Shown here in pieces: positions 1 through 64,000 of a stretch of 64,000 bases of DNA. The position numbers and the translations under genes were made by a program. Source of the DNA: a virus (lineage: Duplodnaviria; Caudoviricetes); the IMG/VR virus record IMGVR_UViG_3300021387_001464, positions 1 through 64,000 of that record, one strand, 5' to 3'. How positions within the stretch are numbered: position 1 is the stretch's first letter; each line of letters opens with the position of its first letter. The notes under the pieces are model-generated. The model was given only the letters and a program-made list of their open reading frames with translations. It was not told the origin of the DNA and did not search any database.

Positions 1-420
1 GACCGCCGCCACACTGCAGCAGCACCAGCTGCTCCGGTGGGGTGCAGAGTGGTGCGATATGCGGATGGGGTGCAGAGGGGTGCAGGGTGTGAGGGGTGCA
101 GCAGATCCACACACCGCCAAAGAGGATGCACCACCGCCAAAGAGGATGCACCACCGCCAAAGAGGATGCACCACCGCCAAAGAGGGGTGCAGAGGTGTGC
201 GGTTCTTCATCAGATTGCACCACCATACGAAACCACACCACCACACCACCACCGCCAAAGGATCAACACACATCACCACACACAGAACCACCACACACCG
301 CCAAAGAGGGTGCAGGGGTGTGCGGATTGGTGCAGCACATCCAAAGAGAGTGCAGAGGGGTGCAGCACATGAGAACCGCCAAAGAGGGTGCAGAGGTGTG
401 CGGATTCTCTCTCATGTATA
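1..420. repeat. Low-complexity repeat tract: 20-bp tandem AGAGGATGCACCACCGCCAA x3 (121-180) plus dispersed CCGCCAAAG and GGTGCAG motifs
   Basis: Exact 20-bp tandem at 121-180; the motifs recur throughout. The ORFs here are repeat translations. Confidence 0.85.
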
Positions 421-507
421 TATAAATAAGGTGTAAAGGGGTATTTTGTCAATAAATAAGAAAATTTTGCAGTTTTTTGAAGAAAAACGAAAAAAAGTTT
501 GGAAAAA

Positions 508-545
508 GTTTGTATAATTAAAATTATTGTTTTAATTTTGCATCC
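508..545 (+). promoter_or_regulatory. Bacteroidetes sigmaA-type promoter (TTTG ... TAATTTTG) for the early gene cluster
   Basis: TTTG followed by TAATTTTG-CA upstream of the first gene at 611. Confidence 0.6.
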
Positions 546-568
546 GAAAGATAGAAACAATTAAACAA

Positions 569-606
569 TAGAACCGAAACCCCAACGGGATATAATAGGG
601 GTGCAG
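569..606 (+). repeat. Repeat A (TAGAACCGAAACCCCAAYGGGATATAATAGGGGT); further copies at ~1106, 2024, 2645, 3367 and variants at ~6270, 8113
   Basis: Near-identical ~35-38 bp element lying a few nt upstream of start codons. Confidence 0.9.
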
Positions 607-610
607 TATT

Positions 611-1024
611 ATGAAACGTTTTAATTTTGCAGGGTTTGAGGTAGTAGTAAATGCAACCTTTAAAGAGAGTGTTTTTAATGTGTGGGGCGATAACATGACA
701 CATAATAAATTTGTGGTTACTATCCGCACAAATGCAGGAAATGCACGTTTTAACTTTTACGATTCATTCGCTAACTATCAGCAGGGGAAAACAGAACCCA
801 ATGAAGAGGATTTAAAAGGTATGTTAGAATGTTATCTTTCTGATGCATCATGTTATGATTGTAGCAGGGATTTTGTAGATTTCTGTAATGAATTGGGTTA
901 TTCCTCAATGAATGACTATCACAAAGCAAAGAAAGCATTTGAGGGATGCAGGAGACATTATGAGGGTGCAAAGCGTTTGTTCGGTGAAAAATGGTACGAT
1001 GTAGTAAACGCAATCAATGAATAA
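611..1024 (+). CDS. hypothetical phage early protein
   Basis: 137 aa ORF directly downstream of repeat A. Confidence 0.8.
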   Translation: MKRFNFAGFEVVVNATFKESVFNVWGDNMTHNKFVVTIRTNAGNARFNFYDSFANYQQGKTEPNEEDLKGMLECYLSDASCYDCSRDFVDFCNELGYSSMNDYHKAKKAFEGCRRHYEGAKRLFGEKWYDVVNAINE

Positions 1025-1085
1025 TAACAAAGGTTAGGGGTAAATATTGAACTTTGTGCGGATCGTAACCGCATACCCCTGCAAA
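1023..1085 (+). repeat. Repeat B, ~62-bp nested hairpin; second copy at ~1942-2003
   Basis: AGGGGTA...TGCGG-ATCGTAA-CCGCA-TACCCCT is identical in both copies. Confidence 0.9.
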
Positions 1086-1147
1086 GATGATATAACAAAC
1101 AGAATTAGAACCGAAACCCCAACGGGATATAATAGGGGTGCAGAACA

Positions 1148-1453
1148 ATGAAAGCAAATAATATTAAAAGTATTGATGTACTTACAAAGTGTTGGTTTGA
1201 CAAAGTAAACGGCAATACTTATTTTGCCCAAAAGATTACTATTAACAGAGGGAAAAAGAGTGAAGAAACCATCTTCAATCCTTTTCAGTACGGATATAGT
1301 AGCTACAATCACTTTGCCCTGCAATTTGTTAGAGATCATTACAACCTCAAAACCGATATAACAAAGTACGAATTTTATTCTAACATCTCTTTTAATAATG
1401 AGGTGATAAGAGGATGCAAGAAAAGAGATTTAACCCACATTTCAGAATATTAA
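1148..1453 (+). CDS. hypothetical protein
   Basis: ORF after repeat A. Confidence 0.75.
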   Translation: MKANNIKSIDVLTKCWFDKVNGNTYFAQKITINRGKKSEETIFNPFQYGYSSYNHFALQFVRDHYNLKTDITKYEFYSNISFNNEVIRGCKKRDLTHISEY

Positions 1454-2065
1454 ACAGAGTGCAGAGGGGTGCAGGGGGGTGTGCAATCTGATGCAGCACA
1501 CCCCACACCCAAAGAGAGAGAGAGAAGCAGAGTACAAAGAACAAATTAAAAGGTATTGAGTTATGAATAATCAAGAAATAAAACTTTTTGCGGTTAGTAT
1601 GTTAGTATGCGGTATTTTGACATCCTACACCACCACCACACCAATACAAGATGTGTGCGGAATAGTGAAAGAGGGTGCAGAGGTTTCAAATGTTACAATT
1701 AAAAGCATTTAGTGAGTTATGGCAAAATATTGTATAAATATAGGTATCTGTATTGTTGCGGATGTGCAGCAGGGTGCAGGGGTGCAGGATTTAATAAATG
1801 AGTATGTACGGCAATTTTCCAACAATGGCATGAAAACCGAATTAAAAGGGGTGCAGGGTGCAGAGGTTTGTGATTTGGGGTGTGAGTACACCAAAGAGGA
1901 ATAAAACCCACAGAACCCACAAAAACCGCCAAAAATGGCATAATAACAAAGGTTAGGGGTAAATATTGAACTTTGTGCGGATCGTAACCGCATACCCCTG
2001 CAAATTATCAGATATAAACAATTTAGAACCGAAACCCCAACGGGATATAATAGGGGTGCAGATGT

Positions 2066-2308
2066 ATGAGTATTAGAGAACAAATAGCAGATTGGTGCAA
2101 TCGTAAGGGTTTGCGATTTGTGGATAATATAGGGTACACTCTTTCAGTATGTGACAATATAGGCATTGTGCAGGGTATCAAAGTAAGAGAGTGCAGGAAA
2201 TACACCTATATTTATTTGCCAATGCCGACAAACACACCATACAAATACAGATACCAAATGAAGATAGAAAAGGGGTGTGCGTATCTGTTGCGGTATCTGT
2301 TCAAATAA
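2066..2308 (+). CDS. hypothetical protein
   Basis: ORF after repeat A. Confidence 0.65.
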   Translation: MSIREQIADWCNRKGLRFVDNIGYTLSVCDNIGIVQGIKVRECRKYTYIYLPMPTNTPYKYRYQMKIEKGCAYLLRYLFK

Positions 2309-2354
2309 TACCCTACATTATAGACATTATAGAATATCATAATATTTGCAGATT

Positions 2355-2612
2355 ATGAGAACAAAGAGAACTATATTAAATCGTATTGCTCAATTAGGCA
2401 ACATCGCAATGATTGAGTGTGAAATGATGAGAAAACGCAATCAGAGGGGTGTGATGCACCGCACAAACAAAGCAAAGCAAATCCTTTGGCAATATGAAAT
2501 AAATCTTTTCGGTGTGAGGGGTTGCGATCTTGCTTGTGGATTGCCTAAAGAGTGGGAAAATATACCTTTTTCATCTGATGAGTTCAAAGGGGTGCAGAAA
2601 CCTACATTATAG
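2355..2612 (+). CDS. hypothetical protein
   Basis: ORF after ATTATAG motifs; ATG at 2355 preferred. Confidence 0.6.
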   Translation: MRTKRTILNRIAQLGNIAMIECEMMRKRNQRGVMHRTNKAKQILWQYEINLFGVRGCDLACGLPKEWENIPFSSDEFKGVQKPTL

Positions 2613-2686
2613 ACATTATAGAATATCACAGAAATTACAGATTATAGAACCGAAACCCCAATGGGATATAATAGGGGTGCAGCATT

Positions 2687-3025
2687 ATGAAACGTTTTGA
2701 GAACTTTACAAAAGAGGATTTACAGAATTTGCGCAAAGAGATTGTTTTAAACTCTCTGTATGTATCAGATTATAACAATTCATTCGGTATCTCTGCAAAG
2801 AGTGTGTGCGATTTCTTTGATAGCTACATGGAATTTTTGAGTGAATTGGCATTTGAGGATAATTTCAAAATTGGCGATCCCTCAAAAGGTATGCACACTT
2901 ATGATGAGTTTTTCGAAAAATACGATACTATTGACAATTTGGAAAATTGGTACGGATGTTATGAGGATTTCTCATGGGTTGAGTATGAGGATGAGGATGA
3001 AGATAAGATGCAGGATGCAGCATAA
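2687..3025 (+). CDS. hypothetical acidic protein
   Basis: ORF after repeat A. Confidence 0.8.
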   Translation: MKRFENFTKEDLQNLRKEIVLNSLYVSDYNNSFGISAKSVCDFFDSYMEFLSELAFEDNFKIGDPSKGMHTYDEFFEKYDTIDNLENWYGCYEDFSWVEYEDEDEDKMQDAA

Positions 3026-3087
3026 CCGCATATTATAATGAGTGCAGGAAATTACAGATTATAGAACCGACAAAATATCACAGAATT

Positions 3088-3321
3088 ATGGCAAAGAATG
3101 GCATTAAATACACTCTGATGAGTTACAACCGATATACAGAGAAATTTTACAAAGTGAATAGTTTTCGTACCCTCAAAGCTGCAAAGCAATGGATGTGGGA
3201 TGAGGAATTGGATTGGTTGCATTTGGGTTATGTGGTGCAGGATTCAACCGCAACATCTTTGAGGATGCAGGACAATATGGGTAATATTGCAGCATACAGA
3301 ATTGAGAGGGGTGCAGCATAA
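3088..3321 (+). CDS. hypothetical protein
   Basis: ORF with CACAGAATT-ATG start context shared with its neighbours. Confidence 0.7.
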   Translation: MAKNGIKYTLMSYNRYTEKFYKVNSFRTLKAAKQWMWDEELDWLHLGYVVQDSTATSLRMQDNMGNIAAYRIERGAA

Positions 3322-3409
3322 CCGCATATTATAGACATTATAGAATATCACAGAAATTACAGATTATAGAACCGAAACCCCAATGGGATATAATAGGGGT
3401 ATCAGAATT

Positions 3410-5068
3410 ATGTTGTACATGAATAATGCGTTTAGCAATTACACAGAGTTTTCAAATCTGTTTGGTGTGAATGAGCATGGTAATGGTGAGAAATCACGGA
3501 GAAACAAAATCCTGCTATCTCTTTATAAGAGTAAGAACATATTGCACTATATGGCTACTCACTCACAGAAAGAGGAAAGTTACATCAATTACTACGGATG
3601 CAATGATATGACTACTCTTTATAGTAGTGTATTGGAATGGCTACAATCGGAAAGCAAACACAATGACGATGCACGAAACCGCATTATATTGAATGGTATT
3701 GATGTTTATAGTGTGCGATATGAATTAGACGATTTTGATGGTATCTGTGAGGATGGAGATACCCGATCAATCCGCTACATCAATACGGAGAGGGGTAGAG
3801 TGTTCAAAATGAGGGCAGGAAAGTTCTTGCGCAATCTGATTGAGGAAAACCCCAATCTTAATGCCACACTACCCGAACAGATTAAGATATGGGTATGTGA
3901 GGAATTTGCGGAGAGATGGAAAGCGTATGCAGCAGAACATATCACACATGATCAATATACATTATACGTCAATTCCAATTTTGAGGAAATTTACGATAGT
4001 GACAGATGTGCAGGGGATTTCGGCAGTTGTATGGTGGATGATGGTTATTGGACTTTTTACAGAGATAGTGTTTCGGCAAAAGCTGCGTATTTAGAGAATG
4101 AGGATGGCGATATTGTTGCACGTTGTATTATCTATACTGATGTTATAGATGGTGCAGGAAATCACTTGAGATTAGCAGAAAGACAATACGCAAGTGGTGG
4201 TGATGATAGTCTGAAACGTATGTTAGTAATGCGATTGATTGAGGGTAAGCATATTGATGGTTACAAGAAAGTGGGTGCAGATTGCCATTCTCCAAAAGCA
4301 TTTGTAGATATTCACGGAAATACACTACCCAATCTAAATCTCCATATAGACTGCGATTTATATCACTATGATGTAGTTTCGTATCAAGACAGTTTCAAGT
4401 TCTACGATGAGGATGAGCAGATTGCCTACAATAGCGGAGATTATGAGAACTTATCCGTAACCAATGGAGAGAGAGAGGACGATCATGAGCATGATTGTTG
4501 GAGTGAATGGAATGAAGAATATATCTATGAGGACGATGCGTACTATGTAGATACAAGAGATGATTATTTCTATGGCAGTCAAGTTGTAAGCGCAAATGTT
4601 TGGAATGGTAGCAGATATTATGAGGAAACCTGCTATGAGGGTGATTGCATTGAAATTGATGGTGAGTGGTACTATGCAGGAAATAATGCAGAAAGTCCCG
4701 AAGATAATGGTATTGTACAATGTGACAGATGTGGTGAGTATTTAGTTAAGGATAATGGATATTATAGCAATCTCACAGAGGAATGGTATTGCGATGAAAC
4801 TTGTCAAGAATTAGCAGAGGACGATTACAGAGAGGAAAACGATTGTAAGTATGACGATTACGATGGTGAGTGGTACGATTGCGCATACTATACCTTTGTT
4901 AGAGTTCTGTTTTGGGATTACGCTACTCACAGACGTATCAATGGACTTACAAGACGTAGTAATTTGCGTATGAGTAACTTTGTGAACTACAAAGGTAATT
5001 GGTATTGCAATAACATTGATAGAGATAAGAGAATGCCCAATGAAAAGGTATCAAAGGATGCAGAATAA
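3410..5068 (+). CDS. large phage protein with GSCM / ARCIIY motifs and an acidic Cys/Tyr-rich C-terminus
   Basis: Long ORF; start moved to 3410, just after repeat A; adjacent to the peptidase. Confidence 0.8.
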   Translation: MLYMNNAFSNYTEFSNLFGVNEHGNGEKSRRNKILLSLYKSKNILHYMATHSQKEESYINYYGCNDMTTLYSSVLEWLQSESKHNDDARNRIILNGIDVYSVRYELDDFDGICEDGDTRSIRYINTERGRVFKMRAGKFLRNLIEENPNLNATLPEQIKIWVCEEFAERWKAYAAEHITHDQYTLYVNSNFEEIYDSDRCAGDFGSCMVDDGYWTFYRDSVSAKAAYLENEDGDIVARCIIYTDVIDGAGNHLRLAERQYASGGDDSLKRMLVMRLIEGKHIDGYKKVGADCHSPKAFVDIHGNTLPNLNLHIDCDLYHYDVVSYQDSFKFYDEDEQIAYNSGDYENLSVTNGEREDDHEHDCWSEWNEEYIYEDDAYYVDTRDDYFYGSQVVSANVWNGSRYYEETCYEGDCIEIDGEWYYAGNNAESPEDNGIVQCDRCGEYLVKDNGYYSNLTEEWYCDETCQELAEDDYREENDCKYDDYDGEWYDCAYYTFVRVLFWDYATHRRINGLTRRSNLRMSNFVNYKGNWYCNNIDRDKRMPNEKVSKDAE

Positions 5069-5129
5069 TACCCATATCAGAGAGAGATACATTATAGACA
5101 TTATTGACAATTAGAAATATCACAGAATT

Positions 5130-6218
5130 ATGAATAAGACATTATTATATACATTGTACGCTATCCATTCAATGAGTGGTAATGAGAAAAAGATGCGTAA
5201 GTATCTGAAAAAGGTTGCAAAGGATTGCGGTGCAACAGAGATAGTGCAGGATGCAGCAGGAAACCTACTCATAACAAAGGGTAAGAGTGAAACCTATCCG
5301 TGTATGGCTGCGCACATGGATCAAGTGCAACAATTCCACTCAAAGGATTTTCAGATAGTAGAGGTGATGGGTGATGTAATGGGTTACTCACCAAAGAACC
5401 ACAAGCAGCAGGGATTGGGTGCAGACGATAAGAATGGTATCTATATCTGTTTGGAAATGCTGCGTAAGTATGATGCAATCAAAGTTGCTTTCTTTGTAGG
5501 TGAGGAATGCGGTTGTATTGGCAGTAGCAGGGTAGATTTGCAGTTCTTTTCCGATTGCCGATACATTATAGAACCCGATAGAAAAGGTAAGAGTGATTTA
5601 ATCACCTCAATGTATTGCGGTGATGTGTGCAGTAAAGAGTTTATAGATGCAATCGGTTACAAAGAGTTTGGTTATAAGATTGATCATGGCAGTATTACGG
5701 ATGTGGGTACTCTCACAGAGAGGGGTGTAGGTATCTCATGCCTAAATCTTTCCTGCGGTTACTACGATGCGCACACCGATCACGAAATCTGTGTTATAGC
5801 AGAATTGGAAAATTGCATGAATTTCGTATCTCACATTATAGATACCCTCACAGATGTGTACCCCTTTGATGGTGCAGGATATGACGATTACGGATTTGGC
5901 AGTTATGGCAGATATGGCAGATGTGGCAGATTTGGTGGTTTTCGTGATGAGTGGGAAGAATATTACTCTGATGGGTACTACGATGAGGACTACGACATAA
6001 TGAGCAACTATCTCAATCAGAACCCCTCACTCTCTTTTGAGATTATCAAAGATTGTATGAGTGATTTTCATGCTTCATACGTTTTCCGCAAAAAGGATGA
6101 TGCAGAGAGTGAGTTGTCGGAAATGTATCACGATATACAAGATACGTTGAGAAAGTACAATCACGATAAGGATGCAGATGCAGACGATTTGGCAGGGGAA
6201 ATAGTAGCCATTGGATAA
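5130..6218 (+). CDS. M28/M42-like Zn metallopeptidase
   Basis: AHMD, LGADDKNG, GEECG and HT metal-ligand motifs. Confidence 0.85.
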   Translation: MNKTLLYTLYAIHSMSGNEKKMRKYLKKVAKDCGATEIVQDAAGNLLITKGKSETYPCMAAHMDQVQQFHSKDFQIVEVMGDVMGYSPKNHKQQGLGADDKNGIYICLEMLRKYDAIKVAFFVGEECGCIGSSRVDLQFFSDCRYIIEPDRKGKSDLITSMYCGDVCSKEFIDAIGYKEFGYKIDHGSITDVGTLTERGVGISCLNLSCGYYDAHTDHEICVIAELENCMNFVSHIIDTLTDVYPFDGAGYDDYGFGSYGRYGRCGRFGGFRDEWEEYYSDGYYDEDYDIMSNYLNQNPSLSFEIIKDCMSDFHASYVFRKKDDAESELSEMYHDIQDTLRKYNHDKDADADDLAGEIVAIG

Positions 6219-6313
6219 TTATAGGGTAAGTGAGAAATTAAGCGATTACAGACGATTACAGATAGGAATTAGAACCGATCCCACAATGTGTATATAAGAG
6301 TGGGTTTATAAAT

Positions 6314-6586
6314 ATGAAGAAAAACGATATTTACAGAGAGTTTCAGTCTATTGCCAAAGAGGTAGTAGGTGAGAACCGCAAAGCTCAAAAGTATTATGTG
6401 ATGCAGATGTGTGAGATGTTGGGTAAGGTAGATCACAAGAAACCCTTTGTGATGTGGTGCAGCAGGAAAAGATGTTTGGTGTATCAGAGTGGGATGCAGC
6501 AGAAACCGAAACCGCAATCACAAACGAATGGTGCATACTACCTTTTCCGCAATAACTCACAGAGTGCAGAGAGAGTGTGTTTCTGA
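6314..6586 (+). CDS. hypothetical protein
   Basis: ORF after a repeat A variant. Confidence 0.65.
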   Translation: MKKNDIYREFQSIAKEVVGENRKAQKYYVMQMCEMLGKVDHKKPFVMWCSRKRCLVYQSGMQQKPKPQSQTNGAYYLFRNNSQSAERVCF

Positions 6587-6654
6587 TTGAACATTGAACA
6601 TTGAGCATTGAACATTGAACATTATTTATAGAACCAATAAATTATCACAGAATT

Positions 6655-7161
6655 ATGGAAAAGTATTTTGAAACATACAATGGCATTGAGTACCCAATCA
6701 GAGAGGTGGATTTGTCACCGATTCTTGATGGTTATGGTATGGAGAGGATAGCAGATAGCAATCTCTCAAAGGTATTGGCAGAGAGTACAGAGGATTACTC
6801 AATAGAGGATGCGGATGCAACCGCATTGGATAACTCTATCTATTGCTATTTGGATAGTGGGATGATAGAGAGTGATCCTACTGATGCGGAAATCCTTTTG
6901 GCAATTATCCGACAAGAGGGTGAAGAACAAACCGATCAACAATGGTACAATCTGATGCGGATTGCAGGATTGGAGATTGCACAGATGCACGAAAGAGGTG
7001 AGATCAACATGAATTGTGAGGGGTACGAATGTGATGGTAGATATTCGGTGTATGCTTACAATGGCAAATGCAATCACTCTCTGTATGAGGGTAAGAGTGC
7101 AAAGCAGGCTGCAATAACAATGGTGAATGTACTAACCACTATCCGGCTGATGCAGATGTAG
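6655..7161 (+). CDS. hypothetical protein
   Basis: 168 aa ORF, co-oriented. Confidence 0.8.
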   Translation: MEKYFETYNGIEYPIREVDLSPILDGYGMERIADSNLSKVLAESTEDYSIEDADATALDNSIYCYLDSGMIESDPTDAEILLAIIRQEGEEQTDQQWYNLMRIAGLEIAQMHERGEINMNCEGYECDGRYSVYAYNGKCNHSLYEGKSAKQAAITMVNVLTTIRLMQM

Positions 7162-7233
7162 TGTATCATTATAGATATTATAGGATATTAGAGATATTAG
7201 TAACAATTAAAAAGAATAGAAAGGAAACGAATT

Positions 7234-8070
7234 ATGGCAAAACAGATAGGTAAGTACGATGCAGATTTCCAAATCACAATGGCAGGATGGAATGAACCAA
7301 TCTACATTGAGTATGAGGGTGCATTGAGGGCAATGATGTTTGAGAAACTTGAGGTAACTCTGAAGAATGTAGAATCATTCAGAGATAAGGGTATCAACTT
7401 TGTCTATCATGCAAAGATTGCAGGAGTTGGCAGGGTGCAGTTTGATTCAAATGATTGGAAAACCTTTAGAAAGGATTTTTGGCTTACCCCAAACGATTTC
7501 GGTAACAGAGAGGAATGCTGCAAAGCTCACAAGATTTTGGGTGAGTTTCCGTTTATGACATGGTTGGCAGATTGCTTTGGTATGACAGAGGATGAGGTTG
7601 GCAAACGTGCGGTAAAGAGTTTGTACCAATGTGATGTGGTTAGTCTGTATCGGTATGTTTGGGATGGTGTGAAAGCAAATGCGGTTGCTTGTGAGATACC
7701 CAATAAGGTGTACTTTGAGATCAAGAGAGGTTGGTACTTTGCAGAACCCTGCAATTTCCCTACTGATAGTTTCGCAAGCAAAGAGGAATGTGAGAATGCC
7801 AACAGAGTGAGGGTAGTAGAGTTTGCTGATGATGATGCAGCCGGTGATGATGCAGAGGTGGAAAAGGTATTGCGCAAACAGATACGCAATGAGGTGATGC
7901 AGAGTTTCTGTACGCTGATGTGTGCATCCGACATTGAGAGTATGAATATGGCAATGGTGGATGCGGTGGTGCAGGATGTTAAGGAATGCAGCGATTACCC
8001 ACACTACAATGATTCTGATGTGCGTATTGCCATTCAGAGGGTAATTCTTAACAGAGTGATTGGTGAGTAA
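7234..8070 (+). CDS. hypothetical protein
   Basis: 278 aa ORF. Confidence 0.8.
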   Translation: MAKQIGKYDADFQITMAGWNEPIYIEYEGALRAMMFEKLEVTLKNVESFRDKGINFVYHAKIAGVGRVQFDSNDWKTFRKDFWLTPNDFGNREECCKAHKILGEFPFMTWLADCFGMTEDEVGKRAVKSLYQCDVVSLYRYVWDGVKANAVACEIPNKVYFEIKRGWYFAEPCNFPTDSFASKEECENANRVRVVEFADDDAAGDDAEVEKVLRKQIRNEVMQSFCTLMCASDIESMNMAMVDAVVQDVKECSDYPHYNDSDVRIAIQRVILNRVIGE

Positions 8071-8152
8071 CTACATTATAGACATATTATAGAATTAGTA
8101 ATAAATCACAATTAGAACCGATACCACAATGTGATAAGAGTGGATAAGAGAA

Positions 8153-8878
8153 ATGAATAAGAGTGTTGAAAATCAGATTATGGATTTGCGTACAGAGGTG
8201 GTGAATGACATTATCAACGAATTGCGCAATAGTGGTAGAGCAGGATGTGAGTTTGGCGACATGATGATTACCAATAAGTATGATGTTGGCAGATGTTTCC
8301 CCGTTATGTATCTGAAGATGGTACGATTGGTTAAGAGTGGTGAATTGGTAGCAGATGTTGAGTGTGATGGTGGTGACGAAACTACTCTCTCTCAAACAGA
8401 GATTACCCACAATCTGATGACTGATTGTCTGAATGACATCTACAAAGAGGTAAGACGGATTATTGGCACCCGACTAAAGCAATTAGAGGAATTGCGCACA
8501 ATAGTACGCAACAATGGCGGTGTGATCAACTTTGATGGCAACTTTACTTTCTGTGGTTATGATGCGAGTGAGGAAATGTATGAGTGTGAGAACACAAGAC
8601 TGATGGGATTGTCTCTCAATGAGAATGGCGAATTGCTGATTGATGATATTTGGGATGGCGATGAGTACACCAATAGTGAGAGGTTCTTCAGAGATACAGA
8701 GCTTGACCGCATTATAGAGTATGTGAGAAATCAGTCTGTGCGCAAGTTTGAGATCAAGGTGGTTGCAAGCAGAGTGATTGAGGTGCAGGCTGCATCGTAT
8801 GAGGATGCGGTGAAGTTGGCAAAGCAAGAGTTGGCAGACAGTCCCCTCACCGATGCAGACATTGATTGTTGGATGTAA
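8153..8878 (+). CDS. hypothetical protein
   Basis: 241 aa ORF after a repeat A variant. Confidence 0.8.
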   Translation: MNKSVENQIMDLRTEVVNDIINELRNSGRAGCEFGDMMITNKYDVGRCFPVMYLKMVRLVKSGELVADVECDGGDETTLSQTEITHNLMTDCLNDIYKEVRRIIGTRLKQLEELRTIVRNNGGVINFDGNFTFCGYDASEEMYECENTRLMGLSLNENGELLIDDIWDGDEYTNSERFFRDTELDRIIEYVRNQSVRKFEIKVVASRVIEVQAASYEDAVKLAKQELADSPLTDADIDCWM

Positions 8879-8942
8879 GAACCCCTACATTATAGATATT
8901 ATAGGAAATCAGAGTAATAACAATTTAATTCAGAATAAGATT

Positions 8943-9143
8943 ATGGCACAGAACAATATGCAATCAGACGAGTTGGTAATCACTATCCGCATTACATTTG
9001 AGCATGACGGAAGAATGAGTGATCGGGATGAACGTAATGAGTATGTGGCTGCAAAGGTGATTGGCGATGCACTATCGCACACCCACACCATTGAGAACGG
9101 CATACAGATACATGACATCGAGAATTGTGGTGAGAATTGGTAA
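8943..9143 (+). CDS. hypothetical protein
   Basis: ATG at 8943 after an AT-rich leader. Confidence 0.65.
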   Translation: MAQNNMQSDELVITIRITFEHDGRMSDRDERNEYVAAKVIGDALSHTHTIENGIQIHDIENCGENW

Positions 9144-9210
9144 TTCCAGGAATAACCCCATATTATAGACATTATAGAGTATTAACGAAATCAGAGAAAG
9201 GAAACAAGTT

Positions 9211-9984
9211 ATGATTATCAATATTGAGTTTACAACCGCAAGAGGTTACAAATATGAGACGATGCGCACAGAGTTTGACCGCAACTATCGGGATGAGGAG
9301 CAGGCATTGATCTTCATCGAAAGCGAAGAGGACGATTTCAATGGCTACTTTGAGGTGAACATCCGCAAGGACGAGCATGGCAAGGCTATCAGCGAGGGTT
9401 ATGTGTGCGAGTATGCAAGCACAGAGGATAGTGACCCACAAGCAATCTATGAGGATGCGAAGATTGAGGTCAAGCTGCATGACTTTGACGATGTGTTGGA
9501 GTTGGCTAATGCGGAACTGATGCAGGGTGGTTTGCAGATTGTGTTGGAGTACGATGGTGAGTGTTATTGGGCTATCGGTACAGAGATTAAGGCTACAAAG
9601 GAAATCAAGTGGTATGTATCGGCAGACTTTGAGAACGAGGTGCGAGGGCATATCTATGAGTGTTGGGCACACGCAAGGGCATTGGCTGATTCGCTGAAAG
9701 AGGGCAAGGCTGACGAGAAACCAAAGATGTACTGCGTGACTTATGTTGGTTTGTCGGATTCGGAGTACAAGGCTAATGGTTATTCAGAGGTTGCTCTGTA
9801 TGCTACAAAGGATGCAGCGAAAGCGAAACTGAAAGCATGGCGAGACAATGAGATTGCGGAACTGAAAGAGCAGGAACGTGACTATGAGATATTGGAAGAT
9901 GAGGACGATGAGTGCCGTATCAGTTGGTGCGGACATGGTGAGCAGGTGCGCATTGAGGTACACGAAGTGGAGTTGAACAAGTAA
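9211..9984 (+). CDS. hypothetical acidic protein
   Basis: 257 aa ORF. Confidence 0.8.
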   Translation: MIINIEFTTARGYKYETMRTEFDRNYRDEEQALIFIESEEDDFNGYFEVNIRKDEHGKAISEGYVCEYASTEDSDPQAIYEDAKIEVKLHDFDDVLELANAELMQGGLQIVLEYDGECYWAIGTEIKATKEIKWYVSADFENEVRGHIYECWAHARALADSLKEGKADEKPKMYCVTYVGLSDSEYKANGYSEVALYATKDAAKAKLKAWRDNEIAELKEQERDYEILEDEDDECRISWCGHGEQVRIEVHEVELNK

Positions 9985-10049
9985 ACCCCATTGTTATAGC
10001 GAGATTATAGAATTAGTAATAAATCAGAAAAATTATAGGAGATAAGATT

Positions 10050-10532
10050 ATGGATATTAGAGTTTTGGTTTTCAATAGTGGCACATTCAATCGTGCAGAG
10101 TTGAGTAAGATGTCGGAGCAGGAACTTTGGCAGCTTTGGGAGAAAGACGATGATCAAGCGCAAGTACAGATGTACTATCTTGACGAGTTCTCATGTGCTT
10201 TCAACGATGAGGAGGTGAGCGATCAAGATTGGTTGTACTTTGTGGACTATGACAACATCAAGCAGGATGCAGAACCCCAAAAGGTATGGGTGGTTTCTAT
10301 CGTGGAGTATAAGGCTGACGAGAACTATTTGGATTCCTATACAGAGTTGTATGCTGACGAGCAGCAGGCAAAGGCAAGGGTGGATGAATACTCCACTAAG
10401 GCTATTGATGCAGCTCCAGAGCATGACGGACTTGACGATGGCGGTGAGCTTGTGGGTGAGCAGGGTTATGTGACCTACTTTAAGAATGGTGACATTGCAA
10501 AGGTGAAGTATATGGAAAAAGAATTGAAGTAG
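10050..10532 (+). CDS. hypothetical acidic protein
   Basis: 160 aa ORF. Confidence 0.8.
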   Translation: MDIRVLVFNSGTFNRAELSKMSEQELWQLWEKDDDQAQVQMYYLDEFSCAFNDEEVSDQDWLYFVDYDNIKQDAEPQKVWVVSIVEYKADENYLDSYTELYADEQQAKARVDEYSTKAIDAAPEHDGLDDGGELVGEQGYVTYFKNGDIAKVKYMEKELK

Positions 10533-10590
10533 GACTATTGTTATAGTGAGATTATAGAATTAGAAGTCAAACATATTAAACTATAAGATT

Positions 10591-11097
10591 ATGAAGAAGA
10601 TTATTGTAAGCATTTTGAAGAATAAGGCTCTGAATGAGCATGAGGAGTATGATGTGTTGTCGGTTGGCAACGATGTGTTGAACGAGAGCATTATCGGTAA
10701 GGGTACTGACGAGTTGAAAGCTCTGCTGAAAAAAACTATCATCGAGTTTATCAACGATGATAATTGGAATCCCTCTGACGAGGATGTGGACTACTGCATT
10801 GGCGAGTTAGCCAAAGGTCATGCAAGCAATATCGGTGCAGAGGACTTTTGGTGGGAGGAGGTATCGGTATTCACCAAAGAGCAGGAGAACGATGGTGTGA
10901 GTAACGAGGTGGTAGAGAAGATTTCGTGGTACTTGCAGACAAGGCACAATATGTTTCATGCTGACATGATCCAACGTGCTATGTTTGACGATAAGGTGAC
11001 TATGGCGGACTTTATCGGTGGTGTGAGCGACATCGTGGTAAACGAGGGTGAGGACGGCACAGACGAGTACACCCCTGCGGAGTTTGAGAACGTATAA
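10591..11097 (+). CDS. hypothetical acidic protein
   Basis: 168 aa ORF. Confidence 0.8.
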   Translation: MKKIIVSILKNKALNEHEEYDVLSVGNDVLNESIIGKGTDELKALLKKTIIEFINDDNWNPSDEDVDYCIGELAKGHASNIGAEDFWWEEVSVFTKEQENDGVSNEVVEKISWYLQTRHNMFHADMIQRAMFDDKVTMADFIGGVSDIVVNEGEDGTDEYTPAEFENV

Positions 11098-11154
11098 CCC
11101 CATTGTTATAGCGAGTGAGAAATATTAGAAGTTTAACTTAACGATAAAAGGACT

Positions 11155-11712
11155 ATGTATAGAATAAATTGTATCAAGGCAAAGCAGGGTGTGTTTGATG
11201 TGGTGGAGTATCATACCAAAGACTACAAGAACTATTGGATGGAAATCAGAGACGATAACGATAAGTGTGTCGGATTTATCATGCAGCCTTTCAGTGATTT
11301 CCTAAACAAGCGAGAGGACGGATTCTTGACCGCAAAGCTGGGTAAGGCTATCAGCAAGGCTCTTAACCCTAAGTGTTGGTTTGAGCATGCATACTATGAG
11401 TGGCACTTGACTGACAAGCGCAACCGCATTGTGCTGAATTGGGTTGATCCTGCGGACAATTTCTATGTGTCAGAGGATAACGATGAGAATGATGTGTATG
11501 ACGAACTGCGCCCAATGACTTACGATGAGGTGCTGACGGAGTGTGAGGAGTTTATCAATGTGGGCAATATGGCTTTTGATGACGGTGACGAGGACTATCA
11601 TGGTGTGTCGCAAAAGGATTGGGAGCGTATGCCTGCGGATGCAGCAGAGGTAATGGCAAAGCGCATCTTCTTCTACTACTGCTTAGAGCAGGAGGACATC
11701 GTGGAATCATAA
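11155..11712 (+). CDS. hypothetical protein
   Basis: 185 aa ORF. Confidence 0.8.
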   Translation: MYRINCIKAKQGVFDVVEYHTKDYKNYWMEIRDDNDKCVGFIMQPFSDFLNKREDGFLTAKLGKAISKALNPKCWFEHAYYEWHLTDKRNRIVLNWVDPADNFYVSEDNDENDVYDELRPMTYDEVLTECEEFINVGNMAFDDGDEDYHGVSQKDWERMPADAAEVMAKRIFFYYCLEQEDIVES

Positions 11713-11741
11713 CATTATAGAATGTATGGGAGATTAGTGTT

Positions 11742-11933
11742 ATGGCAAAGAAACGTAAGTACCTCAATTTCATATTTGAGTGTGTCGATGAAGTGTTCGA
11801 CACGGGCGAGAATTTCTATGAGAGCCACGAATGGAGGGCTGTGTTTGCATCGTACATGAGACGTGAATCGGCAACGATTTACGGACTACCAAACTATGAT
11901 GGCGCAAACTATGAAGTGATTATGAGTAAGTAA
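11742..11933 (+). CDS. hypothetical protein
   Basis: Short ORF in the cluster. Confidence 0.65.
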   Translation: MAKKRKYLNFIFECVDEVFDTGENFYESHEWRAVFASYMRRESATIYGLPNYDGANYEVIMSK

Positions 11934-11962
11934 CATTATAGAACCTCAAAAATATTAAGATT

Positions 11963-12190
11963 ATGGAAAAGAAATATCATTTAGTGACATGGCAACGTGG
12001 AATTGGTGACGATGACAAGGATGACTGCAACACAATGCAAGAGGTGGAAGCATTGGCACGGCAATATATAGCCGAGAAATATGTAGTCAGAGTGTTCCGC
12101 AAAGGAAAACTGGTTAAGGTCTATGACGATTGTTTCCGCCGTGGTCGTAAACCATCGGCTTGGGAACTGGAGAAGTATCAAAGTAAGTAA
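11963..12190 (+). CDS. hypothetical protein
   Basis: Short ORF in the cluster. Confidence 0.7.
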   Translation: MEKKYHLVTWQRGIGDDDKDDCNTMQEVEALARQYIAEKYVVRVFRKGKLVKVYDDCFRRGRKPSAWELEKYQSK

Positions 12191-12250
12191 CATATTATAG
12201 CGAGTGAGAAATATTAGAAGTTTAACTTAACGATAAAAGGAGAAAGAATT

Positions 12251-12727
12251 ATGAGTACAAGAGCAACGATTAAGATCAAGCAGAGTTTCTATAACACAGA
12301 CGAGGATTGCGACAAGGGCATACTGACACCCTACGAAATCAAGTTGTATCACCATTCAGACGGATATCCCGAAGGCATTGGGGCAGACATCGTGGAGTTC
12401 CTGCGCAACAGAAACGATGGCTACAACACCGACAAACCAATATGGGAGGCTGAACGCATAGCAACGGATATGGTGAGGGGCGAGGTGCTGACGAGCAAGT
12501 CGTGGAGTGAGCCAAAGGATGTGCATCGGGATATGGGCTACGATGTGGCTATCTGTCAGCATGGCGACTGCGAGTATGGCTATTTGATAGACTGCGATGA
12601 GCGCAAGGTGACGTGCTACGATATAGAGCCAGGACAAGAGGATTGGACGGACGACTGCATCGTGGAGATACCGGACACTTGGGCGCAGTTTGGCGGTCTG
12701 CATCTTCCCGAAGAGAGTGAGGAGTAA
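12251..12727 (+). CDS. conserved phage protein (MSTR...YHHSDGYP motif)
   Basis: N-terminal STR and HxDGYP motif, common in small phage proteins. Confidence 0.8.
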   Translation: MSTRATIKIKQSFYNTDEDCDKGILTPYEIKLYHHSDGYPEGIGADIVEFLRNRNDGYNTDKPIWEAERIATDMVRGEVLTSKSWSEPKDVHRDMGYDVAICQHGDCEYGYLIDCDERKVTCYDIEPGQEDWTDDCIVEIPDTWAQFGGLHLPEESEE

Positions 12728-12763
12728 ACGTATATTATAGACAATCGGAAATATTAGAGTATT

Positions 12764-13084
12764 ATGGCAAACATGGTAGCAATCAAGACCAACTATGGTC
12801 GTAAGCTGAACGAAGTGTTCAACCGCATGGTGCAGGGCAGAAAGCGCACGGCTATGCTGAAAGACAAGCATGGTTATCAAGGCATCTATCTGAAGGTGAT
12901 GACAGAGAACTGCAAGAAGTATGGATGGAAACCGCAGGAGTGGTGGGTGACGAAGATAGGCTGCAACGCTTGGGGCATTGAGGTGTGGGTGCAGAACGGA
13001 CAGGAGTGGACTGCCATTGAGCAACTGACACCACAGCAACAACTGCGTATCGCCAACGCTATCGACTGGAGTACATTACAATAA
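12764..13084 (+). CDS. hypothetical protein
   Basis: 106 aa ORF. Confidence 0.75.
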   Translation: MANMVAIKTNYGRKLNEVFNRMVQGRKRTAMLKDKHGYQGIYLKVMTENCKKYGWKPQEWWVTKIGCNAWGIEVWVQNGQEWTAIEQLTPQQQLRIANAIDWSTLQ

Positions 13085-13161
13085 ATCGGCACGGTGGTAC
13101 GTTATTATAGCATACAGATGGAATTGGAAGTTTTATAGACTATAATGTAAATCACGGAAAT

Positions 13162-13956
13162 ATGACACAGAACAGATTTTGGTTCGATGTAAGAAACTAC
13201 ATCGGCATGGTACATGATGAGTTTTTGATGACTGACGAGTGGCAGACGAAAGAGTCGCTATGGAGTGCCTTTTGGGACGGAACGGAGGACAAGCACCCCT
13301 ATCATGGCGAGGGCAACACGGCTTGCGACAAGGCTTACAAGAAAGGTCGCAGGATGATGGGTGCGAAGATGCAGGACAAGGTGCAAGACCTGAGCGTGGC
13401 TTGGGGGCGGTGGAGCAAGCAGCCTACCGCCACACGGCACGGACGAGGGGTGCAGTTGCGGTTCAAGGACGGAACGACCATTGGGGCGCACTACGCGCTG
13501 GTGGAGAGTGGTGCGGTGAGCGCAAGTCATGTGCCTATGCTGCACTATCGGGAGAACGATGGCTATCCATGTGACATGATGTCGGGCAAGACTATGGCTC
13601 GAAAGGATTATGCAGAGGATCGTCGGGCGCAGCAGGAGTGCGGACGCATGGCTCACGGCTACGATGGCAGGGCGGTCGAGGACTGTCCCATTGTGAGCTT
13701 TGAGGGCATTGTGCTGCGTGGCAACCTGCGGGTGATGGCGGGGATGTTGGCTGCACGGTGGCAGTCGGACGAGCAGTATATAGACCACCTGCGAAATCAC
13801 TGCCAGAAGTACGGCTTCACAGAGGACGATGTGGCGGAGTACCGACACCCCAGGTTGGTGGTGGTGGTGAGCCGGCAGAAAGGTCATCAGTATGCACCGG
13901 AGGACTTTGTACGCTATGAGGACGTGGTGGTGGAGCAGAAACGCAGTACGTTATAG
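13162..13956 (+). CDS. DdrB-like ParB-superfamily domain protein
   Basis: YALVE..SH, KDY, PIV..GIVLRGNLR, Y..HL...KYGF..HPRLV pattern typical of ddrB-ParB domains of polyvalent proteins. Confidence 0.7.
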   Translation: MTQNRFWFDVRNYIGMVHDEFLMTDEWQTKESLWSAFWDGTEDKHPYHGEGNTACDKAYKKGRRMMGAKMQDKVQDLSVAWGRWSKQPTATRHGRGVQLRFKDGTTIGAHYALVESGAVSASHVPMLHYRENDGYPCDMMSGKTMARKDYAEDRRAQQECGRMAHGYDGRAVEDCPIVSFEGIVLRGNLRVMAGMLAARWQSDEQYIDHLRNHCQKYGFTEDDVAEYRHPRLVVVVSRQKGHQYAPEDFVRYEDVVVEQKRSTL

Positions 13957-14064
13957 AAATGGTGCGAAATCAGCGAAAATTAAAACGATATGTTTAATAT
14001 CTCAAAAGTTTTTCGTAACTTTGCCGACAAATTAGTGAAACTTTAAAAAGAAAGGCGATAGATT

Positions 14065-14325
14065 ATGGCATTGAACATTAAAGCGTGTTTCGCCCGTCAC
14101 GGGCTGACGGCCAAAGAGGTGGCCAAGAGAATGGGTATGACCAACGTGAACCTGTCGGTACACATGAACCGCAACCCATCAGTAGAGGTTCTGCAGCGCA
14201 TAGCCGATGCGGTAGGCTGCGATATCGTGGAGCTGTTCGATTCACCATACGCTGACCGACAGCCCGACATCATCATCACCGACCCACGGACGGGCGAGGT
14301 GAAGAAGTACATCCAGATAGAGTGA
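14065..14325 (+). CDS. XRE-family HTH regulator
   Basis: HTH with NPSVEVLQRIADAVG; preceded by a TAACTTTG promoter at ~14016. Confidence 0.85.
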   Translation: MALNIKACFARHGLTAKEVAKRMGMTNVNLSVHMNRNPSVEVLQRIADAVGCDIVELFDSPYADRQPDIIITDPRTGEVKKYIQIE

Positions 14326-14372
14326 CGGTCTGCTGTCCGTTATAGATGGTGTGCGAGATTAGTGCTTTATAG

Positions 14373-14399
14373 AGGTTCTGAGAAATCAGAGCCTTTTTT
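14373..14399 (+). terminator. intrinsic terminator
   Basis: AGGTTCTGA-GAAA-TCAGAGCCT followed by a T run. Confidence 0.6.
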
Positions 14400-14455
14400 A
14401 TGTCCGTGTGGTTTTTCAAGATTTTGTACCTTTGTGCTGTCAAGATGAAAAGACA

Positions 14456-14524
14456 GAACATCGAAGGTGTAAAAGGCAAAACATCGAAGGTGTAAAAGGC
14501 AAAACATCGAAGACGTAAAAGGCA
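14456..14524 (+). repeat. 23-bp tandem repeat x3 upstream of the HU-like gene
   Basis: AACATCGAAGGTGTAAAAGGCAA with period 23. Confidence 0.9.
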
Positions 14525-14580
14525 GACGGTTTTTAACCTCTATAATTATTTTATTGTTAAACTTTAAATTTTGAAGTGTT

Positions 14581-15141
14581 ATGGGACACAAAATCAAAAT
14601 TAAGTATTGGGCTCGCGAGAACTCGAAAGTTGGAACCCACTCGTTCTTTGCCCAGACTATGCCTAACGGCACGCTTGGCTTTGACCAGGCTTGTAGAGAG
14701 GCCAGTGAGAACACTACCGTAGAAGAGGACACCATCCGCTCGGCGGTAAAACTCTACATGAAGGTGGTAAAGAAGAACCTACTGAAAGGCTTCAAGGTGG
14801 ACTTGGGCGAGGACTTCCTGACCATCGAACCAATGCTGAAGGCCAGCGTGAAGGACACGAAGGACGAGAAGACGGGCGAGGTGACAGTAGCCACGGCCAA
14901 GATGCTGCGCTCGAACATGGGTAACAGCAGAGTGGGCGTAAGAGTCAACAAGGCATTTGCCTTTGAGTTCGCAAACAGTGTAGAGTGGGAGAAGGTGGAT
15001 CCGAAGACGGGTGCTATCATCGACGAATCCGACGACGTGGTGGAAGACCCCAACGACCCTGCAGACACCGGCAACACTGGCAGCACCGGCAACATTGACC
15101 AAACCGGAGGCAACACCGGCGGCGGCTCGGACGAAGGATAA
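14581..15141 (+). CDS. Bacteroidetes HU-like DNA-binding protein
   Basis: LKGFKVDLGE motif and Gly/Asp-rich tail GGNTGGGSDEG; paralog of 58545. Confidence 0.7.
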   Translation: MGHKIKIKYWARENSKVGTHSFFAQTMPNGTLGFDQACREASENTTVEEDTIRSAVKLYMKVVKKNLLKGFKVDLGEDFLTIEPMLKASVKDTKDEKTGEVTVATAKMLRSNMGNSRVGVRVNKAFAFEFANSVEWEKVDPKTGAIIDESDDVVEDPNDPADTGNTGSTGNIDQTGGNTGGGSDEG

Positions 15142-15333
15142 ATGATGTCTGATGTCTGATGTATGATGTTTGATGTATGATGGATGAGGGCTGAGGGATG
15201 ATGTCTGATGGCTGATGTATGATGTTTGATGTTTGATGTATGAGGGCTGATGGCTGATGTCTGATGTTTCACTCTTACATCTTACCTCTTACATCTTACA
15301 TCTTACCTCTTACATCTTACATCTTACCTCTTA
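15142..15333. repeat. heptamer microrepeats (TGATGTC/A, then CTTACAT/CTTACCT)
   Basis: 7-bp periodicity; similar tracts at 15452-15484, 15940-16066, 16513-16588, 6586-6623, 60499-60525. Confidence 0.9.
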
Positions 15334-15624
15334 ACCAATATATATCCGTGGTGAACTCCACAGAGAAGCTGTTTTTTGCCTTAAGCAACGAAAGTCCGTA
15401 AGTCGAACCGGGGTTACGCCAGTGGCACCGTATGATACTGCGGAGTTTTAAGATGTATGATGTATGATGTAGGATGTATGATGTCGGGGTCGTCGCAGGC
15501 TCCTCGAAATTAAGTTTAAAATTGATTTTTAAAATTAAGTTTAAAATTATTCTAAATAAAATTCTAAATAATAATTCTAAATATAATTTCAAGGGCTGAC
15601 AAGCCCGCCCAAAGAATAAAGACA

Positions 15625-15939
15625 ATGCCGAGACAACAACCAGTAGTAAGTTGGACACAGCTAAGGAACCTATGCGAAAAGTTCTCTTACATCCATGAGA
15701 GCGGAATCCGCATTACTACCTTTAATCCGCCAAAAGACGCAAAGGGAGTCGAGAGGGTTCCGTTCTTCCTAAAAGCCATTAGCGGAAAAGGGGAAATACT
15801 GACGGGAAACGTTGTGACGCTCCGTGTCAATGTCCGTAAACGGCAACGCCTTTGTATGTGGGTAGAGTCGAAGCAGTGCCGGTGGATAAGGGACTATCTT
15901 ATCATGGAGGTGGACGGAGTACGTGTAGTGACGCACTAA
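15625..15939 (+). CDS. conserved Bacteroidales phage protein
   Basis: 104 aa ORF upstream of the endolysin and portal. Confidence 0.7.
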   Translation: MPRQQPVVSWTQLRNLCEKFSYIHESGIRITTFNPPKDAKGVERVPFFLKAISGKGEILTGNVVTLRVNVRKRQRLCMWVESKQCRWIRDYLIMEVDGVRVVTH

Positions 15940-16076
15940 AGATGTCTGAAGGCTGAAGGCTGATGGCTGATGTAAGATGTATGATGTAGGATGTATGATG
16001 TATGATGTCTGAAGGCTGAAGGCTGATGTATAATTTTCAATGTTCAATGTTCAATGTTCAATTTTCAATTAGGACT

Positions 16077-16511
16077 ATGGCAAGGATTAGCAAGAACTTT
16101 ACGCTGGAGGAGCTGACGGCGAGCCAGACAGCGAAGCAGAAGGGCATTAAGAACGTGCCAACAAACGCCGAGGTGTGTGCGCTGTGTGCGCTGGTGCATC
16201 ACGTGCTGCAGCCGCTGCGCGACGCAATGCAGGAGCCTATCAAGATTGGTAGCGGCTACCGATGCCCTGCGCTGAACAAGGCGGTGGGCGGCGTGTGGAA
16301 CTCGCAGCACATGAAAGGCGAGGCGGTGGATTTGTGCATCGACGGCGACAAGAAGAAGGGCCGCAAGTGGATGGAGTGGATCATCGACCACTGCGACTTC
16401 GACCAGTGTATCTGGGAGCATAACGCAAAGGGTACTTACTGGGTGCATGTGTCGTTCCGTGCGGACGGACAGAACCGCAGGCATGTGATTAGTGACCTGC
16501 TGAAGAAGTAG
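16077..16511 (+). CDS. Peptidase M15 family endolysin
   Basis: SGYRC..LNKAVGG..NSQH..GEAVD...WVHVS motifs. Confidence 0.9.
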   Translation: MARISKNFTLEELTASQTAKQKGIKNVPTNAEVCALCALVHHVLQPLRDAMQEPIKIGSGYRCPALNKAVGGVWNSQHMKGEAVDLCIDGDKKKGRKWMEWIIDHCDFDQCIWEHNAKGTYWVHVSFRADGQNRRHVISDLLKK

Positions 16512-16653
16512 GGATGTATGATGTATGATGTAGGATGTATGATGTAGGATGGGTGATGTATGATGTCTGATGTATGATGTAGGATGTAAGTTGTCCGAGT
16601 GTTAACGGCGAGTAGTCGTACCTTTGTCTTGTCAAATCAACATAAAAACGACA

Positions 16654-18477
16654 ATGACAAAGAAAAAGAACTTGCAGCAGCATCGCAACCTCGTTAAGGT
16701 GAAGAGCGCCGACGCGCTCCGCTCTGTCACCGACGGGTTGAAGAGCCAGGGCTACTTTCCTGTGCCGATGCCCAACGACTTCGGACACCGCAGCAACAGC
16801 AGCGGCAGTGAGTTTGGATTGTGGGAAGATTATATCCACGCCAAGCTGACGTGTCAGGAGCCTGGTCAACCGAAGAGCGCCAGTTACCAATATCCTACGC
16901 TGCACCTCAGCAGTGGTGTAGAACAACCGACGCCCGACAACATCGGTACGCCGGGACTAGGCTACATGGAGTGGGGTGCAGGCAACCGCAACCCTAACGT
17001 GGTGTCGCTATTGCGTGAGGCATCGCCCTATACTGCCAGCGCCCACCGCTTCAACACCGACCTGTGTGCCGGCAAGGGTCCCCGATTCGTCTATGCTTAT
17101 GTGCAGTACGTCGGTGGCAACATCACCGAGAAGCGCATCGCCTTCAAGGATGCCGGTGTGCTGATCAAGGGCTGGATAAGGGACTTGAAACGGGAGCTGT
17201 CAACCATTGAACATGAATCATCGAACAATGTTCAATCCTCAATGGATAATGGTCAATGTTCAATGTTCAATGTTCAATCAGGCGAAGAACTGAAGAAGGA
17301 CATTCAAGACCAAATCGCCACCCTCGAAAAGGAATACACCTCGTGGCAGGCCACGAACGACTTCCTGACCAACTTTGCCGCTCGTAACAACCTCGCGCTG
17401 ACCTACCTCTCGCTGACCGAGGATATGCAGGAACAGAACCTATGCTTCCCCGAAATCACACTCAACCAGCGCACGCTCGACGCTGACGGTAAGAACGTGC
17501 CCACGTCGATGTGGATGCCGCAGGTGACGGGCATCCGCTACCGTTCGGCACACATCTGCCGCCTGGAGCGTAAGGACCAGAACGGGCGCATCAACTACGT
17601 CTATGTATCGAACCGCTTCCTCGATTCCCGCGTGTTCCCCGCCTCTGCCAGCAACAAGGCTGAGGACGCTCTCGAGATGATAGCCATCCCCGCCCTCGAC
17701 CCGCAGTCACCGCTGACCGACCTGGAGCGTATCGTGCGTGAGACCCGTAAGGCCAACGGCAGTATTCGCAAGCGCCCCACACGCTTCATCATACCTATTG
17801 CCTATCCCTCGGCAGGACGTCCGTACTACCCCGTACCGGCATGGCAATCTATCTTCAGCGGCGACATCTACGAGTACCTGATGACGATGATTAGCGATCG
17901 CAACAAGCGCCGCAAGAACTCGAACGTCATCGGGCGCATTTTGTATTTGAACAATGAATACATGGAGCGCCTTTACTTTCAGAGCAAGGCCGACACGCCC
18001 GAAGACAAGCTGAAGGTGTTCAACACCCTGCGCGACCAGATTAACTCGTTCCTCGAAGACCGCGACAACACGGGCAAGCCGCTGGTGGCATACACCTTCC
18101 TTGGTACCGACGGCAAGGTGTACGAGTCATGGAAGATCGTGGAGATTGAGGCGAACAACAAGCAGACTGCCGAAGCTAACCAGAAGGAGTTGGCAGAGAT
18201 ATCGAGTATCGTGTTCTTTGCCTTCGGACTGGACAGCCGCTTAGTGGGCAACTCACCTGGCGACGTGGCAAGCAGCGGCGGCACCGACCTCCGCGAGCGC
18301 TTCCTGCTGAAACAGGTGCAGATGTCGCCCATGCAGCAGCTCATGCTCATGCCCCTCTACCTGATGAAGTCCTTCAACAACCTCGACCCGCATCTGGAGT
18401 TCGAGATACCGCGCGAAGTGCTTACTACCCTGGACAACAGCAAGACCGGCATCACCAATGCCGAACAGCCGACATAG
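16654..18477 (+). CDS. putative phage portal protein
   Basis: ~610 aa; WGAGN, YYPVPAW and SSGGTDLRERFLLKQ motifs seen in Bacteroidales phage portals; TACCTTTG promoter at ~16619. Confidence 0.6.
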   Translation: MTKKKNLQQHRNLVKVKSADALRSVTDGLKSQGYFPVPMPNDFGHRSNSSGSEFGLWEDYIHAKLTCQEPGQPKSASYQYPTLHLSSGVEQPTPDNIGTPGLGYMEWGAGNRNPNVVSLLREASPYTASAHRFNTDLCAGKGPRFVYAYVQYVGGNITEKRIAFKDAGVLIKGWIRDLKRELSTIEHESSNNVQSSMDNGQCSMFNVQSGEELKKDIQDQIATLEKEYTSWQATNDFLTNFAARNNLALTYLSLTEDMQEQNLCFPEITLNQRTLDADGKNVPTSMWMPQVTGIRYRSAHICRLERKDQNGRINYVYVSNRFLDSRVFPASASNKAEDALEMIAIPALDPQSPLTDLERIVRETRKANGSIRKRPTRFIIPIAYPSAGRPYYPVPAWQSIFSGDIYEYLMTMISDRNKRRKNSNVIGRILYLNNEYMERLYFQSKADTPEDKLKVFNTLRDQINSFLEDRDNTGKPLVAYTFLGTDGKVYESWKIVEIEANNKQTAEANQKELAEISSIVFFAFGLDSRLVGNSPGDVASSGGTDLRERFLLKQVQMSPMQQLMLMPLYLMKSFNNLDPHLEFEIPREVLTTLDNSKTGITNAEQPT

Positions 18478-18617
18478 AATTTACAATTTGACGATTGACG
18501 ATTTACGATTGATTTACAATTTTATCATTTAGAAATTTACACCAGCCGCCAAATCGCAAAATAGTCAAATAGTACATAAATAGTAAATAGTAAATAGATA
18601 AATAGTAAATAAAAGCT

Positions 18618-19769
18618 ATGCTTATCACAAACATCCAAGAGCTTCGCCTCGCCAGCCCCGCCCACGCCCTCGACAGCATCGACGGACTCGTAGGCTTCAT
18701 AGACAATAGTGAGCATGACTTCCTTGAAGACAAGCTCGGTACCCCTTTGTATAGTAAACTATGCCAGTGGTACGACGAGAACCCCACCAAGCGCAGCAGC
18801 GTCGCCGACTACCAGACAGGCTACTGGAGCCGCCTACTACTGCTCGCCCAGCGCTGCGTAGCCTTCGACGCCCTTGGCCGTGCTATCGGCATGCAGGCCA
18901 TCAGTGTGAATAATGCAGGCATCAACATGAGTATCGCCGACGACTACCCCGCACCAGACAAGAACGGCAAGACCATCGACCTATACCGTGATACCTGCAA
19001 CAAGGAGGCACACGCTGCCCTCAACCAACTGCTCCGACAGCTGGAACAGTGGTGCAATGAGCAAGGCGCAGCCGCCGATGATACATCAGACATCAGCCCT
19101 CAGACATCAGACGTCGAAGACGATACATCAGACATCTTACATCAGACATCAGACATCGAAGACGATACATCAGCCATCAGCCCTCAGACATCAGACATCG
19201 AAGACGAGCGCAGCGAGATCGTCACCCTCTGGAAGGAGAGCCGCTACTACTACCTCGCCGCCGCCCTGCTCATCCCCTCGTGCGAGGTGCTGCAGTCGTA
19301 TCTGAACATCTACGACAGCCGCGAGAAGTTCATCCAACTGCTGCCCGACCTCCGCTTCATCCAGGAAGAGATTATCGCCAACAGCATCGGCGAAGACCTG
19401 TTGAAGGTGGTCATCGACTTCATTCGTGACAGCAAGCTGCCTGGAGGTGACGAACCGATAGGTGGTATTCCTGTTGCCTCGTTCACCGAGCAGATGCTCA
19501 CCCGACTGGCCCACCGCTTGCGCAAGGTCATGGTAGCACTGCTTGTCGGTCGTACCTCGGTCTTGAAGTACGCCAAGGAACAAAAGGTACAAGCCCATGA
19601 CGACGGCGTGCGTATGCTGGCGACAACATCAGAAATGTTAAAAACACTCATCCCGCCAGCACCAGCGACGGCCACGGAGCCCGAATCAGGCTGCTGTTGC
19701 CATCAACCATCAGACATCAGTCCTCAGACATCGGGCTCCGCTGCCTGCTGGACGCCACCGATACTGTAA
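18618..19769 (+). CDS. DUF6712-like phage protein with in-frame heptamer-repeat insert
   Basis: Follows the portal; DDTSDISPQTSD repeats encoded by CATCAGA heptamers. Confidence 0.55.
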   Translation: MLITNIQELRLASPAHALDSIDGLVGFIDNSEHDFLEDKLGTPLYSKLCQWYDENPTKRSSVADYQTGYWSRLLLLAQRCVAFDALGRAIGMQAISVNNAGINMSIADDYPAPDKNGKTIDLYRDTCNKEAHAALNQLLRQLEQWCNEQGAAADDTSDISPQTSDVEDDTSDILHQTSDIEDDTSAISPQTSDIEDERSEIVTLWKESRYYYLAAALLIPSCEVLQSYLNIYDSREKFIQLLPDLRFIQEEIIANSIGEDLLKVVIDFIRDSKLPGGDEPIGGIPVASFTEQMLTRLAHRLRKVMVALLVGRTSVLKYAKEQKVQAHDDGVRMLATTSEMLKTLIPPAPATATEPESGCCCHQPSDISPQTSGSAACWTPPIL

Positions 19770-19809
19770 CTCCCGTTAGTAATTAGTTAGTTTTCTGATT
19801 TTTCTGTTT

Positions 19810-19845
19810 GGTGCAGCTGACTGTGAAGTTCGCTGCACCTTTTTT
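19810..19845 (+). terminator. intrinsic terminator
   Basis: GGTGCAGC...GCTGCACC followed by T6. Confidence 0.75.
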
Positions 19846-20061
19846 ATATATATAATAGCGCATTGATAGCAGTAATATGTTTTCAAATGTTAATAGAAAG
19901 CGTATTGTGGCTTTCAAAGTGTTAAAGTTTGAAAACGTATTGCATTTTTCTTTGGAAAAGTATTGCCGTTTTCAAAAAGATTTCGTAATTTTGCAATGTG
20001 ATTAAGAACGAACACTGATCACACAGATAAAACGGATAAAAAACTTTTAAACTTAAACAAT

Positions 20062-20316
20062 ATGAAAAAGAACAGAAAATTCATGCTTTGCCAATATCCT
20101 GGCAATGGTTTCGGAAAGAAGAACAACCAGTTCTATTTGTTGGACGTATTCGGCAACAGGTATGACATCGTGGACGAGTACGACAAGACGCTGGAAGAGA
20201 TGAACAAGGTGGTGCGTCTGGGCAATGGTGCGAATGACGTGTACTGCGAGAGCACGCTGGACGAGCTAATCAGTGCTATCGAACAGTGCTACGATACTAA
20301 GATTGTACGTTGGTAA
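20062..20316 (+). CDS. hypothetical protein
   Basis: ORF after a TAATTTTG promoter at ~19986. Confidence 0.75.
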   Translation: MKKNRKFMLCQYPGNGFGKKNNQFYLLDVFGNRYDIVDEYDKTLEEMNKVVRLGNGANDVYCESTLDELISAIEQCYDTKIVRW

Positions 20317-20349
20317 TAAATAATCAGTAATTATAGAAAGGGCGATAAT

Positions 20350-20730
20350 ATGAAGTACACATGTGTTGATGCCAGCAACGGCATGGAATACGACTTGAAG
20401 GCGCAGAACGACCAGGAGGCTATCATGGAGGCTTTCAACGATATGACGACTGGTTTTGATACTCGCTCGTGCCACGACTTCGACCACGACGTGAGAGAGG
20501 GTAACACCTGCTGCAACATTGACAAATGGGCAGACGGTGCTGGTGAGGATGATGATCCTGCTGCTTCGGCAAGCATCGAGTGGAACTTTGAGTTTCAGAC
20601 GGACTACCACACAGAAGGCGACTATATCCTGAAAGGAATCAGAGCCGAGCTGTTTGACGACACGGAGGTGACTGCTAATAACAACGAGGACTTCCGTAAT
20701 AAAATAATCAATCATTATACGAACAAATAA
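20350..20730 (+). CDS. hypothetical acidic protein
   Basis: 126 aa ORF. Confidence 0.75.
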   Translation: MKYTCVDASNGMEYDLKAQNDQEAIMEAFNDMTTGFDTRSCHDFDHDVREGNTCCNIDKWADGAGEDDDPAASASIEWNFEFQTDYHTEGDYILKGIRAELFDDTEVTANNNEDFRNKIINHYTNK

Positions 20731-20747
20731 TTATAGGAGGCGATATT

Positions 20748-21202
20748 ATGGCAAAGATTGAAGGAATGGCACTTAATGTAGTGCTGGCATTGGCAAAGAA
20801 GGAGATTATGGACTACTGCATGACTACTCGTGTAGGTGTGGTGAGTGTTGGATTCGACTACGACGCGATAGAGAGCGACGAGGACGGCGAGCGCACGCTG
20901 AACGTGGTGGCCGACGTGGACACGGACGCGAGGATGACGGTATGTCTCCACGCGACCTACTGATAGGCTTTTTCGCTACGTGCATCGACAAGGTGAAGGA
21001 CGGCGAGCAAAAGACCTATCTGAAGGATGTGATTGATTATTACGGCATCGCCGAAAGTCAGACGGAAAAAGCAAAGGATATTCTGGACAACTACCTGAAG
21101 AAGATGAAGGAATATCAAAAGAAACCGACCACTCAGGAGGCTGTTGCCAGACTGCTGGACGTGACCGCCCGTAAGTTGATTCTGCTGAGCGATGCGTGTT
21201 AG
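20748..21202 (+). CDS. hypothetical protein(s): two overlapping ORFs (20748-20963, 20942-21202), possibly one frameshifted gene
   Basis: A 1-nt insertion near 20929 would join them (..EDDGMSPRDLL..). Confidence 0.5.
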
Positions 21203-21237
21203 TTATAGTTTATAGGAATAATCAGAGATTAGGCGAT

Positions 21238-21546
21238 ATGAATGTTATAGAGAATATTGGAAATGACGGGGCATGTGCCATCGGTTATTTGGTGAGGGAC
21301 ATGGTTCTGCAGGAGGAAGTGGCGCATCCTGAATACGGCGAGGTCATCGTGAACGAAAAGAACGGCAATGACATCGACGTGGTAATAGATGGCAATCCGA
21401 TGACTGTCAGAATCAACGGCTACGATGACAAGCGAAAGTATTCGTACATCAGCCTGACGCTTATTAACCAGAAGTCAAAGTGCGAGATTTGTTCTTGCAC
21501 CGTCAAAAGAACATTGGACGTTGCAAAGATGATTAGGGAGATATAA
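21238..21546 (+). CDS. hypothetical protein
   Basis: AGGCGAT-ATG start context. Confidence 0.7.
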   Translation: MNVIENIGNDGACAIGYLVRDMVLQEEVAHPEYGEVIVNEKNGNDIDVVIDGNPMTVRINGYDDKRKYSYISLTLINQKSKCEICSCTVKRTLDVAKMIREI

Positions 21547-21625
21547 CAATCATCGGTAATTATAGAAAGGGCGAGAATATGGATTTTGAGCCCCTTGATA
21601 AGGGCGGCTATAAAGCAGGGATATT

Positions 21626-21814
21626 ATGGAAAAAGAAAATGTAAAAGAAATCAAGAAGAGTGGCCGTGGCGGCAGACGCGAGGGCAGCGGGCGCAAGGCA
21701 TTAGGAAAGAAGGCCGTGACGCTGAAACTGAGCGAGGAAAGCGTGGAGATACTGGCGCGGCAGGAGAATAAATCAGAGTTCGTGGACGAGCTAATCAAGG
21801 CAGCAAAGGAGTGA
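21626..21814 (+). CDS. small ribbon-helix-helix-like DNA-binding protein
   Basis: RGGRREGSGRK followed by VTLKLSEE..NKSEFVDELI. Confidence 0.7.
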   Translation: MEKENVKEIKKSGRGGRREGSGRKALGKKAVTLKLSEESVEILARQENKSEFVDELIKAAKE

Positions 21815-21910
21815 ACTTTGTCCTTATTAAGCAGCACGGTTTTCGTATCTTTGTCGGTGAAACAATAACACAGGTAAAGATATGAAGAAGGATTTAAACA
21901 TCGAAGAGAA

Positions 21911-22459
21911 ATGTCAAAGAGCAATAGTAGTAAAGCCCGTCAACTGGGAACAGCGGATAGGCAAGGAGAAGGCTCGGCGGAACTTCGCAGTGAGCATGGC
22001 ACTGCTCAACGTAAAACTGCGTACTACGAAAAGCACTACGGAGAAGTAGTGCCAAAGCTGACAGTAGAAGCCGAGGTGACTGTCTCGCTGCCATGGGGTG
22101 AGCGGACGGAGCAGGGTATCGGCATCTGGGACACTGGAGCCACACAGTCGTCAATAGCAAAGCACTTTGCCGACAGACTGGGCATCGTGGCACAGCCTCC
22201 GACGGACGACGAGTTGCAACCGATGACCGTCATGCAGACAATATTGCAAGGTTCGACTTTGGCGACAATCCGCATCGGCGACATTGTATTACCACACATA
22301 AGCCTGAAAGTGGTTGACATCGACCCTGACGGCAGTCTGAAGAACTTGGGCTATCGGGTGCCAGACTTCATTATCGGTATGGATGTTATCGCCAGCGGAC
22401 GCTTCACGGTGGACTCCACGGGTGACGAAACGGTACTGACGTTCGAGCCGGACTTCTGA
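21911..22459 (+). CDS. retropepsin-like aspartic protease
   Basis: IWDTGAT and IIGMDVI motifs. Confidence 0.8.
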   Translation: MSKSNSSKARQLGTADRQGEGSAELRSEHGTAQRKTAYYEKHYGEVVPKLTVEAEVTVSLPWGERTEQGIGIWDTGATQSSIAKHFADRLGIVAQPPTDDELQPMTVMQTILQGSTLATIRIGDIVLPHISLKVVDIDPDGSLKNLGYRVPDFIIGMDVIASGRFTVDSTGDETVLTFEPDF

Positions 22460-22489
22460 ACCACGGATAGTTTTTTCAGCAACGGATTA

Positions 22490-22521
22490 AGAGCGGGAGC
22501 CTCGGTGGTTCTCGCTTTTTT
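22490..22521 (+). terminator. intrinsic terminator
   Basis: AGAGCGGGAGC...GTTCTCGCTT followed by a T run. Confidence 0.6.
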
Positions 22522-22578
22522 GTGATAATACTTGCAAGTTCTTGCTAAAGTTGCAAGGATTGGAAAGAATGGATGCAA

Positions 22579-22851
22579 CTACTCGACCTTGATATTCAGA
22601 TTATGGCCGCAGTACGGACACTTCTGCTGGGGCTCGATGTGGCTGGCGGGATTGTCGGCCACCAGTTCGCTGACGGTGATGCCTAATGCCTGAGCAATGC
22701 GCTCCAATGTAGGCCATGACGGTGAGTCAAGCATCTTATTTAGATTGCCACTATTGATGCCAGCCAGTTCGGTTACTTCGCGCTTGGTCTTACCGCTTTC
22801 GGCAATGCGCTTCTCTATAATGGTGCGTATAGTAATGTTCTGTTCTTCCAT
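22579..22851 (-). CDS. XRE-family HTH regulator with CPxC tail
   Basis: PSWPTLERIAQALG and CPYCG; minus-strand TACCTTTG promoter at ~22885-22894. Confidence 0.85.
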   Translation of the reverse strand: MEEQNITIRTIIEKRIAESGKTKREVTELAGINSGNLNKMLDSPSWPTLERIAQALGITVSELVADNPASHIEPQQKCPYCGHNLNIKVE

Positions 22852-23086
22852 ATTTTGATAGTATATATTTACGATTGTTTCGTTTGCAAAGGTACGAAAA
22901 ATATTCTTTATATACTACTTTTTGCCCTAAAATCTTACTTATTTGGTTAATTCTTGTTAAGAAATAGTATTTATTTACTTCTTTTCTTTGTAAGTTACCA
23001 AATATTTACTACCTTTGCCCTTGCAATCAAGAAATCAATAATACAACAAATCAACATTTCAATCAAACAATAAAACAACAAAGTAT

Positions 23087-23368
23087 ATGAACAACATGAA
23101 GAAGACGCTGGAGAACCAGCAAAGAATGAATGAGGCAGTAAATGCTATCGTGGAGAACTTCACAGCGGGCTACCCCTACGAAGAGCATCTGGAACAGATG
23201 GTGGACGCCCAGACGGAGATTGTGGCACTCATGGAACTGGCTAAGCAGCAGGCTGCAATCGGCGGCTCGCGCTGCGAGGTGGACACTGAAACCATCACCG
23301 TGTTCCTGCAGGCCGTCCGTACCTACCTGAAACTGCTGAAGCCGTTTGCTACGGTCAGCAACGAATAA
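23087..23368 (+). CDS. hypothetical protein
   Basis: ORF divergent from the HTH gene, after a TACCTTTG promoter. Confidence 0.75.
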   Translation: MNNMKKTLENQQRMNEAVNAIVENFTAGYPYEEHLEQMVDAQTEIVALMELAKQQAAIGGSRCEVDTETITVFLQAVRTYLKLLKPFATVSNE

Positions 23369-23496
23369 ACAAAATTCTTACCTTCCGTTCCTTACACGAA
23401 CTGCCGACGAGTGGGCAGGACCCCCTGCCCCTCGTTTTTCAAGAAATCAATAAATCAACAAACATTGCAATCAACAAACCAATAAAGCATACAACA

Positions 23497-23730
23497 ATGG
23501 AAGCAACAATTCAATCAACAAACAGAGCAATCAATATTGATGTCAATGTATCAATCAATGTTGATGCGTTGAAAGCAATCATTCAACGTGGATGGAAAGC
23601 AGCATGGAAAGCAATCAATGTTTATGTGTTGCAACCCATCAAGCAAGAGGTGAGCGAGATTACGTTATCAGACGTGATGATTTTCCTGATGCTGCTGGCT
23701 TTCGTCTTCGAGATTTACATGCTGGGGTAG
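23497..23730 (+). CDS. small membrane protein
   Basis: C-terminal hydrophobic helix. Confidence 0.55.
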   Translation: MEATIQSTNRAINIDVNVSINVDALKAIIQRGWKAAWKAINVYVLQPIKQEVSEITLSDVMIFLMLLAFVFEIYMLG

Positions 23731-23824
23731 GACTACGAATTTTACGTAATCGCTTTAGCGCTTTCACAAAGCGACAGCGACTGAAAGAATTATACGAATA
23801 TACATTATAATATATATACAGACT

Positions 23825-24496
23825 ATGACACAGACGTATCAGATGAAGCATAACGCGCAGGGGACGATCTACAGCCTGCTGACGGTGGAGAGTGACGGAC
23901 AGATGACGATGACGTTCCACGGAACGGACCGCGAGATCTGCCACGAGGCGAACATGACGGAGGACGGACGGATAGCCGTAGGCAGCTCGCTGTTCCCCGG
24001 ACTGGAGAGCGGAAGGTGGCAACTGATGGCTGATGTAAGAGGGCTGATGGCTGATGTTATAGAGACCGCAGATTGCGCAGATTCCACAGATAATGAGCCG
24101 GAGGTTATAGCAGAAACTACGAATTACACGAATAATGAGCCTGTAACCGTGCGCTCGGCTCTGCCGCTTTGCTCAGCAAAGAACTCTAAACCATCAGACA
24201 TCAGCCATCATACATCAGCCATCGACCAGCCCCGTCCTCGTCGGCAGCGCAAGCCTCGCAAGCCGCGTGTGGAGCGTCAGCCATCAGACATTAGCCATCA
24301 GACATTATCCATCGACCATCAGCCATCATCCATCGACCATCAGCCATCAGACATCGACCGCCATCAGCCATCTGCCACGATGAAGGCAATCGGCATGGTG
24401 GCAGCGGCTACGGTGGCGTTGTTCGTGATTTACGAGACTGGGCTGCTCATTCCACTGGGACTAATTGGTCTCGCCACGGGCGGGCTCTTGAAATAA
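23825..24496 (+). CDS. hypothetical protein with heptamer-derived repeats and a C-terminal TM segment
   Basis: 223 aa ORF. Confidence 0.7.
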   Translation: MTQTYQMKHNAQGTIYSLLTVESDGQMTMTFHGTDREICHEANMTEDGRIAVGSSLFPGLESGRWQLMADVRGLMADVIETADCADSTDNEPEVIAETTNYTNNEPVTVRSALPLCSAKNSKPSDISHHTSAIDQPRPRRQRKPRKPRVERQPSDISHQTLSIDHQPSSIDHQPSDIDRHQPSATMKAIGMVAAATVALFVIYETGLLIPLGLIGLATGGLLK

Positions 24497-24575
24497 ACAA
24501 TTCTTGAAATCAAGAAATCAACGTTGATTGATTGAGATAAGGCAAACAAATAAGCAAACAAAAATATTTAAAGTT

Positions 24576-24956
24576 ATGAAGAAGAAAACAAGTTTAGAAG
24601 AGGCAATGGAGCGTATAGACAAGATGTCTGACGAGGAGAAGGCGGCTCTCTACGAAGATTTCAAAGAGGCCACCAAGAGTATGGACGAACTGGAACACCT
24701 GATACGCGATGCAGTGGCTTCGTGGGGAAGGAAGCATCAGGACGAAGAACATGTCACGGCAAAAATGATGACTGGTTTGTCGAAAGGCTTGTGTCATATT
24801 CTGGTAGTGCTCGACGAGACTTGTGGCGATAGCGAGCATAAGCCGTCTTCAGCATTCCTTGCGACGCTGCCTATCGGCATGGTGCTGGCCAAGAATGAGT
24901 ATGATTTGAGAGAGCATCTGGAGCATGCGCGAAAGATGCGAGAGGGTGTTAACTAA
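24576..24956 (+). CDS. hypothetical protein
   Basis: ATG at 24576, upstream of parA. Confidence 0.7.
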   Translation: MKKKTSLEEAMERIDKMSDEEKAALYEDFKEATKSMDELEHLIRDAVASWGRKHQDEEHVTAKMMTGLSKGLCHILVVLDETCGDSEHKPSSAFLATLPIGMVLAKNEYDLREHLEHARKMREGVN

Positions 24957-24970
24957 AAGTGAAAAGCGTT

Positions 24971-25777
24971 ATGGAAACAAGACTGAAAGAAGTGTTGGCG
25001 ATAGTCAACAACAAGGGCGGAGTGGGGAAGACCACCACCGTGCAGAGCCTGGCAGTGGCGATGAAGCGCGAGCATAAGGACTGGCGCATACTGGTCATCG
25101 ACCTTGACCCGCAGGGCGACTTGTCGAAGCTGTATGGCTGGAACAAGAGCCGTGATGGTCAGCCGACCATAACCGACGCTATGGCGGTAGAGAACGGCCA
25201 TCTGCCTATCTATAAGAGCGACCGGGGCATCTACTTCGTTCCATCGTCGCCGATGCTCCAAAAGATTGAACCGAAGCTGCAGGAGCAGATGCAGCCGTAC
25301 ATGGTGCTGCGTAAGTTAATTATAGGCTCGGTGGAGGATTGCAGCGGCGAGGGCATCACGAGCATCCCTGAATACTTCGACTACGTGCTGATAGACTGTC
25401 CTCCGGCATTAAGCATGTGTACCTACAACGCTATGGCGGTGGCATCGGGACTATTGATACCCGTGCAGATGGAAGGACTGAGCGTCAGCGGCCTTGCCCC
25501 TGTCATCGTGGAAATGGAACGAGTGAAGCGGGAACTGAACCCGCAACTGGAACTGCGCGGCATACTGCCTGTCATGGTGGACGCACGCCCCAATATCTCG
25601 AAGTCGTTCATCGCCTATCTGGAGCAGGCGTATGGTGACAATATCACTACGACGATTATCCCAAGATCGGTGCGTGTAAATGAGGCGCAGACGAAGAAAC
25701 AGGACATCTATGAGTATAAGCAGTGGAGCCCCGTGGCCAATGCGTATGAGAGCCTGGCAAAAGAACTTTTCGGATAG
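24971..25777 (+). CDS. parA: ParA/Soj partition ATPase
   Basis: KGGVGKTT, IDLDPQG, IDCPP motifs. Confidence 0.95.
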   Translation: METRLKEVLAIVNNKGGVGKTTTVQSLAVAMKREHKDWRILVIDLDPQGDLSKLYGWNKSRDGQPTITDAMAVENGHLPIYKSDRGIYFVPSSPMLQKIEPKLQEQMQPYMVLRKLIIGSVEDCSGEGITSIPEYFDYVLIDCPPALSMCTYNAMAVASGLLIPVQMEGLSVSGLAPVIVEMERVKRELNPQLELRGILPVMVDARPNISKSFIAYLEQAYGDNITTTIIPRSVRVNEAQTKKQDIYEYKQWSPVANAYESLAKELFG

Positions 25778-25820
25778 CTCATTCTTCATTCTTCATTCTT
25801 AATTCTTAATTTATATAGTT

Positions 25821-26177
25821 ATGGTAAAGAAAAGTAACGGTTGGAACCTGCAGGAAATGCAGGAGACCTTAGTAAAGGACACGGAGCAGCGCATCAGCGA
25901 CGGGTTCCAGGAGATAGTAAGCGGACAGGGCGCAGCCAGTGTGCCGAGCGGTTCGCCCGCGAGTGTCGAGTCTGTTGCTGTGCCACAGCAACCAAAAGAA
26001 CCATCGGAGCAGGAGCCCACCAAGGGCGTGCAGACCTACATCCCCATGTCGATGTACCGCCGACTGAACGACATCAAGCTGACGCGCCGTGAGAACATTG
26101 CCGCACTGGTGGCACAGGCCATTGAACTGTGGCTCGACGTGCAGGAGGGGAAGCAGAAAGTGGAAAAAGTTATATAG
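25821..26177 (+). CDS. putative ParA partner (RHH-type centromere-binding protein)
   Basis: Small gene after parA; disordered N-terminus and C-terminal beta-helix-helix pattern. Confidence 0.55.
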   Translation: MVKKSNGWNLQEMQETLVKDTEQRISDGFQEIVSGQGAASVPSGSPASVESVAVPQQPKEPSEQEPTKGVQTYIPMSMYRRLNDIKLTRRENIAALVAQAIELWLDVQEGKQKVEKVI

Positions 26178-26420
26178 TTGGACACCAAGTTTTCGCCATC
26201 CGAGGTGGAAAAAGTTATAAAGTTGGACACCTACATATTACTATACAATATAATACTCTTTATTTATTATAGAAAAATCATAGGTATCGTATCGTATTAT
26301 AGGGACTGTGAGAAATCGCCTGTTCATAGGGCTTTCGAGCGATTGAGGTTGCCAAACATATAACTCTGGGTTGCCAAACATAGAGGTTTAAGTGAACAAA
26401 ATTAGAGGTTTTTGCAATAA
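26161..26420 (+). repeat. iteron-like repeats / putative plasmid origin
   Basis: GGAAAAAGTTATAWAGTTGGACACC x2, an AT-rich tract, and GGTTGCCAAACATA repeats ~21 bp apart, directly upstream of rep. Confidence 0.6.
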
Positions 26421-27637
26421 TGGATGAACTGACGCTGATAAAAACGCCAAACTCGTATATCAAACTGGGTGCTAAGCGCACACTGCTGCAACAGGACTCG
26501 CTGCTGATGGTCAGCGCTCACCTGCAGGAGTATATGAAGACGTTCTTTGAACTGGGACTGCATCACAGTGGGGCCGCCGTGCGTCCGCTCTTCACGAAGT
26601 ATGTGCTGGAGCATGGCATACCGCCGTTCCGCATCTACCTGGCGGATATGGGCATCAAGGCACAGAACTACCAGACGGTGCGCGAGGCTATCGCCGAAAT
26701 GAACGTGGTGGTGGAGCATGCCGAACTGGATAACGAGGGGCGCAAGACGGGCGGCACGATCTTCTCGCCGGTGTTCAAGCAGTTTCGTGTGCCTGAGCAC
26801 TATGGTTATATCGAGGTGGAGATCAATAACAATGTGGCGCAGTATGCGTTCGACATGGCGCAGGGCTATATCAGTCATCCCAAACAGATTGCACGTTATG
26901 CCACGAAACGCTCTACACCGCCGCTGTACTTCAAGTTACTCATGGAGCATCGCAACGTCGTGCGCCTGTCGGTGCCTGAGATTAAGCGGGCTATCGGCAT
27001 GGAGCCGTTCCGTGACGACAAGACGGGCGAGTGGGTGGTGCCTTACCAGAAGTTCGCACATTTCAAGACGAAGGTACTGGATGCTGTGAAGGGCGACCTC
27101 GACAAGATGGCCGCAGACGGCCATGCTGACCTGACGTTTACCTACGAGCCTATCTACCAGGGCGACCGACGACGTGGCGATCCTGACTTCGTGGAGTTCC
27201 TGGTGAAGCGTATCGGCGACAATGCGCAGCAACCCGTCGAGGGTGACCTCTTCGCCAATGCAGTAACCGTACCAGGCAATTCCGTTCCCAATGCTTCAGC
27301 ATTAGCTTCTCAGTCATCTCTTCGTTTCGTTCCCGATGCTTCAGCGTCGGGCAGCGGTTCAGAGGCTGGTATTACGCAGCCCAACCTCACCAAAGAACAG
27401 GCGCAGCAGGCGTGGCAACAGTGCTACGCCGACTTCAAGACGCAGCTGGGACTGTCGGGTGCCGACGTGTGGTTCGTGGATTATCAGGACGGAGAGGTGA
27501 CATTTGCCTACGACCGCAAAGAACCAGGACTGGCAGAGCGGCTGACCAATGGCAAGACAAGTGCTGCTTTTGCGGCTATCGTCAAAAAACACTTCGGTGG
27601 CGATGCGACGTACAGACTGAGACGAAGCGGCGGTTGA
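26420..27637 (+). CDS. Rep_3-family plasmid replication initiator
   Basis: IKTPNSY, LYFKL, Y.KFAHFKTKVLDAV..DL pattern; sits next to parA and iterons. Confidence 0.75.
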   Translation: MDELTLIKTPNSYIKLGAKRTLLQQDSLLMVSAHLQEYMKTFFELGLHHSGAAVRPLFTKYVLEHGIPPFRIYLADMGIKAQNYQTVREAIAEMNVVVEHAELDNEGRKTGGTIFSPVFKQFRVPEHYGYIEVEINNNVAQYAFDMAQGYISHPKQIARYATKRSTPPLYFKLLMEHRNVVRLSVPEIKRAIGMEPFRDDKTGEWVVPYQKFAHFKTKVLDAVKGDLDKMAADGHADLTFTYEPIYQGDRRRGDPDFVEFLVKRIGDNAQQPVEGDLFANAVTVPGNSVPNASALASQSSLRFVPDASASGSGSEAGITQPNLTKEQAQQAWQQCYADFKTQLGLSGADVWFVDYQDGEVTFAYDRKEPGLAERLTNGKTSAAFAAIVKKHFGGDATYRLRRSGG

Positions 27638-27698
27638 TGTCCGTTCGTTTATGAATATTGCCGTACCTTTGCGATAAACTTATTAAAACAATTCTATT

Positions 27699-28436
27699 AT
27701 GTTTGACAATTTTTACAACCCATTCCACATGATGCAGCAACCAGATGATGACATGATGAAGGATATGACCTTCGAGGACCGCATCAGGTTCTGCGTGCTG
27801 CAAGTGATTAGTTTCTTTTGTGTATTAGCCATCGCACTGGTCGCCTGTACCGTTATCTCACTATTCACAGGATGCACCACCACGAAAGCCATTGAGAACC
27901 ATCACCACCACTATGTGCAGGCCGACACGCTGGCTATCCAGGCTCAAATAGACCGCCGACTAAGCAGTTGGCACGCCCAAATGGACTCGTTATGGCGGCA
28001 GCGCATGGAAGAGTACAGTGCCTCGTTGTTCAGCAACGAGGACCAAAAAGAAAAAGTCACCGAGACCATCACCACCTGGACGGACAGCCTTGGCCGAGAA
28101 ATGCGTCAGGAGCAGCGCACCACGGAGCGGTCCATGTCGCGCATGCAGCAACAAACCGAACAGCGCCTAAGCCGTGAATTTAAAATGAGGTTGAGCACGG
28201 CACTTGATTCCGTCAACGACATCTGGCAGCAGCGGTTCGAGCGGTACCAGACGCATTGGGAACAGGCTGACAGCACGGATAGTCATGCGCAAAGCGGTTC
28301 TGCCGCCTTTGGCGAACTTCCGTGGTATAAACGCTGGTGGCAGACACTGAAAGACTACCTGCTCATGGCGGCTATCCTTGCACTGCTCATCATAACATGG
28401 AAATGGTGGAGCCCATTGCTGCGAAAGATGTTTTAG
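27699..28436 (+). CDS. membrane-anchored lipoprotein-like protein (possible spanin)
   Basis: N-terminal TM/lipobox LFTGC, coiled coil, C-terminal TM. Confidence 0.55.
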   Translation: MFDNFYNPFHMMQQPDDDMMKDMTFEDRIRFCVLQVISFFCVLAIALVACTVISLFTGCTTTKAIENHHHHYVQADTLAIQAQIDRRLSSWHAQMDSLWRQRMEEYSASLFSNEDQKEKVTETITTWTDSLGREMRQEQRTTERSMSRMQQQTEQRLSREFKMRLSTALDSVNDIWQQRFERYQTHWEQADSTDSHAQSGSAAFGELPWYKRWWQTLKDYLLMAAILALLIITWKWWSPLLRKMF

Positions 28437-28497
28437 ACCACGGATTACACAGATTATACGGATTAGGTTTTTAACGAACACGAATAGACACGAATTT

Positions 28498-28866
28498 ATG
28501 AAAAGAACAGTTGATACACTACGAGGACGATATAAGATTATCGGTGATGGAGAAACTACAAAGGCCGTAAGCATTATGGATAATGACGATTGCTTCGAGT
28601 TCGACAAATCAGAAGTAACCGATGAAGAGGTACAGGAACGCATCAATGCTACTTGCGAATGGCCGAAAGCAGGCGAATGGTGTTCCGACTTTGATAAGGC
28701 ACCACGAGGAATCCCTGTATTGCTGTATAGCGGAGAGATATACGAACCCGCTGTCGGAAGCATCAGCGAGACCGATGACGAAATTATCAGCAGCCATTCG
28801 GAATACGACCACTGCCCACTGAACCACATCGACCAGTTTATGATTATCCCAGACTTTGAGCCATGA
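28498..28866 (+). CDS. hypothetical protein
   Basis: 122 aa ORF overlapping the next gene (ATGA). Confidence 0.7.
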   Translation: MKRTVDTLRGRYKIIGDGETTKAVSIMDNDDCFEFDKSEVTDEEVQERINATCEWPKAGEWCSDFDKAPRGIPVLLYSGEIYEPAVGSISETDDEIISSHSEYDHCPLNHIDQFMIIPDFEP

Positions 28867-29564
28867 ACGTAAACGAGATATACAATATGGACTGCCTGCA
28901 GGGATTGCGGCAAATTGAGAGTGGCACGGTGTCGCTCATCGTTGCAGACCCGCCATACGAGTTGCAGCAGCACAACGAAAAAGGCGGTAGTGCTTTCGGC
29001 AAGAAAGGCCGAGACTATCATCAAGGCATCGACCACCTGCAAAGCGGTGTGAGCAACGAAGTGTTGGAGGAATGTCTGCGTGTCTGCAAGCATCCTAACA
29101 TGTATATCTTCTGCTCGAAAGACCAGTTGCCGCAGTTGCTGGGCTTTGCACTCAGCCACAAGTTGAAGTACGACCTGCTGACGTGGCACAAGACGAACCC
29201 TGTGCCAACCTGCAACAACAAGTATCTGAGCGATACGGAGTACATCGTATTCATGCGGAATGGCGCCAACCTCTACGGCACGTATGAGACCAAGCGCAAG
29301 TATTTCATCACTCAGACGAATACTGCCGACAAGAAGGCTTTCGGGCATCCTACACCAAAGCCTGTGCCTATCATCAAGACGCTTATAGAGAACTCAACCC
29401 AACTGGGGGGGGTAGTTCTTGACCCTTACATGGGCAGTGGCACAACGGCAATCGCTTGTATGCAGAGCGGACGGAAGTACATCGGCTTCGAGTTGAACAA
29501 GGAATACTACGACAAGGCGGTAAAGCGTATCAAGGGCGAGCAAGCACAACTTACGCTATTCTAA
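28863..29564 (+). CDS. DNA N6A/N4C methyltransferase (beta class) with an in-frame G8 tract
   Basis: DPPY, HPTPKP, VLDPYMGSGTT; G8 at 29405-29412. Confidence 0.92.
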   Translation: MNVNEIYNMDCLQGLRQIESGTVSLIVADPPYELQQHNEKGGSAFGKKGRDYHQGIDHLQSGVSNEVLEECLRVCKHPNMYIFCSKDQLPQLLGFALSHKLKYDLLTWHKTNPVPTCNNKYLSDTEYIVFMRNGANLYGTYETKRKYFITQTNTADKKAFGHPTPKPVPIIKTLIENSTQLGGVVLDPYMGSGTTAIACMQSGRKYIGFELNKEYYDKAVKRIKGEQAQLTLF

Positions 29565-29579
29565 ATTCGTTTCATCCGT

Positions 29580-30770
29580 TCAGTCCGTTTTTGTAATTCC
29601 GAACACGCGGTCCAGCAACTTGAAGTTGTTGTCGTTAATCACCGAAAAATCTTTCTGGATATAGATATCAGCCACGTCGTAACTGCCGACGTGGTTGAGT
29701 GCTTCATCGACATCGCCTTTCGAGAAGTGCATCAGGTTGCGTGACAACGTGGCGAAGGTGTGGCGAGCCTGGTAGAACTGCAGACCGTCGATGCCCACCG
29801 CCTCGCCGACGGTTTTCAGACCTACATTGATGGCGCGGTTGAAGTCCTCCGGCGATCCATAGCGGCGATGGAAGGTGAACACGCGGTCGGCGGCGCGGTA
29901 TTTCTTGATGAGCCGCCCGATGACGGGATGCACCTTAACCTCGATGTAGGCATCGTCACTGCGGCGATCTTTCGTCTTTGTGCGGTTGTACTTCAGTACA
30001 CCGTGTGTCAGCGTCTTCGCTGAGTACATATCCACGGAGTTCATACCCATCAGACAGAACGAGAGGATGAAGCAGTCGCGGGCCAGTTGCGCACGACTGT
30101 ACGGCTCACCCTTGTAGCGGTATATTGCCATCAGCTGCTTCAGCGTCAGTGCCCGCACACCCTTCTTCATCTGCTGCTTTGGTACACGATAGCGCAGGAA
30201 CGGGTCGTTCTGGATGACCGTCTCGTAGTCGGTGTTATATCGGCGCATGGCCTCACGGAACAGGTGGCGCATCAGTCCGAGGTAGAGCGATTGCGCACGG
30301 GGCTTGTCTTTCAGGTGCTGCTCATAGTCCTCCAGCAACTTATAGGTAATCATCTTGAACGGCAGCCGACGCTTACCCAGGTAACTCTCCAGTGAGTTCA
30401 GCATCGTCACGTAGTTCTTAGCCCCCTTTATGTCGTTGCGCCGCAGCCAGTCCTCGGCAAAGGTGAAGAAGTCCGCCACCTCCTCCTTTGTCACGATACG
30501 CTCCGCTATCTCTGTGGCGTCCATCGTCGCCGTGCCCAGTGCATCCAATTGCAGTGCATCGAGCCGTTCCTGCAACTCACGCCGCTTCTGCTCAATCATC
30601 TTTGCCTTCTCCGGCTCACGAATGCGCTTACCGTTGGTCGTCAGTTCCGAGTCGGTAGCGGTGATGCCCGTTGGGATGCGCTTCTTCGTCCGTCCCTCAC
30701 AAATCAGAAACGACACCGGGTGCAGCCGTTTCTTGTTCCTCTTTCCTATCTCAATCGTTATTGTTGCCAT
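29580..30770 (-). CDS. int: tyrosine integrase
   Basis: SAM-like domain, YxRxKT, ARHTFAT, LNH and IY catalytic motifs of Bacteroidales integrases. Confidence 0.92.
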   Translation of the reverse strand: MATITIEIGKRNKKRLHPVSFLICEGRTKKRIPTGITATDSELTTNGKRIREPEKAKMIEQKRRELQERLDALQLDALGTATMDATEIAERIVTKEEVADFFTFAEDWLRRNDIKGAKNYVTMLNSLESYLGKRRLPFKMITYKLLEDYEQHLKDKPRAQSLYLGLMRHLFREAMRRYNTDYETVIQNDPFLRYRVPKQQMKKGVRALTLKQLMAIYRYKGEPYSRAQLARDCFILSFCLMGMNSVDMYSAKTLTHGVLKYNRTKTKDRRSDDAYIEVKVHPVIGRLIKKYRAADRVFTFHRRYGSPEDFNRAINVGLKTVGEAVGIDGLQFYQARHTFATLSRNLMHFSKGDVDEALNHVGSYDVADIYIQKDFSVINDNNFKLLDRVFGITKTD

Positions 30771-30848
30771 ACCTTTATATATATTATAGGTCCTGCGCCC
30801 GCCGTCCGTCGTTTAATCTTACCCCATCTTACCTCGTCTTGCCTACTT

Positions 30849-31108
30849 GACGGAAATCTCGCGGAAATCTGACGGAAATTTATCGGCTCAAAAGCGGAAA
30901 ATCCGTCCAAAAACGGACTATCCGCCTTTTGACGAAAAACCCCTGCAAACGCTTATTTGCAGGGATTTTCGGCTTGGGTGCCCGGACGGACTCGAACCGT
31001 CGGCATTCAGAACCACAATCTCTGCAAGCGAAATACGCAGAACGTGTTTATTTGCTATGTATTCATTTCTTTTCGTTTTCTCGTTTGGCGGAAATATGGC
31101 GGAAGTTC
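30849..31108. mobile_element. attP: tRNA-His 3' half core flanked by arm-type repeats
   Basis: Core at 30975-31022; GRCGGAAAT-like repeats at 30849-30880 (x3) and 31087-31108 (x2); terminator hairpin at 30935-30970. Confidence 0.8.
30975..31022 (-). tRNA. partial tRNA-His(GTG), 3' half only
   Basis: AGATTGTGGTTCTGAATGCC-GACGG-TTCGAGT-CCGTC-CGGGCAC-C; no D-arm or 5' acceptor strand. Confidence 0.85.
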
Positions 31109-31152
31109 TTGTCAGAATTGTTTTCTGTTTTCTGTCAGATTTCCGTTGTTGT

Positions 31153-31776
31153 TTACTTTTCCTTTGATACTCTTTCGCCATTGTCAGCAACTCCAGGAGT
31201 AAATGGATAGTTGCCAAAGGAGTCTTTTTTCTGCTGTTCAGCGAGGGCAGCACGGAGGTCGGCCACCTGCTGCTGGAGGCTTTCGATAAGTACATCCTTG
31301 GAGGCACTTTCACGCTTCTGCGACTCGATGGCTTCGTCCTTGGCGGCGACCTCACGCTTCTGCGACTCGATGGCTTCGTCCTTGGCGGCGACCTCACGCT
31401 TCAGCGACTCGATGGCTTCGTCCTTGGCGGCGATGATGGAGTTGGTCATGCTGGAGTAGGTCGGAACGCCTGACGGTGTGTTGTTTCTGAATGTTTCCGA
31501 ACCTTCGTTGTCTTGTCCTGAAAGCATGATGTCGCTCTCGCCACGGAGCCATTGTAGGTTGAAGATGCGACCGCTGGCGTTCTGCAGGCGGGTGATAATG
31601 TCGTCGGTGACTGCTGTCCTGTATCGCAGGATGTTGGTGATTGTGTCTTTGTTGACACCCATCCGCTTTGCGAGGTCGAGCTGTGTGAGCTTTCCCTCTC
31701 TGCGTCTGATTTCATCGATGGCGGCTGCAAAGATGTTGTTGCGCGTCTTGTCTTTTAGTTCTGTTCGTCTTCCCAT
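31153..31776 (-). CDS. CI-like HTH repressor with coiled-coil tandem repeats
   Basis: HTH LTQLDLAKRMGV, FNLQWLRG; 42-bp repeat x3; divergent promoters at 31847-31980. Confidence 0.8.
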   Translation of the reverse strand: MGRRTELKDKTRNNIFAAAIDEIRRREGKLTQLDLAKRMGVNKDTITNILRYRTAVTDDIITRLQNASGRIFNLQWLRGESDIMLSGQDNEGSETFRNNTPSGVPTYSSMTNSIIAAKDEAIESLKREVAAKDEAIESQKREVAAKDEAIESQKRESASKDVLIESLQQQVADLRAALAEQQKKDSFGNYPFTPGVADNGERVSKEK

Positions 31777-32032
31777 ATCGTTCTAAGTTTATCCGTTAAT
31801 TTATGCTAAAATTCCGAACGTTTCCGAACGCTTATGAACATTTATGTGTATCTTTGCAATCCGTAAGTAAGTAAGTAAACTACGAACGAATCGGGTAAAA
31901 GAATAGCCGTTGACGCGAAAGCCCATTCTATAAAGCATTTGCGCCACTTTGCACCACAAAATATCCATCCGCAAAGATACGGCTTTTCTCCCGATTTTGT
32001 GTCGGTGTAAGTAATCTTTTATAATAATTTAA

Positions 32033-32278
32033 ATGATTGTAGAGAAAGTCGGAAGAGCCGAATGGCAGGAGATGAAAGTGGGCGATGTGCGCATCTATAC
32101 ATTGCCAGACGAGCGGGCTAAGGAGTCGGCGCGAGTAGCTTCGCAGGCTGTGATGAAGTATGACCATTACGACCTGCGGCGGTTGTTTGAACAAGACTTG
32201 CGTCAGCTGCTCGGCGATGATTACGAAACGGTGGTGCCGAATATTGACACAACCATTGCCTTTAAACGTGTCAAGTAG
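32033..32278 (+). CDS. hypothetical protein (Cro position)
   Basis: First gene divergent from the repressor. Confidence 0.65.
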   Translation: MIVEKVGRAEWQEMKVGDVRIYTLPDERAKESARVASQAVMKYDHYDLRRLFEQDLRQLLGDDYETVVPNIDTTIAFKRVK

Positions 32279-32284
32279 GGTAGT

Positions 32285-32596
32285 ATGAACATCGAACTGA
32301 AAGACCTATTGTCGCTGATGACGGATGCGGTGGATGCGGGAGTGCAGAAGTATGTGCGCTCGTGTGATCCAAGTGCGGACTATATCAAACAGGGCGAGGC
32401 GAAGCGCTACTTGCAGAAGTTGGGCTTCAAGGCGGCGATGCTACAGCGGTGGGTGGACGGTGGTCTGCTGACACCAGTGAAGACGAGTGAGGCGCAGAAC
32501 GCATCTGTGCTCTACTCGATGGCAGATATCAAGACGCTGATTAGTTCGATACGCCTAAAAACGATGACTAACAAGTCGGACCATGACTATATATAA
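32285..32596 (+). CDS. excisionase-like winged-helix protein
   Basis: YIKQGEA..LQRWVDGGLLTPVK pattern. Confidence 0.5.
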   Translation: MNIELKDLLSLMTDAVDAGVQKYVRSCDPSADYIKQGEAKRYLQKLGFKAAMLQRWVDGGLLTPVKTSEAQNASVLYSMADIKTLISSIRLKTMTNKSDHDYI

Positions 32597-32798
32597 AGGT
32601 ATATGATAGAGCCCGACACCACCATACGCTTTTCGCCTGACGACGTACCCGACATACCGGAGGTGAAGAAACCGAAGAAACGGAAACGCAAGAGACGGGA
32701 GGTTCCAGAGCCGACGGACTGGCGCCCATTCGGCTATGAGTGGTAAAAGGCTTTAAAAACTTAAAACGAACTTTTAAACTTGAACAAATATAGGCGAT

Positions 32799-34691
32799 AT
32801 GCGAACCATTTTACTACCACACAATAAGACGGCCTACCAGAAGGTGATGCGGGCGTTCGAGACCGCAGACCGCACCTGCGTAGTTCATCCGACTGGCACG
32901 GGCAAGTCGTACCTGATAGCTGCCGTCAGCGAGAGCTTCAAGCGGGTGCTGATACTCGGACCGAACACGTTTGTGCTCGACCAGGTGCATAGCGTGCTGA
33001 AGTGGCGCAAGCGGGGTGTGGAGTATATGACCTATCAGACGCTGAACCTGACAGAGAACCCGCACACGGACTACGACCTGATTTGTCTCGATGAGTTCCA
33101 CCGAGCCGGTGCGCAGGAATGGGGCGCTGCCGTTGACCGTTTGCTGGAGTTGAACACGGCGGCCAAGGTGTTCGGTACTACCGCCACGCATATCCGCTAC
33201 CTCGACAACGAGCGCAATATGGCCGACGAGCTTTTCCACGGCAATATTGCCTCGCATATCACCATTGCCGAGGCATGGAATCAGAACATCCTGCCTATCC
33301 CTCGCTATGTCAGTGGTCTGTTCCGCTGGGACAAGACCGTCAGCGAGGCACAGGAGCGCATTGAGCGCAGCCGCAGTCTGAGCGACAAGGAGAAGCGCGA
33401 GCGCATCTTCCGGCTAAGCAACGCGAAACTGCGCTGGGAGCTGTCGTATGGTATGCCGTCCATCCTGAAAAAGCACCTTGACCGCGACGCCCGACGTGTC
33501 ATCGTGTTCTGCGGCAACATCGAGAGTCTGGGTCAGATGCGCGACGAGGTGATGGGCTGGTTCCGCGAGGCAGGCTTTACGGTGGTCAGCACCTGTATTA
33601 TGCACAGCGACCTGACCGACCGCGAGCAGCGTGAGCAGATGGACCGCTTCGAGGATGATACCGACAGCAAGGGCGTGAAGCTGATGTTCTCGGTGAATAT
33701 GCTCAACGAGGGCATCCACGTGCCCAACGTCAATGCCGTGCTGATGCTGCGCACCACCAGCAGCCGTATCATCTACATGCAGCAGATGGGGCGCTGCCTG
33801 ACCGCCGCCAATACCGAGAAGCCGCTGGTGCTCGACATGGTGGACAACATCACCACCACGACGGCCATCAAGGGTCTGCTCGACGAGTTTGATGCGATAG
33901 AGATACCACAGGCCGAACGCGAGGAACGCGAACCCCGCAAGTTCGAGGTGAAGGATTATACATTGGGGGTAAAAGACTTGATAGAGAAGTTGGTTCCGTC
34001 AGATTACAAAGTAACCCCTTTTGTAGAACGAGTAGAGCAAGCAAAAGCATTCTGCGAAAGTCACATGCGAGTACCAGGAAGAAAAGATGACAAAACAGAA
34101 TACCTTAACTGGGTAGCCCTACTGAAAGACTATAAAGACACGGACGATGTGCAGTCGCTGATCAGTCAATACAGCCGATATTCCGGCTACGAGAAGCGTA
34201 TTAAAATGCTGACGGCTTTTTGCGAAAAGAACGGCAGGGTGCCATGTCTAAAGGACGACAAGGCGGAGCGTCGCAACTGGATTAACATTATGCGATTATA
34301 CAGGGATAAGCCAGAAGTTAAACGACTGACTGCCCAATACGGCAACAAACCATTATCTTATGAAGATTTGTTGGAACCGATTGTCGCATTCTGCAAGGAA
34401 TGCAACAGACTTCCACGTCGTAGCGATAACCGCAATATCTACAACAAATGGGTAATACTTGTCCGCAAATATAATGACCGACAGGAAATGAACGAACTGA
34501 AAGAGTGTTACAGTACAAGGGGCAATTTCAGCAGGCGTATAGGTATAGTGACTGACTTCTGTTTAAAGGAAGGACGCCTCCCGCTCGAACGTGACAATTC
34601 CGAAATATGGAACGCTTGGACTGCGCTAAGAAAGAGATATAAGGAACACCCTGATGTTAAGACATTAAAGCAAAAATATGGAAAGAAATAA
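32799..34691 (+). CDS. SF2 (DEAD/DEAH-like) helicase with helicase-associated repeats
   Basis: PTGTGKS, DEFH, TAT, QQMGR motifs; repeated FC..GRxP...W units. Confidence 0.9.
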   Translation: MRTILLPHNKTAYQKVMRAFETADRTCVVHPTGTGKSYLIAAVSESFKRVLILGPNTFVLDQVHSVLKWRKRGVEYMTYQTLNLTENPHTDYDLICLDEFHRAGAQEWGAAVDRLLELNTAAKVFGTTATHIRYLDNERNMADELFHGNIASHITIAEAWNQNILPIPRYVSGLFRWDKTVSEAQERIERSRSLSDKEKRERIFRLSNAKLRWELSYGMPSILKKHLDRDARRVIVFCGNIESLGQMRDEVMGWFREAGFTVVSTCIMHSDLTDREQREQMDRFEDDTDSKGVKLMFSVNMLNEGIHVPNVNAVLMLRTTSSRIIYMQQMGRCLTAANTEKPLVLDMVDNITTTTAIKGLLDEFDAIEIPQAEREEREPRKFEVKDYTLGVKDLIEKLVPSDYKVTPFVERVEQAKAFCESHMRVPGRKDDKTEYLNWVALLKDYKDTDDVQSLISQYSRYSGYEKRIKMLTAFCEKNGRVPCLKDDKAERRNWINIMRLYRDKPEVKRLTAQYGNKPLSYEDLLEPIVAFCKECNRLPRRSDNRNIYNKWVILVRKYNDRQEMNELKECYSTRGNFSRRIGIVTDFCLKEGRLPLERDNSEIWNAWTALRKRYKEHPDVKTLKQKYGKK

Positions 34692-34772
34692 ATATTATAG
34701 ATTATGAGCAAGGCATTGAAGATACTATCCCGACCTCGCGGGAATGCCGAGGAATTTTAAATTTAAACAAAT

Positions 34773-35042
34773 ATGAAGAGATTTATAGAACTAACGGGCG
34801 AGGAAATAAACGCCCTTGGGAATGAGGGGTATCGACTGGCTGATACGAAGCCATCGACGGATGCTGGTGAGTTGCCGTTTGGTGTAAATACCGTCGTATT
34901 GACATTCAAGGCTGACGGTAAGAATAACCTGGAGTATTCCGCTGGTATGCCTGCTAACTACACGGATGTTATAACGGAGTGTATAGGCAAAGAACCCGTG
35001 GAGGTATTCGTGAAATTTTGGCAATTTAACAAAAAAAGATGA
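34773..35042 (+). CDS. hypothetical protein
   Basis: ORF in operon. Confidence 0.7.
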   Translation: MKRFIELTGEEINALGNEGYRLADTKPSTDAGELPFGVNTVVLTFKADGKNNLEYSAGMPANYTDVITECIGKEPVEVFVKFWQFNKKR

Positions 35043-35386
35043 TGACAAATATGAACGAAGAACGAAAAGTGTTGACGACGCTGAACAAGGCGATGGCAAC
35101 TTGCAATGGTGTGAACGACACGGTGGCGATGCTCTATGGGGCTAACGACTCGTCGGCTGCTGCATCGGCCTTTATAGGCGACGGTGATGTGCTGGCCAGT
35201 ACGCTGCTGTGTGTGCTGAACCATGTGGGCGAGCAGCGTGCCACTCCTGCGGAAATGGCAATAACCAGAGCGGTGTTGATGGCCGTGGCTGCTGCCGACA
35301 TGGAGAACAAGGGTGCCTTGCAGGAAGCTATCAACGGACATCGCGAGGATATTAAGTCGGGAAAGGTGGTGATAAAGAACCGCTGA
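35039..35386 (+). CDS. hypothetical protein
   Basis: ORF in operon. Confidence 0.7.
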   Translation: MMTNMNEERKVLTTLNKAMATCNGVNDTVAMLYGANDSSAAASAFIGDGDVLASTLLCVLNHVGEQRATPAEMAITRAVLMAVAAADMENKGALQEAINGHREDIKSGKVVIKNR

Positions 35387-35415
35387 TTACACGAATTAAA
35401 CAAATCATTGGCGAT

Positions 35416-35880
35416 ATGCAAACAACAATAAATCCTACCCCCTCCAATCAGTATTTCCGAAAGGTCAAGACCGAGGGGACGTTCAAGAAGACGTTCAAAG
35501 TGCTGGGACTGTACTTCACCGTCAGCAACTGCTGCGTGAAGAAGCGTCACGCCTGCGGTTACAGCCTACAGAGATACGACAGAAAACTGATTTGGCAGGA
35601 CAAGCAACGTCTCTACAAAGAGCACGACGGTCGATGCCCACACTGCGGACGGAAGTTCGACTTCGACGTGATGGAACTGCACCACGTGCTGCCCATCGCC
35701 CGCTTTCAGGACTTAATCACCGACGACCGCAATATGATACTGCTCTGCCACAAGTGTCACAAGGAGGTGCATTGCAATCCGTTCCTGAACATCCGGCTGA
35801 TGCAGGCGAAGGCCGACGAACTGGGTATTGACTTACATGACAGATATGACTATGGAGAAAATTCAGAAAGGAGAGATTGA
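35416..35880 (+). CDS. HNH endonuclease
   Basis: CPHCG..ELHH..N..LCHKCH. Confidence 0.85.
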   Translation: MQTTINPTPSNQYFRKVKTEGTFKKTFKVLGLYFTVSNCCVKKRHACGYSLQRYDRKLIWQDKQRLYKEHDGRCPHCGRKFDFDVMELHHVLPIARFQDLITDDRNMILLCHKCHKEVHCNPFLNIRLMQAKADELGIDLHDRYDYGENSERRD

Positions 35881-36049
35881 AGTATGGTAGTAGAATTTCA
35901 CGACCCCTACGTCGGCACCGTCCGCATTGCGGAGCAGCACGTGCCCGACCTCTATCAGATGGCCTGCGACTACACCCGTCAGCGCGGCAATACGTTTCAC
36001 TTCCTGAAGCGGCAGATTGAAGAGCGATACCCCAAACTGAAAGAGTGAT

Positions 36050-36421
36050 ATGGAACTGCATCTGAAGATTAACGACGTGGTTGGCATGGATGACGAGAAA
36101 CGCCACATACTGCGAGTGGACGGCAAACAGCTGATAGCCGCACTCATGGAGCACGAGGGCTGGCTGGCGCAGAACGTGGTCAAGGACTGGCTCTTGAAGC
36201 ACAACACCCGACTGCTGAACGAAATCATCGACGACCCCACGCTGCGCAACAACATCTATATGGCCGAGAAAGCCAGGCGCGACGGCAAGGCCGAACGCAG
36301 GCAACGGCAGACCGAGGCAGAGATAGCCAAGCGCCGCCGACACGACCAGTTCATCGCATCACAGAACTATCGGAAGAGCGTAGATTACATTCACAACGTA
36401 TTAGGATGGAACAATGAATAG
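36050..36421 (+). CDS. hypothetical protein
   Basis: ORF in operon. Confidence 0.75.
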   Translation: MELHLKINDVVGMDDEKRHILRVDGKQLIAALMEHEGWLAQNVVKDWLLKHNTRLLNEIIDDPTLRNNIYMAEKARRDGKAERRQRQTEAEIAKRRRHDQFIASQNYRKSVDYIHNVLGWNNE

Positions 36422-36782
36422 AAATCAAGCAACTCAGTTACAGCGCGACTGGCTGGAAGCCTGCGAACAGGTGGGCATACCCGCCATCACCACCGATACA
36501 TCGGCACGCATCATGGCCATCATGTACGTCCACGGAGGCGGCGAGGAGGAAATGGTGCTCAACCAGAAGTTCGTCAACGACGTGAAGTACATCCAGCGTC
36601 GCTTCCACATACAGGGCGGCGAGGTACCCGACGAGACCTTCGTGCTCACCACGCAACACTACGTCAAGCAGCTGGAGCAGCACATGGCAGAGTGCATGCG
36701 CAACAACGTCACCGACATACAGATTCCCGAATGGGCGCACAAGCTGATGCGCGACCGCTACGGCATGAAGCTGCACGGGTAG
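36414..36782 (+). CDS. hypothetical protein
   Basis: ORF in operon. Confidence 0.75.
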   Translation: MNRNQATQLQRDWLEACEQVGIPAITTDTSARIMAIMYVHGGGEEEMVLNQKFVNDVKYIQRRFHIQGGEVPDETFVLTTQHYVKQLEQHMAECMRNNVTDIQIPEWAHKLMRDRYGMKLHG

Positions 36783-37504
36783 AGAATGTGATGTATAACT
36801 ATATATAAAAGGTATAAATATTTGAGATATGATTACACTGAATTTGGACTGGCGCGAGGTGCTGTGGTGGATGCAGGGCGGCATGGCGGGGAGCCATCTG
36901 CGCTGGAACGTGTATGAGGATATGGTTAACAAGGTGTGGCCGCAGTGCTCAGAGCAGGAGCGAAGAAACCTGTGGCTCATCATGCGTCGCGACCTGGGCA
37001 GCTGGTGGCGACCCGACGGGTGGAGCGGCTTTGACCTCGCCAATGCGCATGGCGAGGGAGATTGGAAACCTCTGAAGGGCTACACCATCGACCGCGAGGA
37101 TGCCGACGGCAAGCCTATGGCGTACATCATCGACGAGACCCCGTGGATGTACTTCCGTCAGGTGCTGGCACGCTTCGACACCGAGAACCAGTATGCCGTG
37201 ACGATGCGTTATCCTGATTGCAACACTCTTGAGCGAATACTACGGACAACTCCGAAGGCGAGCGTCATCAGTACACCGAAACCATCAAAGATGCGCAGAT
37301 ATCCGATGCCGCTGCAGCCATTCATAATCCGCGCCTACAAGTGGCAAGACGAGTATCGTATAGACTGGGACCGCCGCTGCGACGAGAGCCAGATAACGAA
37401 GGTGGAGCGGCTGACCATTCCTGATGACGGAACGATGTGACCGCTACGGCATGAAGCTGCACGGGTAGAGAATGTAATGTATAACTATATATAAAAGGTA
37501 TAAA
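36753..37504 (+). repeat. 66-bp direct repeats (36753-36818 and 37439-37504) flanking one gene
   Basis: One mismatch between the copies. Confidence 0.9.
36829..37440 (+). CDS. hypothetical protein
   Basis: 203 aa ORF between the direct repeats. Confidence 0.8.
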   Translation: MITLNLDWREVLWWMQGGMAGSHLRWNVYEDMVNKVWPQCSEQERRNLWLIMRRDLGSWWRPDGWSGFDLANAHGEGDWKPLKGYTIDREDADGKPMAYIIDETPWMYFRQVLARFDTENQYAVTMRYPDCNTLERILRTTPKASVISTPKPSKMRRYPMPLQPFIIRAYKWQDEYRIDWDRRCDESQITKVERLTIPDDGTM

Positions 37505-37508
37505 GACT

Positions 37509-37714
37509 ATGGCGAATAAATTTCTCGGTAATGGACTGAGCCGCACGGCGATGGTGTTTAAGATTGCGACGCTGGCAGGGCATAAGCTAACGGTGCCAGA
37601 ACTGAACCGCATAAAGGATGTCAACCCCCGCACCCTGGAGCGCGTCTATGACTCCGTATTGGGGGGGTAAGTAAAGGCGATGCGCTGTTTGCGCTCAGAC
37701 TGGTATTGAAGTAA
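37509..37714 (+). pseudogene. small gene truncated at a G7 tract (G8 would extend it)
   Basis: TTG GGG GGG TAA; one extra G gives ..GGVSKGDALFALRLVLK*. Confidence 0.45.
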
Positions 37715-37735
37715 TATGAAATAATCAAAGGCGAT

Positions 37736-38254
37736 ATGATAAAGTTAGTTGCAAAGAAAGACTCCGAGTTGGAGCAGACAATAAAAGAGATGGCCGAGCA
37801 GATGGACAAGAACCTTGCAGACGGTATGCGTATTATAAAGGAGGCTACTGGTGTTGAACCTGAAAGCATCGGCTACAGATGGGCATGGGGTGATATTGCG
37901 ACATTCCTTCCGTCGCTGGTGCGGTTTAAGAAAGAAGACTGGGATAAGGTTGATGAAAAGGTGATGCGACGCGACAAGCGTGACGATAACTTTTTCAAGC
38001 CGCAGAAGCGTTATGTAGCTGGCAAACGTCTGTACGAGCGGTTTATCGAGGAGGTGAGTAATAAGTGTGTTACCGACGCACCGCTGAAGAAGCACGGCAT
38101 CCATACCATGTACGAAAGCCGCTCTGTATGGGTGCAGCCGTTCCATGACAAAGAGAAAGACTGCTACGTGTTGCTGGCAGGCGACTCGCTGCCACACGGC
38201 TTCACAGGTAAGGCTAAGAATGAGAAAGACCGCGAATTTACGATTGAATACTAA
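37736..38254 (+). CDS. hypothetical protein
   Basis: 172 aa ORF. Confidence 0.8.
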   Translation: MIKLVAKKDSELEQTIKEMAEQMDKNLADGMRIIKEATGVEPESIGYRWAWGDIATFLPSLVRFKKEDWDKVDEKVMRRDKRDDNFFKPQKRYVAGKRLYERFIEEVSNKCVTDAPLKKHGIHTMYESRSVWVQPFHDKEKDCYVLLAGDSLPHGFTGKAKNEKDREFTIEY

Positions 38255-38268
38255 GGAGGATTGACGCA

Positions 38269-38508
38269 ATGATAGTTGACCGACAATTCCATAACATCAA
38301 GTGCGACGCTTGCGGGCGGCTGATTGACGACGAGACATGGTGGGACGACAAGGACGCGCTCACGACGCAGATACTCGACGAATGCAACTGGATAGAGTGC
38401 GAGGGACGGCACTACTGCGACGAGTGCTGGGAACACGACGATGACGACAATATCGTGACCCAGGACGGGCGCAAGTGGACGGACTACGACCATAAGGAAA
38501 TCAAATAA
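38269..38508 (+). CDS. small Zn-finger protein (paralog of 45315)
   Basis: CDACG...HYCDECW.HDDDDNIV. Confidence 0.75.
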   Translation: MIVDRQFHNIKCDACGRLIDDETWWDDKDALTTQILDECNWIECEGRHYCDECWEHDDDDNIVTQDGRKWTDYDHKEIK

Positions 38509-38518
38509 TAAGGCGACA

Positions 38519-39049
38519 ATGAAAGAACAAAAGAAAATCACCCTCGACAGATTGCAGCAGTGGATCGAGAACTGGGTACACAACTGCGAAATGAACCACA
38601 AAGACCCGTCGGAGGTCGAGTTTATAATCATGGACTCTACGGAGCGAAAGGAATACCGCCCATTCAGCGGCTTCCTCTCTTGGGGCAGCGGCGGCGCGAA
38701 GGTCGGCATCGAGTTCTTCCGTTCCGACGTCATCACATTCGACCCCAAGGACGAGCGGCCACCTGTCGGCGAGTATTGGAAGAGCCGTGGTGCATCCACC
38801 TTCGACGTGTCGGGCTTTATCGCGTCAAAGGCAGCGGGCTTGCGACTGCTGCGCATGGTGCGCTACATCCTCGACACCGACGAGCCGAAGACGTGGCTCG
38901 ACTATCGCGAGTATGAGCCGAACTGGATTCAGTTCAAGTTCTCGGCTGAAGAATTCGACGTGGAGAAACTCGATGCCTCCAGCCGTGCCAATGGTGGAGT
39001 TATCACCGAGCAGATACTGCGCGACTGCGTAAAAACAAAGGAGGACTGA
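38519..39049 (+). CDS. hypothetical protein
   Basis: 176 aa ORF. Confidence 0.8.
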   Translation: MKEQKKITLDRLQQWIENWVHNCEMNHKDPSEVEFIIMDSTERKEYRPFSGFLSWGSGGAKVGIEFFRSDVITFDPKDERPPVGEYWKSRGASTFDVSGFIASKAAGLRLLRMVRYILDTDEPKTWLDYREYEPNWIQFKFSAEEFDVEKLDASSRANGGVITEQILRDCVKTKED

Positions 39050-39052
39050 ATT

Positions 39053-39562
39053 ATGGATAAACCAATTCTTGATGCCTGCTGTGGCGGAAAAATGTTTTAC
39101 TTCGACAAGAATGATCCGCGTGTATTGTTCCAGGATATTCGTTGCTTCGAGACGAAGTTGAAAGACAGGGGTAAACTCAGACCCTTTGCTATCAGTCCAG
39201 ACGTGCAGGCAGACTTCACGTCGATGCCCTATGCTGACAATACGTTTCGTATGGTAGTGTTTGATCCGCCACACTTAAAATATACGGGGTTAAAGAAAGA
39301 GGCCGAGAACTGGCAGATGGTAAAGTACGGATGGCCACCCGCTCACGGATGGCAGGATATCCTGCGCAAGGGGTTTGCTGAATGCTTTCGTGTGCTGTCG
39401 CCCGGAGGCTTCCTTATCTTCAAGTGGAATGAGACTGACATCAAAGTCTCAGAGGTACTGAAACTAACAGACGAGAAGCCCGTCTTCGGACACATCAGTG
39501 GTAAACGGGCCAATACGCATTGGATATGTTTTATGAAACCGGAAGAAAGTATTAACAAATAA
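39053..39562 (+). CDS. phage SAM-dependent methyltransferase
   Basis: ILDACCG, FDPPH, FRVL..GG.LIFKW. Confidence 0.85.
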   Translation: MDKPILDACCGGKMFYFDKNDPRVLFQDIRCFETKLKDRGKLRPFAISPDVQADFTSMPYADNTFRMVVFDPPHLKYTGLKKEAENWQMVKYGWPPAHGWQDILRKGFAECFRVLSPGGFLIFKWNETDIKVSEVLKLTDEKPVFGHISGKRANTHWICFMKPEESINK

Positions 39563-39572
39563 AAGTACGATT

Positions 39573-40190
39573 ATGAGAAGTAAATCAGCACAATGGTTTG
39601 AGTGCAAAATCAAGTATGAGAAGGTGATGGAGGACGGGCTGCAGAAGCAGGTCGTGGAACAGTATGTAGTCGATGCCCTGTCGTTTGCAGAGGCAGAGCA
39701 GCGCATCATCGAGGAGATGTCGCAGTACATCAGCGGCGAGTTTGAAGTGACGGACGTGAAGAAGGCGGCCTACAAGGAGGTGTTCTTCGACGATGACAAT
39801 GCGGCGAGCGACCGCTGGTACAAGGCGAAGCTCCAGTTTATCACCTTCGACGAGAAGACGGAGAAGGAGAAGCGTACCAACGTGACGTACCTGGTGCAGG
39901 CTTGCTCGCTGCACAATGCGCTCGACAACATTGACACGGTGATGAAGGGTACGATGATTGACTATGTGCAGGCCAACGTCGGCGAGACGCAGCTGGTGGA
40001 CGTGTTTGAGTATACCGCCGAGGACAAGGCGGCTGAACTGATGGCTCGCATGGCGGAGGACGTGAAGGACGCATCGCTGAAGGTGGAGGACATTGTTGAC
40101 CGCTACGTGAAGACCGCCACACCAGAATTGCGCCAGCAGCTCATCGACAAGCTAACCGAGATACGCAAGGAGAAGTTTGGGATAGAGTAA
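39573..40190 (+). CDS. DUF4494-like protein, copy 1
   Basis: WFECKIKYEK..EQYVVDALSFAEAE..WYKAKL motifs. Confidence 0.8.
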   Translation: MRSKSAQWFECKIKYEKVMEDGLQKQVVEQYVVDALSFAEAEQRIIEEMSQYISGEFEVTDVKKAAYKEVFFDDDNAASDRWYKAKLQFITFDEKTEKEKRTNVTYLVQACSLHNALDNIDTVMKGTMIDYVQANVGETQLVDVFEYTAEDKAAELMARMAEDVKDASLKVEDIVDRYVKTATPELRQQLIDKLTEIRKEKFGIE

Positions 40191-40227
40191 CGAACACGGA
40201 TTATACGGATTAAACGGATTAGGAACT

Positions 40228-40794
40228 ATGAAAGAAGAAATTTATCACATACTGATAAAACGAGAATGTGCGCACAAATGCCCATTATGTTGCAATCGTC
40301 TGTTTGATCTCGACAATTTGCCAACAATCACGGGCGACCAGCTGAAGACAGCACACACTGTATGTCTTACAGGTGGCGAGCCGTTTATGATGGATTCTTG
40401 GGACTTGATACACCTATGCCGAGGCATTCGCACGCAGTACCCGAACATTCAGAAACTATACATCTACAGCAGTGGCTATGGGTTTTGGAGTTTCAGCCTT
40501 GACCATTGGCTAAAACTCATTAACAGTATAGACGGACTGAACGTATCGCCAAAGAACGAATACGAGTGGCACACGCTGCAAGCGCTCCATAAGCAACGCT
40601 ATTGGGCTGAATACATGAGCAACCCAAAACTATCCAATCGTCTCTATGTATTTGATGACCAATGGCAGGAATGGGAAAAGATACGTGGCGAAGTACATCT
40701 GTCAGATAATTGGCAGGTCATCGGTCGGAAATGGGATGCTGAGTTCAAGACACCAGAAAACGAACATTTTGCCAGATTACCTATTCTCTTCTGA
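40228..40794 (+). CDS. radical SAM protein
   Basis: CxxxCxxC (CAHKCPLC) and LTGGEP. Confidence 0.85.
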   Translation: MKEEIYHILIKRECAHKCPLCCNRLFDLDNLPTITGDQLKTAHTVCLTGGEPFMMDSWDLIHLCRGIRTQYPNIQKLYIYSSGYGFWSFSLDHWLKLINSIDGLNVSPKNEYEWHTLQALHKQRYWAEYMSNPKLSNRLYVFDDQWQEWEKIRGEVHLSDNWQVIGRKWDAEFKTPENEHFARLPILF

Positions 40795-40840
40795 ACCACG
40801 AATTGAACGGATTGAACGAATTAAACGAATTAAGAGCAAT

Positions 40841-41560
40841 ATGACAACAGAAGAATTGATTCAGGCTTTTCCTGAGTGCGAGAAAATCAAGCGCGAGGAT
40901 ATCGCGGAGTGTATCACCAAGGCCATGACGGAGGAACGGTTCTATGCCGAAGCCAGCGACAAAATTTACCACAAGGCGCATGAACTGTGGCCGTATCAGC
41001 GCGGGCTGAAGGACGATGACCCAGAGCGCGTGGCCTACGAAGCATATTTCTGGGGCAACACCTGGAAGGGCGTGGACGCACCTTTCAAGAAGTGGCAGGA
41101 AACCTTCGAGACGGAGTTCATCGCCCAGCACGGACAGGTGCGAACCTTCGACGAAGCCTGTCAGACGGCAGCCGACGAGTGGGCGAGGATGATTTTCGGC
41201 AACCACGTTCAGAACAACGGCGACCAGTCGGACGCAGGCGGACTGGCAATGGTACTCGGCACGCTGGCCAAGGACAAGGCAAGCAGCGGCTACGGCAAGG
41301 ATGTGACAGACATGTTCCGCTCGCTGATGGCTGACCATTACCGTGGCGGATGCCGTTGGAGGGATGAGAGCGGAACGGAATACCGTGATGAACCTGACGT
41401 TGACTACCACCCGTCGCCGTCACTTTTCGGATTGCTTATCAAGGCTGGGTGCAAAGAGGACGATGCGAACAATATGTGTCCCTGGAAGACGGGCATCACC
41501 ATCAACCAGCGCGACAACTCCGTCTGCGTCCGTGGCTATCAGACGGCAAGGTATATTTGA
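40841..41560 (+). CDS. hypothetical protein
   Basis: Start moved to 40841, after the nonamer repeats. Confidence 0.8.
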   Translation: MTTEELIQAFPECEKIKREDIAECITKAMTEERFYAEASDKIYHKAHELWPYQRGLKDDDPERVAYEAYFWGNTWKGVDAPFKKWQETFETEFIAQHGQVRTFDEACQTAADEWARMIFGNHVQNNGDQSDAGGLAMVLGTLAKDKASSGYGKDVTDMFRSLMADHYRGGCRWRDESGTEYRDEPDVDYHPSPSLFGLLIKAGCKEDDANNMCPWKTGITINQRDNSVCVRGYQTARYI

Positions 41561-41579
41561 CACTTAGAAACAGGCGATT

Positions 41580-41879
41580 ATGAATGAGAAAGAAATCAAG
41601 CAAGTGTTCGACGACGTTCAGTAGCGGCTCGACACCCTGCAGGGCAGCGGTGCCTCGTTTATGTTCATCGGCAATCAGGGCAACCATTTTGTCATCAGCG
41701 GCAAGACCAACGAGATTTCGGCGCGGATTCTCTTTGCAGTGATGCGCTATCCCGTCATCCGGGAGATTATCAAGGAATGTGCCGAGAAGTACGACGGTAT
41801 GGAAGCGCAGTACGGCAACAGCGTCCGTGATGTGAAAATGGATCACCTGATAGAACAGAACTCTGGAAACGCGAACTAA
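41580..41879 (+). pseudogene. small gene with an in-frame TAG at 41622
   Basis: AGGCGATT-ATG start in frame with ORF 41661-41879; a single TAG lies between them. Confidence 0.5.
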
Positions 41880-41933
41880 GGACTAACAAACCGCCGCAAG
41901 GCATAGTATAAATAACTTAAAAGGAATACGATT

Positions 41934-42428
41934 ATGAAATGGAAGCAGAAAAGCTGTAAGCAAGCCAACAAGGAAATGGGAAAGTTCGACTACACGCTGT
42001 GGTACGGACCAAGTGAAAGAGATTGCTACCAGGTGCAGGGGCTTATCCGCAACCGCCGCGTGGAGCGCAGGTCGCAGGCAAACTGCCAAGACCGCAACGG
42101 AAATTTTGTGAGCAACGAGCAACTGTGTTTCGGCAGTATTAAGGCTGCTCGGCGATTTGTTGCAAAGCATGCATATTGGCTGATAGAGGACTATCGCTGC
42201 CGCAATGCAGGTCGAACGCCACGGGTGGTGATTGTAATGTCGTGGCGTAGGACAAGAAAGCACAAAATGGTGATTACTCTTCCCGAATATCAGTCAAAGG
42301 ATTTTGTTTGCCGAAAGACTGGCAGGTATGTCACCAAATCGTGTCATGTCATGGCTGGCAGGAAGGAGTCTTGCAAAGAATTGATAGCGGTAGATAAATC
42401 AAGAGACTTAACGATACTTGGCTTATGA
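41934..42428 (+). CDS. hypothetical basic protein
   Basis: ORF in operon. Confidence 0.65.
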   Translation: MKWKQKSCKQANKEMGKFDYTLWYGPSERDCYQVQGLIRNRRVERRSQANCQDRNGNFVSNEQLCFGSIKAARRFVAKHAYWLIEDYRCRNAGRTPRVVIVMSWRRTRKHKMVITLPEYQSKDFVCRKTGRYVTKSCHVMAGRKESCKELIAVDKSRDLTILGL

Positions 42429-42775
42429 ACCACGACGAAATTTCACGCCTCTTCAGCGAGGAAGACGTAAAGAATGCTCTCCAACTACCCGACTGGCCTG
42501 CGGGAACGGAGGTGGTGTTCTACTGCCGCTCTACCGACAGTCTCGATGCTATTGAGCAGTTAGCCCGGCAGAGGCTGTGGAAGATTGTGGAATACGTCCA
42601 CATCGACGAACTGCCGATAGCCAATCTCTACAAGCCAGGGCAGGTGGTGCTTGCCAAACGCAATGCGGTGGAGTGGAAGAGAGATTCAACGATGACGAGC
42701 TACAAAGAGTGGCGCAATCAGATGCTTGGCGGCCTGCGTCTGTCGGACTGGGATAAATTCAAAACGAATTATTAA
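42425..42775 (+). CDS. hypothetical protein
   Basis: ORF in operon. Confidence 0.75.
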   Translation: MNHDEISRLFSEEDVKNALQLPDWPAGTEVVFYCRSTDSLDAIEQLARQRLWKIVEYVHIDELPIANLYKPGQVVLAKRNAVEWKRDSTMTSYKEWRNQMLGGLRLSDWDKFKTNY

Positions 42776-42787
42776 AATTAAGCAACT

Positions 42788-43207
42788 ATGTACACAATTC
42801 AAGACAAATTAAGTGCTGACGTCAAAGACTATGCACGTTACAAGAAGATGATGGCTGAGATGGGCGAGAGGATCGACCGCGAGGCACGGGAACTGCTCAG
42901 TGAACTTCGGATGGTGAAGGGCTGGGAGTGCATGATTAAGAAATGTGAAGAACATTACGCCAAATATCCTGATAGGTTCTTCGACTGGTGCAGCGTGACC
43001 CATACCGACGATGCCGTGCAGTTCGTAAAAGGGTATTCCGACGGTGAAGAGTATGAGGTGCTTGAAATCAGTTTCCGTAAGTCGCTGAAAGACCAAGTGC
43101 GCGACCGGATGGATTATCTTGCCGAGCAACGCGAGAAGCAGGAGGCTGAAGAGCGAGAAAAGGACTTGATACAAATGGAACGCATCAGAAAAAAGTACGG
43201 ATTGTAA
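42788..43207 (+). CDS. hypothetical protein
   Basis: ORF in operon. Confidence 0.75.
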   Translation: MYTIQDKLSADVKDYARYKKMMAEMGERIDREARELLSELRMVKGWECMIKKCEEHYAKYPDRFFDWCSVTHTDDAVQFVKGYSDGEEYEVLEISFRKSLKDQVRDRMDYLAEQREKQEAEEREKDLIQMERIRKKYGL

Positions 43208-43400
43208 GTACGCCAAAATTGCTCGCTCGACAATATGCAACTCATCAGCGGTGCTGACGGCAACCGCTCTGCCCGCGAGATAAGGCAACGTATGGATGCC
43301 GACAAGCCGAAACTCATAGAGGGACTGCAGCGCATACAGCGGACCTTAGAGATAGCGAGAAATCATCGAAAGAAGTAAAATAATTAAAAGGAATACGACA

Positions 43401-43649
43401 ATGAAATCAGAACTGACATGTAAGATACTGGAGCGTAACGGATTTGTGTATAGTCTGGAGACGGAATCGCTGACGATTACGCACAAGCTGGACTATCAGC
43501 AGGGGACAGTGCGCATCCGTGCCTGCTTCGACTACTTCAATGATAAGTGGATGATTTTCGCGCCGTCGCTCTTGGGCTATGCCTGCACTGTAGAGGAGAT
43601 GAATAAACTACTGAAACGAAACAATATCGACAAGGAGATAAAGGTATGA
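43401..43649 (+). CDS. hypothetical protein
   Basis: AAAGGAATACGAC-A-ATG start context. Confidence 0.7.
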   Translation: MKSELTCKILERNGFVYSLETESLTITHKLDYQQGTVRIRACFDYFNDKWMIFAPSLLGYACTVEEMNKLLKRNNIDKEIKV

Positions 43650-43746
43650 CAGGAGAAGGCTATGTGCTTGACAACTATAAGGGCATCACATACGACAAGT
43701 GCCTGCAGATTCTTAAAGTGTTGAATGTAAAAAGGAAATAACGATT

Positions 43747-44109
43747 ATGGAACAAATGACAAGACGAGAGGCTATCGAGGCCATCAAGGGAATGTTTGAG
43801 ACGAATACGGGTCAGAAAGATAACATATCACAGCTCGTTGAGAACGATAACGACACTGCGACTTTTATGCTCGACAAGCGCAAGTATGAGCGTGACGAGA
43901 TTATCGGAAAACTAAGCGAATATTTCAAGGACGTGAACATCGTGGACGGACTTTGCCACATTAGTGGCATTACGTTCGTGTTTACGACGGTGACGATTGA
44001 AGAGAGGCCAAAGGTGGACGAGTGTGAGGCTGATAGGAGAAAGCTGATGCAGGCCATTAACGGTGAACTTGCAAAAGACGGACTGCATATACCAACTAAG
44101 GAGGACTGA
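43747..44109 (+). CDS. hypothetical protein
   Basis: ORF in operon. Confidence 0.75.
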   Translation: MEQMTRREAIEAIKGMFETNTGQKDNISQLVENDNDTATFMLDKRKYERDEIIGKLSEYFKDVNIVDGLCHISGITFVFTTVTIEERPKVDECEADRRKLMQAINGELAKDGLHIPTKED

Positions 44110-44113
44110 CACA

Positions 44114-44617
44114 ATGAAACAATGCGAACCACTGAAAGAACCACTGTACGCACCGAAAGAGTGTGCTCCATGCCCACCAGGACTTAGAAATCGCAGACGT
44201 ATACCGATGGGACACGTCGGCATACGTTGTCGGCGAGCCTTCGCAGGTGCGTCCGACCTCATTGCCGTTGACGTAAGGACGCAGGAACTGCCCAAGGTGT
44301 TCATACTTCGTGAGCAGTACGACAAACTTGACCCCGCCGTCATCCGTGAGAAGCAGGAGGAGGCGCACTGCATCCTCGTCCCGGTAGAGCGTGACGAAAT
44401 GGACAGGATTCTGCAGGAGGCAGTCGTATATACACCGATGCCCGAAATGCCGAAGCTGCCCGAAACCATTTGGCAGGAGCCTTCACCCTATTACGGAGGC
44501 GCAAACATCGGCAAAGGTCATAAGCACATTGGAGGTCGTCAAGACCCCAAGGACTATGCCAAGAAGAAGAAAGCCAAGCGCCGCCAGCAGAAGCAGGCAA
44601 GGCACAGGAATAAATAA
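44114..44617 (+). CDS. hypothetical protein
   Basis: ORF in operon with a basic tail. Confidence 0.65.
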   Translation: MKQCEPLKEPLYAPKECAPCPPGLRNRRRIPMGHVGIRCRRAFAGASDLIAVDVRTQELPKVFILREQYDKLDPAVIREKQEEAHCILVPVERDEMDRILQEAVVYTPMPEMPKLPETIWQEPSPYYGGANIGKGHKHIGGRQDPKDYAKKKKAKRRQQKQARHRNK

Positions 44618-44635
44618 CTTTAAAGGAATACGATT

Positions 44636-45298
44636 ATGACAGAACAAAACAAAGACAACCAGCGTCCTGATGCGGTACCTGCATCTTTATCGGTGGGCGC
44701 AGTAGAGCCAAAGTTTAAGAAGGGCGACCATGTGTGGGCCAAGCAGCCGAAAGAGCTGGCAGGGCGCAAGGGCTATGTGATGAACATTGACCCCTTCGGT
44801 ATGAACTACGAAATAAGGTTTGGTACTGAGATATGGATTGTGCAGGAGAGCAACCTCGAACTGGTTGACTCAGCGACGGAGGAAGCCCGTCAGACCATCC
44901 TTGAACGCGAGGACGATGCCGACCAGCCACTCACCGAGCAGGCGGCCTACGATGAGTATCAGGAACGCAGCAAGACGTCGGGCGACCGTGCCGAGCAGCT
45001 GGCATGGGCGATGATTGCACTGCTGGCGGGTCAGCTCATTGGCGGCTCGAAGTATGCGGAGTTCTATGTGCTGGGCGGTACGGCATTGCTCTACCTGCTG
45101 CTGTCGTCCATGCAGTCAGTATGGCAGTCGGTGACTATCTGGCTCGTCAAGTGCAACATCAAGCGCACAGGCATCAAGCTCAACGACTATCCCGACTGGG
45201 TAGGCTTCGGTGCATGGGTGTTCTACTGGCTGAAGATGATCATCATCACCATCGGAGCCATCTACGGCGCAAGCCACTTCATCTCGTTTGCAATGTAA
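44636..45298 (+). CDS. membrane protein with N-terminal SH3/KOW-like domain
   Basis: FKKGDHV motif plus 3 hydrophobic helices. Confidence 0.7.
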   Translation: MTEQNKDNQRPDAVPASLSVGAVEPKFKKGDHVWAKQPKELAGRKGYVMNIDPFGMNYEIRFGTEIWIVQESNLELVDSATEEARQTILEREDDADQPLTEQAAYDEYQERSKTSGDRAEQLAWAMIALLAGQLIGGSKYAEFYVLGGTALLYLLLSSMQSVWQSVTIWLVKCNIKRTGIKLNDYPDWVGFGAWVFYWLKMIIITIGAIYGASHFISFAM

Positions 45299-45314
45299 TA
45301 AAAGGAATACGACA

Positions 45315-45599
45315 ATGAAGAAGAAAGTAGAAACCATTATCATCGTATGCGATAGCTGCGGTGAGCATTTCGTCAATGGCGACGGATTCACGTGTTACAC
45401 GGACGATCCCGACGGCGGCATTATGCTGTCGGAGGCTACATCGAGCGAATGGCTTGATATTGACGGGCGGCAATACTGTCCCGACTGCTGGCATTATGAC
45501 GATGACGACAACATCGTGTGCGGGGATGGCCGCAAGTACGACGGCGACACTCACGAACCAGTCATTGAGGGTAACAAACAAAACGACAACGAGCTATGA
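45315..45599 (+). CDS. small Zn-finger protein (paralog of 38269)
   Basis: CDSCG...YCPDCWHYDDDDNIV. Confidence 0.75.
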   Translation: MKKKVETIIIVCDSCGEHFVNGDGFTCYTDDPDGGIMLSEATSSEWLDIDGRQYCPDCWHYDDDDNIVCGDGRKYDGDTHEPVIEGNKQNDNEL

Positions 45600-45734
45600 G
45601 CTATTGCAAGAAGAAAGGCATCGAACCGACGGTATGTTACTGTCTGGCTTGTGAGTATTGCCTGCCACCAGCCGACCGCATCGGTGGACGAATGTGTGAG
45701 AACGAAATAATGGATAAGCAGGAGGACTGACAGT

Positions 45735-46505
45735 ATGATCACAAAGGTGGTAATCAACAACAACGAAGATACACCCATCGAGTATCTGAGCGGACTCGGG
45801 GCGTTCAAGAACGGCAAGACGTATGAGTTCAAGCCTGGCGTGAACATCATCGTCGGCAAGAACGGCTGCGGCAAGACCACGCTGATGAACCTGATAAGGA
45901 AATATCTGCTGGTGGACCTGTCGGAGTGCTCGGCGGGTATGTTCAACAGCAACATCAACGCCGTCTGCTTCGGCCTTGGCGACGACAAGCACATGTATGC
46001 CGGTGCCGACGTGTATGCCGACTATAGGCGCAACACGTTCCGCCTGTGCCATGCGGGGGAGAGGCAGCACAACGACGAGATATTCGAGAACGACCACTCC
46101 ATCAGCGAGTTCCTCGGGCAGCGGGAGTCGTCAACGGGCGAGGGTGTCATCGTGGCACTGAACGCGCTCTTCGCCAGGATGTTCAGCAAGGGCGCACGGC
46201 TGACGTTCGACTACACGCGGTTCAAGGACAACTACAAGCCATATACGGATTACGTTGCCGACCACATCGTCGAGGGCGACGAGTGGACTATCCTGATGGA
46301 CGAGCCCGACAGGAACCTCGACATCGAGAACATCGGGCATATCAAGGCCGTGCTCGACTTCCACAAGCCGCACACGCAGATCATTGCCGTGGTGCATAAC
46401 CCGCTGCTCATCTGCGCCCTCTCGAAGAACCCGGAGGTCAACTTCATCGAAATGACGCGGGGGTATGTGAAGAATATCAGGAAAATGGTAAAGGAGCTGG
46501 TGTGA
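45735..46505 (+). CDS. ABC/AAA-type ATPase
   Basis: GKNGCGKT, STGE, LMDEPD, H-loop. Confidence 0.85.
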   Translation: MITKVVINNNEDTPIEYLSGLGAFKNGKTYEFKPGVNIIVGKNGCGKTTLMNLIRKYLLVDLSECSAGMFNSNINAVCFGLGDDKHMYAGADVYADYRRNTFRLCHAGERQHNDEIFENDHSISEFLGQRESSTGEGVIVALNALFARMFSKGARLTFDYTRFKDNYKPYTDYVADHIVEGDEWTILMDEPDRNLDIENIGHIKAVLDFHKPHTQIIAVVHNPLLICALSKNPEVNFIEMTRGYVKNIRKMVKELV

Positions 46506-46546
46506 AAATCTGTACTTACGAACCAATAATAGAAGAATAAGGAATT

Positions 46547-46834
46547 ATGAACATCGGACAAGCAATCGTCACTATCCGCAAGGCGCGGAAAATGACACAG
46601 AAGGAACTGGCTGAGCGCTGCGGCATGTCACAGAATGCCCTCGTGGCCATAGAGAAAGACCGCTCGCAGCCGCCAACGGGGACCATGAAGCGGTTACAGG
46701 AGGCACTCGGCGTGCCGCAGTCATACATCCTGCTTTACAGCATCGAGGACTGCGACATCCCCGAAGACAAGTTGAAAACGGCAAAGCATCTGCTGACGCC
46801 ATTGAAGGATTATTTATTAAGAGAGGATTTTTAA
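46547..46834 (+). CDS. XRE-family HTH regulator
   Basis: MTQKELAERCGMSQNALVAIEK. Confidence 0.9.
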   Translation: MNIGQAIVTIRKARKMTQKELAERCGMSQNALVAIEKDRSQPPTGTMKRLQEALGVPQSYILLYSIEDCDIPEDKLKTAKHLLTPLKDYLLREDF

Positions 46835-46835
46835 T

Positions 46836-47294
46836 ATGGAACATGTAAATCACCCAAAGCATTATAACAGTCATCCCAATGGGATTGAGTGCATCGACAT
46901 CATCCGTCACTATGTCTGCGACATCGCCAATGCTATCAAATATCTGTGGCGGGCTGGCAAGAAGCAGGAAATGGGCATGGAAGATGCCGAGAAAGAGATT
47001 GAGGACCTAAAGAAGGCCATCTTCTACATCGAGGACTATACGACGAATTGTAGCGGCGAGACGTGTACCGATGTTGCACGGCCTTATACGATGTCGTCGG
47101 TGCGCATGATTACGGGGCATTCTGTAAAGGAAATCTGCGAGGGGTATCACAGCGATATCGCCAAGGCAATAGAACTATTGACAATGGTTGGTCTGATAAA
47201 GGACAACAGAATCGTTCGTGTGTACCACTGGGAACAATACCTTTCGTCAGCAGCGAAGTGCATACAAAAGCGCATCGCAGACCTCGAACACTAA
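46836..47294 (+). CDS. DUF3310-like protein
   Basis: VNHPKHY..IECIDII..NAIKYLWRAGKK..EDLKKA. Confidence 0.85.
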   Translation: MEHVNHPKHYNSHPNGIECIDIIRHYVCDIANAIKYLWRAGKKQEMGMEDAEKEIEDLKKAIFYIEDYTTNCSGETCTDVARPYTMSSVRMITGHSVKEICEGYHSDIAKAIELLTMVGLIKDNRIVRVYHWEQYLSSAAKCIQKRIADLEH

Positions 47295-47326
47295 ACCCTA
47301 TATATAATAAAAAGGTATAAGACACT

Positions 47327-48103
47327 ATGGCAGCAAATCCATTATACTATGTGCGCCGGCATAGCAATCAGATACTGGCTGAAAACCCGCACATGACACA
47401 GGAACTCTATATGAAGGGCTTTGACCGTGCGAACTCGCTGGTGAATACGATGATCGGCGTTGCCAACGAAGTGGCGCGACTGGCTATCAGTGACGGCATC
47501 GACGCTATCAAGCATGCAGGACTTTACAAACAGAAGACCAAGCAGCTCTGCAACGAGACGTTCCGTCGGCAGGAGCACTACGAGTCTATCCACAACTCTA
47601 ACTTCGGCGACCGCCTGAAGTTGTGGCTCGACTACCTGGACGGCACTGAGGATGAATATCGCAAGCACATCTTTAATATCTATATGGCAGTGAAGATGGC
47701 GCTCGACAAACACAAGCAGACGAACACCGAGTTGAAGGCCAAACTGGAGTGCGGACGTATCTGTGGCGAGTTGGCCGTTGGTCAGTTCGATGCGCTGATG
47801 GACGATATGAAACGAAAGTTTGGCGTTGACTACACGCCGCTGTTCGTAGCAGGCCGCTACACCGACCCATTATATTCGTGGGAGCAGGTATGCGACCTGT
47901 ATGTCAAAACCGACGACCCTGCAGACTATATCGACTTGAACAGCGATGACAACCTGCGACTGGCGGCTGACGTGCTGGCCCGCAAGTTGAACGACTGCGA
48001 ACTACTGAACCGTATTGGCAAACACGCTATCGAAATGAACCTGGAAACGGCAAAGAAGTATGCCTCCGAGGAAGATTTGGAGGAGTTAGGTGTCAAGGAG
48101 TAA
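47327..48103 (+). CDS. hypothetical protein
   Basis: 258 aa ORF. Confidence 0.8.
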   Translation: MAANPLYYVRRHSNQILAENPHMTQELYMKGFDRANSLVNTMIGVANEVARLAISDGIDAIKHAGLYKQKTKQLCNETFRRQEHYESIHNSNFGDRLKLWLDYLDGTEDEYRKHIFNIYMAVKMALDKHKQTNTELKAKLECGRICGELAVGQFDALMDDMKRKFGVDYTPLFVAGRYTDPLYSWEQVCDLYVKTDDPADYIDLNSDDNLRLAADVLARKLNDCELLNRIGKHAIEMNLETAKKYASEEDLEELGVKE

Positions 48104-48110
48104 TAGAGCG

Positions 48111-48524
48111 ATGAAACACGCAGGATCACGATACAAGGACTTTCCCAGTCTGAAGAAGCGCGGGCTGCGCATACCTGTGCGGCAGGTGGCGGTCATTCAG
48201 ACGTGGCGCACGGACTATGGACCGAAGGGCGAGGAGACACCGTTGCTCACCATCGAACTGCACGGCGCAGCACGGGTGATGGTCGGCAGGGTGGTGGACA
48301 GTTGGTGCGGAATACTCTGCAAGGGCTACACCCTGACGTGGGAGCCGATAGCCTCGCGCCTGAACGGGCGCTGCAGCAGTTCGCTGGTGCTCACCATCGA
48401 CCGCCCCGACCTCCATATTCTCGGTGCCGACGAGTGGGCGCCGCTGCTCAAAGACCGCATGGAGCGCCTGTTTCATTGCCGCGTCACGGTGTTCACCGAC
48501 TACAACCGCTGGCTCAACGCCTGA
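48111..48524 (+). CDS. hypothetical protein
   Basis: ORF in operon. Confidence 0.65.
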   Translation: MKHAGSRYKDFPSLKKRGLRIPVRQVAVIQTWRTDYGPKGEETPLLTIELHGAARVMVGRVVDSWCGILCKGYTLTWEPIASRLNGRCSSSLVLTIDRPDLHILGADEWAPLLKDRMERLFHCRVTVFTDYNRWLNA

Positions 48525-48874
48525 CGATTTTTGTCCGCTTACTAAAAACAACTTTTCCTACCTTTGCTCACAACAAATAGGCGATATGACAATGATTTAT
48601 ACTCTCAACGAAAAACTACGCTTTGTGCCCTCATGTGGGGTGCAATCGGTGGGTTATCCCCAATCCTGCACGCAGAAATGCACGACTTTTGTGCTGAAAA
48701 GCGTGCGTAGTATTGCACGTAGAAATACACAAACTATGCACGAAACTACGCATCAAACTATGTGCAAACCTATCCACAAACCTAAACGCAAATCTATCGC
48801 CGATTTTGCACGGCATTCTGCACGGAATCTTGCACAGAATAATCATCAATAATAGTATCAAAATATAATGTAAT

Positions 48875-50008
48875 ATGGGACGAAAACGTAACCCTTATAT
48901 CCAGCTGTTCACCCGCGACATATTATCGTCGCCACGATGCCGTGCCTTGTCGGAATCGGCGGCTGGAGTGTACCTCTTTTTACTCTGCCGACTGAACGAG
49001 CCGCCCACCCCTGGTGCCTACCGTATCAGCGACTGGGAACTGCACCCCACATGGAAGCGCTCTAAGACGCAGCAATGCCTTGCAACCCACGATAAATACG
49101 AGCGTTTGCAGTATTTTGCCGCCATGCTGTCGAAGAACGATTTGCCGTGGAAACAGGCCGCTATCCTGGCTGGTCTGCAGGAGCTTTATAAGTATGGTAT
49201 CGTGACCGTCGAGGGTGACATGCTGATACAACCGCGTATGTTTAAGGACAACGGTTTTGAACTGCCTGATTTGGACAATGACGGCGACCCTATTGGCACC
49301 ATTCTCGACGACCCGACGAGCGGGTCTATGGCGCTTAAAGGTGACGATGATTTTACACAAAATAACGGTGCAAATAATGGTGCAGAAAAACGTACCGATT
49401 CAGGTACAAAAAAAGTGCAGGAAAAAGTACACGTTTCTCACGCGCCCGCTACGCGCGCTTTGAGCGTTGAGAATATGAGTAATAATAGTAATAGTAAAGG
49501 TAATAAGGGGGTGCAGGGGGACGCGACCGCCGACGACAATTCGTGCAGAATGCCGTGCAAAAATCCAAAAACGGATAAAGATAACCCTAAACACCAAAAC
49601 GAGGGCGCTAACGGCGTTTTTGATTCCGAGGCGGTAAATTCTACATCTGCGCCACAAAAACCCGTCAGCGAGCCCCAAAATGCCCGCAAACGACCTTCTG
49701 TGGTGGCTGACAATCCCCCGACATTGGAGGATATTCAGGCTTATATGGACGAGCGGGCACAGCAGGGCAAGCCTTTCGTGTATGTCACGGCAGAGAGCTT
49801 CCTCGATGCCTGCGAGCAGAGCGGGTGGCGACTGAAGGACGGTAAGCCGATGATGGACTGGCGGGCTCGTATGCGTACTTTCGAGAACTACCGCAAGGAG
49901 CATGGCGACCGTCCTGTGGCGCAGGGTAGGGTACAGGCGCAGCCCAAGCCTGGCGACCCCGTAGGTGCCACCCCCACGGCGAAGGGTAAGTATAAGAATA
50001 AATGGTAA
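48875..50008 (+). CDS. putative phage replication initiator (replisome organizer)
   Basis: PYIQLF..D...LSESAAGVYLFLLC N-terminus, PPTLED..Y...GW...MxDWRA C-terminus; upstream of the DnaC-like gene. Confidence 0.7.
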   Translation: MGRKRNPYIQLFTRDILSSPRCRALSESAAGVYLFLLCRLNEPPTPGAYRISDWELHPTWKRSKTQQCLATHDKYERLQYFAAMLSKNDLPWKQAAILAGLQELYKYGIVTVEGDMLIQPRMFKDNGFELPDLDNDGDPIGTILDDPTSGSMALKGDDDFTQNNGANNGAEKRTDSGTKKVQEKVHVSHAPATRALSVENMSNNSNSKGNKGVQGDATADDNSCRMPCKNPKTDKDNPKHQNEGANGVFDSEAVNSTSAPQKPVSEPQNARKRPSVVADNPPTLEDIQAYMDERAQQGKPFVYVTAESFLDACEQSGWRLKDGKPMMDWRARMRTFENYRKEHGDRPVAQGRVQAQPKPGDPVGATPTAKGKYKNKW

Positions 50009-50035
50009 TACGAATATACGCATATAAAGAGGACT

Positions 50036-50788
50036 ATGGCAAACTTACAGAACCATATTGACGACGAAACCCGCAAGGCATTGCAGCAGATAGCCGCCGC
50101 ACAGCACGCTGCCACCGATGCCGCCAAGGCGAAGCGTGACCGCACGGCGATGATGGCCGACGTGATCCGTCAGCAGCGCAAGGGTGGCGGTTTCAAGGGT
50201 GATGCTAAGGTGCGCTGGACGCTGCAGGATGCCGACGTGCTGCTGATGCGTGGACTGGCCTATGCCATCGGTCCTACGGCGCAGTGGTTGCCGGAGTACG
50301 ACCAGGTGGCCGACTGGCTCAGCGACAACCAGGGCAAGGGACTGATGTGTATCGGCGACTGCGGACGTGGAAAAACCATCATCACTCGCGACATCCTGCC
50401 ACTGGTGTTCAAGAACTACATCCAGATACACGATGCCCAGGCCGACTACTGGTTCCACCCCGTATATAGCTACTTTCAGGCGAAGGAGTTGAAGAGCCGC
50501 TGGGACGAGATAGTACGTGGCAAGATTATCTGCATCGACGACGTGGGTACCGAGCCGATTGCGAAGGTGTATGGTGAGACGCACAACTACTTCTCTGAGC
50601 TTGTTGACCTCTGCAACGACCGCGACAAGCTCTTGATATGCTCCACCAACCTGACCCATGCGCAGCTCTTCGGTGGTGAGGAGGACGGCATCGTCTATCC
50701 TGCCCGTTGCGACCAGCGCACCTTCTCGCGGCTGGTGGGCAACACCGTGCGCGTGTATTTTGAAGGAGACGATTTACGAATTAAATAA
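50036..50788 (+). CDS. DnaC/IstB-like helicase-loader ATPase
   Basis: GDCGRGKT, IDDVGTE, STNL, SRL. Confidence 0.8.
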   Translation: MANLQNHIDDETRKALQQIAAAQHAATDAAKAKRDRTAMMADVIRQQRKGGGFKGDAKVRWTLQDADVLLMRGLAYAIGPTAQWLPEYDQVADWLSDNQGKGLMCIGDCGRGKTIITRDILPLVFKNYIQIHDAQADYWFHPVYSYFQAKELKSRWDEIVRGKIICIDDVGTEPIAKVYGETHNYFSELVDLCNDRDKLLICSTNLTHAQLFGGEEDGIVYPARCDQRTFSRLVGNTVRVYFEGDDLRIK

Positions 50789-50802
50789 AAAACATTAAGA
50801 CT

Positions 50803-51024
50803 ATGATTCATTTCGGAAAAGACCCTCACGAGGACAAGGTGATTATCGAGGTCGGCAATGAAGACCTGCTGCACCTGAAGAATGTGCTGATGGCCATGCC
50901 GCTGCCCGAGCGGCGCGTGTTCCACGGCGTCAAGGAACTGCTGGAGACCGACAAGGCGCTCCGCAAGTACATCGACCCACAAATGACAAGGAAAGGAGAC
51001 AATGACAATGGTAAAGGCGAATAA
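50803..51024 (+). CDS. hypothetical protein
   Basis: ORF in operon. Confidence 0.7.
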   Translation: MIHFGKDPHEDKVIIEVGNEDLLHLKNVLMAMPLPERRVFHGVKELLETDKALRKYIDPQMTRKGDNDNGKGE

Positions 51025-51249
51025 ATTGTGTCGGGGCGAGCACTGCCCCAGCCGTGTCCAGTGCATCCACTATCTGCAGTATATCACCAGCACCGAGGCA
51101 GCGCCCTCGATAGCCCACTGCACCGACGGCAAACTGTTCGAGCGTGACCCGAAGAACGTGCATCCGCAACATCGCCGTTAAGGACTACGAATTTCACGAA
51201 TTGAACGAATTGGTTTTTACGACAACAGATTACACGGATTACACGGATT

Positions 51250-52188
51250 ATGACAATAGGACTGATAGACGTTGACGGGCATAACTTCCCGAACCTCGCA
51301 CTGATGAAGCTGTCGGCTTACCACAAGTCGATGGGCGACACGGTGGAGTGGTACGGCATCTTTGGCGAGTACGACCGGGTGTATATGGCAAAGGTATTCA
51401 CACATACTCCCGACTACAACACGGTCATACCGAACGCAAAGGAGATTGTGCGGGGCGGTACTGGCTACGACATCAAGAGCCGACTGCCAGAACAGGCAGA
51501 GAAGATAGTGCCAGACTACTCGCTCTATCCGTACATCGACAGCAAGACCGCTTACGGGTTCCTTACAAGGGGTTGCATCCGCAAGTGCCCTTGGTGTATC
51601 GTGCCGAAGAAAGAGGGCAGCGTCTATCCCTATCAAGACGTAGAGGATATTGCCGTTGACGGACGTTCACGGCTCATACTGATGGACAACAATATCCTTG
51701 CCCTGCGCGACTATGCCGAAGAGCAGTTTGTAAAAATCATCAAGAACGGCTACCGCGTAGATTTCAACCAAGGTCTTGATGCAAGGCTGGTGGACGATGA
51801 TATGGCGAAGATGCTGGCATCTATGAAATGGATAAAGGCCATCCGCTTCGGCTGCGACACTCCCAAGCAGGTCGAGGAATGTGACGTCGTGATAGATAAG
51901 TTGCGCACCTACGGCTTCAATGACGAGGTGTTGCTCTACACGATGATATACGGCGATATCAACGAATGCTTTGAGCGCATCAACCATTGGCGCGACCCCA
52001 AGTATCGGACGCTGGTAGTCTGTCAGGCCCAACCTCAGTTAGACTTTACAACCACTAAGCAGAACATTCCACAGTGGCAAAAGGATATGGCGCATTGGGC
52101 AAACAAGCGTTGGCTGTACTTCGCCGACGATTTCCATAATTTCAGTCCCCGCAAGGGCTTCCGATGCAGGGAATACTTTAATTCGTGA
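51250..52188 (+). CDS. radical SAM protein
   Basis: FPNLALMKLS, TRGCIRKCPWC, DFNQGLDAR. Confidence 0.9.
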   Translation: MTIGLIDVDGHNFPNLALMKLSAYHKSMGDTVEWYGIFGEYDRVYMAKVFTHTPDYNTVIPNAKEIVRGGTGYDIKSRLPEQAEKIVPDYSLYPYIDSKTAYGFLTRGCIRKCPWCIVPKKEGSVYPYQDVEDIAVDGRSRLILMDNNILALRDYAEEQFVKIIKNGYRVDFNQGLDARLVDDDMAKMLASMKWIKAIRFGCDTPKQVEECDVVIDKLRTYGFNDEVLLYTMIYGDINECFERINHWRDPKYRTLVVCQAQPQLDFTTTKQNIPQWQKDMAHWANKRWLYFADDFHNFSPRKGFRCREYFNS

Positions 52189-52298
52189 AATTCGTGTAAT
52201 TCGTGGTCGAAAAAGAACAATCCGTTCCATCCGTGCCATCCGTGTTCAAAAATAAATAAAACAACCCAAATATTCACTTATTAAACATTTTCAAAACA

Positions 52299-53534
52299 AT
52301 GAGAACAAACGAGATTTCTATCGACGTGCAGGGCTTCAAGAAAGTCCTCGACATGGTGAAGGGCTGCGTGCCCTCGAAACCCACAATGCCTATCCTCGCC
52401 AACGTGAAGCTGGACTGGGACAAGGCTACTGGCAAGTTCTACCTCTCTGCCTCCAATGGCGATCAGTATCTGACCGTGGAGTGTGCCGAGCGCCGCAAGG
52501 TGGACGACGGCATTCAGATCGAGGCTTGTGTTCACATGCTGAAGGAAGACCCCAAGGAGCACTGGCAGCCCGTCTGTCTGCCCTTTGCCGCCCTGCGTGA
52601 GATGTTCGCCCTGCTGCCCGCCGCCCGCCGCTGTCTGGTGCAGTTGGAGGAGAAGGACGATGTGCGCAAGATGAAGATTGACTATCAGGAAGGCAAGACG
52701 TCGCTGCCTTACGATGCCGCCGACGAGTTCCCCGTGCCTCCCGCAGTGGAAGCCGAGAAGTGTCGCTTCCAGACCGATGCCGCCCCACTGCTCACCGCCG
52801 TGCGCAGTGCCAAGACCTGTTCTGCTGACGACGAGTTGCGTCCCGTGATGAACTCGGTGTGTCTCGACTGCTTCATTGACAGCATCGTAGTCGTAGCCTC
52901 CGACGGTCATACTATGTATAAGCAGGTGCTCGAAACGCCAGGCTACATGCAGCAGGTAGGCTTCCCCGCCGATGGCAGCACCCGTCTGCTGTTGCCCAAG
53001 CAGGCTATGTCGAGCGTTGTCAGTGCCCTCGACAAGAGCGAGCGCATCACTGTCACTGCCGACTCGCAGCGCATGCAGTTCTCTACCGACGGCGTGACAC
53101 TCATCACCCGCTGCATCGAGGGCAACTACCCCAACTACGAGGCCGTCATCCCCAAGGACAATCCTTATAAGGTATCTATGAGTCGTGACACCCTGCGCAT
53201 GGCTCTGCGCCGTGTCGGTCTGTCGGCCAACACATCGAGCAACATGGCTACCCTCTCTTTCGCGACCGACGCCTTCGTGGTGGCTGCCGATGACTACGAG
53301 TTCTCCCGCGAGGGCTCTGAGCGTGTGCCCATCCAGCAGAACGACGCCTTCCTGCCTGCCGATTTCAAGATAGGCATCAAGATCAGCAGCACCCTCGACC
53401 TGCTCGACCTGCTCGACGAAGACAGCATCCAGTTGTTCCTCTCCGACCCCAGCCGTGCCATCCTGCTGAAGAACGAGTCGCCCACGCTGCAAGGCAAGAC
53501 GCTCCTGCAGATGCCGATGTTGGTAAATCAGTAA
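52299..53534 (+). CDS. dnaN: DNA polymerase III beta sliding clamp
   Basis: PILANV, DELRPVMN, VASDGH, IEGNYPNYEAVIP, LQMPM. Confidence 0.92.
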   Translation: MRTNEISIDVQGFKKVLDMVKGCVPSKPTMPILANVKLDWDKATGKFYLSASNGDQYLTVECAERRKVDDGIQIEACVHMLKEDPKEHWQPVCLPFAALREMFALLPAARRCLVQLEEKDDVRKMKIDYQEGKTSLPYDAADEFPVPPAVEAEKCRFQTDAAPLLTAVRSAKTCSADDELRPVMNSVCLDCFIDSIVVVASDGHTMYKQVLETPGYMQQVGFPADGSTRLLLPKQAMSSVVSALDKSERITVTADSQRMQFSTDGVTLITRCIEGNYPNYEAVIPKDNPYKVSMSRDTLRMALRRVGLSANTSSNMATLSFATDAFVVAADDYEFSREGSERVPIQQNDAFLPADFKIGIKISSTLDLLDLLDEDSIQLFLSDPSRAILLKNESPTLQGKTLLQMPMLVNQ

Positions 53535-53764
53535 GTTTTTAACGACCACGGATTACGCGGATTGACACGGATTATAGCCCGCCCAAAGAAGAACAAAGGT
53601 CGTCGCTTGTTGCTCCTCAAAATCCAAACAAAATCTATTTTGAAAATCGCAATGTACCTTGAAGGATTTTGAACAAAGATTTTTGGAAGATTTTAAGCCC
53701 ACAAGGGCGCCCAAAAGAATCCGTGAAATCCGTGCCATCCGTGTTCAAAAAAGAAAAAGCAATT

Positions 53765-54163
53765 ATGAAATGTGATAAGATTTATATTTCAGGCCCTATC
53801 AGCAGCCGACCGCTGGGCGTGGCTATCAACCACTTCATGCTGGCGGAAGCCAAGTTGCAGGCGCAAGGCTACCGCACTTGCAATCCGCTGAAGATGCGCC
53901 TTTGCGTGTGGCTGGCTCAGCACGGCCACTACCGCCTCTGTCTCTGGATTCAGCTGTTGTGGATGTCGGCCACGTGTCAGTGCATCTATTTGCTGGACGG
54001 GTGGCACACGTCCGACGGCGCAAGGGCAGAGCGTGCCGTGGCGCGAGTGATGGGCATGACCGCCCTCTACGAGAAGCAGCGTAGAGCTCCCAGTAATATA
54101 CCAGCACCGACCCACGTGCTGACACCTGAGAAGAAAACGAGTAAGAAACATAAAAAGAACTAA
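53765..54163 (+). CDS. DUF4406-like protein
   Basis: KIYISGPI..NPL..CIYLLDGW..SDGARAE. Confidence 0.8.
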   Translation: MKCDKIYISGPISSRPLGVAINHFMLAEAKLQAQGYRTCNPLKMRLCVWLAQHGHYRLCLWIQLLWMSATCQCIYLLDGWHTSDGARAERAVARVMGMTALYEKQRRAPSNIPAPTHVLTPEKKTSKKHKKN

Positions 54164-54169
54164 GGCGAT

Positions 54170-54652
54170 ATGGGAATGATTGACCAAATGAAGTATGCCA
54201 AGATACTGTATCTGGCAGACGTGTTGGAGGATATTCAGAACGACATGAGCAGGGACTACCGCTGCCACAACTACGCCGAAAGCATCAGCGACATTGTGAA
54301 AAGGCTACGAGAGACGATAGCCGTTACCGATGCGCAGGGCGAAATGAAGTGCGAGGACTTTGAAATCAGGCGCATGGAGTACCGCAGGAAGATTTGCGTG
54401 TTGGATGTACCAATCGAGGGAATAGACGATATGGAGAAATACATCCGTCGTGACGTAGAAAATAGCCTACTGCACGAAATCGCAGAAAAGAAACTGATAG
54501 ATGTCCGCAGGCATGAGGATCGTGACAACAACATGTTGATATTTACGGCATCGTTGATAGTCGGGGTAAGCAAACAGCCATACGTCCCGCAAGAGACACC
54601 GCCGACATTCGTTGACAATTTGGCAAAGTATTTAGAAGAGACCAGACAATAG
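54170..54652 (+). CDS. hypothetical protein
   Basis: 160 aa ORF. Confidence 0.75.
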   Translation: MGMIDQMKYAKILYLADVLEDIQNDMSRDYRCHNYAESISDIVKRLRETIAVTDAQGEMKCEDFEIRRMEYRRKICVLDVPIEGIDDMEKYIRRDVENSLLHEIAEKKLIDVRRHEDRDNNMLIFTASLIVGVSKQPYVPQETPPTFVDNLAKYLEETRQ

Positions 54653-54753
54653 TAATAACCAATTAAAAACATTTGCGATTATGAGATTTAGAGCCCCTTG
54701 ATAAGGGGCGGCTATAATGCAGGGATTTATATCAACATTAAAAAGTAATTATT

Positions 54754-55326
54754 ATGAGATCAAGAACAGCACAATGGTTTGAGTGCAAAATCAAGTATGA
54801 GAAGGTGATGGAGGACGGGCTGCAGAAGCAGGTCGTGGAGCAGTACGTGGTTGACGCCCTGTCGTTTGCAGAGGCGGAGCAGCGCATCATCGAAGAGATG
54901 TCGCAGTACATCAGCGGCGAGTTTGAGGTGACGGACGTGAAGAAGGCGGCCTACAAGGAAGTGTTCTTCATGCAGGACGGCGAGAAGATCCTGTCGCACG
55001 AGACGGAGAAGCTGAGCCGTGCCATGAACAAGGGCAGGGAGGCCGCTATGGAGCAGTACAACAAGCCGATGGACTGGAATCCGAACAATGCTGACACCCG
55101 CTGGTACAAGGCGAAGCTACAGTTTATCACCATCGACGAGCGGACGGAGAAAAAGAAGCGTACCAACGTGACGTATCTGGTGCAGGCTTGCTCGCTGCAC
55201 AATGCGCTCGACAACATCGACACGGTGATGAAGGGCACAATGATTGACTATGTGCAAGCCAACGTCGGCGAGACACAGCTGGTGGACGTGTTCGAGTACA
55301 GCAAAGGCAATGAAGTCGAGGAGTAA
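54754..55326 (+). CDS. DUF4494-like protein, copy 2
   Basis: Near-identical to 39573, with an internal insertion. Confidence 0.85.
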   Translation: MRSRTAQWFECKIKYEKVMEDGLQKQVVEQYVVDALSFAEAEQRIIEEMSQYISGEFEVTDVKKAAYKEVFFMQDGEKILSHETEKLSRAMNKGREAAMEQYNKPMDWNPNNADTRWYKAKLQFITIDERTEKKKRTNVTYLVQACSLHNALDNIDTVMKGTMIDYVQANVGETQLVDVFEYSKGNEVEE

Positions 55327-55363
55327 GTTTTAACGACCACGGATTACACGGATTTCACGGATT

Positions 55364-55555
55364 ATGGATTGCTACATGGGTATTCACGTCGCACTTGGTA
55401 AGAGCGACATTATTACAGACTGCAAATATTGCCGCAAGACCGACCGCAAAGGGTTTGGTCTTGACTATGCCTACGGCTATGAGTGTCGCATCAAGTCAGA
55501 GAAGCGCAACTGTAACCGATGCCGTTATTGCTACTTTGGCCGCAGACGGTGGTAA
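55364..55555 (+). CDS. small Cys-rich protein
   Basis: Flanked by inverted nonamer repeats. Confidence 0.55.
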   Translation: MDCYMGIHVALGKSDIITDCKYCRKTDRKGFGLDYAYGYECRIKSEKRNCNRCRYCYFGRRRW

Positions 55556-55618
55556 TCCGTTAAATCCGTGTAATCTGTGTTCAAAAAAAATAATTAGTGG
55601 TTAAAAAGGAATACGACA

Positions 55619-55948
55619 ATGAGACAACTATCAGAAATTAAAAAGGACATTGAGGTGATCGACGGAAAGATTGCCGCATTGAAGGAGCAGCGCAGAGTGC
55701 TGGCCAACGAGGGCATGGAGCGCATGTTTGCCGACTTCTGCGAGAAGTACGGCGTGAAGAAGGGCGATGTGGTGCATACCGACCGCTACGGCGACATGAT
55801 GGTGTGCGGCATCGACGCCCGATGGGGCGACTGGATTCAGATTCGCAAAATCAAGAAGGACGGCCAGCCGTACTGTGTCACCAACGTGCAGTCGCAGAGT
55901 GTGTTTGAAGGCTGCAAGGTTATCGGACATATTGATATGGAGGACTGA
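55619..55948 (+). CDS. hypothetical protein
   Basis: ORF in operon. Confidence 0.75.
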   Translation: MRQLSEIKKDIEVIDGKIAALKEQRRVLANEGMERMFADFCEKYGVKKGDVVHTDRYGDMMVCGIDARWGDWIQIRKIKKDGQPYCVTNVQSQSVFEGCKVIGHIDMED

Positions 55949-55950
55949 CA

Positions 55951-56352
55951 ATGCAAGCATTTACTATCAAGACAAACAAGAGCGACTATCCATTCCTGGT
56001 GATAGCCGACGGTTTCAAGAGCGCAGTCGAGGTGTTGTATCAGAAAGGCATCTACGACACCGACATCGTTTCCGTGCAGCAGATGGAGTCTGTCAAAAGC
56101 GACCATATCCTCATTGAAGAGCGGCTGACCGACAAGGAAGTTCTCAGGGAGGAAGTGCGCCGTGAGTTGCAAGAGACTATGCCGAAATGGATGCCAGAGC
56201 CTGCTGGAGCGGCAGGCGGTGCCGACCGCGACATCTACCTGATAAGAACGTCAAAGGGGCATTACTTCACGTCATCGTGCATCGGTGGCAATAACCACTA
56301 CCTTGTGCTTGACGCATTGGAGCAACTGCCAGGATTGCCAAAGCAAGACTAA
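55951..56352 (+). CDS. hypothetical protein
   Basis: ORF in operon. Confidence 0.75.
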   Translation: MQAFTIKTNKSDYPFLVIADGFKSAVEVLYQKGIYDTDIVSVQQMESVKSDHILIEERLTDKEVLREEVRRELQETMPKWMPEPAGAAGGADRDIYLIRTSKGHYFTSSCIGGNNHYLVLDALEQLPGLPKQD

Positions 56353-56397
56353 TTCACGCCGCAAGGCATAGTATTAACAATCAAAATTCAAACGACA

Positions 56398-56871
56398 ATG
56401 CAAAACTTTGATGAATTGGCTGAGAGGTATCTCGGCCTGGTGGAGAAACAAAAAGAGAGTGAGGGCAAGGCTGTGGACAGCTTTACCCATGGTGACATGG
56501 AGACGTGCTTTGTGTCAGGGGCACAGTCGATGGAGCAGTTGCAGGAGGGCTGCGAGGGCACCTTTGGGCAGGCCATCGGCTCGCTGAAGCACGGCTTTCT
56601 GGTGCGTCGCAAGGGCTGGAACGGCAAGGGCATGTTCCTCTTCATGCGTCCGTGGGACTCGCTGAAGGACGGGTTTATCATCGACACGGTGAAGTCGCTG
56701 CCCTACAACTTCAAGGAGTGGGTCAAGGCACACCCCAACGCCGAGGGTGAGCGGTTCTTCGACCAGTACATCTGCATGAAGGCCGCCGACGGCACGATAG
56801 TGAACGGCTGGAATGCCACACAGGTGGACATGCTCTCCGAGGACTGGGTGCTGGTGGACCCCAACGAGTAA
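56398..56871 (+). CDS. DUF2829 / Tad2-like nucleotide-signal sponge
   Basis: FGQAI..LK.G..VRRKGWNGKGMF...GW..TQ.DMLSEDW. Confidence 0.75.
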   Translation: MQNFDELAERYLGLVEKQKESEGKAVDSFTHGDMETCFVSGAQSMEQLQEGCEGTFGQAIGSLKHGFLVRRKGWNGKGMFLFMRPWDSLKDGFIIDTVKSLPYNFKEWVKAHPNAEGERFFDQYICMKAADGTIVNGWNATQVDMLSEDWVLVDPNE

Positions 56872-57291
56872 GCCCACACAGCCACCGACCCCGCAGGGCG
56901 ACCGCCCCTGCGGGGGATTGGAAAACGAACCACTAATTTCACGAATTAAACGAATAAAATTATCAAAAGGAATTATGAAAATTGTAAGATTTGACGAAAA
57001 AGGAAATTGTCAGTTTGTATATTTCAACTGGCGCAAGTTTAAGTTTGAAACATCGTGCTGGGCAAACAATATCAGCGGATTGTTTGGTAAGAACAACAAC
57101 AAGAAGCATTTGATTATAGGACTTCACAATATGTAGGAGACGAAACTATGGCAGAAGGTTATAGCATTGATTTTGGTAGGTTCGTATTGGGTTGTTGCAA
57201 GACATACACAACCTACGGCAAGTGCAAGACTAAGGAAGGAACGATTTATCAGTTCTGGAAGTTATACATTTGGATAAAGGAGGACTGATAT

Positions 57292-57510
57292 ATGAAGATA
57301 GAGATTGACATTGTGCCCGAGAAGTTGGTGACAAAGCAGGGCGAAGTAAAGTTTGACCCTTCCAACGTCACCTGTGCAGTATGTGGTAAGAAGATGCGAT
57401 TGAACGGGATGAACAACGACGGACAGGACTACGATTTTCACTATGTCTGTCCTGACTGCGACACCGACACCCGCATTTGGGCGAGACAACTGCACGGCTT
57501 TATAGACTGA
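57292..57510 (+). CDS. small Zn-ribbon protein
   Basis: CAVCG...CPDC. Confidence 0.7.
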   Translation: MKIEIDIVPEKLVTKQGEVKFDPSNVTCAVCGKKMRLNGMNNDGQDYDFHYVCPDCDTDTRIWARQLHGFID

Positions 57511-57701
57511 ACGAAACGGCTATGGAACACCTAACCCTACCACCCGATGTATTGGCAACAGTGCCAATAACCGACATTCGGCATACGCTCAGCGAGATAG
57601 ACAAGCACCGCCATGTTCATGCTATCATGAGAATGTCAGACAAGCAGCGGAGCCAATACTCTAACGAGTACAACCGAACCCATAAAAAGTAAAACAAGGA
57701 T

Positions 57702-57842
57702 GCCTCTGAAAGCGTCGCAGAATAGAGCAACGGCGCATGGATTGTTAGTCAGGCCAAAAAGAAAGCCCCACGGGAACCAGCAACGGCCTACGGTTTGAAA
57801 ATCTTCGCAAGAGCGGTGGTGCGATACCACCCAGAGGCTCCA
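57702..57842 (+). ncRNA. candidate 141-nt tRNA-like RNA
   Basis: 7-bp acceptor GCCTCTG/CAGAGGC, T-arm GGTGG-TGCGATA-CCACC, T-CCA 3' end; intergenic. Confidence 0.6.
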
Positions 57843-57856
57843 CAAAACGAAACAAT

Positions 57857-58258
57857 ATGCCACAGCAACTTGAATTATTCAGAACACCACCAAAGCCAAC
57901 AAAGCAAGTGGTGAACACAGAGAGAGCGAAATCCATGCCACCGTATGACCCTAACGCTTTTCACCACATCTACGAAATCAAGGAGAACGGCGAAAGGGAA
58001 TGGGTGGACAGTTACACGTCGAAGTTCAGCGTGAAATATGCGATGGAGATATTCTATTGCAATCAGAAGCACAGGAGTTCATTCGACTTGAGCAACATAA
58101 GGGAAGCTCAGCGGGCTATCAAGGTGAGCGAATCAATGCGCTCGGTGACATTGGAACTTAACGGGCATCTGTATATCTGTACGAGCAAGCCCGGCAAATC
58201 AGTCGTTGAAGGGAAAAACGGCAGCAAGTTCGATTATGAGCCTTGGCGACCTGAGTAA
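57857..58258 (+). CDS. hypothetical protein
   Basis: 133 aa ORF. Confidence 0.75.
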   Translation: MPQQLELFRTPPKPTKQVVNTERAKSMPPYDPNAFHHIYEIKENGEREWVDSYTSKFSVKYAMEIFYCNQKHRSSFDLSNIREAQRAIKVSESMRSVTLELNGHLYICTSKPGKSVVEGKNGSKFDYEPWRPE

Positions 58259-58428
58259 ATCCGTAAAATCCGTGAAATCCGTGGTCAGCCCTCACTCCTC
58301 AGACATCAGCCATCTGAAAAAGTCTGTCCCACTTTCGCCAGCGCGATGTATTACCTTCGTACCGGCAAACAATGTCCGCAAGGACTGATGCAAAATTCGT
58401 AAATTTGCCTACGAAATGAAAAAACAAG

Positions 58429-58484
58429 AGTGCTTGCACTTTTTCCAAAAAGTGCTTGCACAATCTGGAAAGAGTGCTTGCACT
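58429..58484. repeat. AGTGCTTGCAC x3 at 22-bp spacing upstream of the HU-like gene
   Basis: Copies at 58429, 58451, 58473; imperfect palindrome. Confidence 0.85.
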
Positions 58485-58544
58485 CCCTGAAAATGGCCAT
58501 AAGGCAAAATGTAACATATTTTTAATTTTTAAAACCAAAAGAAA

Positions 58545-59039
58545 ATGGCACAAATGACCATGAAAGTGCGTAAGGTGAACGCACAGAACCCCAAGACGCA
58601 GGCCAAAGGCTTTGCCGCCCGCGCCATCACCAATGGTAAGCAGTCGTTTGCAGACATCTGCGAACTGGCAGGACTGAACACCACGATGAACGTGGCTGAG
58701 CTGGAGGCTGCCGGCAAGCTGATTCTGCAGGCCGCTGCCCGTGAGTTGAAGAACGGCAAGATTGTGGACCTGGGTCCCATCGGCGCTATCTACCCTGCCG
58801 TGAGCGGCAAGTGGGCTGAGAAGGCGGAGGACTTGCAGAAGAGCGACCTGACGCTGAAGGTGAACTACCGTCCGAGCGACGAGATTGACGCTGCCATCAA
58901 GGGTGCCAAGCTGGCATGGGCAAGCGCCGAGGACGAGAAGAAGGAACAGGAGAACGGTGGCGAGAACACCACGACTGATCTTGACGAGGGCGGCAACACC
59001 GGCGGCGGCAACACCGGCGGAGGCTCGGACGAAGGCTAA
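58545..59039 (+). CDS. Bacteroidetes HU-like DNA-binding protein
   Basis: ELKNGKIVDLGPIG, VNYRPS, GGNTGG tail. Confidence 0.8.
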   Translation: MAQMTMKVRKVNAQNPKTQAKGFAARAITNGKQSFADICELAGLNTTMNVAELEAAGKLILQAAARELKNGKIVDLGPIGAIYPAVSGKWAEKAEDLQKSDLTLKVNYRPSDEIDAAIKGAKLAWASAEDEKKEQENGGENTTTDLDEGGNTGGGNTGGGSDEG

Positions 59040-59094
59040 TGTCTGATGTCTGATGGCTGATGTCTGATGTAAGACGTCACCACCAAGGGACAAG

Positions 59095-59226
59095 CGGGGC
59101 TGCGCGGTATGTCCGCAGCGGACCAACATTCCCCACCTTACCATCGTCAGCGACAACGCTACGGCTGACACCCCGAGGGAATGCCGCGAGATGGGTAGCG
59201 CCATCCGCACCCCGCTCTTTTTTTTA
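59095..59226 (+). ncRNA. candidate multi-stem structured RNA ending in a U-tract
   Basis: Five nested complementary stems, then CT9. Confidence 0.45.
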
Positions 59227-59256
59227 GAACGACAACAAGATTTTTTAATAGGCGAT

Positions 59257-59499
59257 ATGAACACAATACTTATAGTTATACTGACGATAATGGCTATCAT
59301 CGTGCTGATTGCCATCTATGTTTCGGCATGGAAATGCGGCTGTCAGGCAGGCATCGAGTATGCAATGAAGTACAGCGTCAGCCGAACTGTTGACGAAATA
59401 CGCAAGGGTTTCGAGCAGATGGGCTACGGCAAAATATTCGACAAGGTAGTAGAGAACACGCTCAACATCGAGAAATTGGAACAATACAAGGAGGGCTGA
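59257..59499 (+). CDS. small membrane protein
   Basis: N-terminal TM helix. Confidence 0.7.
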   Translation: MNTILIVILTIMAIIVLIAIYVSAWKCGCQAGIEYAMKYSVSRTVDEIRKGFEQMGYGKIFDKVVENTLNIEKLEQYKEG

Positions 59500-59502
59500 C
59501 GC

Positions 59503-60017
59503 ATGGGAGAAGAACTGATACCTGCCGGACTTGGCAAGCTATACATTGCGCCTGCTGGCGACATGAACCCCGAGCACTTGCATCCCATTGAACTGTACAG
59601 CGTGGCAATCGACTTAGGCGACGGAGAAAGCTATGCCAGCGAAAGCACATGGGGCAACAACGGCGGCAAGGGGTACTGCATCACGGGTACGCTGAAGCTG
59701 GAAAATAACAAGGAAACACGGAAAGCCTGCAAAAGTTGATGCGCGGACAAGGCCGACTTCCCCGCAAGGAAAAGAAGCGTATGCGTAACAGCATCATGCG
59801 GAACAAGCGGGCACTCATCTTCGTGCTCATCGCCACGATGATGGACTACGGCACTGCATTCAACGATGCCGCCGCTTTCATATTCGCAGGCAGACCGAGG
59901 ACAACCGACTGCGAAGATCACTCCATCATGCAGATTAACAATGCAGAGTGGCACGCGGTCGATACCCTCGTCCGCCATCTCTATAAGCATCGCGGCACAA
60001 TGCTGAAAAGGCTGTGA
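59503..60017 (+). CDS. hypothetical protein(s): 59503-59739 and 59736-60017, possibly one gene split by a 1-nt loss in an A run
   Basis: One extra A at ~59731 gives ..ACKKLMRGQG.. Confidence 0.55.
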
Positions 60018-60116
60018 CAACGCAATCGCAATTTGTTCCCAGAGGTGTAAATCCGTTCAATCCGTGTAATCCGTGGTCAAAAATTCTCAAAAAACATCAA
60101 AAAAACAATAGGCGAT

Positions 60117-60503
60117 ATGAACAAATTCCAAAAGGGCGATATGGAAGAAATACAGGATGCTTGCAGCGAGGGCAAGGAATTTTACTTAGACAGCCCTGAT
60201 AGTGACCGTAGGGCGTTCTTCAAGTTTGGAGGAACGACTTATTTCATTACGCGGGATGGCAAGGTGCTCTCATCGCGAGGCGACGGGTATCGCGAGCACG
60301 AGATTGCGCAGTATAATGGCAAGGGTTATCGTCGTGTACGGCTACGTGGCAAGACATTCAAGGTTCACCGCCTGGTGGCCGAGGCATTCGTGCCCAACCC
60401 TGACAACTTGCCCTATGTGCTGCACATTGACGGGGACCGCGAGAATAACATCTGTAGAAACCTGGAGTGGTCCGCAAAGCAGAGCAACCACCATGGGAAG
60501 TGA
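60117..60503 (+). CDS. HNH (HNH_3/NUMOD4-type) endonuclease
   Basis: VHRLVAEAFVPNP..V.HIDGDRENN...NLEW. Confidence 0.9.
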   Translation: MNKFQKGDMEEIQDACSEGKEFYLDSPDSDRRAFFKFGGTTYFITRDGKVLSSRGDGYREHEIAQYNGKGYRRVRLRGKTFKVHRLVAEAFVPNPDNLPYVLHIDGDRENNICRNLEWSAKQSNHHGK

Positions 60504-60575
60504 AAAGTGAAAAGTGAAAAGTGAAAAATTTCTTGCTTAGGCAAGCGTACTAAAGAAACGATTAGCTACCGCCGT

Positions 60576-60730
60576 ATGAGTTATGTCGATAAACCCATCA
60601 TCCTTGGCAGGTACAGCCCGAGTCAGAATGGCATAGTGGTAAGCCCACGCGGACCCGCACTCTGCCTTGCAGGGGGGGTAACGGACACGATACGGACAAG
60701 CCGAAAATACTGATAGAACATGAATTGTAA
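60576..60730 (+). CDS. TRD-like mini-gene 1, frameshifted (G7; G8 restores)
   Basis: MSYVDKPIILGRYSPSQNGIVVSPRGPALCLAGG|GNGHDTDKPKILIEHEL*. Confidence 0.7.
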
Positions 60731-60863
60731 AACAATGCTATTGAATCCACAGGGGGGGGTATGCCGCACCATCAAGTCACAGTATTACAAAAGCAGCGTG
60801 GCGAATTTCCTGCTGCAGACCACCAGAGGAGCAACGGCAGTATTGATAGAATATGAACTATAA
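60720..60863 (+). CDS. TRD-like mini-gene 2, in frame (G8)
   Basis: MNCKTMLLNPQGGVCRTIKSQYYKSSVANFLLQTTRGATAVLIEYEL*. Confidence 0.75.
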   Translation: MNCKTMLLNPQGGVCRTIKSQYYKSSVANFLLQTTRGATAVLIEYEL

Positions 60864-61078
60864 GCGCATACCGAAGCCAGCGAACCTGCGAGACCATACA
60901 CCGAGTATGGCCGAAGCATTGCCCTATATGATAGAGGCGTGCGGTTTGAGGGGGGGGGTGTTTGTTCGACTATCGCCACTTTGTGTACGACACCATCGAC
61001 GGATGCTACCCGTTCCCAGTGACCACAAGGATTCATGCCAGTAATCAGATTTGGCTATGCAAAGAAATAGAACTTTAA
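60853..61078 (+). CDS. TRD-like mini-gene 3, frameshifted (G9; G8 restores)
   Basis: ..ACGLRGG|CLFDYRHFVYDTIDGCYPFPVTTRIHASNQIWLCKEIEL*. Confidence 0.6.
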
Positions 61079-61092
61079 AACAAGATAAAAGA

Positions 61093-62598
61093 ATGATTGC
61101 AAAAGTTTATCCAGATGGGCATCCTGACTTGCAAGGCAAGAAGGACCCGACGCACCCAGTGCGCTATTTCGACATCCGTAAACTCACTCCACGCAAGTGC
61201 TATTCACTGATGGGCGTGCCGCCGCAGCAGATCGACACGCTGATGAAAACCGAAAAGAAACCATATATGGCATGGGTGGGCGTAGATGCCGAACTGGCTG
61301 TGTTCGGACTGGAGCCGAGTGCCACGCGCCGCGAGGTCGATGAAGCATATCGCGAGGCTATCGAGAGTCTAAGAAGACCCACCCCCGACCCCTCCCTGGG
61401 CGAGGGAGGGGAGTGTGAAGACCCCGACAGACCCACCCCCATGCACCTCCCTGCTGAGGGAGGGGAGTGTGAAGAGCCTGAAATGAGCGAAGAGGAGGTG
61501 GCCCTGATGCGTGAGAACTACGATATGAACTACCAGCGCATCATCGCTGCCAGCCAGGAGCAGCGTTACGGTGACGTGCAGATTATTGCCAACTCGTCGC
61601 ATTACAAGCTGGCGGGTAACTCCATCGTCTGCGACGTGCTGATGTATATCTACGAGGAACTGATGTACCCGACGGGCCGCCGACTGCCGCAGGAGCAGAC
61701 CGACCTGTTCGCCCAGCCGCAGTTCCGGCTGACCCGAAACTGGAAGAAAGAGCCGCTGAAGTTGGTAACACTTTGCAGCGGCTACGACTCGCAGGCAATC
61801 GCTATGGATATGCTGCAACAGCGCTATCCGGACTTCCGATGGGAACTGAAGGCATGGAGCGAGTTCGACCCCGAGAGCAGCCGGCCACTGGAAGAGCAGC
61901 CCGCCGTGGTGGCCCATAATCTGCTGTTCCCACAATACAAGGATTTGAACCGTGGCGACATGACCAAGGCCGACTGGAGCGACCTCGCCGATGCAGGTAT
62001 CGACCTGCTGACATATAGTACTCCGTGTCAGTCCATCTCACAGGCTGGCAAGCGAGAGGGTATCAAGAAAGGTAGTGGCACTCGCAGCGCCGTGCTGTGG
62101 AGCACCGAGATGGCGGTAGAGCATCTGCGACCGAAGGTGCTATTGCAGGAGAATGTGCGGGCGCTTATCAACAGCGTGAACATGCCCGACTTCCGCGAGT
62201 GGTGCAGCCTGCTGGAGAGCTACGGCTACGTGAACTTCCTCGCGCCATCGTTCCCGACGGTCTGGGGCACCGACAAGCGCGACAAGAAGACCGTGCCGGG
62301 CATCCTGAACGCCAAGCATTATGGTGTGCCACAGAACCGCGAGCGGGTGTATATGGTCTCCATTCGTGCCGACCTGCTCGGTGGCACGCAGTATGAGTTT
62401 CCCCGTCCTTTCCCGCTCGACAAGTGCATTGCCGATGTGCTGGAGGATAATGTCGATGAGCGTTTCTTCCTGAAGCCCGACTCGGTAATCAAGTTCCTCA
62501 CAGTGAATGAATCGACTGACAGTAACGATATACACTATACGGTAACGGACCACAAACTCTCCGATGAAGAAATCGCCAAGATTCGTAGTGGAAAGTAG
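61093..62598 (+). CDS. circularly permuted DNA (cytosine-5) methyltransferase lacking an internal TRD
   Basis: Motif order IX (IRKLTPR..LMG), X (YKLAGNSI), I (LCSGYD), IV (TPCQ), VI (QENV), VIII (PQNRERVY), then a short tail. Confidence 0.9.
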   Translation: MIAKVYPDGHPDLQGKKDPTHPVRYFDIRKLTPRKCYSLMGVPPQQIDTLMKTEKKPYMAWVGVDAELAVFGLEPSATRREVDEAYREAIESLRRPTPDPSLGEGGECEDPDRPTPMHLPAEGGECEEPEMSEEEVALMRENYDMNYQRIIAASQEQRYGDVQIIANSSHYKLAGNSIVCDVLMYIYEELMYPTGRRLPQEQTDLFAQPQFRLTRNWKKEPLKLVTLCSGYDSQAIAMDMLQQRYPDFRWELKAWSEFDPESSRPLEEQPAVVAHNLLFPQYKDLNRGDMTKADWSDLADAGIDLLTYSTPCQSISQAGKREGIKKGSGTRSAVLWSTEMAVEHLRPKVLLQENVRALINSVNMPDFREWCSLLESYGYVNFLAPSFPTVWGTDKRDKKTVPGILNAKHYGVPQNRERVYMVSIRADLLGGTQYEFPRPFPLDKCIADVLEDNVDERFFLKPDSVIKFLTVNESTDSNDIHYTVTDHKLSDEEIAKIRSGK

Positions 62599-62784
62599 TG
62601 CTGTGCTGCGGGGCGTGCGGACAGAGCACGCCCGTGCAGTACGCCGTATCTACGGTGACAGGGGGGGTACTGCCACTTCTCGGACCGCAACTACCTGCCT
62701 GCTACCGATGGCTGCAGCAACACCATCACTGGCGTACAGAAGGACAACCTATTGATAGTTGAATATGAATATAAAGAGTGTTAA
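62564..62784 (+). CDS. TRD-like mini-gene 4, frameshifted (G7; G8 restores)
   Basis: ..VRTEHARAVRRIYGDRGG|YCHFSDRNYLPATDGCSNTITGVQKDNLLIVEYEYKEC*. Confidence 0.75.
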
Positions 62785-62908
62785 GCCCTACGACGATTAC
62801 AATTCTACCCCCCCCCGACGCGATGGTGTCATTGGCACCGTTACAAGGCAAATTGGAACATCAGCACCAAGGAACGGCTGGAAAATATTGATAGAGTATG
62901 AAATATAA
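62765..62908 (+). CDS. TRD-like mini-gene 5, in frame (C9)
   Basis: MNIKSVKPYDDYNSTPPRRDGVIGTVTRQIGTSAPRNGWKILIEYEI*. Confidence 0.75.
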   Translation: MNIKSVKPYDDYNSTPPRRDGVIGTVTRQIGTSAPRNGWKILIEYEI

Positions 62909-63062
62909 CAGGATATTGCAAATAGGCAACCTTACTGAAGGTGCAGGCAGAAACAACCCGCAGCGCAGAAGGCTCTACTCGCCCTATGGCATTGCACCAA
63001 CGGTGTACGGCTATCAAGGCGGTGGCAATTTGCAACCCTTGGTATTGATAGAGTATGAGTAG
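62898..63062 (+). CDS. TRD-like mini-gene 6, no homopolymer
   Basis: MKYNRILQIGNLTEGAGRNNPQRRRLYSPYGIAPTVYGYQGGGNLQPLVLIEYE*. Confidence 0.8.
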   Translation: MKYNRILQIGNLTEGAGRNNPQRRRLYSPYGIAPTVYGYQGGGNLQPLVLIEYE

Positions 63063-63255
63063 CGTTACCCCCATATTGCGGCAAGTCCCTGTTCGGCGAG
63101 TGCGGACGGAATGGGCAAAGGCCATCCGACGAGAGACGGGCACCAACCCGTTTCAAGCCAAACAACTGGAGGAGTTTGTGTCGGACTACATGCCTACCAT
63201 CACCGCCAGTGCAAACATCGAGAACTACATAAAGGTAGAGTATGATATTGATTAA
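63055..63255 (+). CDS. TRD-like mini-gene 7, no long homopolymer
   Basis: ..VRTEWAKAIRRETG..MPTITASANIENYIKVEYDID*. Confidence 0.75.
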   Translation: MSSVTPILRQVPVRRVRTEWAKAIRRETGTNPFQAKQLEEFVSDYMPTITASANIENYIKVEYDID

Positions 63256-63424
63256 AGAAACGATGCCCAACGAAGACCGCTTCCCTGTCCGTATCTCAGC
63301 AAGTCGTGGCAGGGGGGGGCAAAGACCGTTCCATCAGGTCATTGAACTCGGATCGTCGCAAGCCACAAACACCATCACATCAGTACAAAAAGATAATCTG
63401 GTATGGATAGAGCGAGATATTTAG
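63242..63424 (+). CDS. TRD-like mini-gene 8, in frame (G8)
   Basis: ..SASRGRGGQRPFHQVIELGSSQATNTITSVQKDNLVWIERDI*. Confidence 0.8.
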   Translation: MILIKETMPNEDRFPVRISASRGRGGQRPFHQVIELGSSQATNTITSVQKDNLVWIERDI

Positions 63425-63556
63425 TTGGCGTACATCCGTTCTCTCACGCTTTGGAGTGTGAGGGCAAAATATGGGGGGGGGCAAATCAGTCCTGCCCTGC
63501 GGAGTACGGATTATAAATGTCCTCATTGTGTATTGATTGAGTATGAAGGAGTTTAA
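63403..63556 (+). CDS. TRD-like mini-gene 9, frameshifted (G9; G8 restores)
   Basis: MDRARYLVGVHPFSHALECEGKIWGG|QISPALRSTDYKCPHCVLIEYEGV*. Confidence 0.75.
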
Positions 63557-63723
63557 GTTTATTGGATGGACACGGCTCGGCAGTGGAAAAGGTGACGTAT
63601 CAAAGTATCATCTGCGCCACTACTGTAACGCCATAACCTCGTTTGCAGGGGGGGGGTATTGGCAAGGATTCGCAGACTGGAATGTATAACACCACACCGT
63701 ATGTATTGATAGAATATGAGTAA
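63543..63723 (+). CDS. TRD-like mini-gene 10, frameshifted (G9; G8 restores)
   Basis: MKEFKFIGWTR..YCNAITSFAGG|GIGKDSQTGMYNTTPYVLIEYE*. Confidence 0.75.
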
Positions 63724-63911
63724 AGAAAAGAAAGTTCGCCGATGCGACAACATTGCAGGGAAGTGGATGCCCGATGGCTCTATCCGCTTCTACCAAATGA
63801 ACGAGCGGAAAGGCGGTGTGCCCGAACTTGTCAACGGCTACGCTGGGGGGGGTCATGCCCTGTATCATAGCAGGCCATGAGCATTATGTTATTGTAGATT
63901 ATGACCTATGA
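63716..63911 (+). CDS. TRD-like mini-gene 11, frameshifted (G8; G7 or G10 restores)
   Basis: MSKEKKVRR..PDGSIRFYQ..GYAGG|VMPCIIAGHEHYVIVDYDL*. Confidence 0.65.
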
Positions 63912-64000
63912 GTAACGTCAAGCATTATCCAACCGACGGGCGACCGTTTCTCTCCACCGCTTTGAGGGGGGGGCAGTTCGTGCTGCAAGTTCGACAAGCC
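63908..64000 (+). CDS. TRD-like mini-gene 12, open through G8, truncated by the window end
   Basis: MSNVKHYPTDGRPFLSTALRGGQFVLQVRQA... Confidence 0.6.
   Translation, partial: MSNVKHYPTDGRPFLSTALRGGQFVLQVRQA

What the first reader, a model, noticed from the sequence alone, without database searches (positions are those of the whole stretch)
60576..64000. Candidate new system: TRD-less C5 methyltransferase served by an array of at least 12 free-standing target-recognition mini-genes
Seen: three short ORFs precede the C5-MTase and at least nine follow it (about 47-75 aa each, mostly below the ORF-track cutoff or frameshifted). They overlap head-to-tail, differ from one another, and nearly all end in a shared (V/L)(L/I)(I/V)EYE-type motif. 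They carry segments I recognise from C5-MTase variable regions, such as NTITxVQKDNL (twice), RTExAxAxRR (twice), NPQR.R.YSP.GIAPT, SPALRSTDYK, CRTIKSQYYK, YDDYN and VRQA. Known: the TRD normally lies between motifs VIII and IX; multispecific Bacillus phage MTases (SPR, phi3T) chain several TRDs in one polypeptide; a few C5-MTases such as M.AquI are split into two chains. Inference: here the catalytic core and the specificity modules are separate genes, so one core could dock interchangeable TRD peptides in trans, perhaps via the conserved C-terminal LIEYE strand. That would give a modular anti-restriction methylome.
Basis: partly seen in the sequence, partly recalled or inferred. Interest (0 to 1): 0.97.

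Follow-up and report, generated by a model that had tools for sequence, protein, structure and literature searches.

The report
Phage methylase with switchable specificity mini-genes
A rumen/gut phage carries a cytosine DNA methylase that lacks its DNA-reading domain. It is flanked by 15 tiny overlapping genes, each encoding one such domain, and most carry a slippery G-run that can turn them on or off, which suggests a new way for a virus to vary which DNA sites it methylates.

Summary
The C5-methyltransferase (61093-62598) is circularly permuted (IX-X-I-IV-VI-VIII) and has no recognisable target-recognition domain (TRD). It is flanked by 3 upstream and 12 downstream mini-ORFs; the array ends at contig position 64682. 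Each mini-ORF ends in an (L/V)(L/I)(I/V)EYE-type strand, and the next ATG lies inside the TAT-GA of that motif.

The mini-ORFs are TRDs. A profile of one type hits 1327 proteins in 1.84 billion. The long hits are PF00145 enzymes, matched in the variable region, often 3-6 times. Distant relatives (L071, L075) hold the same TRD types in tandem in one chain.

All frameshifts lie in G/C homopolymers. In 88 related loci, 59 tract-bearing cassettes are in frame and 117 are restored by ±1 nt; 10 were not restorable. Both halves show dN/dS far below 1. Near-identical phages differ in tract length.

A complex model docks cassette U6 on the core (0.84; best control 0.00).

Best reading (about 0.6): free TRD subunits act in trans and are individually phase-variable. 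Action in trans is not shown, and an engineered analogue failed in the literature. No paper found describes this architecture. Other first readers of this scan noted the same stretch; none followed it up.

The parts
60117..60503 (+). HNH_3 endonuclease gene, a conserved upstream neighbour of the array; role unknown
   Evidence: Pfam PF13392, E 3e-7. Homologues lie just upstream of, or inside, the upstream array in about 19 related loci.
60576..60730 (+). Cassette U1 (M.HhaI-like, U15-like TRD). Tract G7 at 60672-60678; out of frame, G8 would restore a 51-aa product ending ILIEHE.
   Evidence: The L004, L005 and L006 orthologues are in frame, two of them without a homopolymer.
60720..60863 (+). 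Cassette U2, 47 aa. Tract G8 at 60752-60759; in frame.
   Evidence: Related-strain contigs have G7 here.
60853..61078 (+). Cassette U3. Tract G9 at 60950-60958; out of frame, G8 restores 74 aa. It ends in CKEIEL and a stop, and is not fused to the MTase.
   Evidence: A related strain carries a different cassette of the same length here (joint 60862>61070).
61093..62598 (+). Circularly permuted C5-MTase core without a TRD. Motif IX lies at about 61170-61215 and motif X at about 61605-61640. A roughly 130-aa insert with acidic repeats separates them. Motifs I, IV (PCQ), VI (ENV) and VIII (QNRER) follow. Alternative starts are TTG 61051 and ATG 61057.
   Evidence: PF00145 E 3.9e-36, profile positions 42-220 only. 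The N-terminal piece matches profile 270-291 weakly. The motif X region aligns to the C-terminus of M.MpeI. No cassette HMM hit. More than 1900 homologues.
62564..62784 (+). Cassette U4 (RTE..A..RR ... NTITGVQKDNL type). Its ATG lies inside GAT-GAA of the core's conserved LSDEEI tail. Tract G7 at 62661-62667; out of frame, G8 restores 73 aa.
   Evidence: Contigs of related strains have G8 here.
62765..62908 (+). Cassette U5 (YDDYN type), 47 aa. Tract C9 at 62808-62816; in frame.
62898..63062 (+). Cassette U6 (M.HhaI-like TRD), 54 aa. No homopolymer; in frame.
   Evidence: Profile search. Complex model.
63055..63255 (+). Cassette U7 (RRVRTEWAKAIRR type), 66 aa. No homopolymer; in frame.
63242..63424 (+). 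Cassette U8 (RGRGG ... NTITSVQKDNL type), 60 aa. Tract G8 at 63312-63319; in frame.
   Evidence: Matches modules of L075/L071 and of long PF00145 proteins.
63403..63556 (+). Cassette U9 (SPALRSTDYK type). Tract G9 at 63473-63481; out of frame, G8 restores 50 aa.
63543..63723 (+). Cassette U10 (IGWTR ... YNTTPY type). Tract G9 at 63648-63656; out of frame, G8 restores 59 aa.
   Evidence: The same type is fused to the core N-terminus in L008, L010 and L013 and sits upstream of the core in L003 and L004.
63716..63911 (+). Cassette U11. Tract G8 at 63845-63852; out of frame, G7 restores 64 aa ending VIVDYDL.
   Evidence: A related strain lacks it exactly between the junctions (joint 63714>63907).
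63908..64000 (+). Cassette U12 (VRQA type), which runs to 64162 of the contig. Tract G8 at 63966-63973; in frame, 84 aa. Beyond the window lie U13 (64152-64292), U14 (64279-64573, G10 at 64331-64340) and U15 (to 64682).

Best explanation
This is a multispecific phage C5-cytosine methyltransferase rebuilt as a core plus a library of separate specificity subunits.

The core (IX-X-I..VIII) carries the cofactor and catalytic motifs. It ends exactly where a TRD should begin, and starts shortly before motif IX.

Each of the 15 mini-genes encodes one complete TRD, running from the first recognition-loop region to the last beta-strand (the LIEYE-type motif). The mini-genes are translated one after another by termination-reinitiation, because each ATG lies inside the TAT-GA of the preceding EYE.

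A free TRD peptide is inferred to dock on the core in the normal TRD position. Its last strand would pair with the strand that precedes motif IX. One core could then methylate as many motifs as there are expressed cassettes, protecting phage DNA from many host restriction systems.

Most cassettes encode the conserved Gly-Gly(-Gly) of the TRD as a G7-G10 run (one as a C run). Slipped-strand changes of ±1 nt switch each cassette on or off independently, usually with G8 in frame. A phage population would therefore carry many methylation repertoires.

Cassettes are also gained, lost and moved between the two sides of the core by recombination at the conserved junctions.

Shown here: TRD identity, a core with no recognisable TRD, purifying selection on both halves, tract polymorphism between near-identical genomes, and cassette turnover at junctions. 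Inferred: docking in trans, methylation specificities, switching within a clone, and the anti-restriction role.
For: TRD identity:
- The U6-type profile finds 1327 proteins in 1.84e9.
- 10 of 10 long hits are PF00145. The match lies in the variable region (P0200, residues 229-276 of 385) or is repeated 3-6 times.
- U8, U9, U12, U13 and U14/15 HMMs hit modules of such proteins.
- L071 and L075 hold the same TRD types in tandem before IX-X.
- U10-type and LDTYN-type TRDs occur fused to the core N-terminus in relatives.

Core: PF00145 over profile 42-220 only, IX/X at the N-terminus, and no cassette HMM hit.

Not decay:
- 117 of 127 out-of-frame tract-bearing cassettes are restored by ±1 nt in the tract alone.
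- dN/dS is 0.08-0.5 in both halves in most families, including copies sampled out of frame.

Own translation:
- The junction Tyr codon is TAT in 172 of 186 cases, against 47% TAT in the contig's long ORFs.
- Off-frames after the tract stay open much longer than in codon-shuffled controls: 0.64 against 0.37 of the distance to the junction.

Selected mutability:
- GGG is 9% of Gly codons in the contig's long ORFs, yet 176 of 207 cassettes carry a G/C run of 6 or more.
- Cassettes with identical peptides differ in tract length between contigs and between related-strain contigs from runs of the same sample.

Docking: ipSAE 0.84 in three runs, best of 3 controls 0.00. The three runs agree in at least 75% of their contacts, and the partner's pLDDT is at least 75. 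That mark was reached by 58 of 80 solved complexes and by 2 of 110 mismatched pairs. Cassette residues 48-51 touch core residues 26-28, and cassette 31-35 touch motif VIII.

Cassette turnover at junctions.
Against: - No experiment shows that any cassette peptide is made, binds the core or confers a specificity.
- The complex pass may reflect memory of single-chain structures such as M.HhaI, and the alignments were my own.
- The engineered equivalents, a (IX-X-I..VIII) fragment plus an isolated TRD fragment of M.MpeI and of M.SssI, gave no methylation in E. coli (PMC5944983).
- The in-frame share of tract-bearing cassettes is 59 of 176, about one third. That is also what neutral tract drift would give.
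- G7, one base short, is the commonest state (70 of 117 out-of-frame copies). This could point to -1 recoding rather than DNA switching.
- Only assembled contigs were available, not raw reads, so heterogeneity within a clone is not shown.
- Single cassettes gave no Pfam or PDB sequence hit.
- Families U2/U11, U3, U5 and U7 were not linked to covalent MTases in the sets searched.
Confidence: 0.6

Rival explanations
1. The cassettes are a silent archive. Only a TRD covalently joined to the core is used, at the N-terminal site before motif IX or perhaps at the C-terminus. The other cassettes are donors, moved into that site by recombination at the conserved junction repeats, as in pilin-type cassette switching.
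For: 40 of 120 close core homologues carry an in-frame N-terminal TRD, and L008, L010 and L013 carry another type there. The same cassette family lies upstream in one phage and downstream in another. Related strains replace or delete cassettes exactly at junctions, with 9 shared letters at two joints. The one-third in-frame share fits tracts that are not under selection for frame. Engineered free TRDs failed to complement.
Against: Silent donors would not need their own ATG, yet the junction Tyr is TAT in 92% of cases against 47% in the genome. Arrays tend to lose the ATG after the last cassette. Silent donors would also not keep an uninterrupted G-run against codon usage or avoid off-frame stops. 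In this phage and in about half of its relatives, no TRD is fused to the core at all. The fused TRDs belong to very few families. No recombinase gene is adjacent.
Confidence: 0.15
2. The homopolymers are recoding sites rather than DNA switches. Transcriptional slippage or -1/+1 ribosomal frameshifting on the G-run would yield a set fraction of full-length TRD from every cassette, whatever the DNA length.
For: G7, which a -1 shift would rescue, is the commonest state: 70 of 117 out-of-frame copies. U1 is G7 in three separate contigs. Both halves are under purifying selection even in copies sampled out of frame.
Against: G8 gives direct in-frame reading and is common: 45 of the 61 tracts in in-frame cassettes. 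G9 and G10 states need the opposite shift. Tract length differs between genomes with identical cassette peptides, so the DNA itself varies. Some clades encode the same Gly-Gly-Gly without any run and in frame (L005, L006, L008, L010). This rival can also coexist with DNA switching.
Confidence: 0.12
3. The locus is a decaying multispecific methylase gene, and the apparent frameshifts are homopolymer sequencing or assembly errors. On this view the pieces have no function as separate genes.
For: Continuous multi-TRD relatives exist (L071, L075). Homopolymers are error-prone in some sequencing chemistries. Only consensus contigs were seen.
Against: Junctions place every cassette in a new frame with a stop and an ATG. 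This holds in dozens of independent assemblies. 92% of out-of-frame tract-bearing cassettes have no lesion other than ±1 nt in the tract. dN/dS is far below 1. Cassettes without tracts are intact. The core itself is conserved in more than 1900 proteins. If all tracts were really G8, the locus would still be a set of separate mini-genes.
Confidence: 0.03

Closest known systems
Multispecific C5-MTases of Bacillus phages (SPR, phi3T, rho11s; Trautner and co-workers). Named from my own knowledge; the Trautner 1996 reference is listed in PMC12707154.
   Same: One catalytic core serves several short TRDs, each giving its own target, in a phage, presumably against host restriction. Distant relatives of this locus (L071, L075) have exactly that layout, with the same TRD types in tandem before motifs IX-X.
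   Different: Here the TRDs are not in one chain between VIII and IX. Each is its own overlapping mini-ORF. They lie on both sides of a permuted core, number up to 15, and most carry a homopolymer switch.
Natural circularly permuted C5-MTases (M.BssHII, M.Alw26I, M2.Eco31I, M.Esp3I, M2.BsaI; PMC5944983)
   Same: Motifs IX-X precede I-VIII, and the permutation point lies in the variable region. Relatives with an N-terminal TRD have that same topology (TRD-IX-X-I..VIII).
   Different: In this phage the permuted enzyme has no covalent TRD at either end. Both new termini abut TRD cassettes.
[quoted passage not shown]
   Same: Catalytic and recognition parts sit on separate polypeptides that must assemble. 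The L071 and L075 relatives look like such alpha (I-VIII) and beta (TRDs-IX-X) pairs.
   Different: The known beta parts contain TRD plus IX plus X. Here the separate part is the TRD alone, and there are many alternatives. The engineered TRD-alone fragments of M.MpeI and M.SssI did not complement.
Phase-variable methyltransferases (phasevarions), and the hypermutable polyG tracts of Campylobacter phages (Sorensen 2021, cited in PMC12823448; PMC12707154)
   Same: Homopolymer slippage inside a coding region switches expression. There is a precedent for polyG switching in phage genes.
   Different: Known cases switch a whole MTase or a receptor-binding protein. Here up to 11 tracts in one operon would each switch one specificity module of a single enzyme.
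Type I restriction-modification HsdS specificity subunits (analogy only)
   Same: The logic is the same: a methylase core takes its specificity from a separate, exchangeable subunit, and variation comes from shuffling specificity modules.
   Different: The fold and chemistry are unrelated (amino-MTase against C5-MTase). HsdS variation works by inversion, not by homopolymers or tandem mini-genes.

Membership tests
C5 cytosine DNA methyltransferase (PF00145) | Pfam match above the curated cut-off, with catalytic motifs IV (PCQ), VI (ENV) and VIII (QxRxR) | tested here: met
   125.6 bits against a cut-off of 22. The motifs are visible in the translation. M.MpeI and M.HhaI are the best solved relatives.
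C5 cytosine DNA methyltransferase (PF00145) | Canonical order I..VIII - TRD - IX - X in one chain | tested here: not met
   The Pfam match covers profile 42-220 only, at residues 296-490. IX/X similarity is at the N-terminus. No TRD is detectable.
Natural circularly permuted C5-MTases (M.BssHII type) | IX-X precede I-VIII, with the permutation point in the variable region | tested here: met
   Definition from PMC5944983.
Natural circularly permuted C5-MTases (M.BssHII type) | TRD covalently present at the new N-terminus | tested here: not met
   The window core starts about 26 aa before motif IX. U3 ends in a stop and lies in another frame. The feature is met in 40 of 120 homologues.
Multispecific phage C5-MTases (SPR type) | Several different TRDs serving one catalytic core | tested here: inconclusive
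   15 cassettes of about 12 families lie next to one core, and their TRD identity is shown. That they all serve the core is inferred.
Multispecific phage C5-MTases (SPR type) | TRDs contiguous in one polypeptide between motifs VIII and IX | tested here: not met
   Every junction has a frame change, a stop and a new ATG.
Multispecific phage C5-MTases (SPR type) | Methylation of several distinct target sequences | not testable with these tools
   This needs methylome data on phage DNA or expression in a test host.
Split C5-MTase (M.AquI type) | Two polypeptides split between VIII and the TRD, the second holding TRD+IX+X | tested here: not met
   IX and X are in the core, and the separate parts are TRDs alone. 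L071 and L075 do fit this layout.
Simple-sequence-repeat phase-variable (contingency) genes | Homopolymer inside the coding region whose length sets the frame | tested here: met
Simple-sequence-repeat phase-variable (contingency) genes | Tract-length polymorphism among otherwise near-identical genomes | tested here: met
   L032 against L033, and L044/45/46/49/50/70, have identical cassette peptides with G7, G8 or G9. Related-strain contigs from other runs of the same sample differ by ±1 G at 60752 and 62660.
Simple-sequence-repeat phase-variable (contingency) genes | Reversible switching at high rate within a clonal population | not testable with these tools
   All runs found are held only as assembled contigs. 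Raw reads of an isolate are needed.

The most novel reading that the evidence does not exclude
This would be a combinatorial epigenetic defence-evasion device. One TRD-less C5-MTase core accepts any of about 15 free 45-100-aa TRD peptides in trans. Eleven of them are toggled independently by homopolymer slippage. One tract (U14, G9/G10/G11) chooses between two alternative TRDs read in different frames. Off-frame stop codons are avoided, so that downstream cassettes stay translationally coupled even when a cassette is off. A single phage genotype could then explore on the order of 2^11 methylation repertoires. That would balance protection from classical restriction against exposure to methylation-dependent restriction.
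Probability: 0.45. Interest if true: 0.92.

Novelty: new variant of a known kind. Interest (0 to 1): 0.85.

Why it matters
If the cassettes work in trans, this would be the first C5-methyltransferase known to take its sequence specificity from separate, exchangeable subunits. Type I systems use that logic, but it has not been described for this enzyme class, and an engineering attempt on M.MpeI and M.SssI failed (PMC5944983).

It would also be the first case of many independently phase-variable specificity modules serving one enzyme, and it sits in a virus. That would explain how abundant rumen and gut phages, probably of Prevotellaceae, cope with the very diverse restriction systems of their hosts.

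It would also give protein engineers a natural scaffold: a core with a docking strand, plus about 20 TRD families, for programmable 5mC writers.

The family is large. The core has more than 1900 homologues, and hundreds of short TRD-only ORFs turn up in metagenomes. Gene callers largely miss or fragment them.

Tried and rejected
- Single cassettes against Pfam and against PDB sequences gave nothing; they are too short and divergent.
- U7 against longer proteins by the word-index search gave nothing.
- blastn of the locus against deposited phage genomes gave no match.
- An AlphaFold2 model of the natural TRD-core fusion of L008 had mean pLDDT 60.8, and pLDDT in the 30s over the N-terminal TRD. 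It is unusable for placing the TRD, so no fold search was run on it.
- All sequencing runs holding the locus are stored as contigs only. Tract heterogeneity within a population, transcript slippage and expression could therefore not be assessed.
- One polyprotein made by +1 frameshifting at every junction was rejected. It would need up to 12 successive shifts, TAT-GA is not a known shift site, and each junction has an ATG in the new frame.
- A programmed recombinase shufflon was rejected. The repeats are direct, not inverted, and no recombinase is adjacent; the nearest integrase lies 30 kb away.
- Literature searches found no description of free-standing TRD arrays or of phase-variable TRDs in C5-MTases. 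The library lacks most subscription journals and REBASE, so this is not proof of absence.

Full report
**1. What is in the sequence**

The window is the first 64 kb of a 111,678-bp contig. The contig has phage-type replication genes and an integrase.

Between 60576 and contig position 64682 lie one 501-515-aa C5-methyltransferase ORF and 15 short overlapping ORFs on the same strand, 3 before it and 12 after it.

Each short ORF ("cassette", U1-U15) ends in an (L/V)(L/I)(I/V)EYE-type motif, followed within 0-4 codons by a stop. The ATG of the next cassette lies inside the TAT-GA of that motif, so each cassette is in the +1 frame relative to the one before.

The first downstream cassette uses the same device. 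Its ATG lies in GAT-GAA of the conserved ..LSDEEI.. tail of the methylase.

Downstream of the array comes an SSB-like gene whose product ends in DDLPF. There is no second IX-X segment.

**2. The methylase is a permuted core without a TRD**

- Pfam PF00145 matches residues 296-490 to profile positions 42-220 only.
- The N-terminal 215 residues match profile 270-291 (motif IX) weakly.
- The GNSIVCDVL segment aligns to the C-terminal motif X region of M.MpeI.
- The same N-terminal segment is clearly homologous to the C-terminal IX-X part of canonical-order relatives (L075, L071).

The order is therefore IX-X-I-IV-VI-VIII. The chain stops after the hinge that follows motif VIII and begins about 26 residues before motif IX.

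HMMs of 14 cassette families find nothing inside the core.

[quoted passage not shown] This one is too, but it has lost the TRD itself.

**3. The cassettes are TRDs**

A profile of the U6 type (alignment A5) was searched against 1.84 billion representative proteins. It gave 1327 hits at E<=1e-3 and 99 at E<=1e-10.

Of the best 150 hits, 64 are longer than 300 aa and 48 are 140 aa or shorter.

All ten long hits scanned are PF00145 proteins:
- In canonical single-specificity enzymes the match lies between motifs VIII and IX (P0200, residues 229-276 of 385; P0218, 319-367 of 464).
- In others it recurs 3-6 times, which marks multispecific enzymes.

HMMs of other cassette families hit modules of these same long enzymes (the E-values refer to a set of 68 proteins):
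- U12: 2.5e-17
- U8: 3.7e-16
- U13: 1.3e-15
- U14/15 and U9: about 1e-5

Two distant relatives of the core, L071 and L075 (38-45% identity), have the canonical gene order. One ORF holds I-VIII. A long ORF then holds six to eight tandem in-frame TRDs, each ending in an (L/I)(I/V)(L/V)E strand, followed by IX and X. Cassettes U6, U8, U9, U11, U14 and U15 match individual modules of these chains.

From memory, U6 aligns residue for residue with the M.HhaI segment that runs from the glutamine-rich loop through TLSAYGGG to the strand before motif IX. The G-runs of the cassettes encode exactly that Gly-Gly-Gly.

**4. The architecture is conserved and the pieces are alive**

The core has more than 1900 homologues.

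I surveyed 17 viral and 70 metagenome loci plus the window and called 229 cassettes falling into 21 families.

- Among the 186 with a G/C run of 6 or more, 59 are in frame and 117 are restored to an open ATG-to-junction frame by ±1 nt in the run alone. Only 10 have some other lesion.
- Among the 43 without a run, 31 are intact.

Nei-Gojobori estimates give pN far below pS (dN/dS 0.08-0.5) in most families. This holds both before and after the tract, each in its own frame, and also when only copies sampled out of frame are compared. Synonymous sites are near saturation, so the ratios are rough.

The alignment of U1 orthologues shows the third-position pattern directly. It also shows that L005 and L006 encode the same Gly-Gly-Gly without a homopolymer and in frame.

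A decaying gene would not look like this.

**5. The tracts behave as hypermutable switches**

In-frame tracts are mostly G8 (45). Out-of-frame tracts are mostly G7 (70) or G9 (14). The implied in-frame length is 8 in 86 of 117.

Cassettes with identical peptides carry G7, G8 or G9 in different contigs, for example L032 against L033, and L044/45/46/49/50/70.

Related-strain contigs from other runs of the same sample differ from the window by -1 G at 60752 and +1 G at 62660.

GGG is the rarest glycine codon in the contig's long ORFs (9%), yet 176 of 207 intact or restorable cassettes keep a run of 6 or more. The run itself therefore appears to be selected.

In the window the states are:
- In frame: U2, U5, U8, U12 (with tracts) and U6, U7, U13 (without tracts).
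- Out of frame: U1, U3, U4, U9, U10, U11, U14.

The U14 tract is a possible three-way switch:
- G9 gives the U14 TRD.
- The observed G10 gives a 95-aa off-frame product.
- G11 or G8 gives a 133-134-aa product that ends in the U15 TRD, which has no ATG of its own.

The one-third in-frame share is also what unselected drift would give. Only contigs, not raw reads, were available, so switching within a clone is not shown.

**6. Evidence that each cassette is translated from its own start**

The Tyr of the junction is TAT in 172 of 186 junctions, against 47% TAT in the contig's long ORFs. TAC, or the absence of an ATG, is seen mainly after the last cassette of an array.

After a tract, the two wrong frames stay open for 64% of the distance to the junction on average, against 37% in codon-shuffled controls. 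They stay open for at least 75% of that distance in 157 of 322 cases, against 54 expected. This test treats orthologues as independent and does not keep dinucleotides across codon boundaries, so it is only suggestive.

I read it as selection to let ribosomes reach the next junction even when a cassette is off.

**7. Cis and trans forms coexist**

- 40 of 120 close core homologues have an in-frame N-terminal TRD of the LDTYN/LDLYN type. The same type also occurs as a free cassette ending in VVIEYNKL (cluster 16).
- L008, L010 and L013 have a U10-type TRD fused to the core, plus free downstream cassettes that lack homopolymers and are all in frame.
- In L055, L068 and several proteins, a cassette is nested in another frame inside an insertion in the core gene.
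- Cassette families change position and side between phages.
- Related strains delete or replace cassettes exactly at junctions.

**8. Docking**

A complex prediction of the core (alignment A4) with U6 (alignment A5) scored ipSAE 0.84 in three runs. The best of three controls scored 0.00. The runs agree in at least 75% of their contacts, and the partner's pLDDT is at least 75. The pass mark was reached by 58 of 80 solved complexes and by 2 of 110 mismatched pairs.

In the model:
- Cassette residues 48-51 (VLIE) lie against core residues 26-28 (FDI), immediately before motif IX.
- Cassette residues 31-35 (GIAPT) lie against motif VIII (core residues 413-417).
- A helix of the IX-X insert also touches the cassette.

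This is the position a covalent TRD would take.

The pass may come from the model's memory of M.HhaI-like single chains. It shows likeness, not binding.

Against easy complementation: TRD-alone fragments of M.MpeI and M.SssI, paired with a (IX-X-I..VIII) fragment, gave no methylation in E. coli. Cuts that leave TRD+IX+X together do complement (PMC5944983).

**9. Conclusion**

The best-supported reading, at about 0.6, is a multispecific phage C5-MTase whose TRDs have become separate, translationally coupled and individually phase-variable subunits.

The rivals are:
- A silent cassette archive feeding a covalent site (0.15).
- Recoding at the tracts instead of, or on top of, DNA switching (0.12).
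- Decay plus sequencing error (0.03).

The likely origin is a multispecific enzyme of the L071/L075 kind. Tandem duplication followed by truncation would give the permuted core, with TRD arrays on both sides. This origin is an inference.

A host hint comes from a 71%-identical core on a 104-kb contig binned with a rumen Prevotellaceae MAG. The runs holding the locus are animal-gut and ruminant metagenomes.

I found no paper describing this architecture. Other first readers of this scan noted the same features on this same stretch; none had been followed up.

Noticed in passing
window 60502-60531: A tandem heptamer (GTGAAAA x4) lies right after the HNH gene stop and before the array. Contigs laid on 60500-60616 sum to a depth of about 44,000, against about 20-50 elsewhere, and many contigs diverge at 60530-60534. 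This short element is therefore shared with very many other sequences in the metagenomes.
   Followed up: no
window 60117-60503: The HNH_3 endonuclease gene is a conserved neighbour of the upstream cassette array in about 19 related loci. In L006 it lies inside the array, and in L071 just before the canonical MTase. It could be a homing nuclease, or it could have a role in cassette turnover.
   Followed up: partly
window 61240-61560 (core residues about 50-170): A roughly 130-aa insert between motifs IX and X has a J-domain-like helix (..GLEPSATRREVDEAYREA..) and acidic repeats (EGGECE..). Strains differ by 45-nt and smaller indels here. The 55%-identical L008 clade lacks the insert. In the complex model this helix touches the cassette.
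   Followed up: partly
L055 1439-1603; L068 909-1169; proteins P0010, P0011, P0031, P0039, P0048: In some relatives a complete TRD cassette, with its own ATG and LIEYD end, is nested in a different frame inside a roughly 70-aa insertion of the core gene, between ..DWKKFMEYG and IDLLTYSTPCQ. The core frame reads through it without a stop. Runs X2 and X4 of the same sample as the window also show a 237-nt insertion at 61968-62026. From memory, this recalls the beta chain of M.EcoHK31I, which is encoded inside alpha.
   Followed up: partly
contig 64279-64682 (beyond the window): All three frames are open across the body of U14. Tract length G9, G10 or G11 gives the U14 TRD, a 95-aa Arg-rich off-frame product, or a 134-aa product ending in the U15 TRD. 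In L001 and L003 only the long form exists.
   Followed up: partly
window 29405-29412; contig 106841-106849: Two further long homopolymers lie outside the array: G8 between the integrase gene (29580-30770, minus strand) and ORF 28167-29348, and C9 late in the contig. They could be further slippage sites.
   Followed up: no
protein P0130 (1176 aa): This is a multi-TRD C5-MTase that also carries an intein (Hint, intein splicing and LAGLIDADG domains) in its N-terminal part.
   Followed up: no
L071 4468-7132; L075 4219-6557: These are canonical-order relatives split into an I-VIII ORF and an overlapping ORF with 6-8 tandem TRDs plus IX-X, an M.AquI-like alpha/beta layout with multispecific beta. 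In L075 two further TRD-like small ORFs lie between them in other frames.
   Followed up: partly
window 52281-53549 (-) and 52299-53534 (+): Two ORFs of more than 400 aa overlap almost fully on opposite strands. The plus-strand one matches a DNA polymerase processivity factor. The minus-strand one is probably a shadow ORF.
   Followed up: no

Follow-up and report, generated by a model that had tools for sequence, protein, structure and literature searches.

The rumen Prevotella phage described here has a cytosine methyltransferase whose recognition modules are some 15 separate mini-genes. We put at roughly three in four the probability that this region is a specificity library of a phage C5 methyltransferase, in which TRD mini-genes are switched by slippage at G or C runs. 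The initial annotation had read the region as a set of homopolymer ON/OFF switches, and our analysis supports that interpretation. The window, that is, the whole stretch of DNA analysed, corresponds to the first 64,000 bases of a virus record of 111,678 bp, and the array lies at its end (Table 1).

Architecture of the array

The methyltransferase core is accompanied by three mini-ORFs upstream and twelve downstream, eleven of the fifteen having a run of 7-10 G (in one case C). The presence of this tract-bearing cassette array is confirmed: the ten tracts of the initial annotation (from G7 at 60672 to G8 at 63966) all have the coordinates and lengths given there and, as it also claimed, the earlier 60 kb has G/C runs of at least 7 only at 29405 (G8) and 37661 (G7). 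Past the end of the window the array extends to about 64680, with three further cassettes and an eleventh tract, G10, at 64331. A first-order Markov model of the genome outside the array predicts 0.17 G/C runs of at least 7 in its 4,105 nt, where 11 are observed (P = 7e-17), and 0.04 runs of at least 8, where there are 9. The tracts also oppose the codon bias of the phage: GGG accounts for 7.5% of its Gly codons, and GGGGGG encodes just one of the 85 Gly-Gly pairs outside the array. The site of the tract is non-homologous between different TRD types, and sometimes it is poly-C instead of poly-G.

Table 1. Methyltransferase genes, cassettes (TRD mini-genes) and HNH context gene in the window, with tract states in related loci
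Feature	Coordinates	Strand	Tract	Frame	Profile match	Tracts in related loci
Second DNA methyltransferase (N6_N4 type)	28863..29564	+	G8 at 29405-29412	in frame	Pfam PF01555, 4e-33	G7 out of frame (L031); G8 in frame (L034, L039)
HNH endonuclease (context, just upstream of array)	60117..60503	+			Pfam HNH_3, 3e-07
Cassette 1	60576..60730	+	G7 at 60672-60678	out of frame, needs +1		n=15: G7 x10, G8 x3, G9 x2
Cassette 2	60720..60863	+	G8 at 60752-60759	in frame		one G fewer in related strains (runs X2-X4); G7 in L026
Cassette 3	60853..61078	+	G9 at 60950-60958	out of frame, needs -1		G8, G8, G10
C5 cytosine methyltransferase core, TRD-less	61093..62598	+	none		Pfam PF00145, 6e-36; TIGR00675 dcm, 4e-32
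Cassette 4	62564..62784	+	G7 at 62661-62667	out of frame, needs +1		n=15: G7 x8 (out), G8 x7 (in); one extra G in strains of X3 and X4
Cassette 5	62765..62908	+	C9 at 62808-62816 (Pro-Pro)	in frame		C7, C8, C8
Cassette 6	62898..63062	+	none (GGC GGT GGC)	in frame		G6 and G7 at same position (L029 and L031)
Cassette 7	63055..63255	+	none long (C5 only)	in frame		C7-C8 right behind start codon (cluster at L011:7742)
Cassette 8	63242..63424	+	G8 at 63312-63319	in frame
Cassette 9	63403..63556	+	G9 at 63473-63481	out of frame, needs -1		G7 x3, G8, G9 x2
Cassette 10	63543..63723	+	G9 at 63648-63656	out of frame, needs -1		n=16, window copy counted: G6 x2, G7 x8, G8 x5, G9 x1
Cassette 11	63716..63911	+	G8 at 63845-63852	out of frame, needs -1		G7 and G8
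Cassette 12	63908..64000, continuing to 64162	+	G8 at 63966-63973	in frame		n=15, window copy counted: G6 to G9

Each cassette has its start ATG embedded in the LIEYE-stop junction of the preceding one; of 205 cassette ends, the stop region overlaps an ATG in 158, and all three frames are shut in 128. Cassette 4 starts at an ATG within the 3' end of the core, in a different reading frame, and cassette 9 has an extra in-frame TTG start that would yield a shorter product. We reproduced the frame calls of the initial annotation, including the lack of a long tract in cassettes 6 and 7. Its statement that a single-base change restores every out-of-frame cassette also stands, but the EYE-type ending that it ascribed to all of them does not apply to cassette 3, which ends atypically in KEIEL, has an ambiguous reading frame beyond the tract and is separated from the core by a stop codon. 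The tract of cassette 6 has been lost or locked in the window phage, since its orthologues in two related loci carry one. In Prevotella sp. MGM1 (locus L072) there is also an HNH gene, in that case among the cassettes.

Across the entire genome, 13 of the 14 G/C runs of at least 7 lie within DNA methyltransferase genes. The tract of the N6_N4 methylase sits immediately before its GSGTT motif, and a phrog_799 methylase is interrupted precisely at a G9, with one piece matching profile positions 185-268 and the other 271-389.

Tract length and reading frame

Slipped-strand mispairing at G tracts is a well-known cause of phase variation in MTases. To follow the tracts among relatives we have employed 34 non-redundant related loci, in the form of assembled contigs. 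About 30 cassette types bear tracts in these loci, with lengths from G6 to G10 and conserved flanks. As at contingency loci, the length of the in-gene repeat sets the frame. The in-frame length is almost always G8 (39 of 42 called cases), and G6, G7 and G9 are out of frame; a correction of +1 is required for 55 of 62 called G7 tracts and one of -1 for 10 of 16 G9 tracts. For the type of cassette 10, which many relatives have on the upstream side of the core, G8 is the sole in-frame length. Among all 135 callable tracts 49 are in frame and 86 out, and this in-frame share of 36% is close to the one-third expected without any frame constraint, which speaks against our main explanation.

Tract length is the fastest-changing character of the locus. 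The contigs L035 and L036, from different samples, have no substitutions over 2,882 nt and two indels, both of them G8 versus G7. Over 8,186 nt, L034 and L039 show 66 substitutions (99.0% identity) and differ in length at 7 of 11 G/C runs; with the exception of one diverged patch, their single-base indels are all in tracts, and their A/T runs of 6-7 are constant in length. Similarly, 6 of 7 tracts differ between L037 and L043. Such length polymorphism between close genomes, far above the background of mutation, is another property of contingency loci. Far from being fixed at the in-frame length, orthologous tracts vary from G6 to G10 between independent assemblies, and single tracts vary separately between near-identical genomes, as the independent switching proposed in the initial annotation would have it.

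These lengths might also be read by slippage of the RNA polymerase or the ribosome, so that G7, G8 and G9 would all give some full-length TRD and the DNA length would only tune its level. Such expression-level slippage would account for G7, the OFF length that needs +1, being the commonest state (89 of 216 tracts); for the preference for G over C on the coding strand (177 versus 19), which makes sense if the mRNA sequence matters and which DNA slippage alone does not predict; and, through leaky expression, for the purifying selection on out-of-frame copies described below. We nevertheless regard it as unlikely. It would have to cope with lengths from G6 to G10 and with both +1 and -1 corrections, whose joint occurrence argues against one programmed shift; we saw no stimulatory structure or conserved slippery context around the tracts; and changes of length in the DNA are seen directly between near-identical genomes. 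In any case it is compatible with switching at the DNA level and does not exclude it.

Recognition blocks and the permuted core

The core is a C5 methyltransferase: its match to TIGR00675 is above the family cut-off, it matches the M.MpeI and M.HhaI chains, and the catalytic motifs IV (PCQ), VI (ENV) and VIII (QNRER) are present, along with IX and X. The order of its motifs is circularly permuted, IX and X coming before I to VIII. BLASTP against the canonical metagenomic enzyme P0046 aligns core residues 286-463 with 50-205, 26-47 with 464-485 and 149-191 with 476-518, so that motifs IX and X fall on the C-terminus of P0046. As in enzymes of the M.BssHII type, motif X is ahead of motif I and the permutation falls in the variable region; those enzymes have the TRD in the same polypeptide, whereas the core in the window stops short of cassette 4.

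Sequence comparison identifies the cassettes as homologues of the tandem TRDs of multispecific C5 methyltransferases. Cassette 12 is 50% identical to P0046 residues 357-411 (BLASTP), and a deep search with its profile found 548 relatives, the long ones being PF00145 proteins in which the match falls between motif VIII and motif IX. The tandem blocks of P0046 resemble the types of cassettes 6, 8 and 12, by eye in the first two cases and with BLASTP confirmation for cassette 12 alone. The array has the several homologous TRD blocks of a multispecific enzyme, the types other than cassette 12 having been compared with P0046 by eye, but its blocks do not follow one another in a single polypeptide between motifs VIII and IX, each cassette having its own ATG and stop.

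We propose that each mini-ORF encodes one TRD block and that the free TRDs act in trans with the TRD-less core. We know of no experimental precedent for free TRD peptides working in this way. A predicted complex of the core with cassette 12 scored 0.34, against 0.00 for the best control, with at least 26% of contacts agreeing between runs; it is rated weak, the pLDDT of the partner being 29-38. Of 80 solved complexes, 58 also reached the mark that it passed, as did 2 of 110 mismatched pairs; with a score of at most 0.60, however, the mark was reached by only 7 of the 80 and by both of these mismatches. The fold prediction of a natural fusion was poor as well (mean pLDDT 55).

Another possibility is that the enzyme makes use of no cassette except one fused to the core N-terminus, the others being a reservoir of silent copies which recombine into this place; the tract states of unfused cassettes would then have little immediate effect. 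A cassette is open in the frame of the core at the core N-terminus in 9 of 19 loci, involving four cassette types. Thus in L027, L028, L035 and L009 the upstream cassette reads in frame into the core (that of L009 being broken downstream at a C10 tract), and upstream cassettes are also open in the frame of the core in L040 and in L026, where the cassette 3 type has no tract and is joined to the core in frame. Moreover, the place of a cassette type in the array varies between genomes, some having it upstream of the core and others downstream; the conserved junction could be a recombination joint; and binding in trans has the weak predicted support just mentioned. Yet no cassette is fused to the core in the window phage or in nine further loci, all with highly conserved cores, all cassettes share one orientation, no recombinase gene is seen within the array, and the overlap of ATG and stop and the three-frame closure of the cassette ends fit translation of each cassette in place. 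A purely silent library is, to our mind, quite improbable. The cores of the relatives themselves carry a C tract, in frame at C8, and C7 or C10 truncates 3 of 19 cores.

It could also be supposed that the out-of-frame tracts are sequencing or assembly errors and that all cassettes are really in frame, given that homopolymers are error-prone on some platforms and that most out-of-frame tracts are one base from G8. The initial annotation had itself warned of errors in long reads, a caveat that seems inapplicable because the same tracts recur in independent assemblies of many projects, including that of a cultured Prevotella isolate, with no other indel noise. The near-identical contigs have stable A/T runs and no indels outside the tracts, some length differences amount to 2-3 bases, and an independent Logan assembly of the probable source run spans all the tracts and equals the window save for one single-base gap. 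We therefore hold this explanation to be very improbable.

The out-of-frame copies are under selection like the others. In both halves of the cassettes dN/dS is 0.02-0.4, with dS at about 0.5-1.5, and this is equally so among out-of-frame copies alone, whose downstream halves, in their own frame, have dN/dS of 0.02-0.19 at dS of about 0.5-1.4. As expected of reversible contingency loci, the OFF alleles are thus intact in sequence, and purifying selection on these copies too implies that the OFF state is transient. The run is uninterrupted in nearly all orthologues despite synonymous divergence, even though non-slippery codings are possible, such as the GGTGGTGG that replaces the tract of cassette 1 in the alignment of L013, or the GGC GGT GGC of cassette 6. 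That the out-of-frame cassettes, about two thirds of the callable tracts, are merely decaying pseudogenes left by duplication is scarcely credible in view of this selection, of a homopolymer kept across saturating synonymous divergence, and of breaking frameshifts that sit at the tracts, with no other single-base indels in near-identical pairs apart from the one diverged patch.

We thus favor a library of TRD mini-genes switched by DNA slippage. Slipped-strand mispairing during replication of the phage DNA would alter a run by one or two bases; at G8 a cassette would be in frame, while G7 or G9 would cause early termination ahead of the conserved C-terminal half of the TRD. Each cassette may specify one methylation motif, and the switching would take place within a single phage population, of which the single-base gap between the window and the contigs of the source run is suggestive. 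Since the tracts change independently and reversibly, such a population would contain many combinations of expressed TRDs, for which the 2^10 of the initial annotation would be an upper bound, and hence many methylation patterns. The phage population probably carries many different patterns of DNA methylation as a hedge against host restriction; the benefit would be one of bet-hedging between hosts with restriction systems directed at unmethylated sites and hosts with methylation-dependent systems, for which methylated DNA is the target. The term "phasevarion" fits loosely, as it denotes a bacterial regulon under a phase-variable methylase; the role here is likely to be self-methylation of the phage against host restriction.

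Comparison with known systems

Bacillus phages have multispecific C5 methyltransferases (M.SPRI, M.phi3TI and M.rho11sI) with tandem TRDs in one polypeptide between motifs VIII and IX. The phage array resembles them, and P0046, in having several short TRD blocks per catalytic domain, each thought to confer one specificity, and in the block ends, where a short hydrophobic-Glu motif is similar to the LIEYE of the cassettes. Unlike these enzymes, which have no homopolymer switches, the phage has its TRDs as separate ORFs, most with a hypermutable tract. Among C5 methyltransferases, circular permutation occurs naturally in M.BssHII, M.Alw26I, M2.Eco31I, M.Esp3I and M2.BsaI (PMC5944983), and relatives with an N-terminal fused cassette show the same "Type H" order, TRD-IX-X-I..VIII; the permuted enzymes have one fixed TRD, whereas that of the window core is wholly detached. 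Split C5 enzymes are also known: M.AquI alpha/beta and artificial fragments, cut beside the TRD, complement efficiently (PMC5944983, PMC3404938). Here too an enzyme would be assembled from separate polypeptides cut near the TRD, but the known splits keep the TRD on motifs IX-X, while the phage would have a putative free peptide of 45-85 residues in about 15 alternatives.

With respect to the switches, bacterial phasevarions such as those of the Type III mod genes of Haemophilus, Neisseria and Helicobacter (e.g., ModH5, PMC5700931) are turned ON and OFF by slipped-strand mispairing at an in-gene repeat, and in both cases a simple-sequence repeat in a methyltransferase gene sets the frame. Type III mod has one switch per gene, on a bacterial chromosome, and a regulon as its output; the phage array has 11-13 switches on specificity modules, and its output is likely to be protection of the phage DNA. 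Among phages, polyG tracts in the receptor-binding genes of Fletchervirus are contingency loci (Sorensen 2021), and the agt DNA-modification locus of T2/T4 has a polyG contingency that involves a Type IV restriction trade-off, some of the systems concerned being directed at modified DNA and others at unmodified DNA (bioRxiv 10.1101/2025.10.21.683753). The array shares with them the use of hypermutable homopolymers for heritable, reversible diversity in phage genes; there, whole single genes are switched, and here alternative specificity modules are switched piecewise. Finally, in the Type I hsdS shufflons of bacteria, or "epigenetic invertons", an invertase drives the recombination of hsdS half-genes (PMC7672463). 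As we propose for the phage, combinatorial methylation specificity in a clonal population is generated there through the specificity module and not the catalytic one, but by invertase recombination, where the phage array would rely on homopolymer slippage in TRD mini-genes.

The cassette array and its homopolymers

The virus record to which the window belongs has 111,678 bp, of which the window takes up the first 64 kb. In the whole genome the array extends from 60576 to about 64680 and comprises fifteen mini-genes for target-recognition domains (TRDs), hereafter cassettes, three of them upstream and the rest downstream of a C5 cytosine methyltransferase gene, the core (PF00145, 6e-36; TIGR00675). 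Each cassette is a mini-ORF of 45-85 codons whose ATG lies inside the ending of the preceding cassette. Across the family 158 of 205 cassette ends have this design, most commonly with the ATG 8 nt before the stop, and in 128 of the family's cassette ends stops occur in every frame within about 25 nt.

The initial annotation had reported a G/C homopolymer in ten of twelve cassettes and had interpreted these tracts as ON/OFF switches forming a combinatorial phasevarion. A sequence check returned the same places and lengths for all ten and, as had been said, only two other G/C runs of at least 7 in the first 60 kb, at 29405 and 37661. Past the window end there is an additional tract, G10 at 64331. 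With it the array has 11 such runs over 4,105 nt, where 0.17 would be expected (P = 7e-17); the other 107 kb of the genome have just three. The tracts run counter to codon usage, as GGG makes up 7.5% of the Gly codons, and the spelling GGGGGG is used in one of the 85 Gly-Gly pairs outside the array. Our frame calls agree with the earlier ones: cassettes 2, 5, 8 and 12 are in frame and the other six are out, with cassettes 1 and 4 requiring a correction of +1 and cassettes 3, 9, 10 and 11 one of -1. The tract of cassette 14, past the window, also needs -1, and cassettes 6, 7, 13 and 15 are devoid of a tract.

Table. Coordinates of the array, of the other tract-bearing methylase genes and of the tandem repeats (window positions unless marked as genome)
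Feature	Position	Details
Cassette tracts	60672, 60752, 60950, 62661, 62808, 63312, 63473, 63648, 63845, 63966	G7, G8, G9, G7, C9, G8, G9, G9, G8, G8
Core methyltransferase	61093-62598	plus strand
HNH endonuclease gene	60117-60503	adjoins the array; inside the array at L072 (Prevotella sp. MGM1), about 3890-4270
N6_N4 DNA methylase	28863-29564	G8 at 29405, in frame
phrog_799 DNA methyltransferase	genome 106441-107115 (L071:942-1616)	minus strand; C9 at 106841 = G9 on the coding strand
Heptamer arrays	15143-15267, 15273-15333, 15941-16029, 16513-16588, 19083-19199, 24277-24377, 59039-59070, 60498-60527	
Heptamer arrays	genome about 65296 and 66070-66165	
Triplets of the 9-mer CACGGATTA	28439, 40196, 51228, 52220, 53547, 55338, 58257	

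Tract length, reading frame and divergence in related loci

A search with the core protein recovered 17 viral, 46 metagenome and 2 genome loci, mostly from rumen samples. Among them are a Prevotellaceae MAG and a contig from the cultured isolate Prevotella sp. MGM1; the sequencing runs that contain the sequence are ruminant gut metagenomes. This phage family is common in rumen metagenomes, and its host is likely Prevotella. Close relatives, the MGM1 isolate included, have the same array architecture. One cassette type lies upstream or downstream of the core depending on the genome, and since cassette types change sides in this way the arrays are mosaics.

Grouping by flanking sequence sorted 216 tracts, drawn from 34 non-redundant loci, into about 30 cassette types, and the frame was called tract by tract (81 of the 216 were uncallable). 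Tract length varies between strains, as the switch interpretation had it: around conserved flanks, orthologous lengths range from G6 to G10. Frame follows length: among called tracts, 39 of the 42 with G8 are in frame, 55 of the 62 with G7 need +1, and -1 is needed by 10 of 16 with G9 and 9 of 12 with G6. Over all called tracts, 49 are in frame, 60 need +1 and 26 need -1.

The best reading of these data is that slipped-strand mispairing at the DNA level would switch individual TRD genes. Slippage on the tract during expression is compatible with such DNA switching, and would account both for the excess of G7 and for the predominance of G over C on the coding strand (177:19). Both the arrangement of start and stop at every junction and the existence of genomes without any fused cassette speak against a second alternative, that the cassettes constitute a silent library. 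At 9 of 19 loci, involving four cassette types, the cassette adjoining the N-terminus of the core is open in the same frame as the core, which gives TRD-IX-X-I..VIII, the known 'Type H' order; a fused cassette is absent from the window and from nine other loci. An apparent fusion to the C-terminus of the core at locus L011 was rejected, as that core stops at a TAG, and the tract begins with the G of this codon.

Sequencing error is rejected because near-identical pairs of loci differ at the tracts and not elsewhere. L035 and L036, which come from different samples, share 2,882 nt with no substitutions and two indels, both G8 versus G7. In L034 and L039 (99.0% identity; 66 substitutions in 8,186 nt), 7 of 11 G/C runs are of unequal length; outside one diverged patch, all single-base indels of this pair are at tracts, and its A/T runs of 6-7 are of the same length. 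Between L037 and L043 there are differences at 6 of 7 tracts. These pairs rule out general assembly noise, and tract length is by far the fastest-changing character. The sequencing runs were compared through Logan contigs from four of 20 runs, and hence as contigs rather than tract-length histograms. In the probable source run (0.96 of words) the contigs span every tract and match the window bar a gap of one base within 62451-65324. In the three other runs, related strains have a one-G difference at 60752 and 62661, where the extra G at 62661 is the in-frame G8.

Decay of the out-of-frame cassettes is also rejected: dN/dS is 0.02-0.4 in both cassette halves (dS about 0.5-1.5), and as this range is unchanged when the comparison is limited to out-of-frame copies, those copies are not decaying. 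The homopolymer is kept despite divergence, and viable non-slippery codings occur (GGTGGTGG in L013; GGC GGT GGC in cassette 6). Its position is non-homologous among TRD types and some have poly-C, so that it is the homopolymer that is conserved and not a glycine motif. A uniform programmed frameshift is dismissed, since both +1 and -1 corrections are required. At the comparative level the switch interpretation is therefore supported, in that frame follows length, the tracts outpace everything else and out-of-frame copies are conserved.

Other tract-bearing genes, and repeats

Thirteen of the 14 long G/C runs of this phage are within DNA methyltransferase genes. The tract of the N6_N4 methylase is at the same place in relatives, out of frame as G7 and in frame as G8, and in the assembled sequence the phrog_799 gene is out of frame, its G9 splitting it exactly at the step from profile position 268 to 271. 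The core itself has, in relatives, a C7-C10 tract in or adjoining motif IX (L009:6127, L039:2050, L043:5095 and orthologues); C8 is in frame, and C7 or C10 truncate 3 of 19 cores as assembled. This tract would be a master switch in the relatives, missing from the phage of the window, whose core has non-slippery sequence at that place. G7-G9 tracts are also found in two neighbouring genes of relatives (L030:205, L042:553, L030:713, L031:4730), by eye one of PAPS-reductase type and the other radical-SAM-like (CxxxCxxC), which suggests that more DNA-modification genes may be switched likewise. The sole long G/C run outside methylase genes, G7 at 37661-37667, forms the final pair of Gly codons in an ORF of 53 codons (37509-37670) without a family match; a length change there would hardly affect the product, and the tract may be due to chance.

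The genome also carries many tandem arrays with a 7-base period, TGATGTC x18, ACATCAG x17 and AAGTGAA x4 among them. Several are directly at gene ends, a TGA-containing period of 7 closing all three frames, and at least one is within an ORF. Summed over contigs, the depth of the GTGAAAA array at 60498-60527 exceeds 20,000 in four rumen metagenomes, with loose ends in the hundreds, indicating that the same heptamer array is common to many unrelated contigs. The 9-mer CACGGATTA or its reverse complement occurs as three tandem copies at many sites, and may be a regulatory element.

Identity of the core and cassettes, and comparison with known systems

Against P0046, a canonical metagenomic C5 enzyme from the deep profile search, core residues 286-463 align with residues 50-205 (motifs IV-VIII), and core residues 26-47 and 149-191 with residues 464-518 (motifs IX and X). 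This order makes the core a circularly permuted enzyme without a TRD. An insert of about 110 residues, acidic, rich in Pro and containing an imperfect repeat, separates its motifs IX and X (61370-61480); related strains have indels of 1-3 bases there (L001 positions 2372-2456). Single cassettes went unrecognised in Pfam, NCBIfam and PDB profile searches, and PHROGs recognised cassette 12 alone, weakly. The profile of cassette 12 has 548 relatives. Many are mini-proteins of 60-115 residues that stand alone, and the long ones belong to PF00145, with the match falling between motifs VIII and IX. As the variable region of P0046 moreover carries tandem blocks resembling cassette type 12 and, by eye, types 6 and 8, the cassettes correspond to the TRD blocks of multispecific methyltransferases, one gene apiece. 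Many metagenomic proteins of 340-370 residues (P0030, P0036, P0039 and P0059 from the same search) have TRD blocks followed by motifs IX-X, without motifs I-VIII, and look like multi-TRD 'beta subunits' of split C5 methyltransferases.

In a complex prediction, core plus cassette 12 scored 0.34 against 0.00 for the best control, graded weak on a calibration in which 58 of 80 solved complexes and 2 of 110 mismatches reached the mark, and in which scores of at most 0.60 comprised 7 of the 80 solved complexes and both passing mismatches. Contact agreement between runs was at least 26% and partner pLDDT at least 29. AlphaFold2 on a natural cassette-core fusion (L028, alignment A3) gave a model too poor to use (mean pLDDT 55, pTM 0.47, cassette below 50). 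In other C5 enzymes, splits adjoining the TRD complement well (PMC5944983, PMC3404938).

The boldest reading, which we put at about 0.4, is that the TRD mini-proteins are exchangeable subunits docking in trans on the TRD-less core. Independent hypermutable switches on each subunit gene, on two other methylases and, in relatives, on the core would then continuously yield thousands of methylome variants per lineage. We know of no such Type I-like division of labour for m5C enzymes. Independent switching of TRDs would produce combinatorial methylation patterns across the phage population, with, as a plausible gain, a hedge between restriction of unmethylated sites and methylation-dependent restriction. 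For the agt contingency locus of T2, a trade-off of this kind, between restriction aimed at unmodified and at modified DNA, has been shown (bioRxiv 10.1101/2025.10.21.683753). PolyG tracts within phage receptor-binding genes are another precedent.

About a dozen specificity modules of one enzyme each bear a putative switch of their own, as do the phage's other methylases. Should the modules function as predicted, the virus would have a combinatorial means of generating epigenetic diversity in the arms race over restriction, and the modules would form a natural collection of small, portable m5C specificities that can be read singly. The array is a testable case for the trade-off between methylation-sensitive and methylation-dependent host defences, and the arrangement of tract-bearing modules is widespread among rumen Prevotella phages. 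Literature searches found no description of such an array. Phase variation of methyltransferases driven by repeats is a textbook case in bacteria, and to our knowledge phage contingency loci have been described only recently, for single genes. The ingredients are thus known, namely repeat-driven phase variation, phage contingency loci and multispecific, permuted or split C5 methyltransferases; what is new is that they are combined in one array, whose specificity modules are encoded separately, with a hypermutable switch on each.

Follow-up and report, generated by a model that had tools for sequence, protein, structure and literature searches.

Organisation of the locus

The window, by which we mean the whole 64,000-nucleotide stretch of DNA that was analysed, is part of the 111.7-kb genome of an uncultured phage whose host is probably a member of the Prevotellaceae. 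It contains a methyltransferase gene flanked on both sides by short open reading frames (ORFs), which we refer to as cassettes. The 15 cassettes (44-100 codons each) form an array at 60576-64682 that reaches beyond the window end, with U1-U3 upstream of the methyltransferase core and D1 onward downstream. In a Pfam scan of nearby ORFs, the only recognisable neighbour was an HNH endonuclease; four other upstream ORFs and one downstream ORF scanned beside the array had no Pfam match, and no recombinase was found among the neighbouring ORFs scanned.

61093-62598, plus strand: C5 cytosine methyltransferase core (Pfam PF00145), circularly permuted and without a target-recognition domain (TRD)

In the core, motifs IX-X come first and are followed by motifs I-VIII. 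The permutation is deduced from the relative L009, where residues 91-144 align with M.HhaI 271-319 ahead of residues 236-393, which align with M.HhaI 52-204. Most members of the core family begin at MIAKIYPDG without any TRD, and when a natural TRD-core fusion was modelled with AlphaFold, the TRD was not predicted with confidence (pLDDT 22-33).

The cassettes are TRD modules of the type found in multispecific C5 methyltransferases, one module per ORF. A cassette profile (A3) matched 490 representative clusters, and the best 150 of these matches comprise 78 proteins of at most 120 aa and 72 longer ones. Among the longer proteins, those checked (e.g. P0139, P0155 and P0161) belong to PF00145, and the profile matches several stretches of their variable region. 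In P0139 the modules follow one another between motifs VIII and IX, each closing with hydrophobic residues and E, and the D1/D5, D3 and U1/D12 module types of the window are recognisable among them. The best PDB match, a weak one (E = 0.36), lies inside the M.HhaI TRD at residues 235-257. All cassettes have a Lys/Asn-rich N-terminus encoded by AT-rich sequence, as is typical of genuine starts. We infer that the TRDs act in trans, each free module docking on the core.

A recurrent motif joins the cassettes

The 15-base sequence ATTGATAGARTATGA, or a looser form of it, is present at every cassette boundary of the array. With up to two mismatches it has six plus-strand matches in the window (60709, 60842, 62887, 63044, 63532 and 63705), against 0.26 expected from shuffles, none of 100 of which gave six, and no match on the minus strand of the window at the same threshold. 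The copy at 62751 carries a 3-nt insertion (TTG ATA GTT GAA TAT GAA), and looser copies lie at 63231 (AAG GTA GAG TAT GAT), 63403 (TGG ATA GAG CGA GAT) and 63888 (ATT GTA GAT TAT GAC). The close and looser copies that an earlier note had listed are thus real. Past the window end there are four further copies, at 64141, 64268, 64546 and 64661. In an independent repeat search, the highest-ranked direct-repeat family was that of the junction (8 copies of 29 nt and 5 of 27 nt); every copy is direct and none inverted.

60705-60730, plus strand: junction U1/U2; tail ILIEHEL, then stop; U2 ATG at 60720 from CAT-G, with TGA-TAG just upstream in the U2 frame
60838-60863, plus strand: junction U2/U3; tail VLIEYEL, then stop; U3 ATG at 60853
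61064-61095, plus strand: degenerate terminal tail of U3; KEIEL, then stop; no ATG within; the core ATG at 61093 overlaps a TGA
62564-62598, plus strand: core/D1 overlap; D1 ATG at 62564, 35 nt inside the core 3' end, in the +1 frame
62749-62784, plus strand: junction D1/D2 with the 3-nt insertion; tail LIVEYEYKEC, then stop; D2 ATG at 62765
62885-62908, plus strand: junction D2/D3; tail ILIEYEI, then stop; D3 ATG at 62898
63042-63062, plus strand: junction D3/D4; tail VLIEYE, then stop; D4 ATG at 63055
63229-63255, plus strand: junction D4/D5, loose copy; tail KVEYDID, then stop; D5 ATG at 63242
63401-63424, plus strand: junction D5/D6, alternative design; tail WIERDI, then stop; D6 ATG at 63403, 10 nt upstream of the usual place; overlap of 22 nt
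63530-63556, plus strand: junction D6/D7; tail VLIEYEGV, then stop; D7 ATG at 63543
63703-63723, plus strand: junction D7/D8; tail VLIEYE, then stop; D8 ATG at 63716
63888-63911, plus strand: junction D8/D9, alternative design; tail VIVDYDL, then stop; D9 ATG at 63908 overlaps the TGA as ATGA

The upstream frame encodes L-I-E-Y-E, as the earlier note had read it, preceded by I, L or V, with a stop after 0-4 codons, and this peptide tail is conserved in all 13 relatives. TAT-G is likewise the source of the next ATG at 9 of the 11 in-window junctions between cassettes, the exceptions being D5/D6, a design also found in L002, L005 and L009, and D8/D9. The D1 ATG within the core 3' end is kept in L009 and L013, and D12, which has no ATG at its own junction, must be started by some other route. 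Measured from the end of the preceding stop codon, the next ATG is 4-25 nt upstream (mode 11), and the next cassette is mostly in the +1 frame relative to the tail. Other offsets occur at 8 of 59 internal junctions (+8, the ATGA overlap, in five and -10 in three); there the next ORF is in the -1 frame and the ATG is still supplied.

The ATG frame reads TGA-TAG-xxx-ATG in canonical copies and contains TAA-AGG-TAG, TAG-TAG or a single stop in variants, while the TGA within TATGA closes the third frame. No frame remains open beside the junction ATG.

Codon choice preserves the next start codon

In a codon count over eight non-redundant genomes, all 55 internal junctions have a T-ending Tyr/His codon, compared with a background of 46% (p = 3e-19). 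In terminal tails this codon ends in T in five cases and in C (TAC/CAC) in four (Fisher p = 2e-4 versus internal), and three of the five T-ending terminal tails lack the ATG. Orthologous D9- and D7-type cassettes read ATA-GAA-TAT if a cassette follows and ATC-GAA-CAC or GTT-GAG-CAC if they are last. Neither TAT nor ATA is a generally preferred codon in these phages. At the protein level, Tyr directly follows the module end in 20 of 23 standalone proteins versus none of 13 fused ones. Synonymous positions of the motif hence do not vary freely; free variation there, with an invariant cassette order, is what the earlier note had associated with a protein-level constraint alone. Dual coding at the junction is under selection beyond such a constraint. 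The ATG also sits in an AT-rich island, with 68-76% from -15 to +20 versus 49% for the array.

Stops at the junction and homopolymer tracts

Eleven of the 15 modules contain a homopolymer tract; ten of these tracts are listed here, and the last (G10 at 64331) lies past the window end.

60672-63973, plus strand: ten tracts, at 60672 (G7), 60752 (G8), 60950 (G9), 62661 (G7), 62808 (C9), 63312 (G8), 63473 (G9), 63648 (G9), 63845 (G8) and 63966 (G8)

The tracts vary in length among close relatives and strains. L001 and L003, 94% identical over 3.1 kb, differ by three indels, two of which are a single G in a tract; L019 differs again at the same tracts, and the U2 and D1 tract lengths vary in runs X2, X4 and X3. 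The earlier note had proposed that the stops keep frameshifted ribosomes from fusing cassettes, and predicted reading paths bear this out: among 78 off-frame paths from poly-G/C tracts, 32 would end between -12 and +3 relative to the next ATG (19 of them in the frame of the next ORF) and two would pass it. For U1 (G7, out of frame), the off-frame path terminates exactly on the TGA-TAG of U1/U2, and for D1 (G7) it terminates on the TGA-TAG of D1/D2. In-window junctions after tract-less cassettes also bear stops.

The two stops differ in how far selection is visible. In tract-rich genomes, the Ile codon is ATA in 21 cases, ATT in 3 and ATC in 2, and the Val codon is GTA in 7 and GTT in 2 (p = 1.7e-10; ATA versus ATT, p = 3e-5); ATA or GTA creates the TAG in the frame of the next ORF. 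The ATA bias is absent from tract-poor genomes. It is lineage-specific, and its link to tract number (Spearman 0.66, p = 0.055, n = 9) comes from about three independent clades. ATA has its third base at position -5 relative to the next ATG; the known Bacteroidota initiation determinants are -3, -6, -12 and -13 (PMC6847099). For the TGA, codon usage indicates that about 70% of Leu codons before A give a stop, so a next-frame TGA is expected in some 70% of Leu-Ile tails. Codon -4 also favours xTA, which creates no stop. The tandem stops claimed before each ATG are found in canonical copies, some variants having one stop, and the phrase overstates selection: TAG is enriched, in tract-rich lineages only, while TGA is largely a by-product of the Leu-Ile codons.

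Cassettes are gained and lost near the junctions

The order and content of the cassettes, which the earlier note had proposed comparing across related genomes, vary among the 13 relatives. Our strain comparison used assembled contigs; the longest shared junction strings seen (about 16 nt) are shorter than the 31-letter words of the run index, so assembly collapse is unlikely. L008 lacks exactly one cassette, with the crossover within TGAATAT. In run X3, a joint from 63528 to 63702 removes D7 exactly, with 9 nt (TGTATTGAT) common to both ends, and in run X4 a joint from 63714 to 63907 removes D8 exactly, again with 9 nt (TATGAGTAA) in common. A contig of run X3 joins 62741 to 62886, so that D2 is absent, and both X3 and X4 have joints that begin at 63245, in the D4/D5 junction. 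A D4 block is shared with L004 at 88% identity, its left edge being the D3/D4 junction and its right edge the D4/D5 junction. Overall, 16 of 18 strain-variant joint ends are no more than 25 nt away from a cassette ATG, compared with 30% expected (p = 3.5e-7), although edge breakpoints are partly expected from selection for intact cassettes, whatever the mechanism. The proposed service of the motif as microhomology agrees with the three precise one-cassette indels, which have 7-9 nt of it at the crossover, but not with a two-cassette indel between L009 and L013, whose breakpoints lie about 20 nt downstream of the ATGs, outside the motif.

A probable multi-role joint and its alternatives

We consider it fairly probable that the motif is the standard multi-role joint of a mini-gene operon, uniting module end, next ATG, frame closure and exchange homology. 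TTG-ATA-GAR-TAT-GAR encodes the conserved hydrophobic module end (two residues from L, I and V, then E), as in the modules of fused homologues, and the T-ending Tyr/His codon with the G of the next Glu/Asp codon forms the ATG of the following mini-gene. Because this ATG lies near the preceding stop in a 35-nt AT-rich island, it is probably reached by ribosomes that terminate and reinitiate locally or that enter at unstructured RNA, either of which would fit the Shine-Dalgarno-blind Bacteroidota; the translational coupling suggested in the earlier note appears plausible from this arrangement. TAT-GAx yields the third-frame TGA and xTG-ATA-G the TGA-TAG in the frame of the next gene. A ribosome thrown off frame by a poly-G/C tract would then be stopped before the neighbouring cassette, so that each cassette could switch on its own. 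Direct repeats of 7-16 nt every 130-290 bp probably also provide short homology for cassette deletion, insertion and exchange between strains.

It is also conceivable, if rather unlikely, that the junction is an AT-rich initiation region only, a LIEYE tail followed by an unstructured A/U-rich start, with the stops as by-products and no role in recombination; breakpoints would then fall at the junction merely because rearrangements that cut cassettes are lost. The AT-rich island, the A at -3, which is a known Bacteroidota determinant (PMC6847099), the expected frequency of TGA, the xTA preference at codon -4 and the L009/L013 indel all agree with this reading. It does not explain why ATA so exceeds the equally AT-rich ATT at a position (-5) that is not a known determinant, why this bias is gone in tract-poor genomes, or why the three precise indels share 7-9 nt of motif; without the stops, moreover, 19 off-frame paths would enter the next cassette. 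We see very little chance that the modules simply have to end in L-I-E-Y-E, with ATG and stops accidental. The tail is indeed kept in all 13 relatives, and terminal tails retain Tyr/His despite the codon change, but the codon data already contradict this: the T-ending codons relax at terminal tails, orthologous D9/D7 switch from ATA/TAT to ATC/CAC when last, and Tyr is absent from that position in the fused enzymes.

Programmed +1 frameshifting or ribosome hopping, joining core and cassettes into a multispecific polyprotein, is just as improbable. The usual +1 offset, the tail-frame stop right after the motif, the existence of fused multi-module homologues and the lack of a start codon in D12 would suit it. 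However, the conserved feature is an ATG and not a shift site, and this ATG is lost at terminal tails; it is kept at the eight junctions that lead into the -1 frame, the tail-to-stop distance varies (0-5 codons), the N-termini resemble real starts, and twelve serial shifts would leave almost no product. We find it hardest to credit a dedicated site-specific recombinase, as in shufflons or integrons, with the motif as its target: the motif is where cassettes are added, removed and rearranged, but all copies are direct, the neighbouring ORFs scanned include no recombinase, and the core shared at crossovers is only 7-9 nt and variable.

Comparison with known systems

We found no description of such a methylase mini-gene joint in the literature. 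Where genes overlap briefly, their translation is coupled locally, and such overlaps are over-represented among the subunits of heteromeric complexes; overlapping ATGA/TGATG pairs work by termination-reinitiation (Huber et al. 2019, 2023; PMC6728339, PMC10666635). In EcoKI, the methylase gene hsdM and the specificity-subunit gene hsdS overlap and are coupled (PMC3510504). Like such pairs, which typically encode subunits of one complex, the cassettes are co-directional ORFs with the downstream ATG within a few bases of the upstream stop, and 5 of 59 internal junctions are classical ATGA overlaps. Coupling has been measured for -4 and -1 overlaps, whereas the prevailing overlap here is longer, at 11 nt (also 8 or 14), and rare elsewhere. 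Unlike those pairs, the joint recurs serially at least 12 times, is part of a conserved C-terminal peptide and shuts off both other frames, and the host clade probably does without Shine-Dalgarno pairing.

The chain is opened in its variable region, as in split and permuted C5 methyltransferases such as the naturally split M.AquI (alpha and beta subunits) and the permuted M.BssHII, M.Alw26I, M.Esp3I and M2.BsaI (PMC5944983). The order IX-X-I-VIII is that of the permuted enzymes, and fragments of split enzymes cut beside the TRD are known to reassemble. The known examples, however, keep the TRD on one piece, and none has a bank of free TRDs or a repeated joint.

Multispecific C5 methyltransferases of Bacillus phages (M.SPRI, M.Phi3TI, M.Rho11sI and M.H2I) were reportedly described by Trautner and colleagues. 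The array resembles these enzymes and metagenomic fused homologues such as P0139 in combining several TRD modules of about 40-60 residues, each of which presumably gives one target, with one catalytic core. There the modules sit in one polypeptide between motifs VIII and IX, while here each module starts and stops by itself, the permuted core lacks a TRD, and 11 of 15 modules have a homopolymer tract.

Phasevarions are controlled by phase-variable methyltransferases of Haemophilus, Neisseria, Helicobacter and Campylobacter at simple-sequence-repeat contingency loci, which in Campylobacter are G tracts (PMC8355987). As at those loci, in-ORF G/C tracts of 7-10 nt change by one base among close relatives, switching the frame. 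In phasevarions one repeat switches a whole enzyme; in this phage there is one switch per specificity module, and stops at the junctions insulate neighbouring modules.

A repeated joint links short cassettes around a methyltransferase core

The source contig is a single sequence of 111,678 bp, the window being its first 64 kb. In it, 15 short cassette ORFs set apart by copies of a repeated joint flank a core ORF.

Cassettes and core of the array
60576-61078, cassette ORFs U1-U3, upstream of the core
61093-62598, core ORF of 501 codons with a Pfam PF00145 match
62564-64682, cassette ORFs D1-D12, downstream of the core

A search of the window for the joint, ATTGATAGARTATGA, with at most two mismatches gave six plus-strand matches; 0.26 were expected from shuffles, and none of 100 shuffles reached six. 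We inspected the sequence and the three frames at all motif sites listed by the earlier note and found every one of them to be real. The copy at 62751 bears a 3-nt insertion, and loose copies stand at 63231, 63403 and 63888. The array runs past the window end to 64682, with four further joints at 64141, 64268, 64546 and 64661. A repeat search of the region ranked the joint as its top direct-repeat family and returned no inverted copies of the motif, all copies being direct. No copy of TAnnTTTG, the -7 promoter motif of Bacteroidota, occurs on the plus strand in 59900-64900, which, weak as this test is, fits transcription as a single unit.

The layout is common to 13 related viral contigs, whose cores are 54-88% identical, and to one genome contig. 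Together with PHROG matches to a helicase, a sliding clamp and a peptidase, these viral relatives identify the element as a phage. The one close locus in the genome collection lies on a 104-kb relative binned with a rumen Prevotellaceae MAG, which is only a hint that the host is a Prevotellaceae. The sequencing runs holding the stretch are gut and sheep-gut metagenomes. In the GenBank phage collection no record covers at least 80% of the core, and neither a cultured relative nor a host was found there.

Directly 5' of the array lies an HNH_3 endonuclease gene (60117-60503), with similar DNA upstream of the arrays at the related loci L002, L003 and L004. Between this gene and the first cassette is a (GTGAAAA)4 repeat (60500-60530). 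Its summed contig depth is ~10,000-45,000 in four of four runs and many contigs exit it into unrelated sequence, which indicates a very widespread short repeat in these metagenomes.

The joint encodes both a cassette tail and the next start codon

The joint is a dual-coding sequence, tail of one cassette and start of the next, and is selected in both frames. Junction statistics were drawn from eight non-redundant genomes, which contain 59 internal (cassette-to-cassette) junctions. In these, the stop codon of the upstream ORF ends 4-25 nt downstream of the next ATG, most often 11 nt (29 junctions), then 14 nt (11 junctions), 8 nt (10) and 4 nt (5). As in coupled gene pairs, the ORFs are co-directional, with stop and start overlapping or within a few nucleotides of each other. 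The Tyr or His codon of the tail ends in T in 55 of 55 cases among the internal junctions, against a background of 46% TAT (p = 3e-19). In ten terminal tails, which end the last cassette or the one before the core, this codon ends in T in five and in C in four (Fisher p = 2e-4 versus internal), and three of the five T-ending tails continue with AAT or CAT, so that no ATG is formed.

D9-type tails read ATA-GAA-TAT-GAC where another cassette follows (window, L001, L003) and ATC-GAA-CAC or ATC-GAA-CAT where the cassette is last (L002, L004). D7-type tails carry TAT-G within the array and GTT-GAG-CAC ahead of the core. Across a representative protein library, Tyr directly follows the module end in 20 of 23 standalone proteins versus 0 of 13 fused ones; the Tyr seems to be present largely because its codon supplies the next ATG. 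Junctions of other designs keep an ATG as well, placed over the stop as ATGA in five and 10 nt upstream in three. AT content reaches 68-76% from -15 to +20 of the ATG versus 49% for the array, and cassette 5' ends are rich in Lys and Asn codons. The T-ending codons, the AT-rich starts and the Lys/Asn-rich N-termini argue that junction ATGs mark real start sites, and against frameshifting.

Homopolymer tracts and closure of the reading frames

Eleven of the 14 G/C runs of at least 7 nt in the whole contig fall in the 4-kb array. Of the cassettes with a tract, four stay in frame through it and seven miss the frame by a single base. Tract lengths appear unstable between close relatives and strains, in assemblies where homopolymer error is possible: L001 and L003, at 94% identity over 3.1 kb, have three indels between them, of which two are a single G in tracts; L019 shows further differences at these tracts; the U2 tract is G7 in runs X2, X4 and X3 versus G8 in the window; and the D1 tract is G8 in X4 and X3 versus G7 in the window.

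All three frames are closed beside each start. TAT-GAx yields the third-frame TGA automatically, and the next-frame TGA (xTG-A) carries little weight because codon usage alone would place it in ~70% of Leu-Ile tails. The next-frame TAG is made by an ATA or GTA codon. In five tract-rich genomes the Ile codon is ATA in 21 tails, ATT in 3 and ATC in 2 (p = 1.7e-10 versus background; p = 3e-5 versus the equally AT-rich ATT), and the Val codon is GTA in 7 and GTT in 2. This ATA bias is absent from tract-poor genomes. The deciding base is at position -5 relative to the ATG; initiation in Bacteroidota is reported to depend on adenines at -3, -6, -12 and -13 (PMC6847099). The tandem stops that had been noted before each start are thus of two kinds, the TAG being enriched in tract-rich genomes while the TGA is mostly a by-product of codon usage. 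With ATA at 21 of 26 Ile codons, and with T-ending Tyr/His codons that relax at terminal tails, synonymous sites in the motif are constrained; the earlier note had taken their free variation as the mark of a constraint at the protein level only.

We computed 78 off-frame paths leaving tracts. Thirty-two terminate between -12 and +3 of the next ATG and only two pass it. Nineteen of the 32 share the frame of the next ORF, which they would enter but for the stop, and U1 and D1 of the window give out-of-frame paths that terminate exactly on the junction TGA-TAG. These computed paths fit the proposal that the stops keep frameshifted ribosomes out of the next cassette. Across nine related genomes, tract number and next-frame stops per genome correlate with rho 0.66 (p = 0.055), which is only suggestive of a link between more tracts and denser stops.

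At the junction before the last cassette, D12, the D11 tail reads TAT-CAT and supplies no ATG. D12 lies beyond the window, at 64279-64682 of the full source contig (G000; L018:4279-4682). Its frame is open back to the G10 tract of D11, likewise in L001 and L004, and one start codon plus one tract may choose among D11, D12 and off.

Some relatives carry a poly-C tract within the core: C8 at L003:6095 and L001:193, C7 at L019:4095 and C10 at L002:6127. It falls inside motif IX (RKLTPPEC) in L001, L003 and L019 and just after motif IX (LMGVPPP) in L002. The tract keeps the reading frame in L001 and L003 and breaks it in L019 and L002. In those relatives it could act as a master switch of the whole enzyme. 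The window's core is without a tract of this kind.

A permuted core without a recognition domain, and cassettes as probable recognition modules

In the relative L009, residues 91-144 align to M.HhaI 271-319 (motifs IX-X) and residues 236-393 to M.HhaI 52-204. This order means that the chain is circularly permuted and that the HhaI target-recognition domain (TRD; about 205-270) is missing from it. The window's core has the same order, motifs IX-X before I-VIII. It begins MIAKVYPDG and stops after the start of the variable region, with no TRD in the polypeptide; most of the large metagenomic core family begins MIAKIYPDG and also ends just past the start of that region. The motif order is that of permuted M.BssHII-type enzymes, whereas the TRD that these hold in the same polypeptide is missing. 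Only some relatives (L009 ORF 5812..7122) have one TRD fused at the core N-terminus. AlphaFold2 modelling of this natural TRD-core fusion gave a confident core and a TRD with pLDDT 22-33, which gives no guide to the docking site of the tail.

A profile of three cassette types, A3, matched 490 representative clusters. Among the best 150 of these 490, 78 proteins have at most 120 residues and 72 are longer. The long matches that were checked (library proteins P0139, P0155, P0161 and others) are PF00145 enzymes with two to five tandem matched stretches in the variable region, at E down to 1e-14. P0139 carries its tandem modules between motifs VIII and IX, each ending in hydrophobic residues and Glu. 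These positions in the variable region argue that the cassettes are TRD modules of the multispecific type, written as separate ORFs. The best PDB match of A3, weak at E = 0.36, is M.HhaI 235-257, inside its TRD. Cassette D3 alone had no match among PDB sequences at E <= 10, and no longer, fused homologues of cassette D4 were found, which is weak evidence.

The core itself varies. A tandem 54-nt repeat at 61375-61481 (RPTPDPSLGEGGECEDPD / RPTPMHLPAEGGECEEPE) sits within a ~130-residue insertion between motifs IX and X; this region is strain-variable, with a 45-nt skip in X4, and is missing from the shorter cores of L007-L010 and L013. At 61968-62026, in the interval of motifs I-IV, X2 and X4 contigs swap 57 nt of the core for 237 other nt, and co-occurring strains seem to have an insertion variant of the core here. 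The L013 core is broken near motif IV by a frameshift that leaves two overlapping ORFs (L013:6609-6648); an assembly error or an inactive copy could account for this. In several members of the family (P0025, P0029, P0032, P0040 and P0152), the methylase core is interrupted by intein and homing-endonuclease domains (PF14890, PF14528, PF13403).

Cassettes turn over, with crossovers in the motif

Cassette order and content are not invariant, the alternative weighed in the earlier note; both differ among relatives. Cassettes of the D7 type directly precede the core in L001, L003, L004, L007-L010 and L013, with an in-frame fusion to it in L009; in the window and L002 they follow the core. Five genomes have the U1 type upstream and another five have it as the last downstream cassette, and D9 stands before D11-D12 in three genomes and after them in two. 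The D4 block (63043-63258), with a joint on either side, is 88% identical to L004, and its neighbouring cassettes have no detectable counterpart at the matching L004 position.

Three precise one-cassette differences have the motif at the crossover. L008 is without one cassette of L013 and L010, the crossover falling in TGAATAT. An X3 contig joins 63528 to 63702, with D7 absent, and an X4 contig joins 63714 to 63907, with D8 absent, each with 9 nt common to both ends. Strains were compared on assembled Logan contigs, and uncovered stretches or joints with sides shorter than 30 nt were not taken as evidence on their own. In these contigs, 16 of 18 array-joint ends lie within 25 nt of a cassette ATG versus 30% expected (p = 3.5e-7). 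Assembly collapse is an unlikely cause of the joins, since the longest shared junction strings among those seen are ~16 nt, shorter than the 31-letter words on which the run index was built.

These crossovers speak for the earlier suggestion that the motif could serve as microhomology. As a counter-example, the two-cassette difference between L009 and L013 breaks ~20 nt downstream of two ATGs, outside the motif, and selection for intact cassettes would also enrich breakpoints at cassette edges. A role of the motif as recombination substrate, in short-homology deletion or exchange, is supported by the compared sequences but not proven.

Proposed mechanism and other readings

Decay of a multispecific enzyme into pseudogenes was rejected in view of the conservation of the layout and of the selected ATGs in at least 13 genomes. 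A frameshift polyprotein, with a programmed shift site of fixed direction at each joint, was rejected as well: the conserved element is the ATG, both +1 and -1 frame relations occur, and the tail-to-stop distance varies. An invertase shufflon was rejected for want of inverted copies. The joint is likewise unlikely to be a site-specific recombination site such as shufflon sfx or integron attC: its copies are all direct, and no recombinase was found among the scanned neighbours, an HNH endonuclease and five family-less ORFs (four upstream, one downstream).

We favour local reinitiation, in which ribosomes would restart at each joint ATG, by analogy with short gene overlaps, where reinitiation is known and which are enriched among subunits of complexes (PMC6728339, PMC10666635); the 11-nt overlap of the joint is longer than those tested in these studies. 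The junction stops would insulate neighbouring cassettes from each other's phase state. Free TRD modules may dock on the core, a plausible step given that the pieces of C5 methyltransferases split beside the TRD come together again (PMC5944983).

A broader reading, to which we give somewhat less than even credence, is that the joint is an evolved universal adapter for plug-and-play DNA-recognition modules, with ~15 nt doing four jobs at once. It would specify the tail with which a free TRD peptide docks, let ribosomes start again on the next one, reset the three frames so that the poly-G switches act independently and phase variation of the phage methylation pattern is combinatorial, and provide short homology for module trading between co-infecting phages.

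If the joint works as proposed, it shows how a phage can keep in store, for a single methylase core, a set of DNA-specificity modules that can each be switched and exchanged on its own. This would be an anti-restriction hedge, balancing shielding from classical restriction enzymes against exposure to methylation-dependent ones. The joint would also offer a compact natural design rule for chaining many small ORFs in organisms that do without Shine-Dalgarno pairing, made of tail codons, an ATG and three-frame stops. It can now be tested whether free TRD peptides of 45-100 residues program a C5 methyltransferase in trans, and how far repeats of 7-16 nt drive the modular evolution of phage genomes. 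For the engineering of targetable methylases, free-standing TRDs would be attractive building blocks.

Relation to known systems

Our full-text literature searches turned up no description of split TRD arrays or of the repeated joint. In its proposed working the joint resembles ATGA-type coupled overlaps and the coupled hsdM-hsdS pair of EcoKI (PMC3510504), but it is embedded in a conserved tail peptide, repeated in series, and closes three frames. Multispecific phage methylases, permuted M.BssHII and split M.AquI resemble the system, although none of them has free TRD genes. If the adapter reading is true, the system would function like an integron cassette array that lacks an integrase, its cargo being the specificity subunits of a cytosine methylase.
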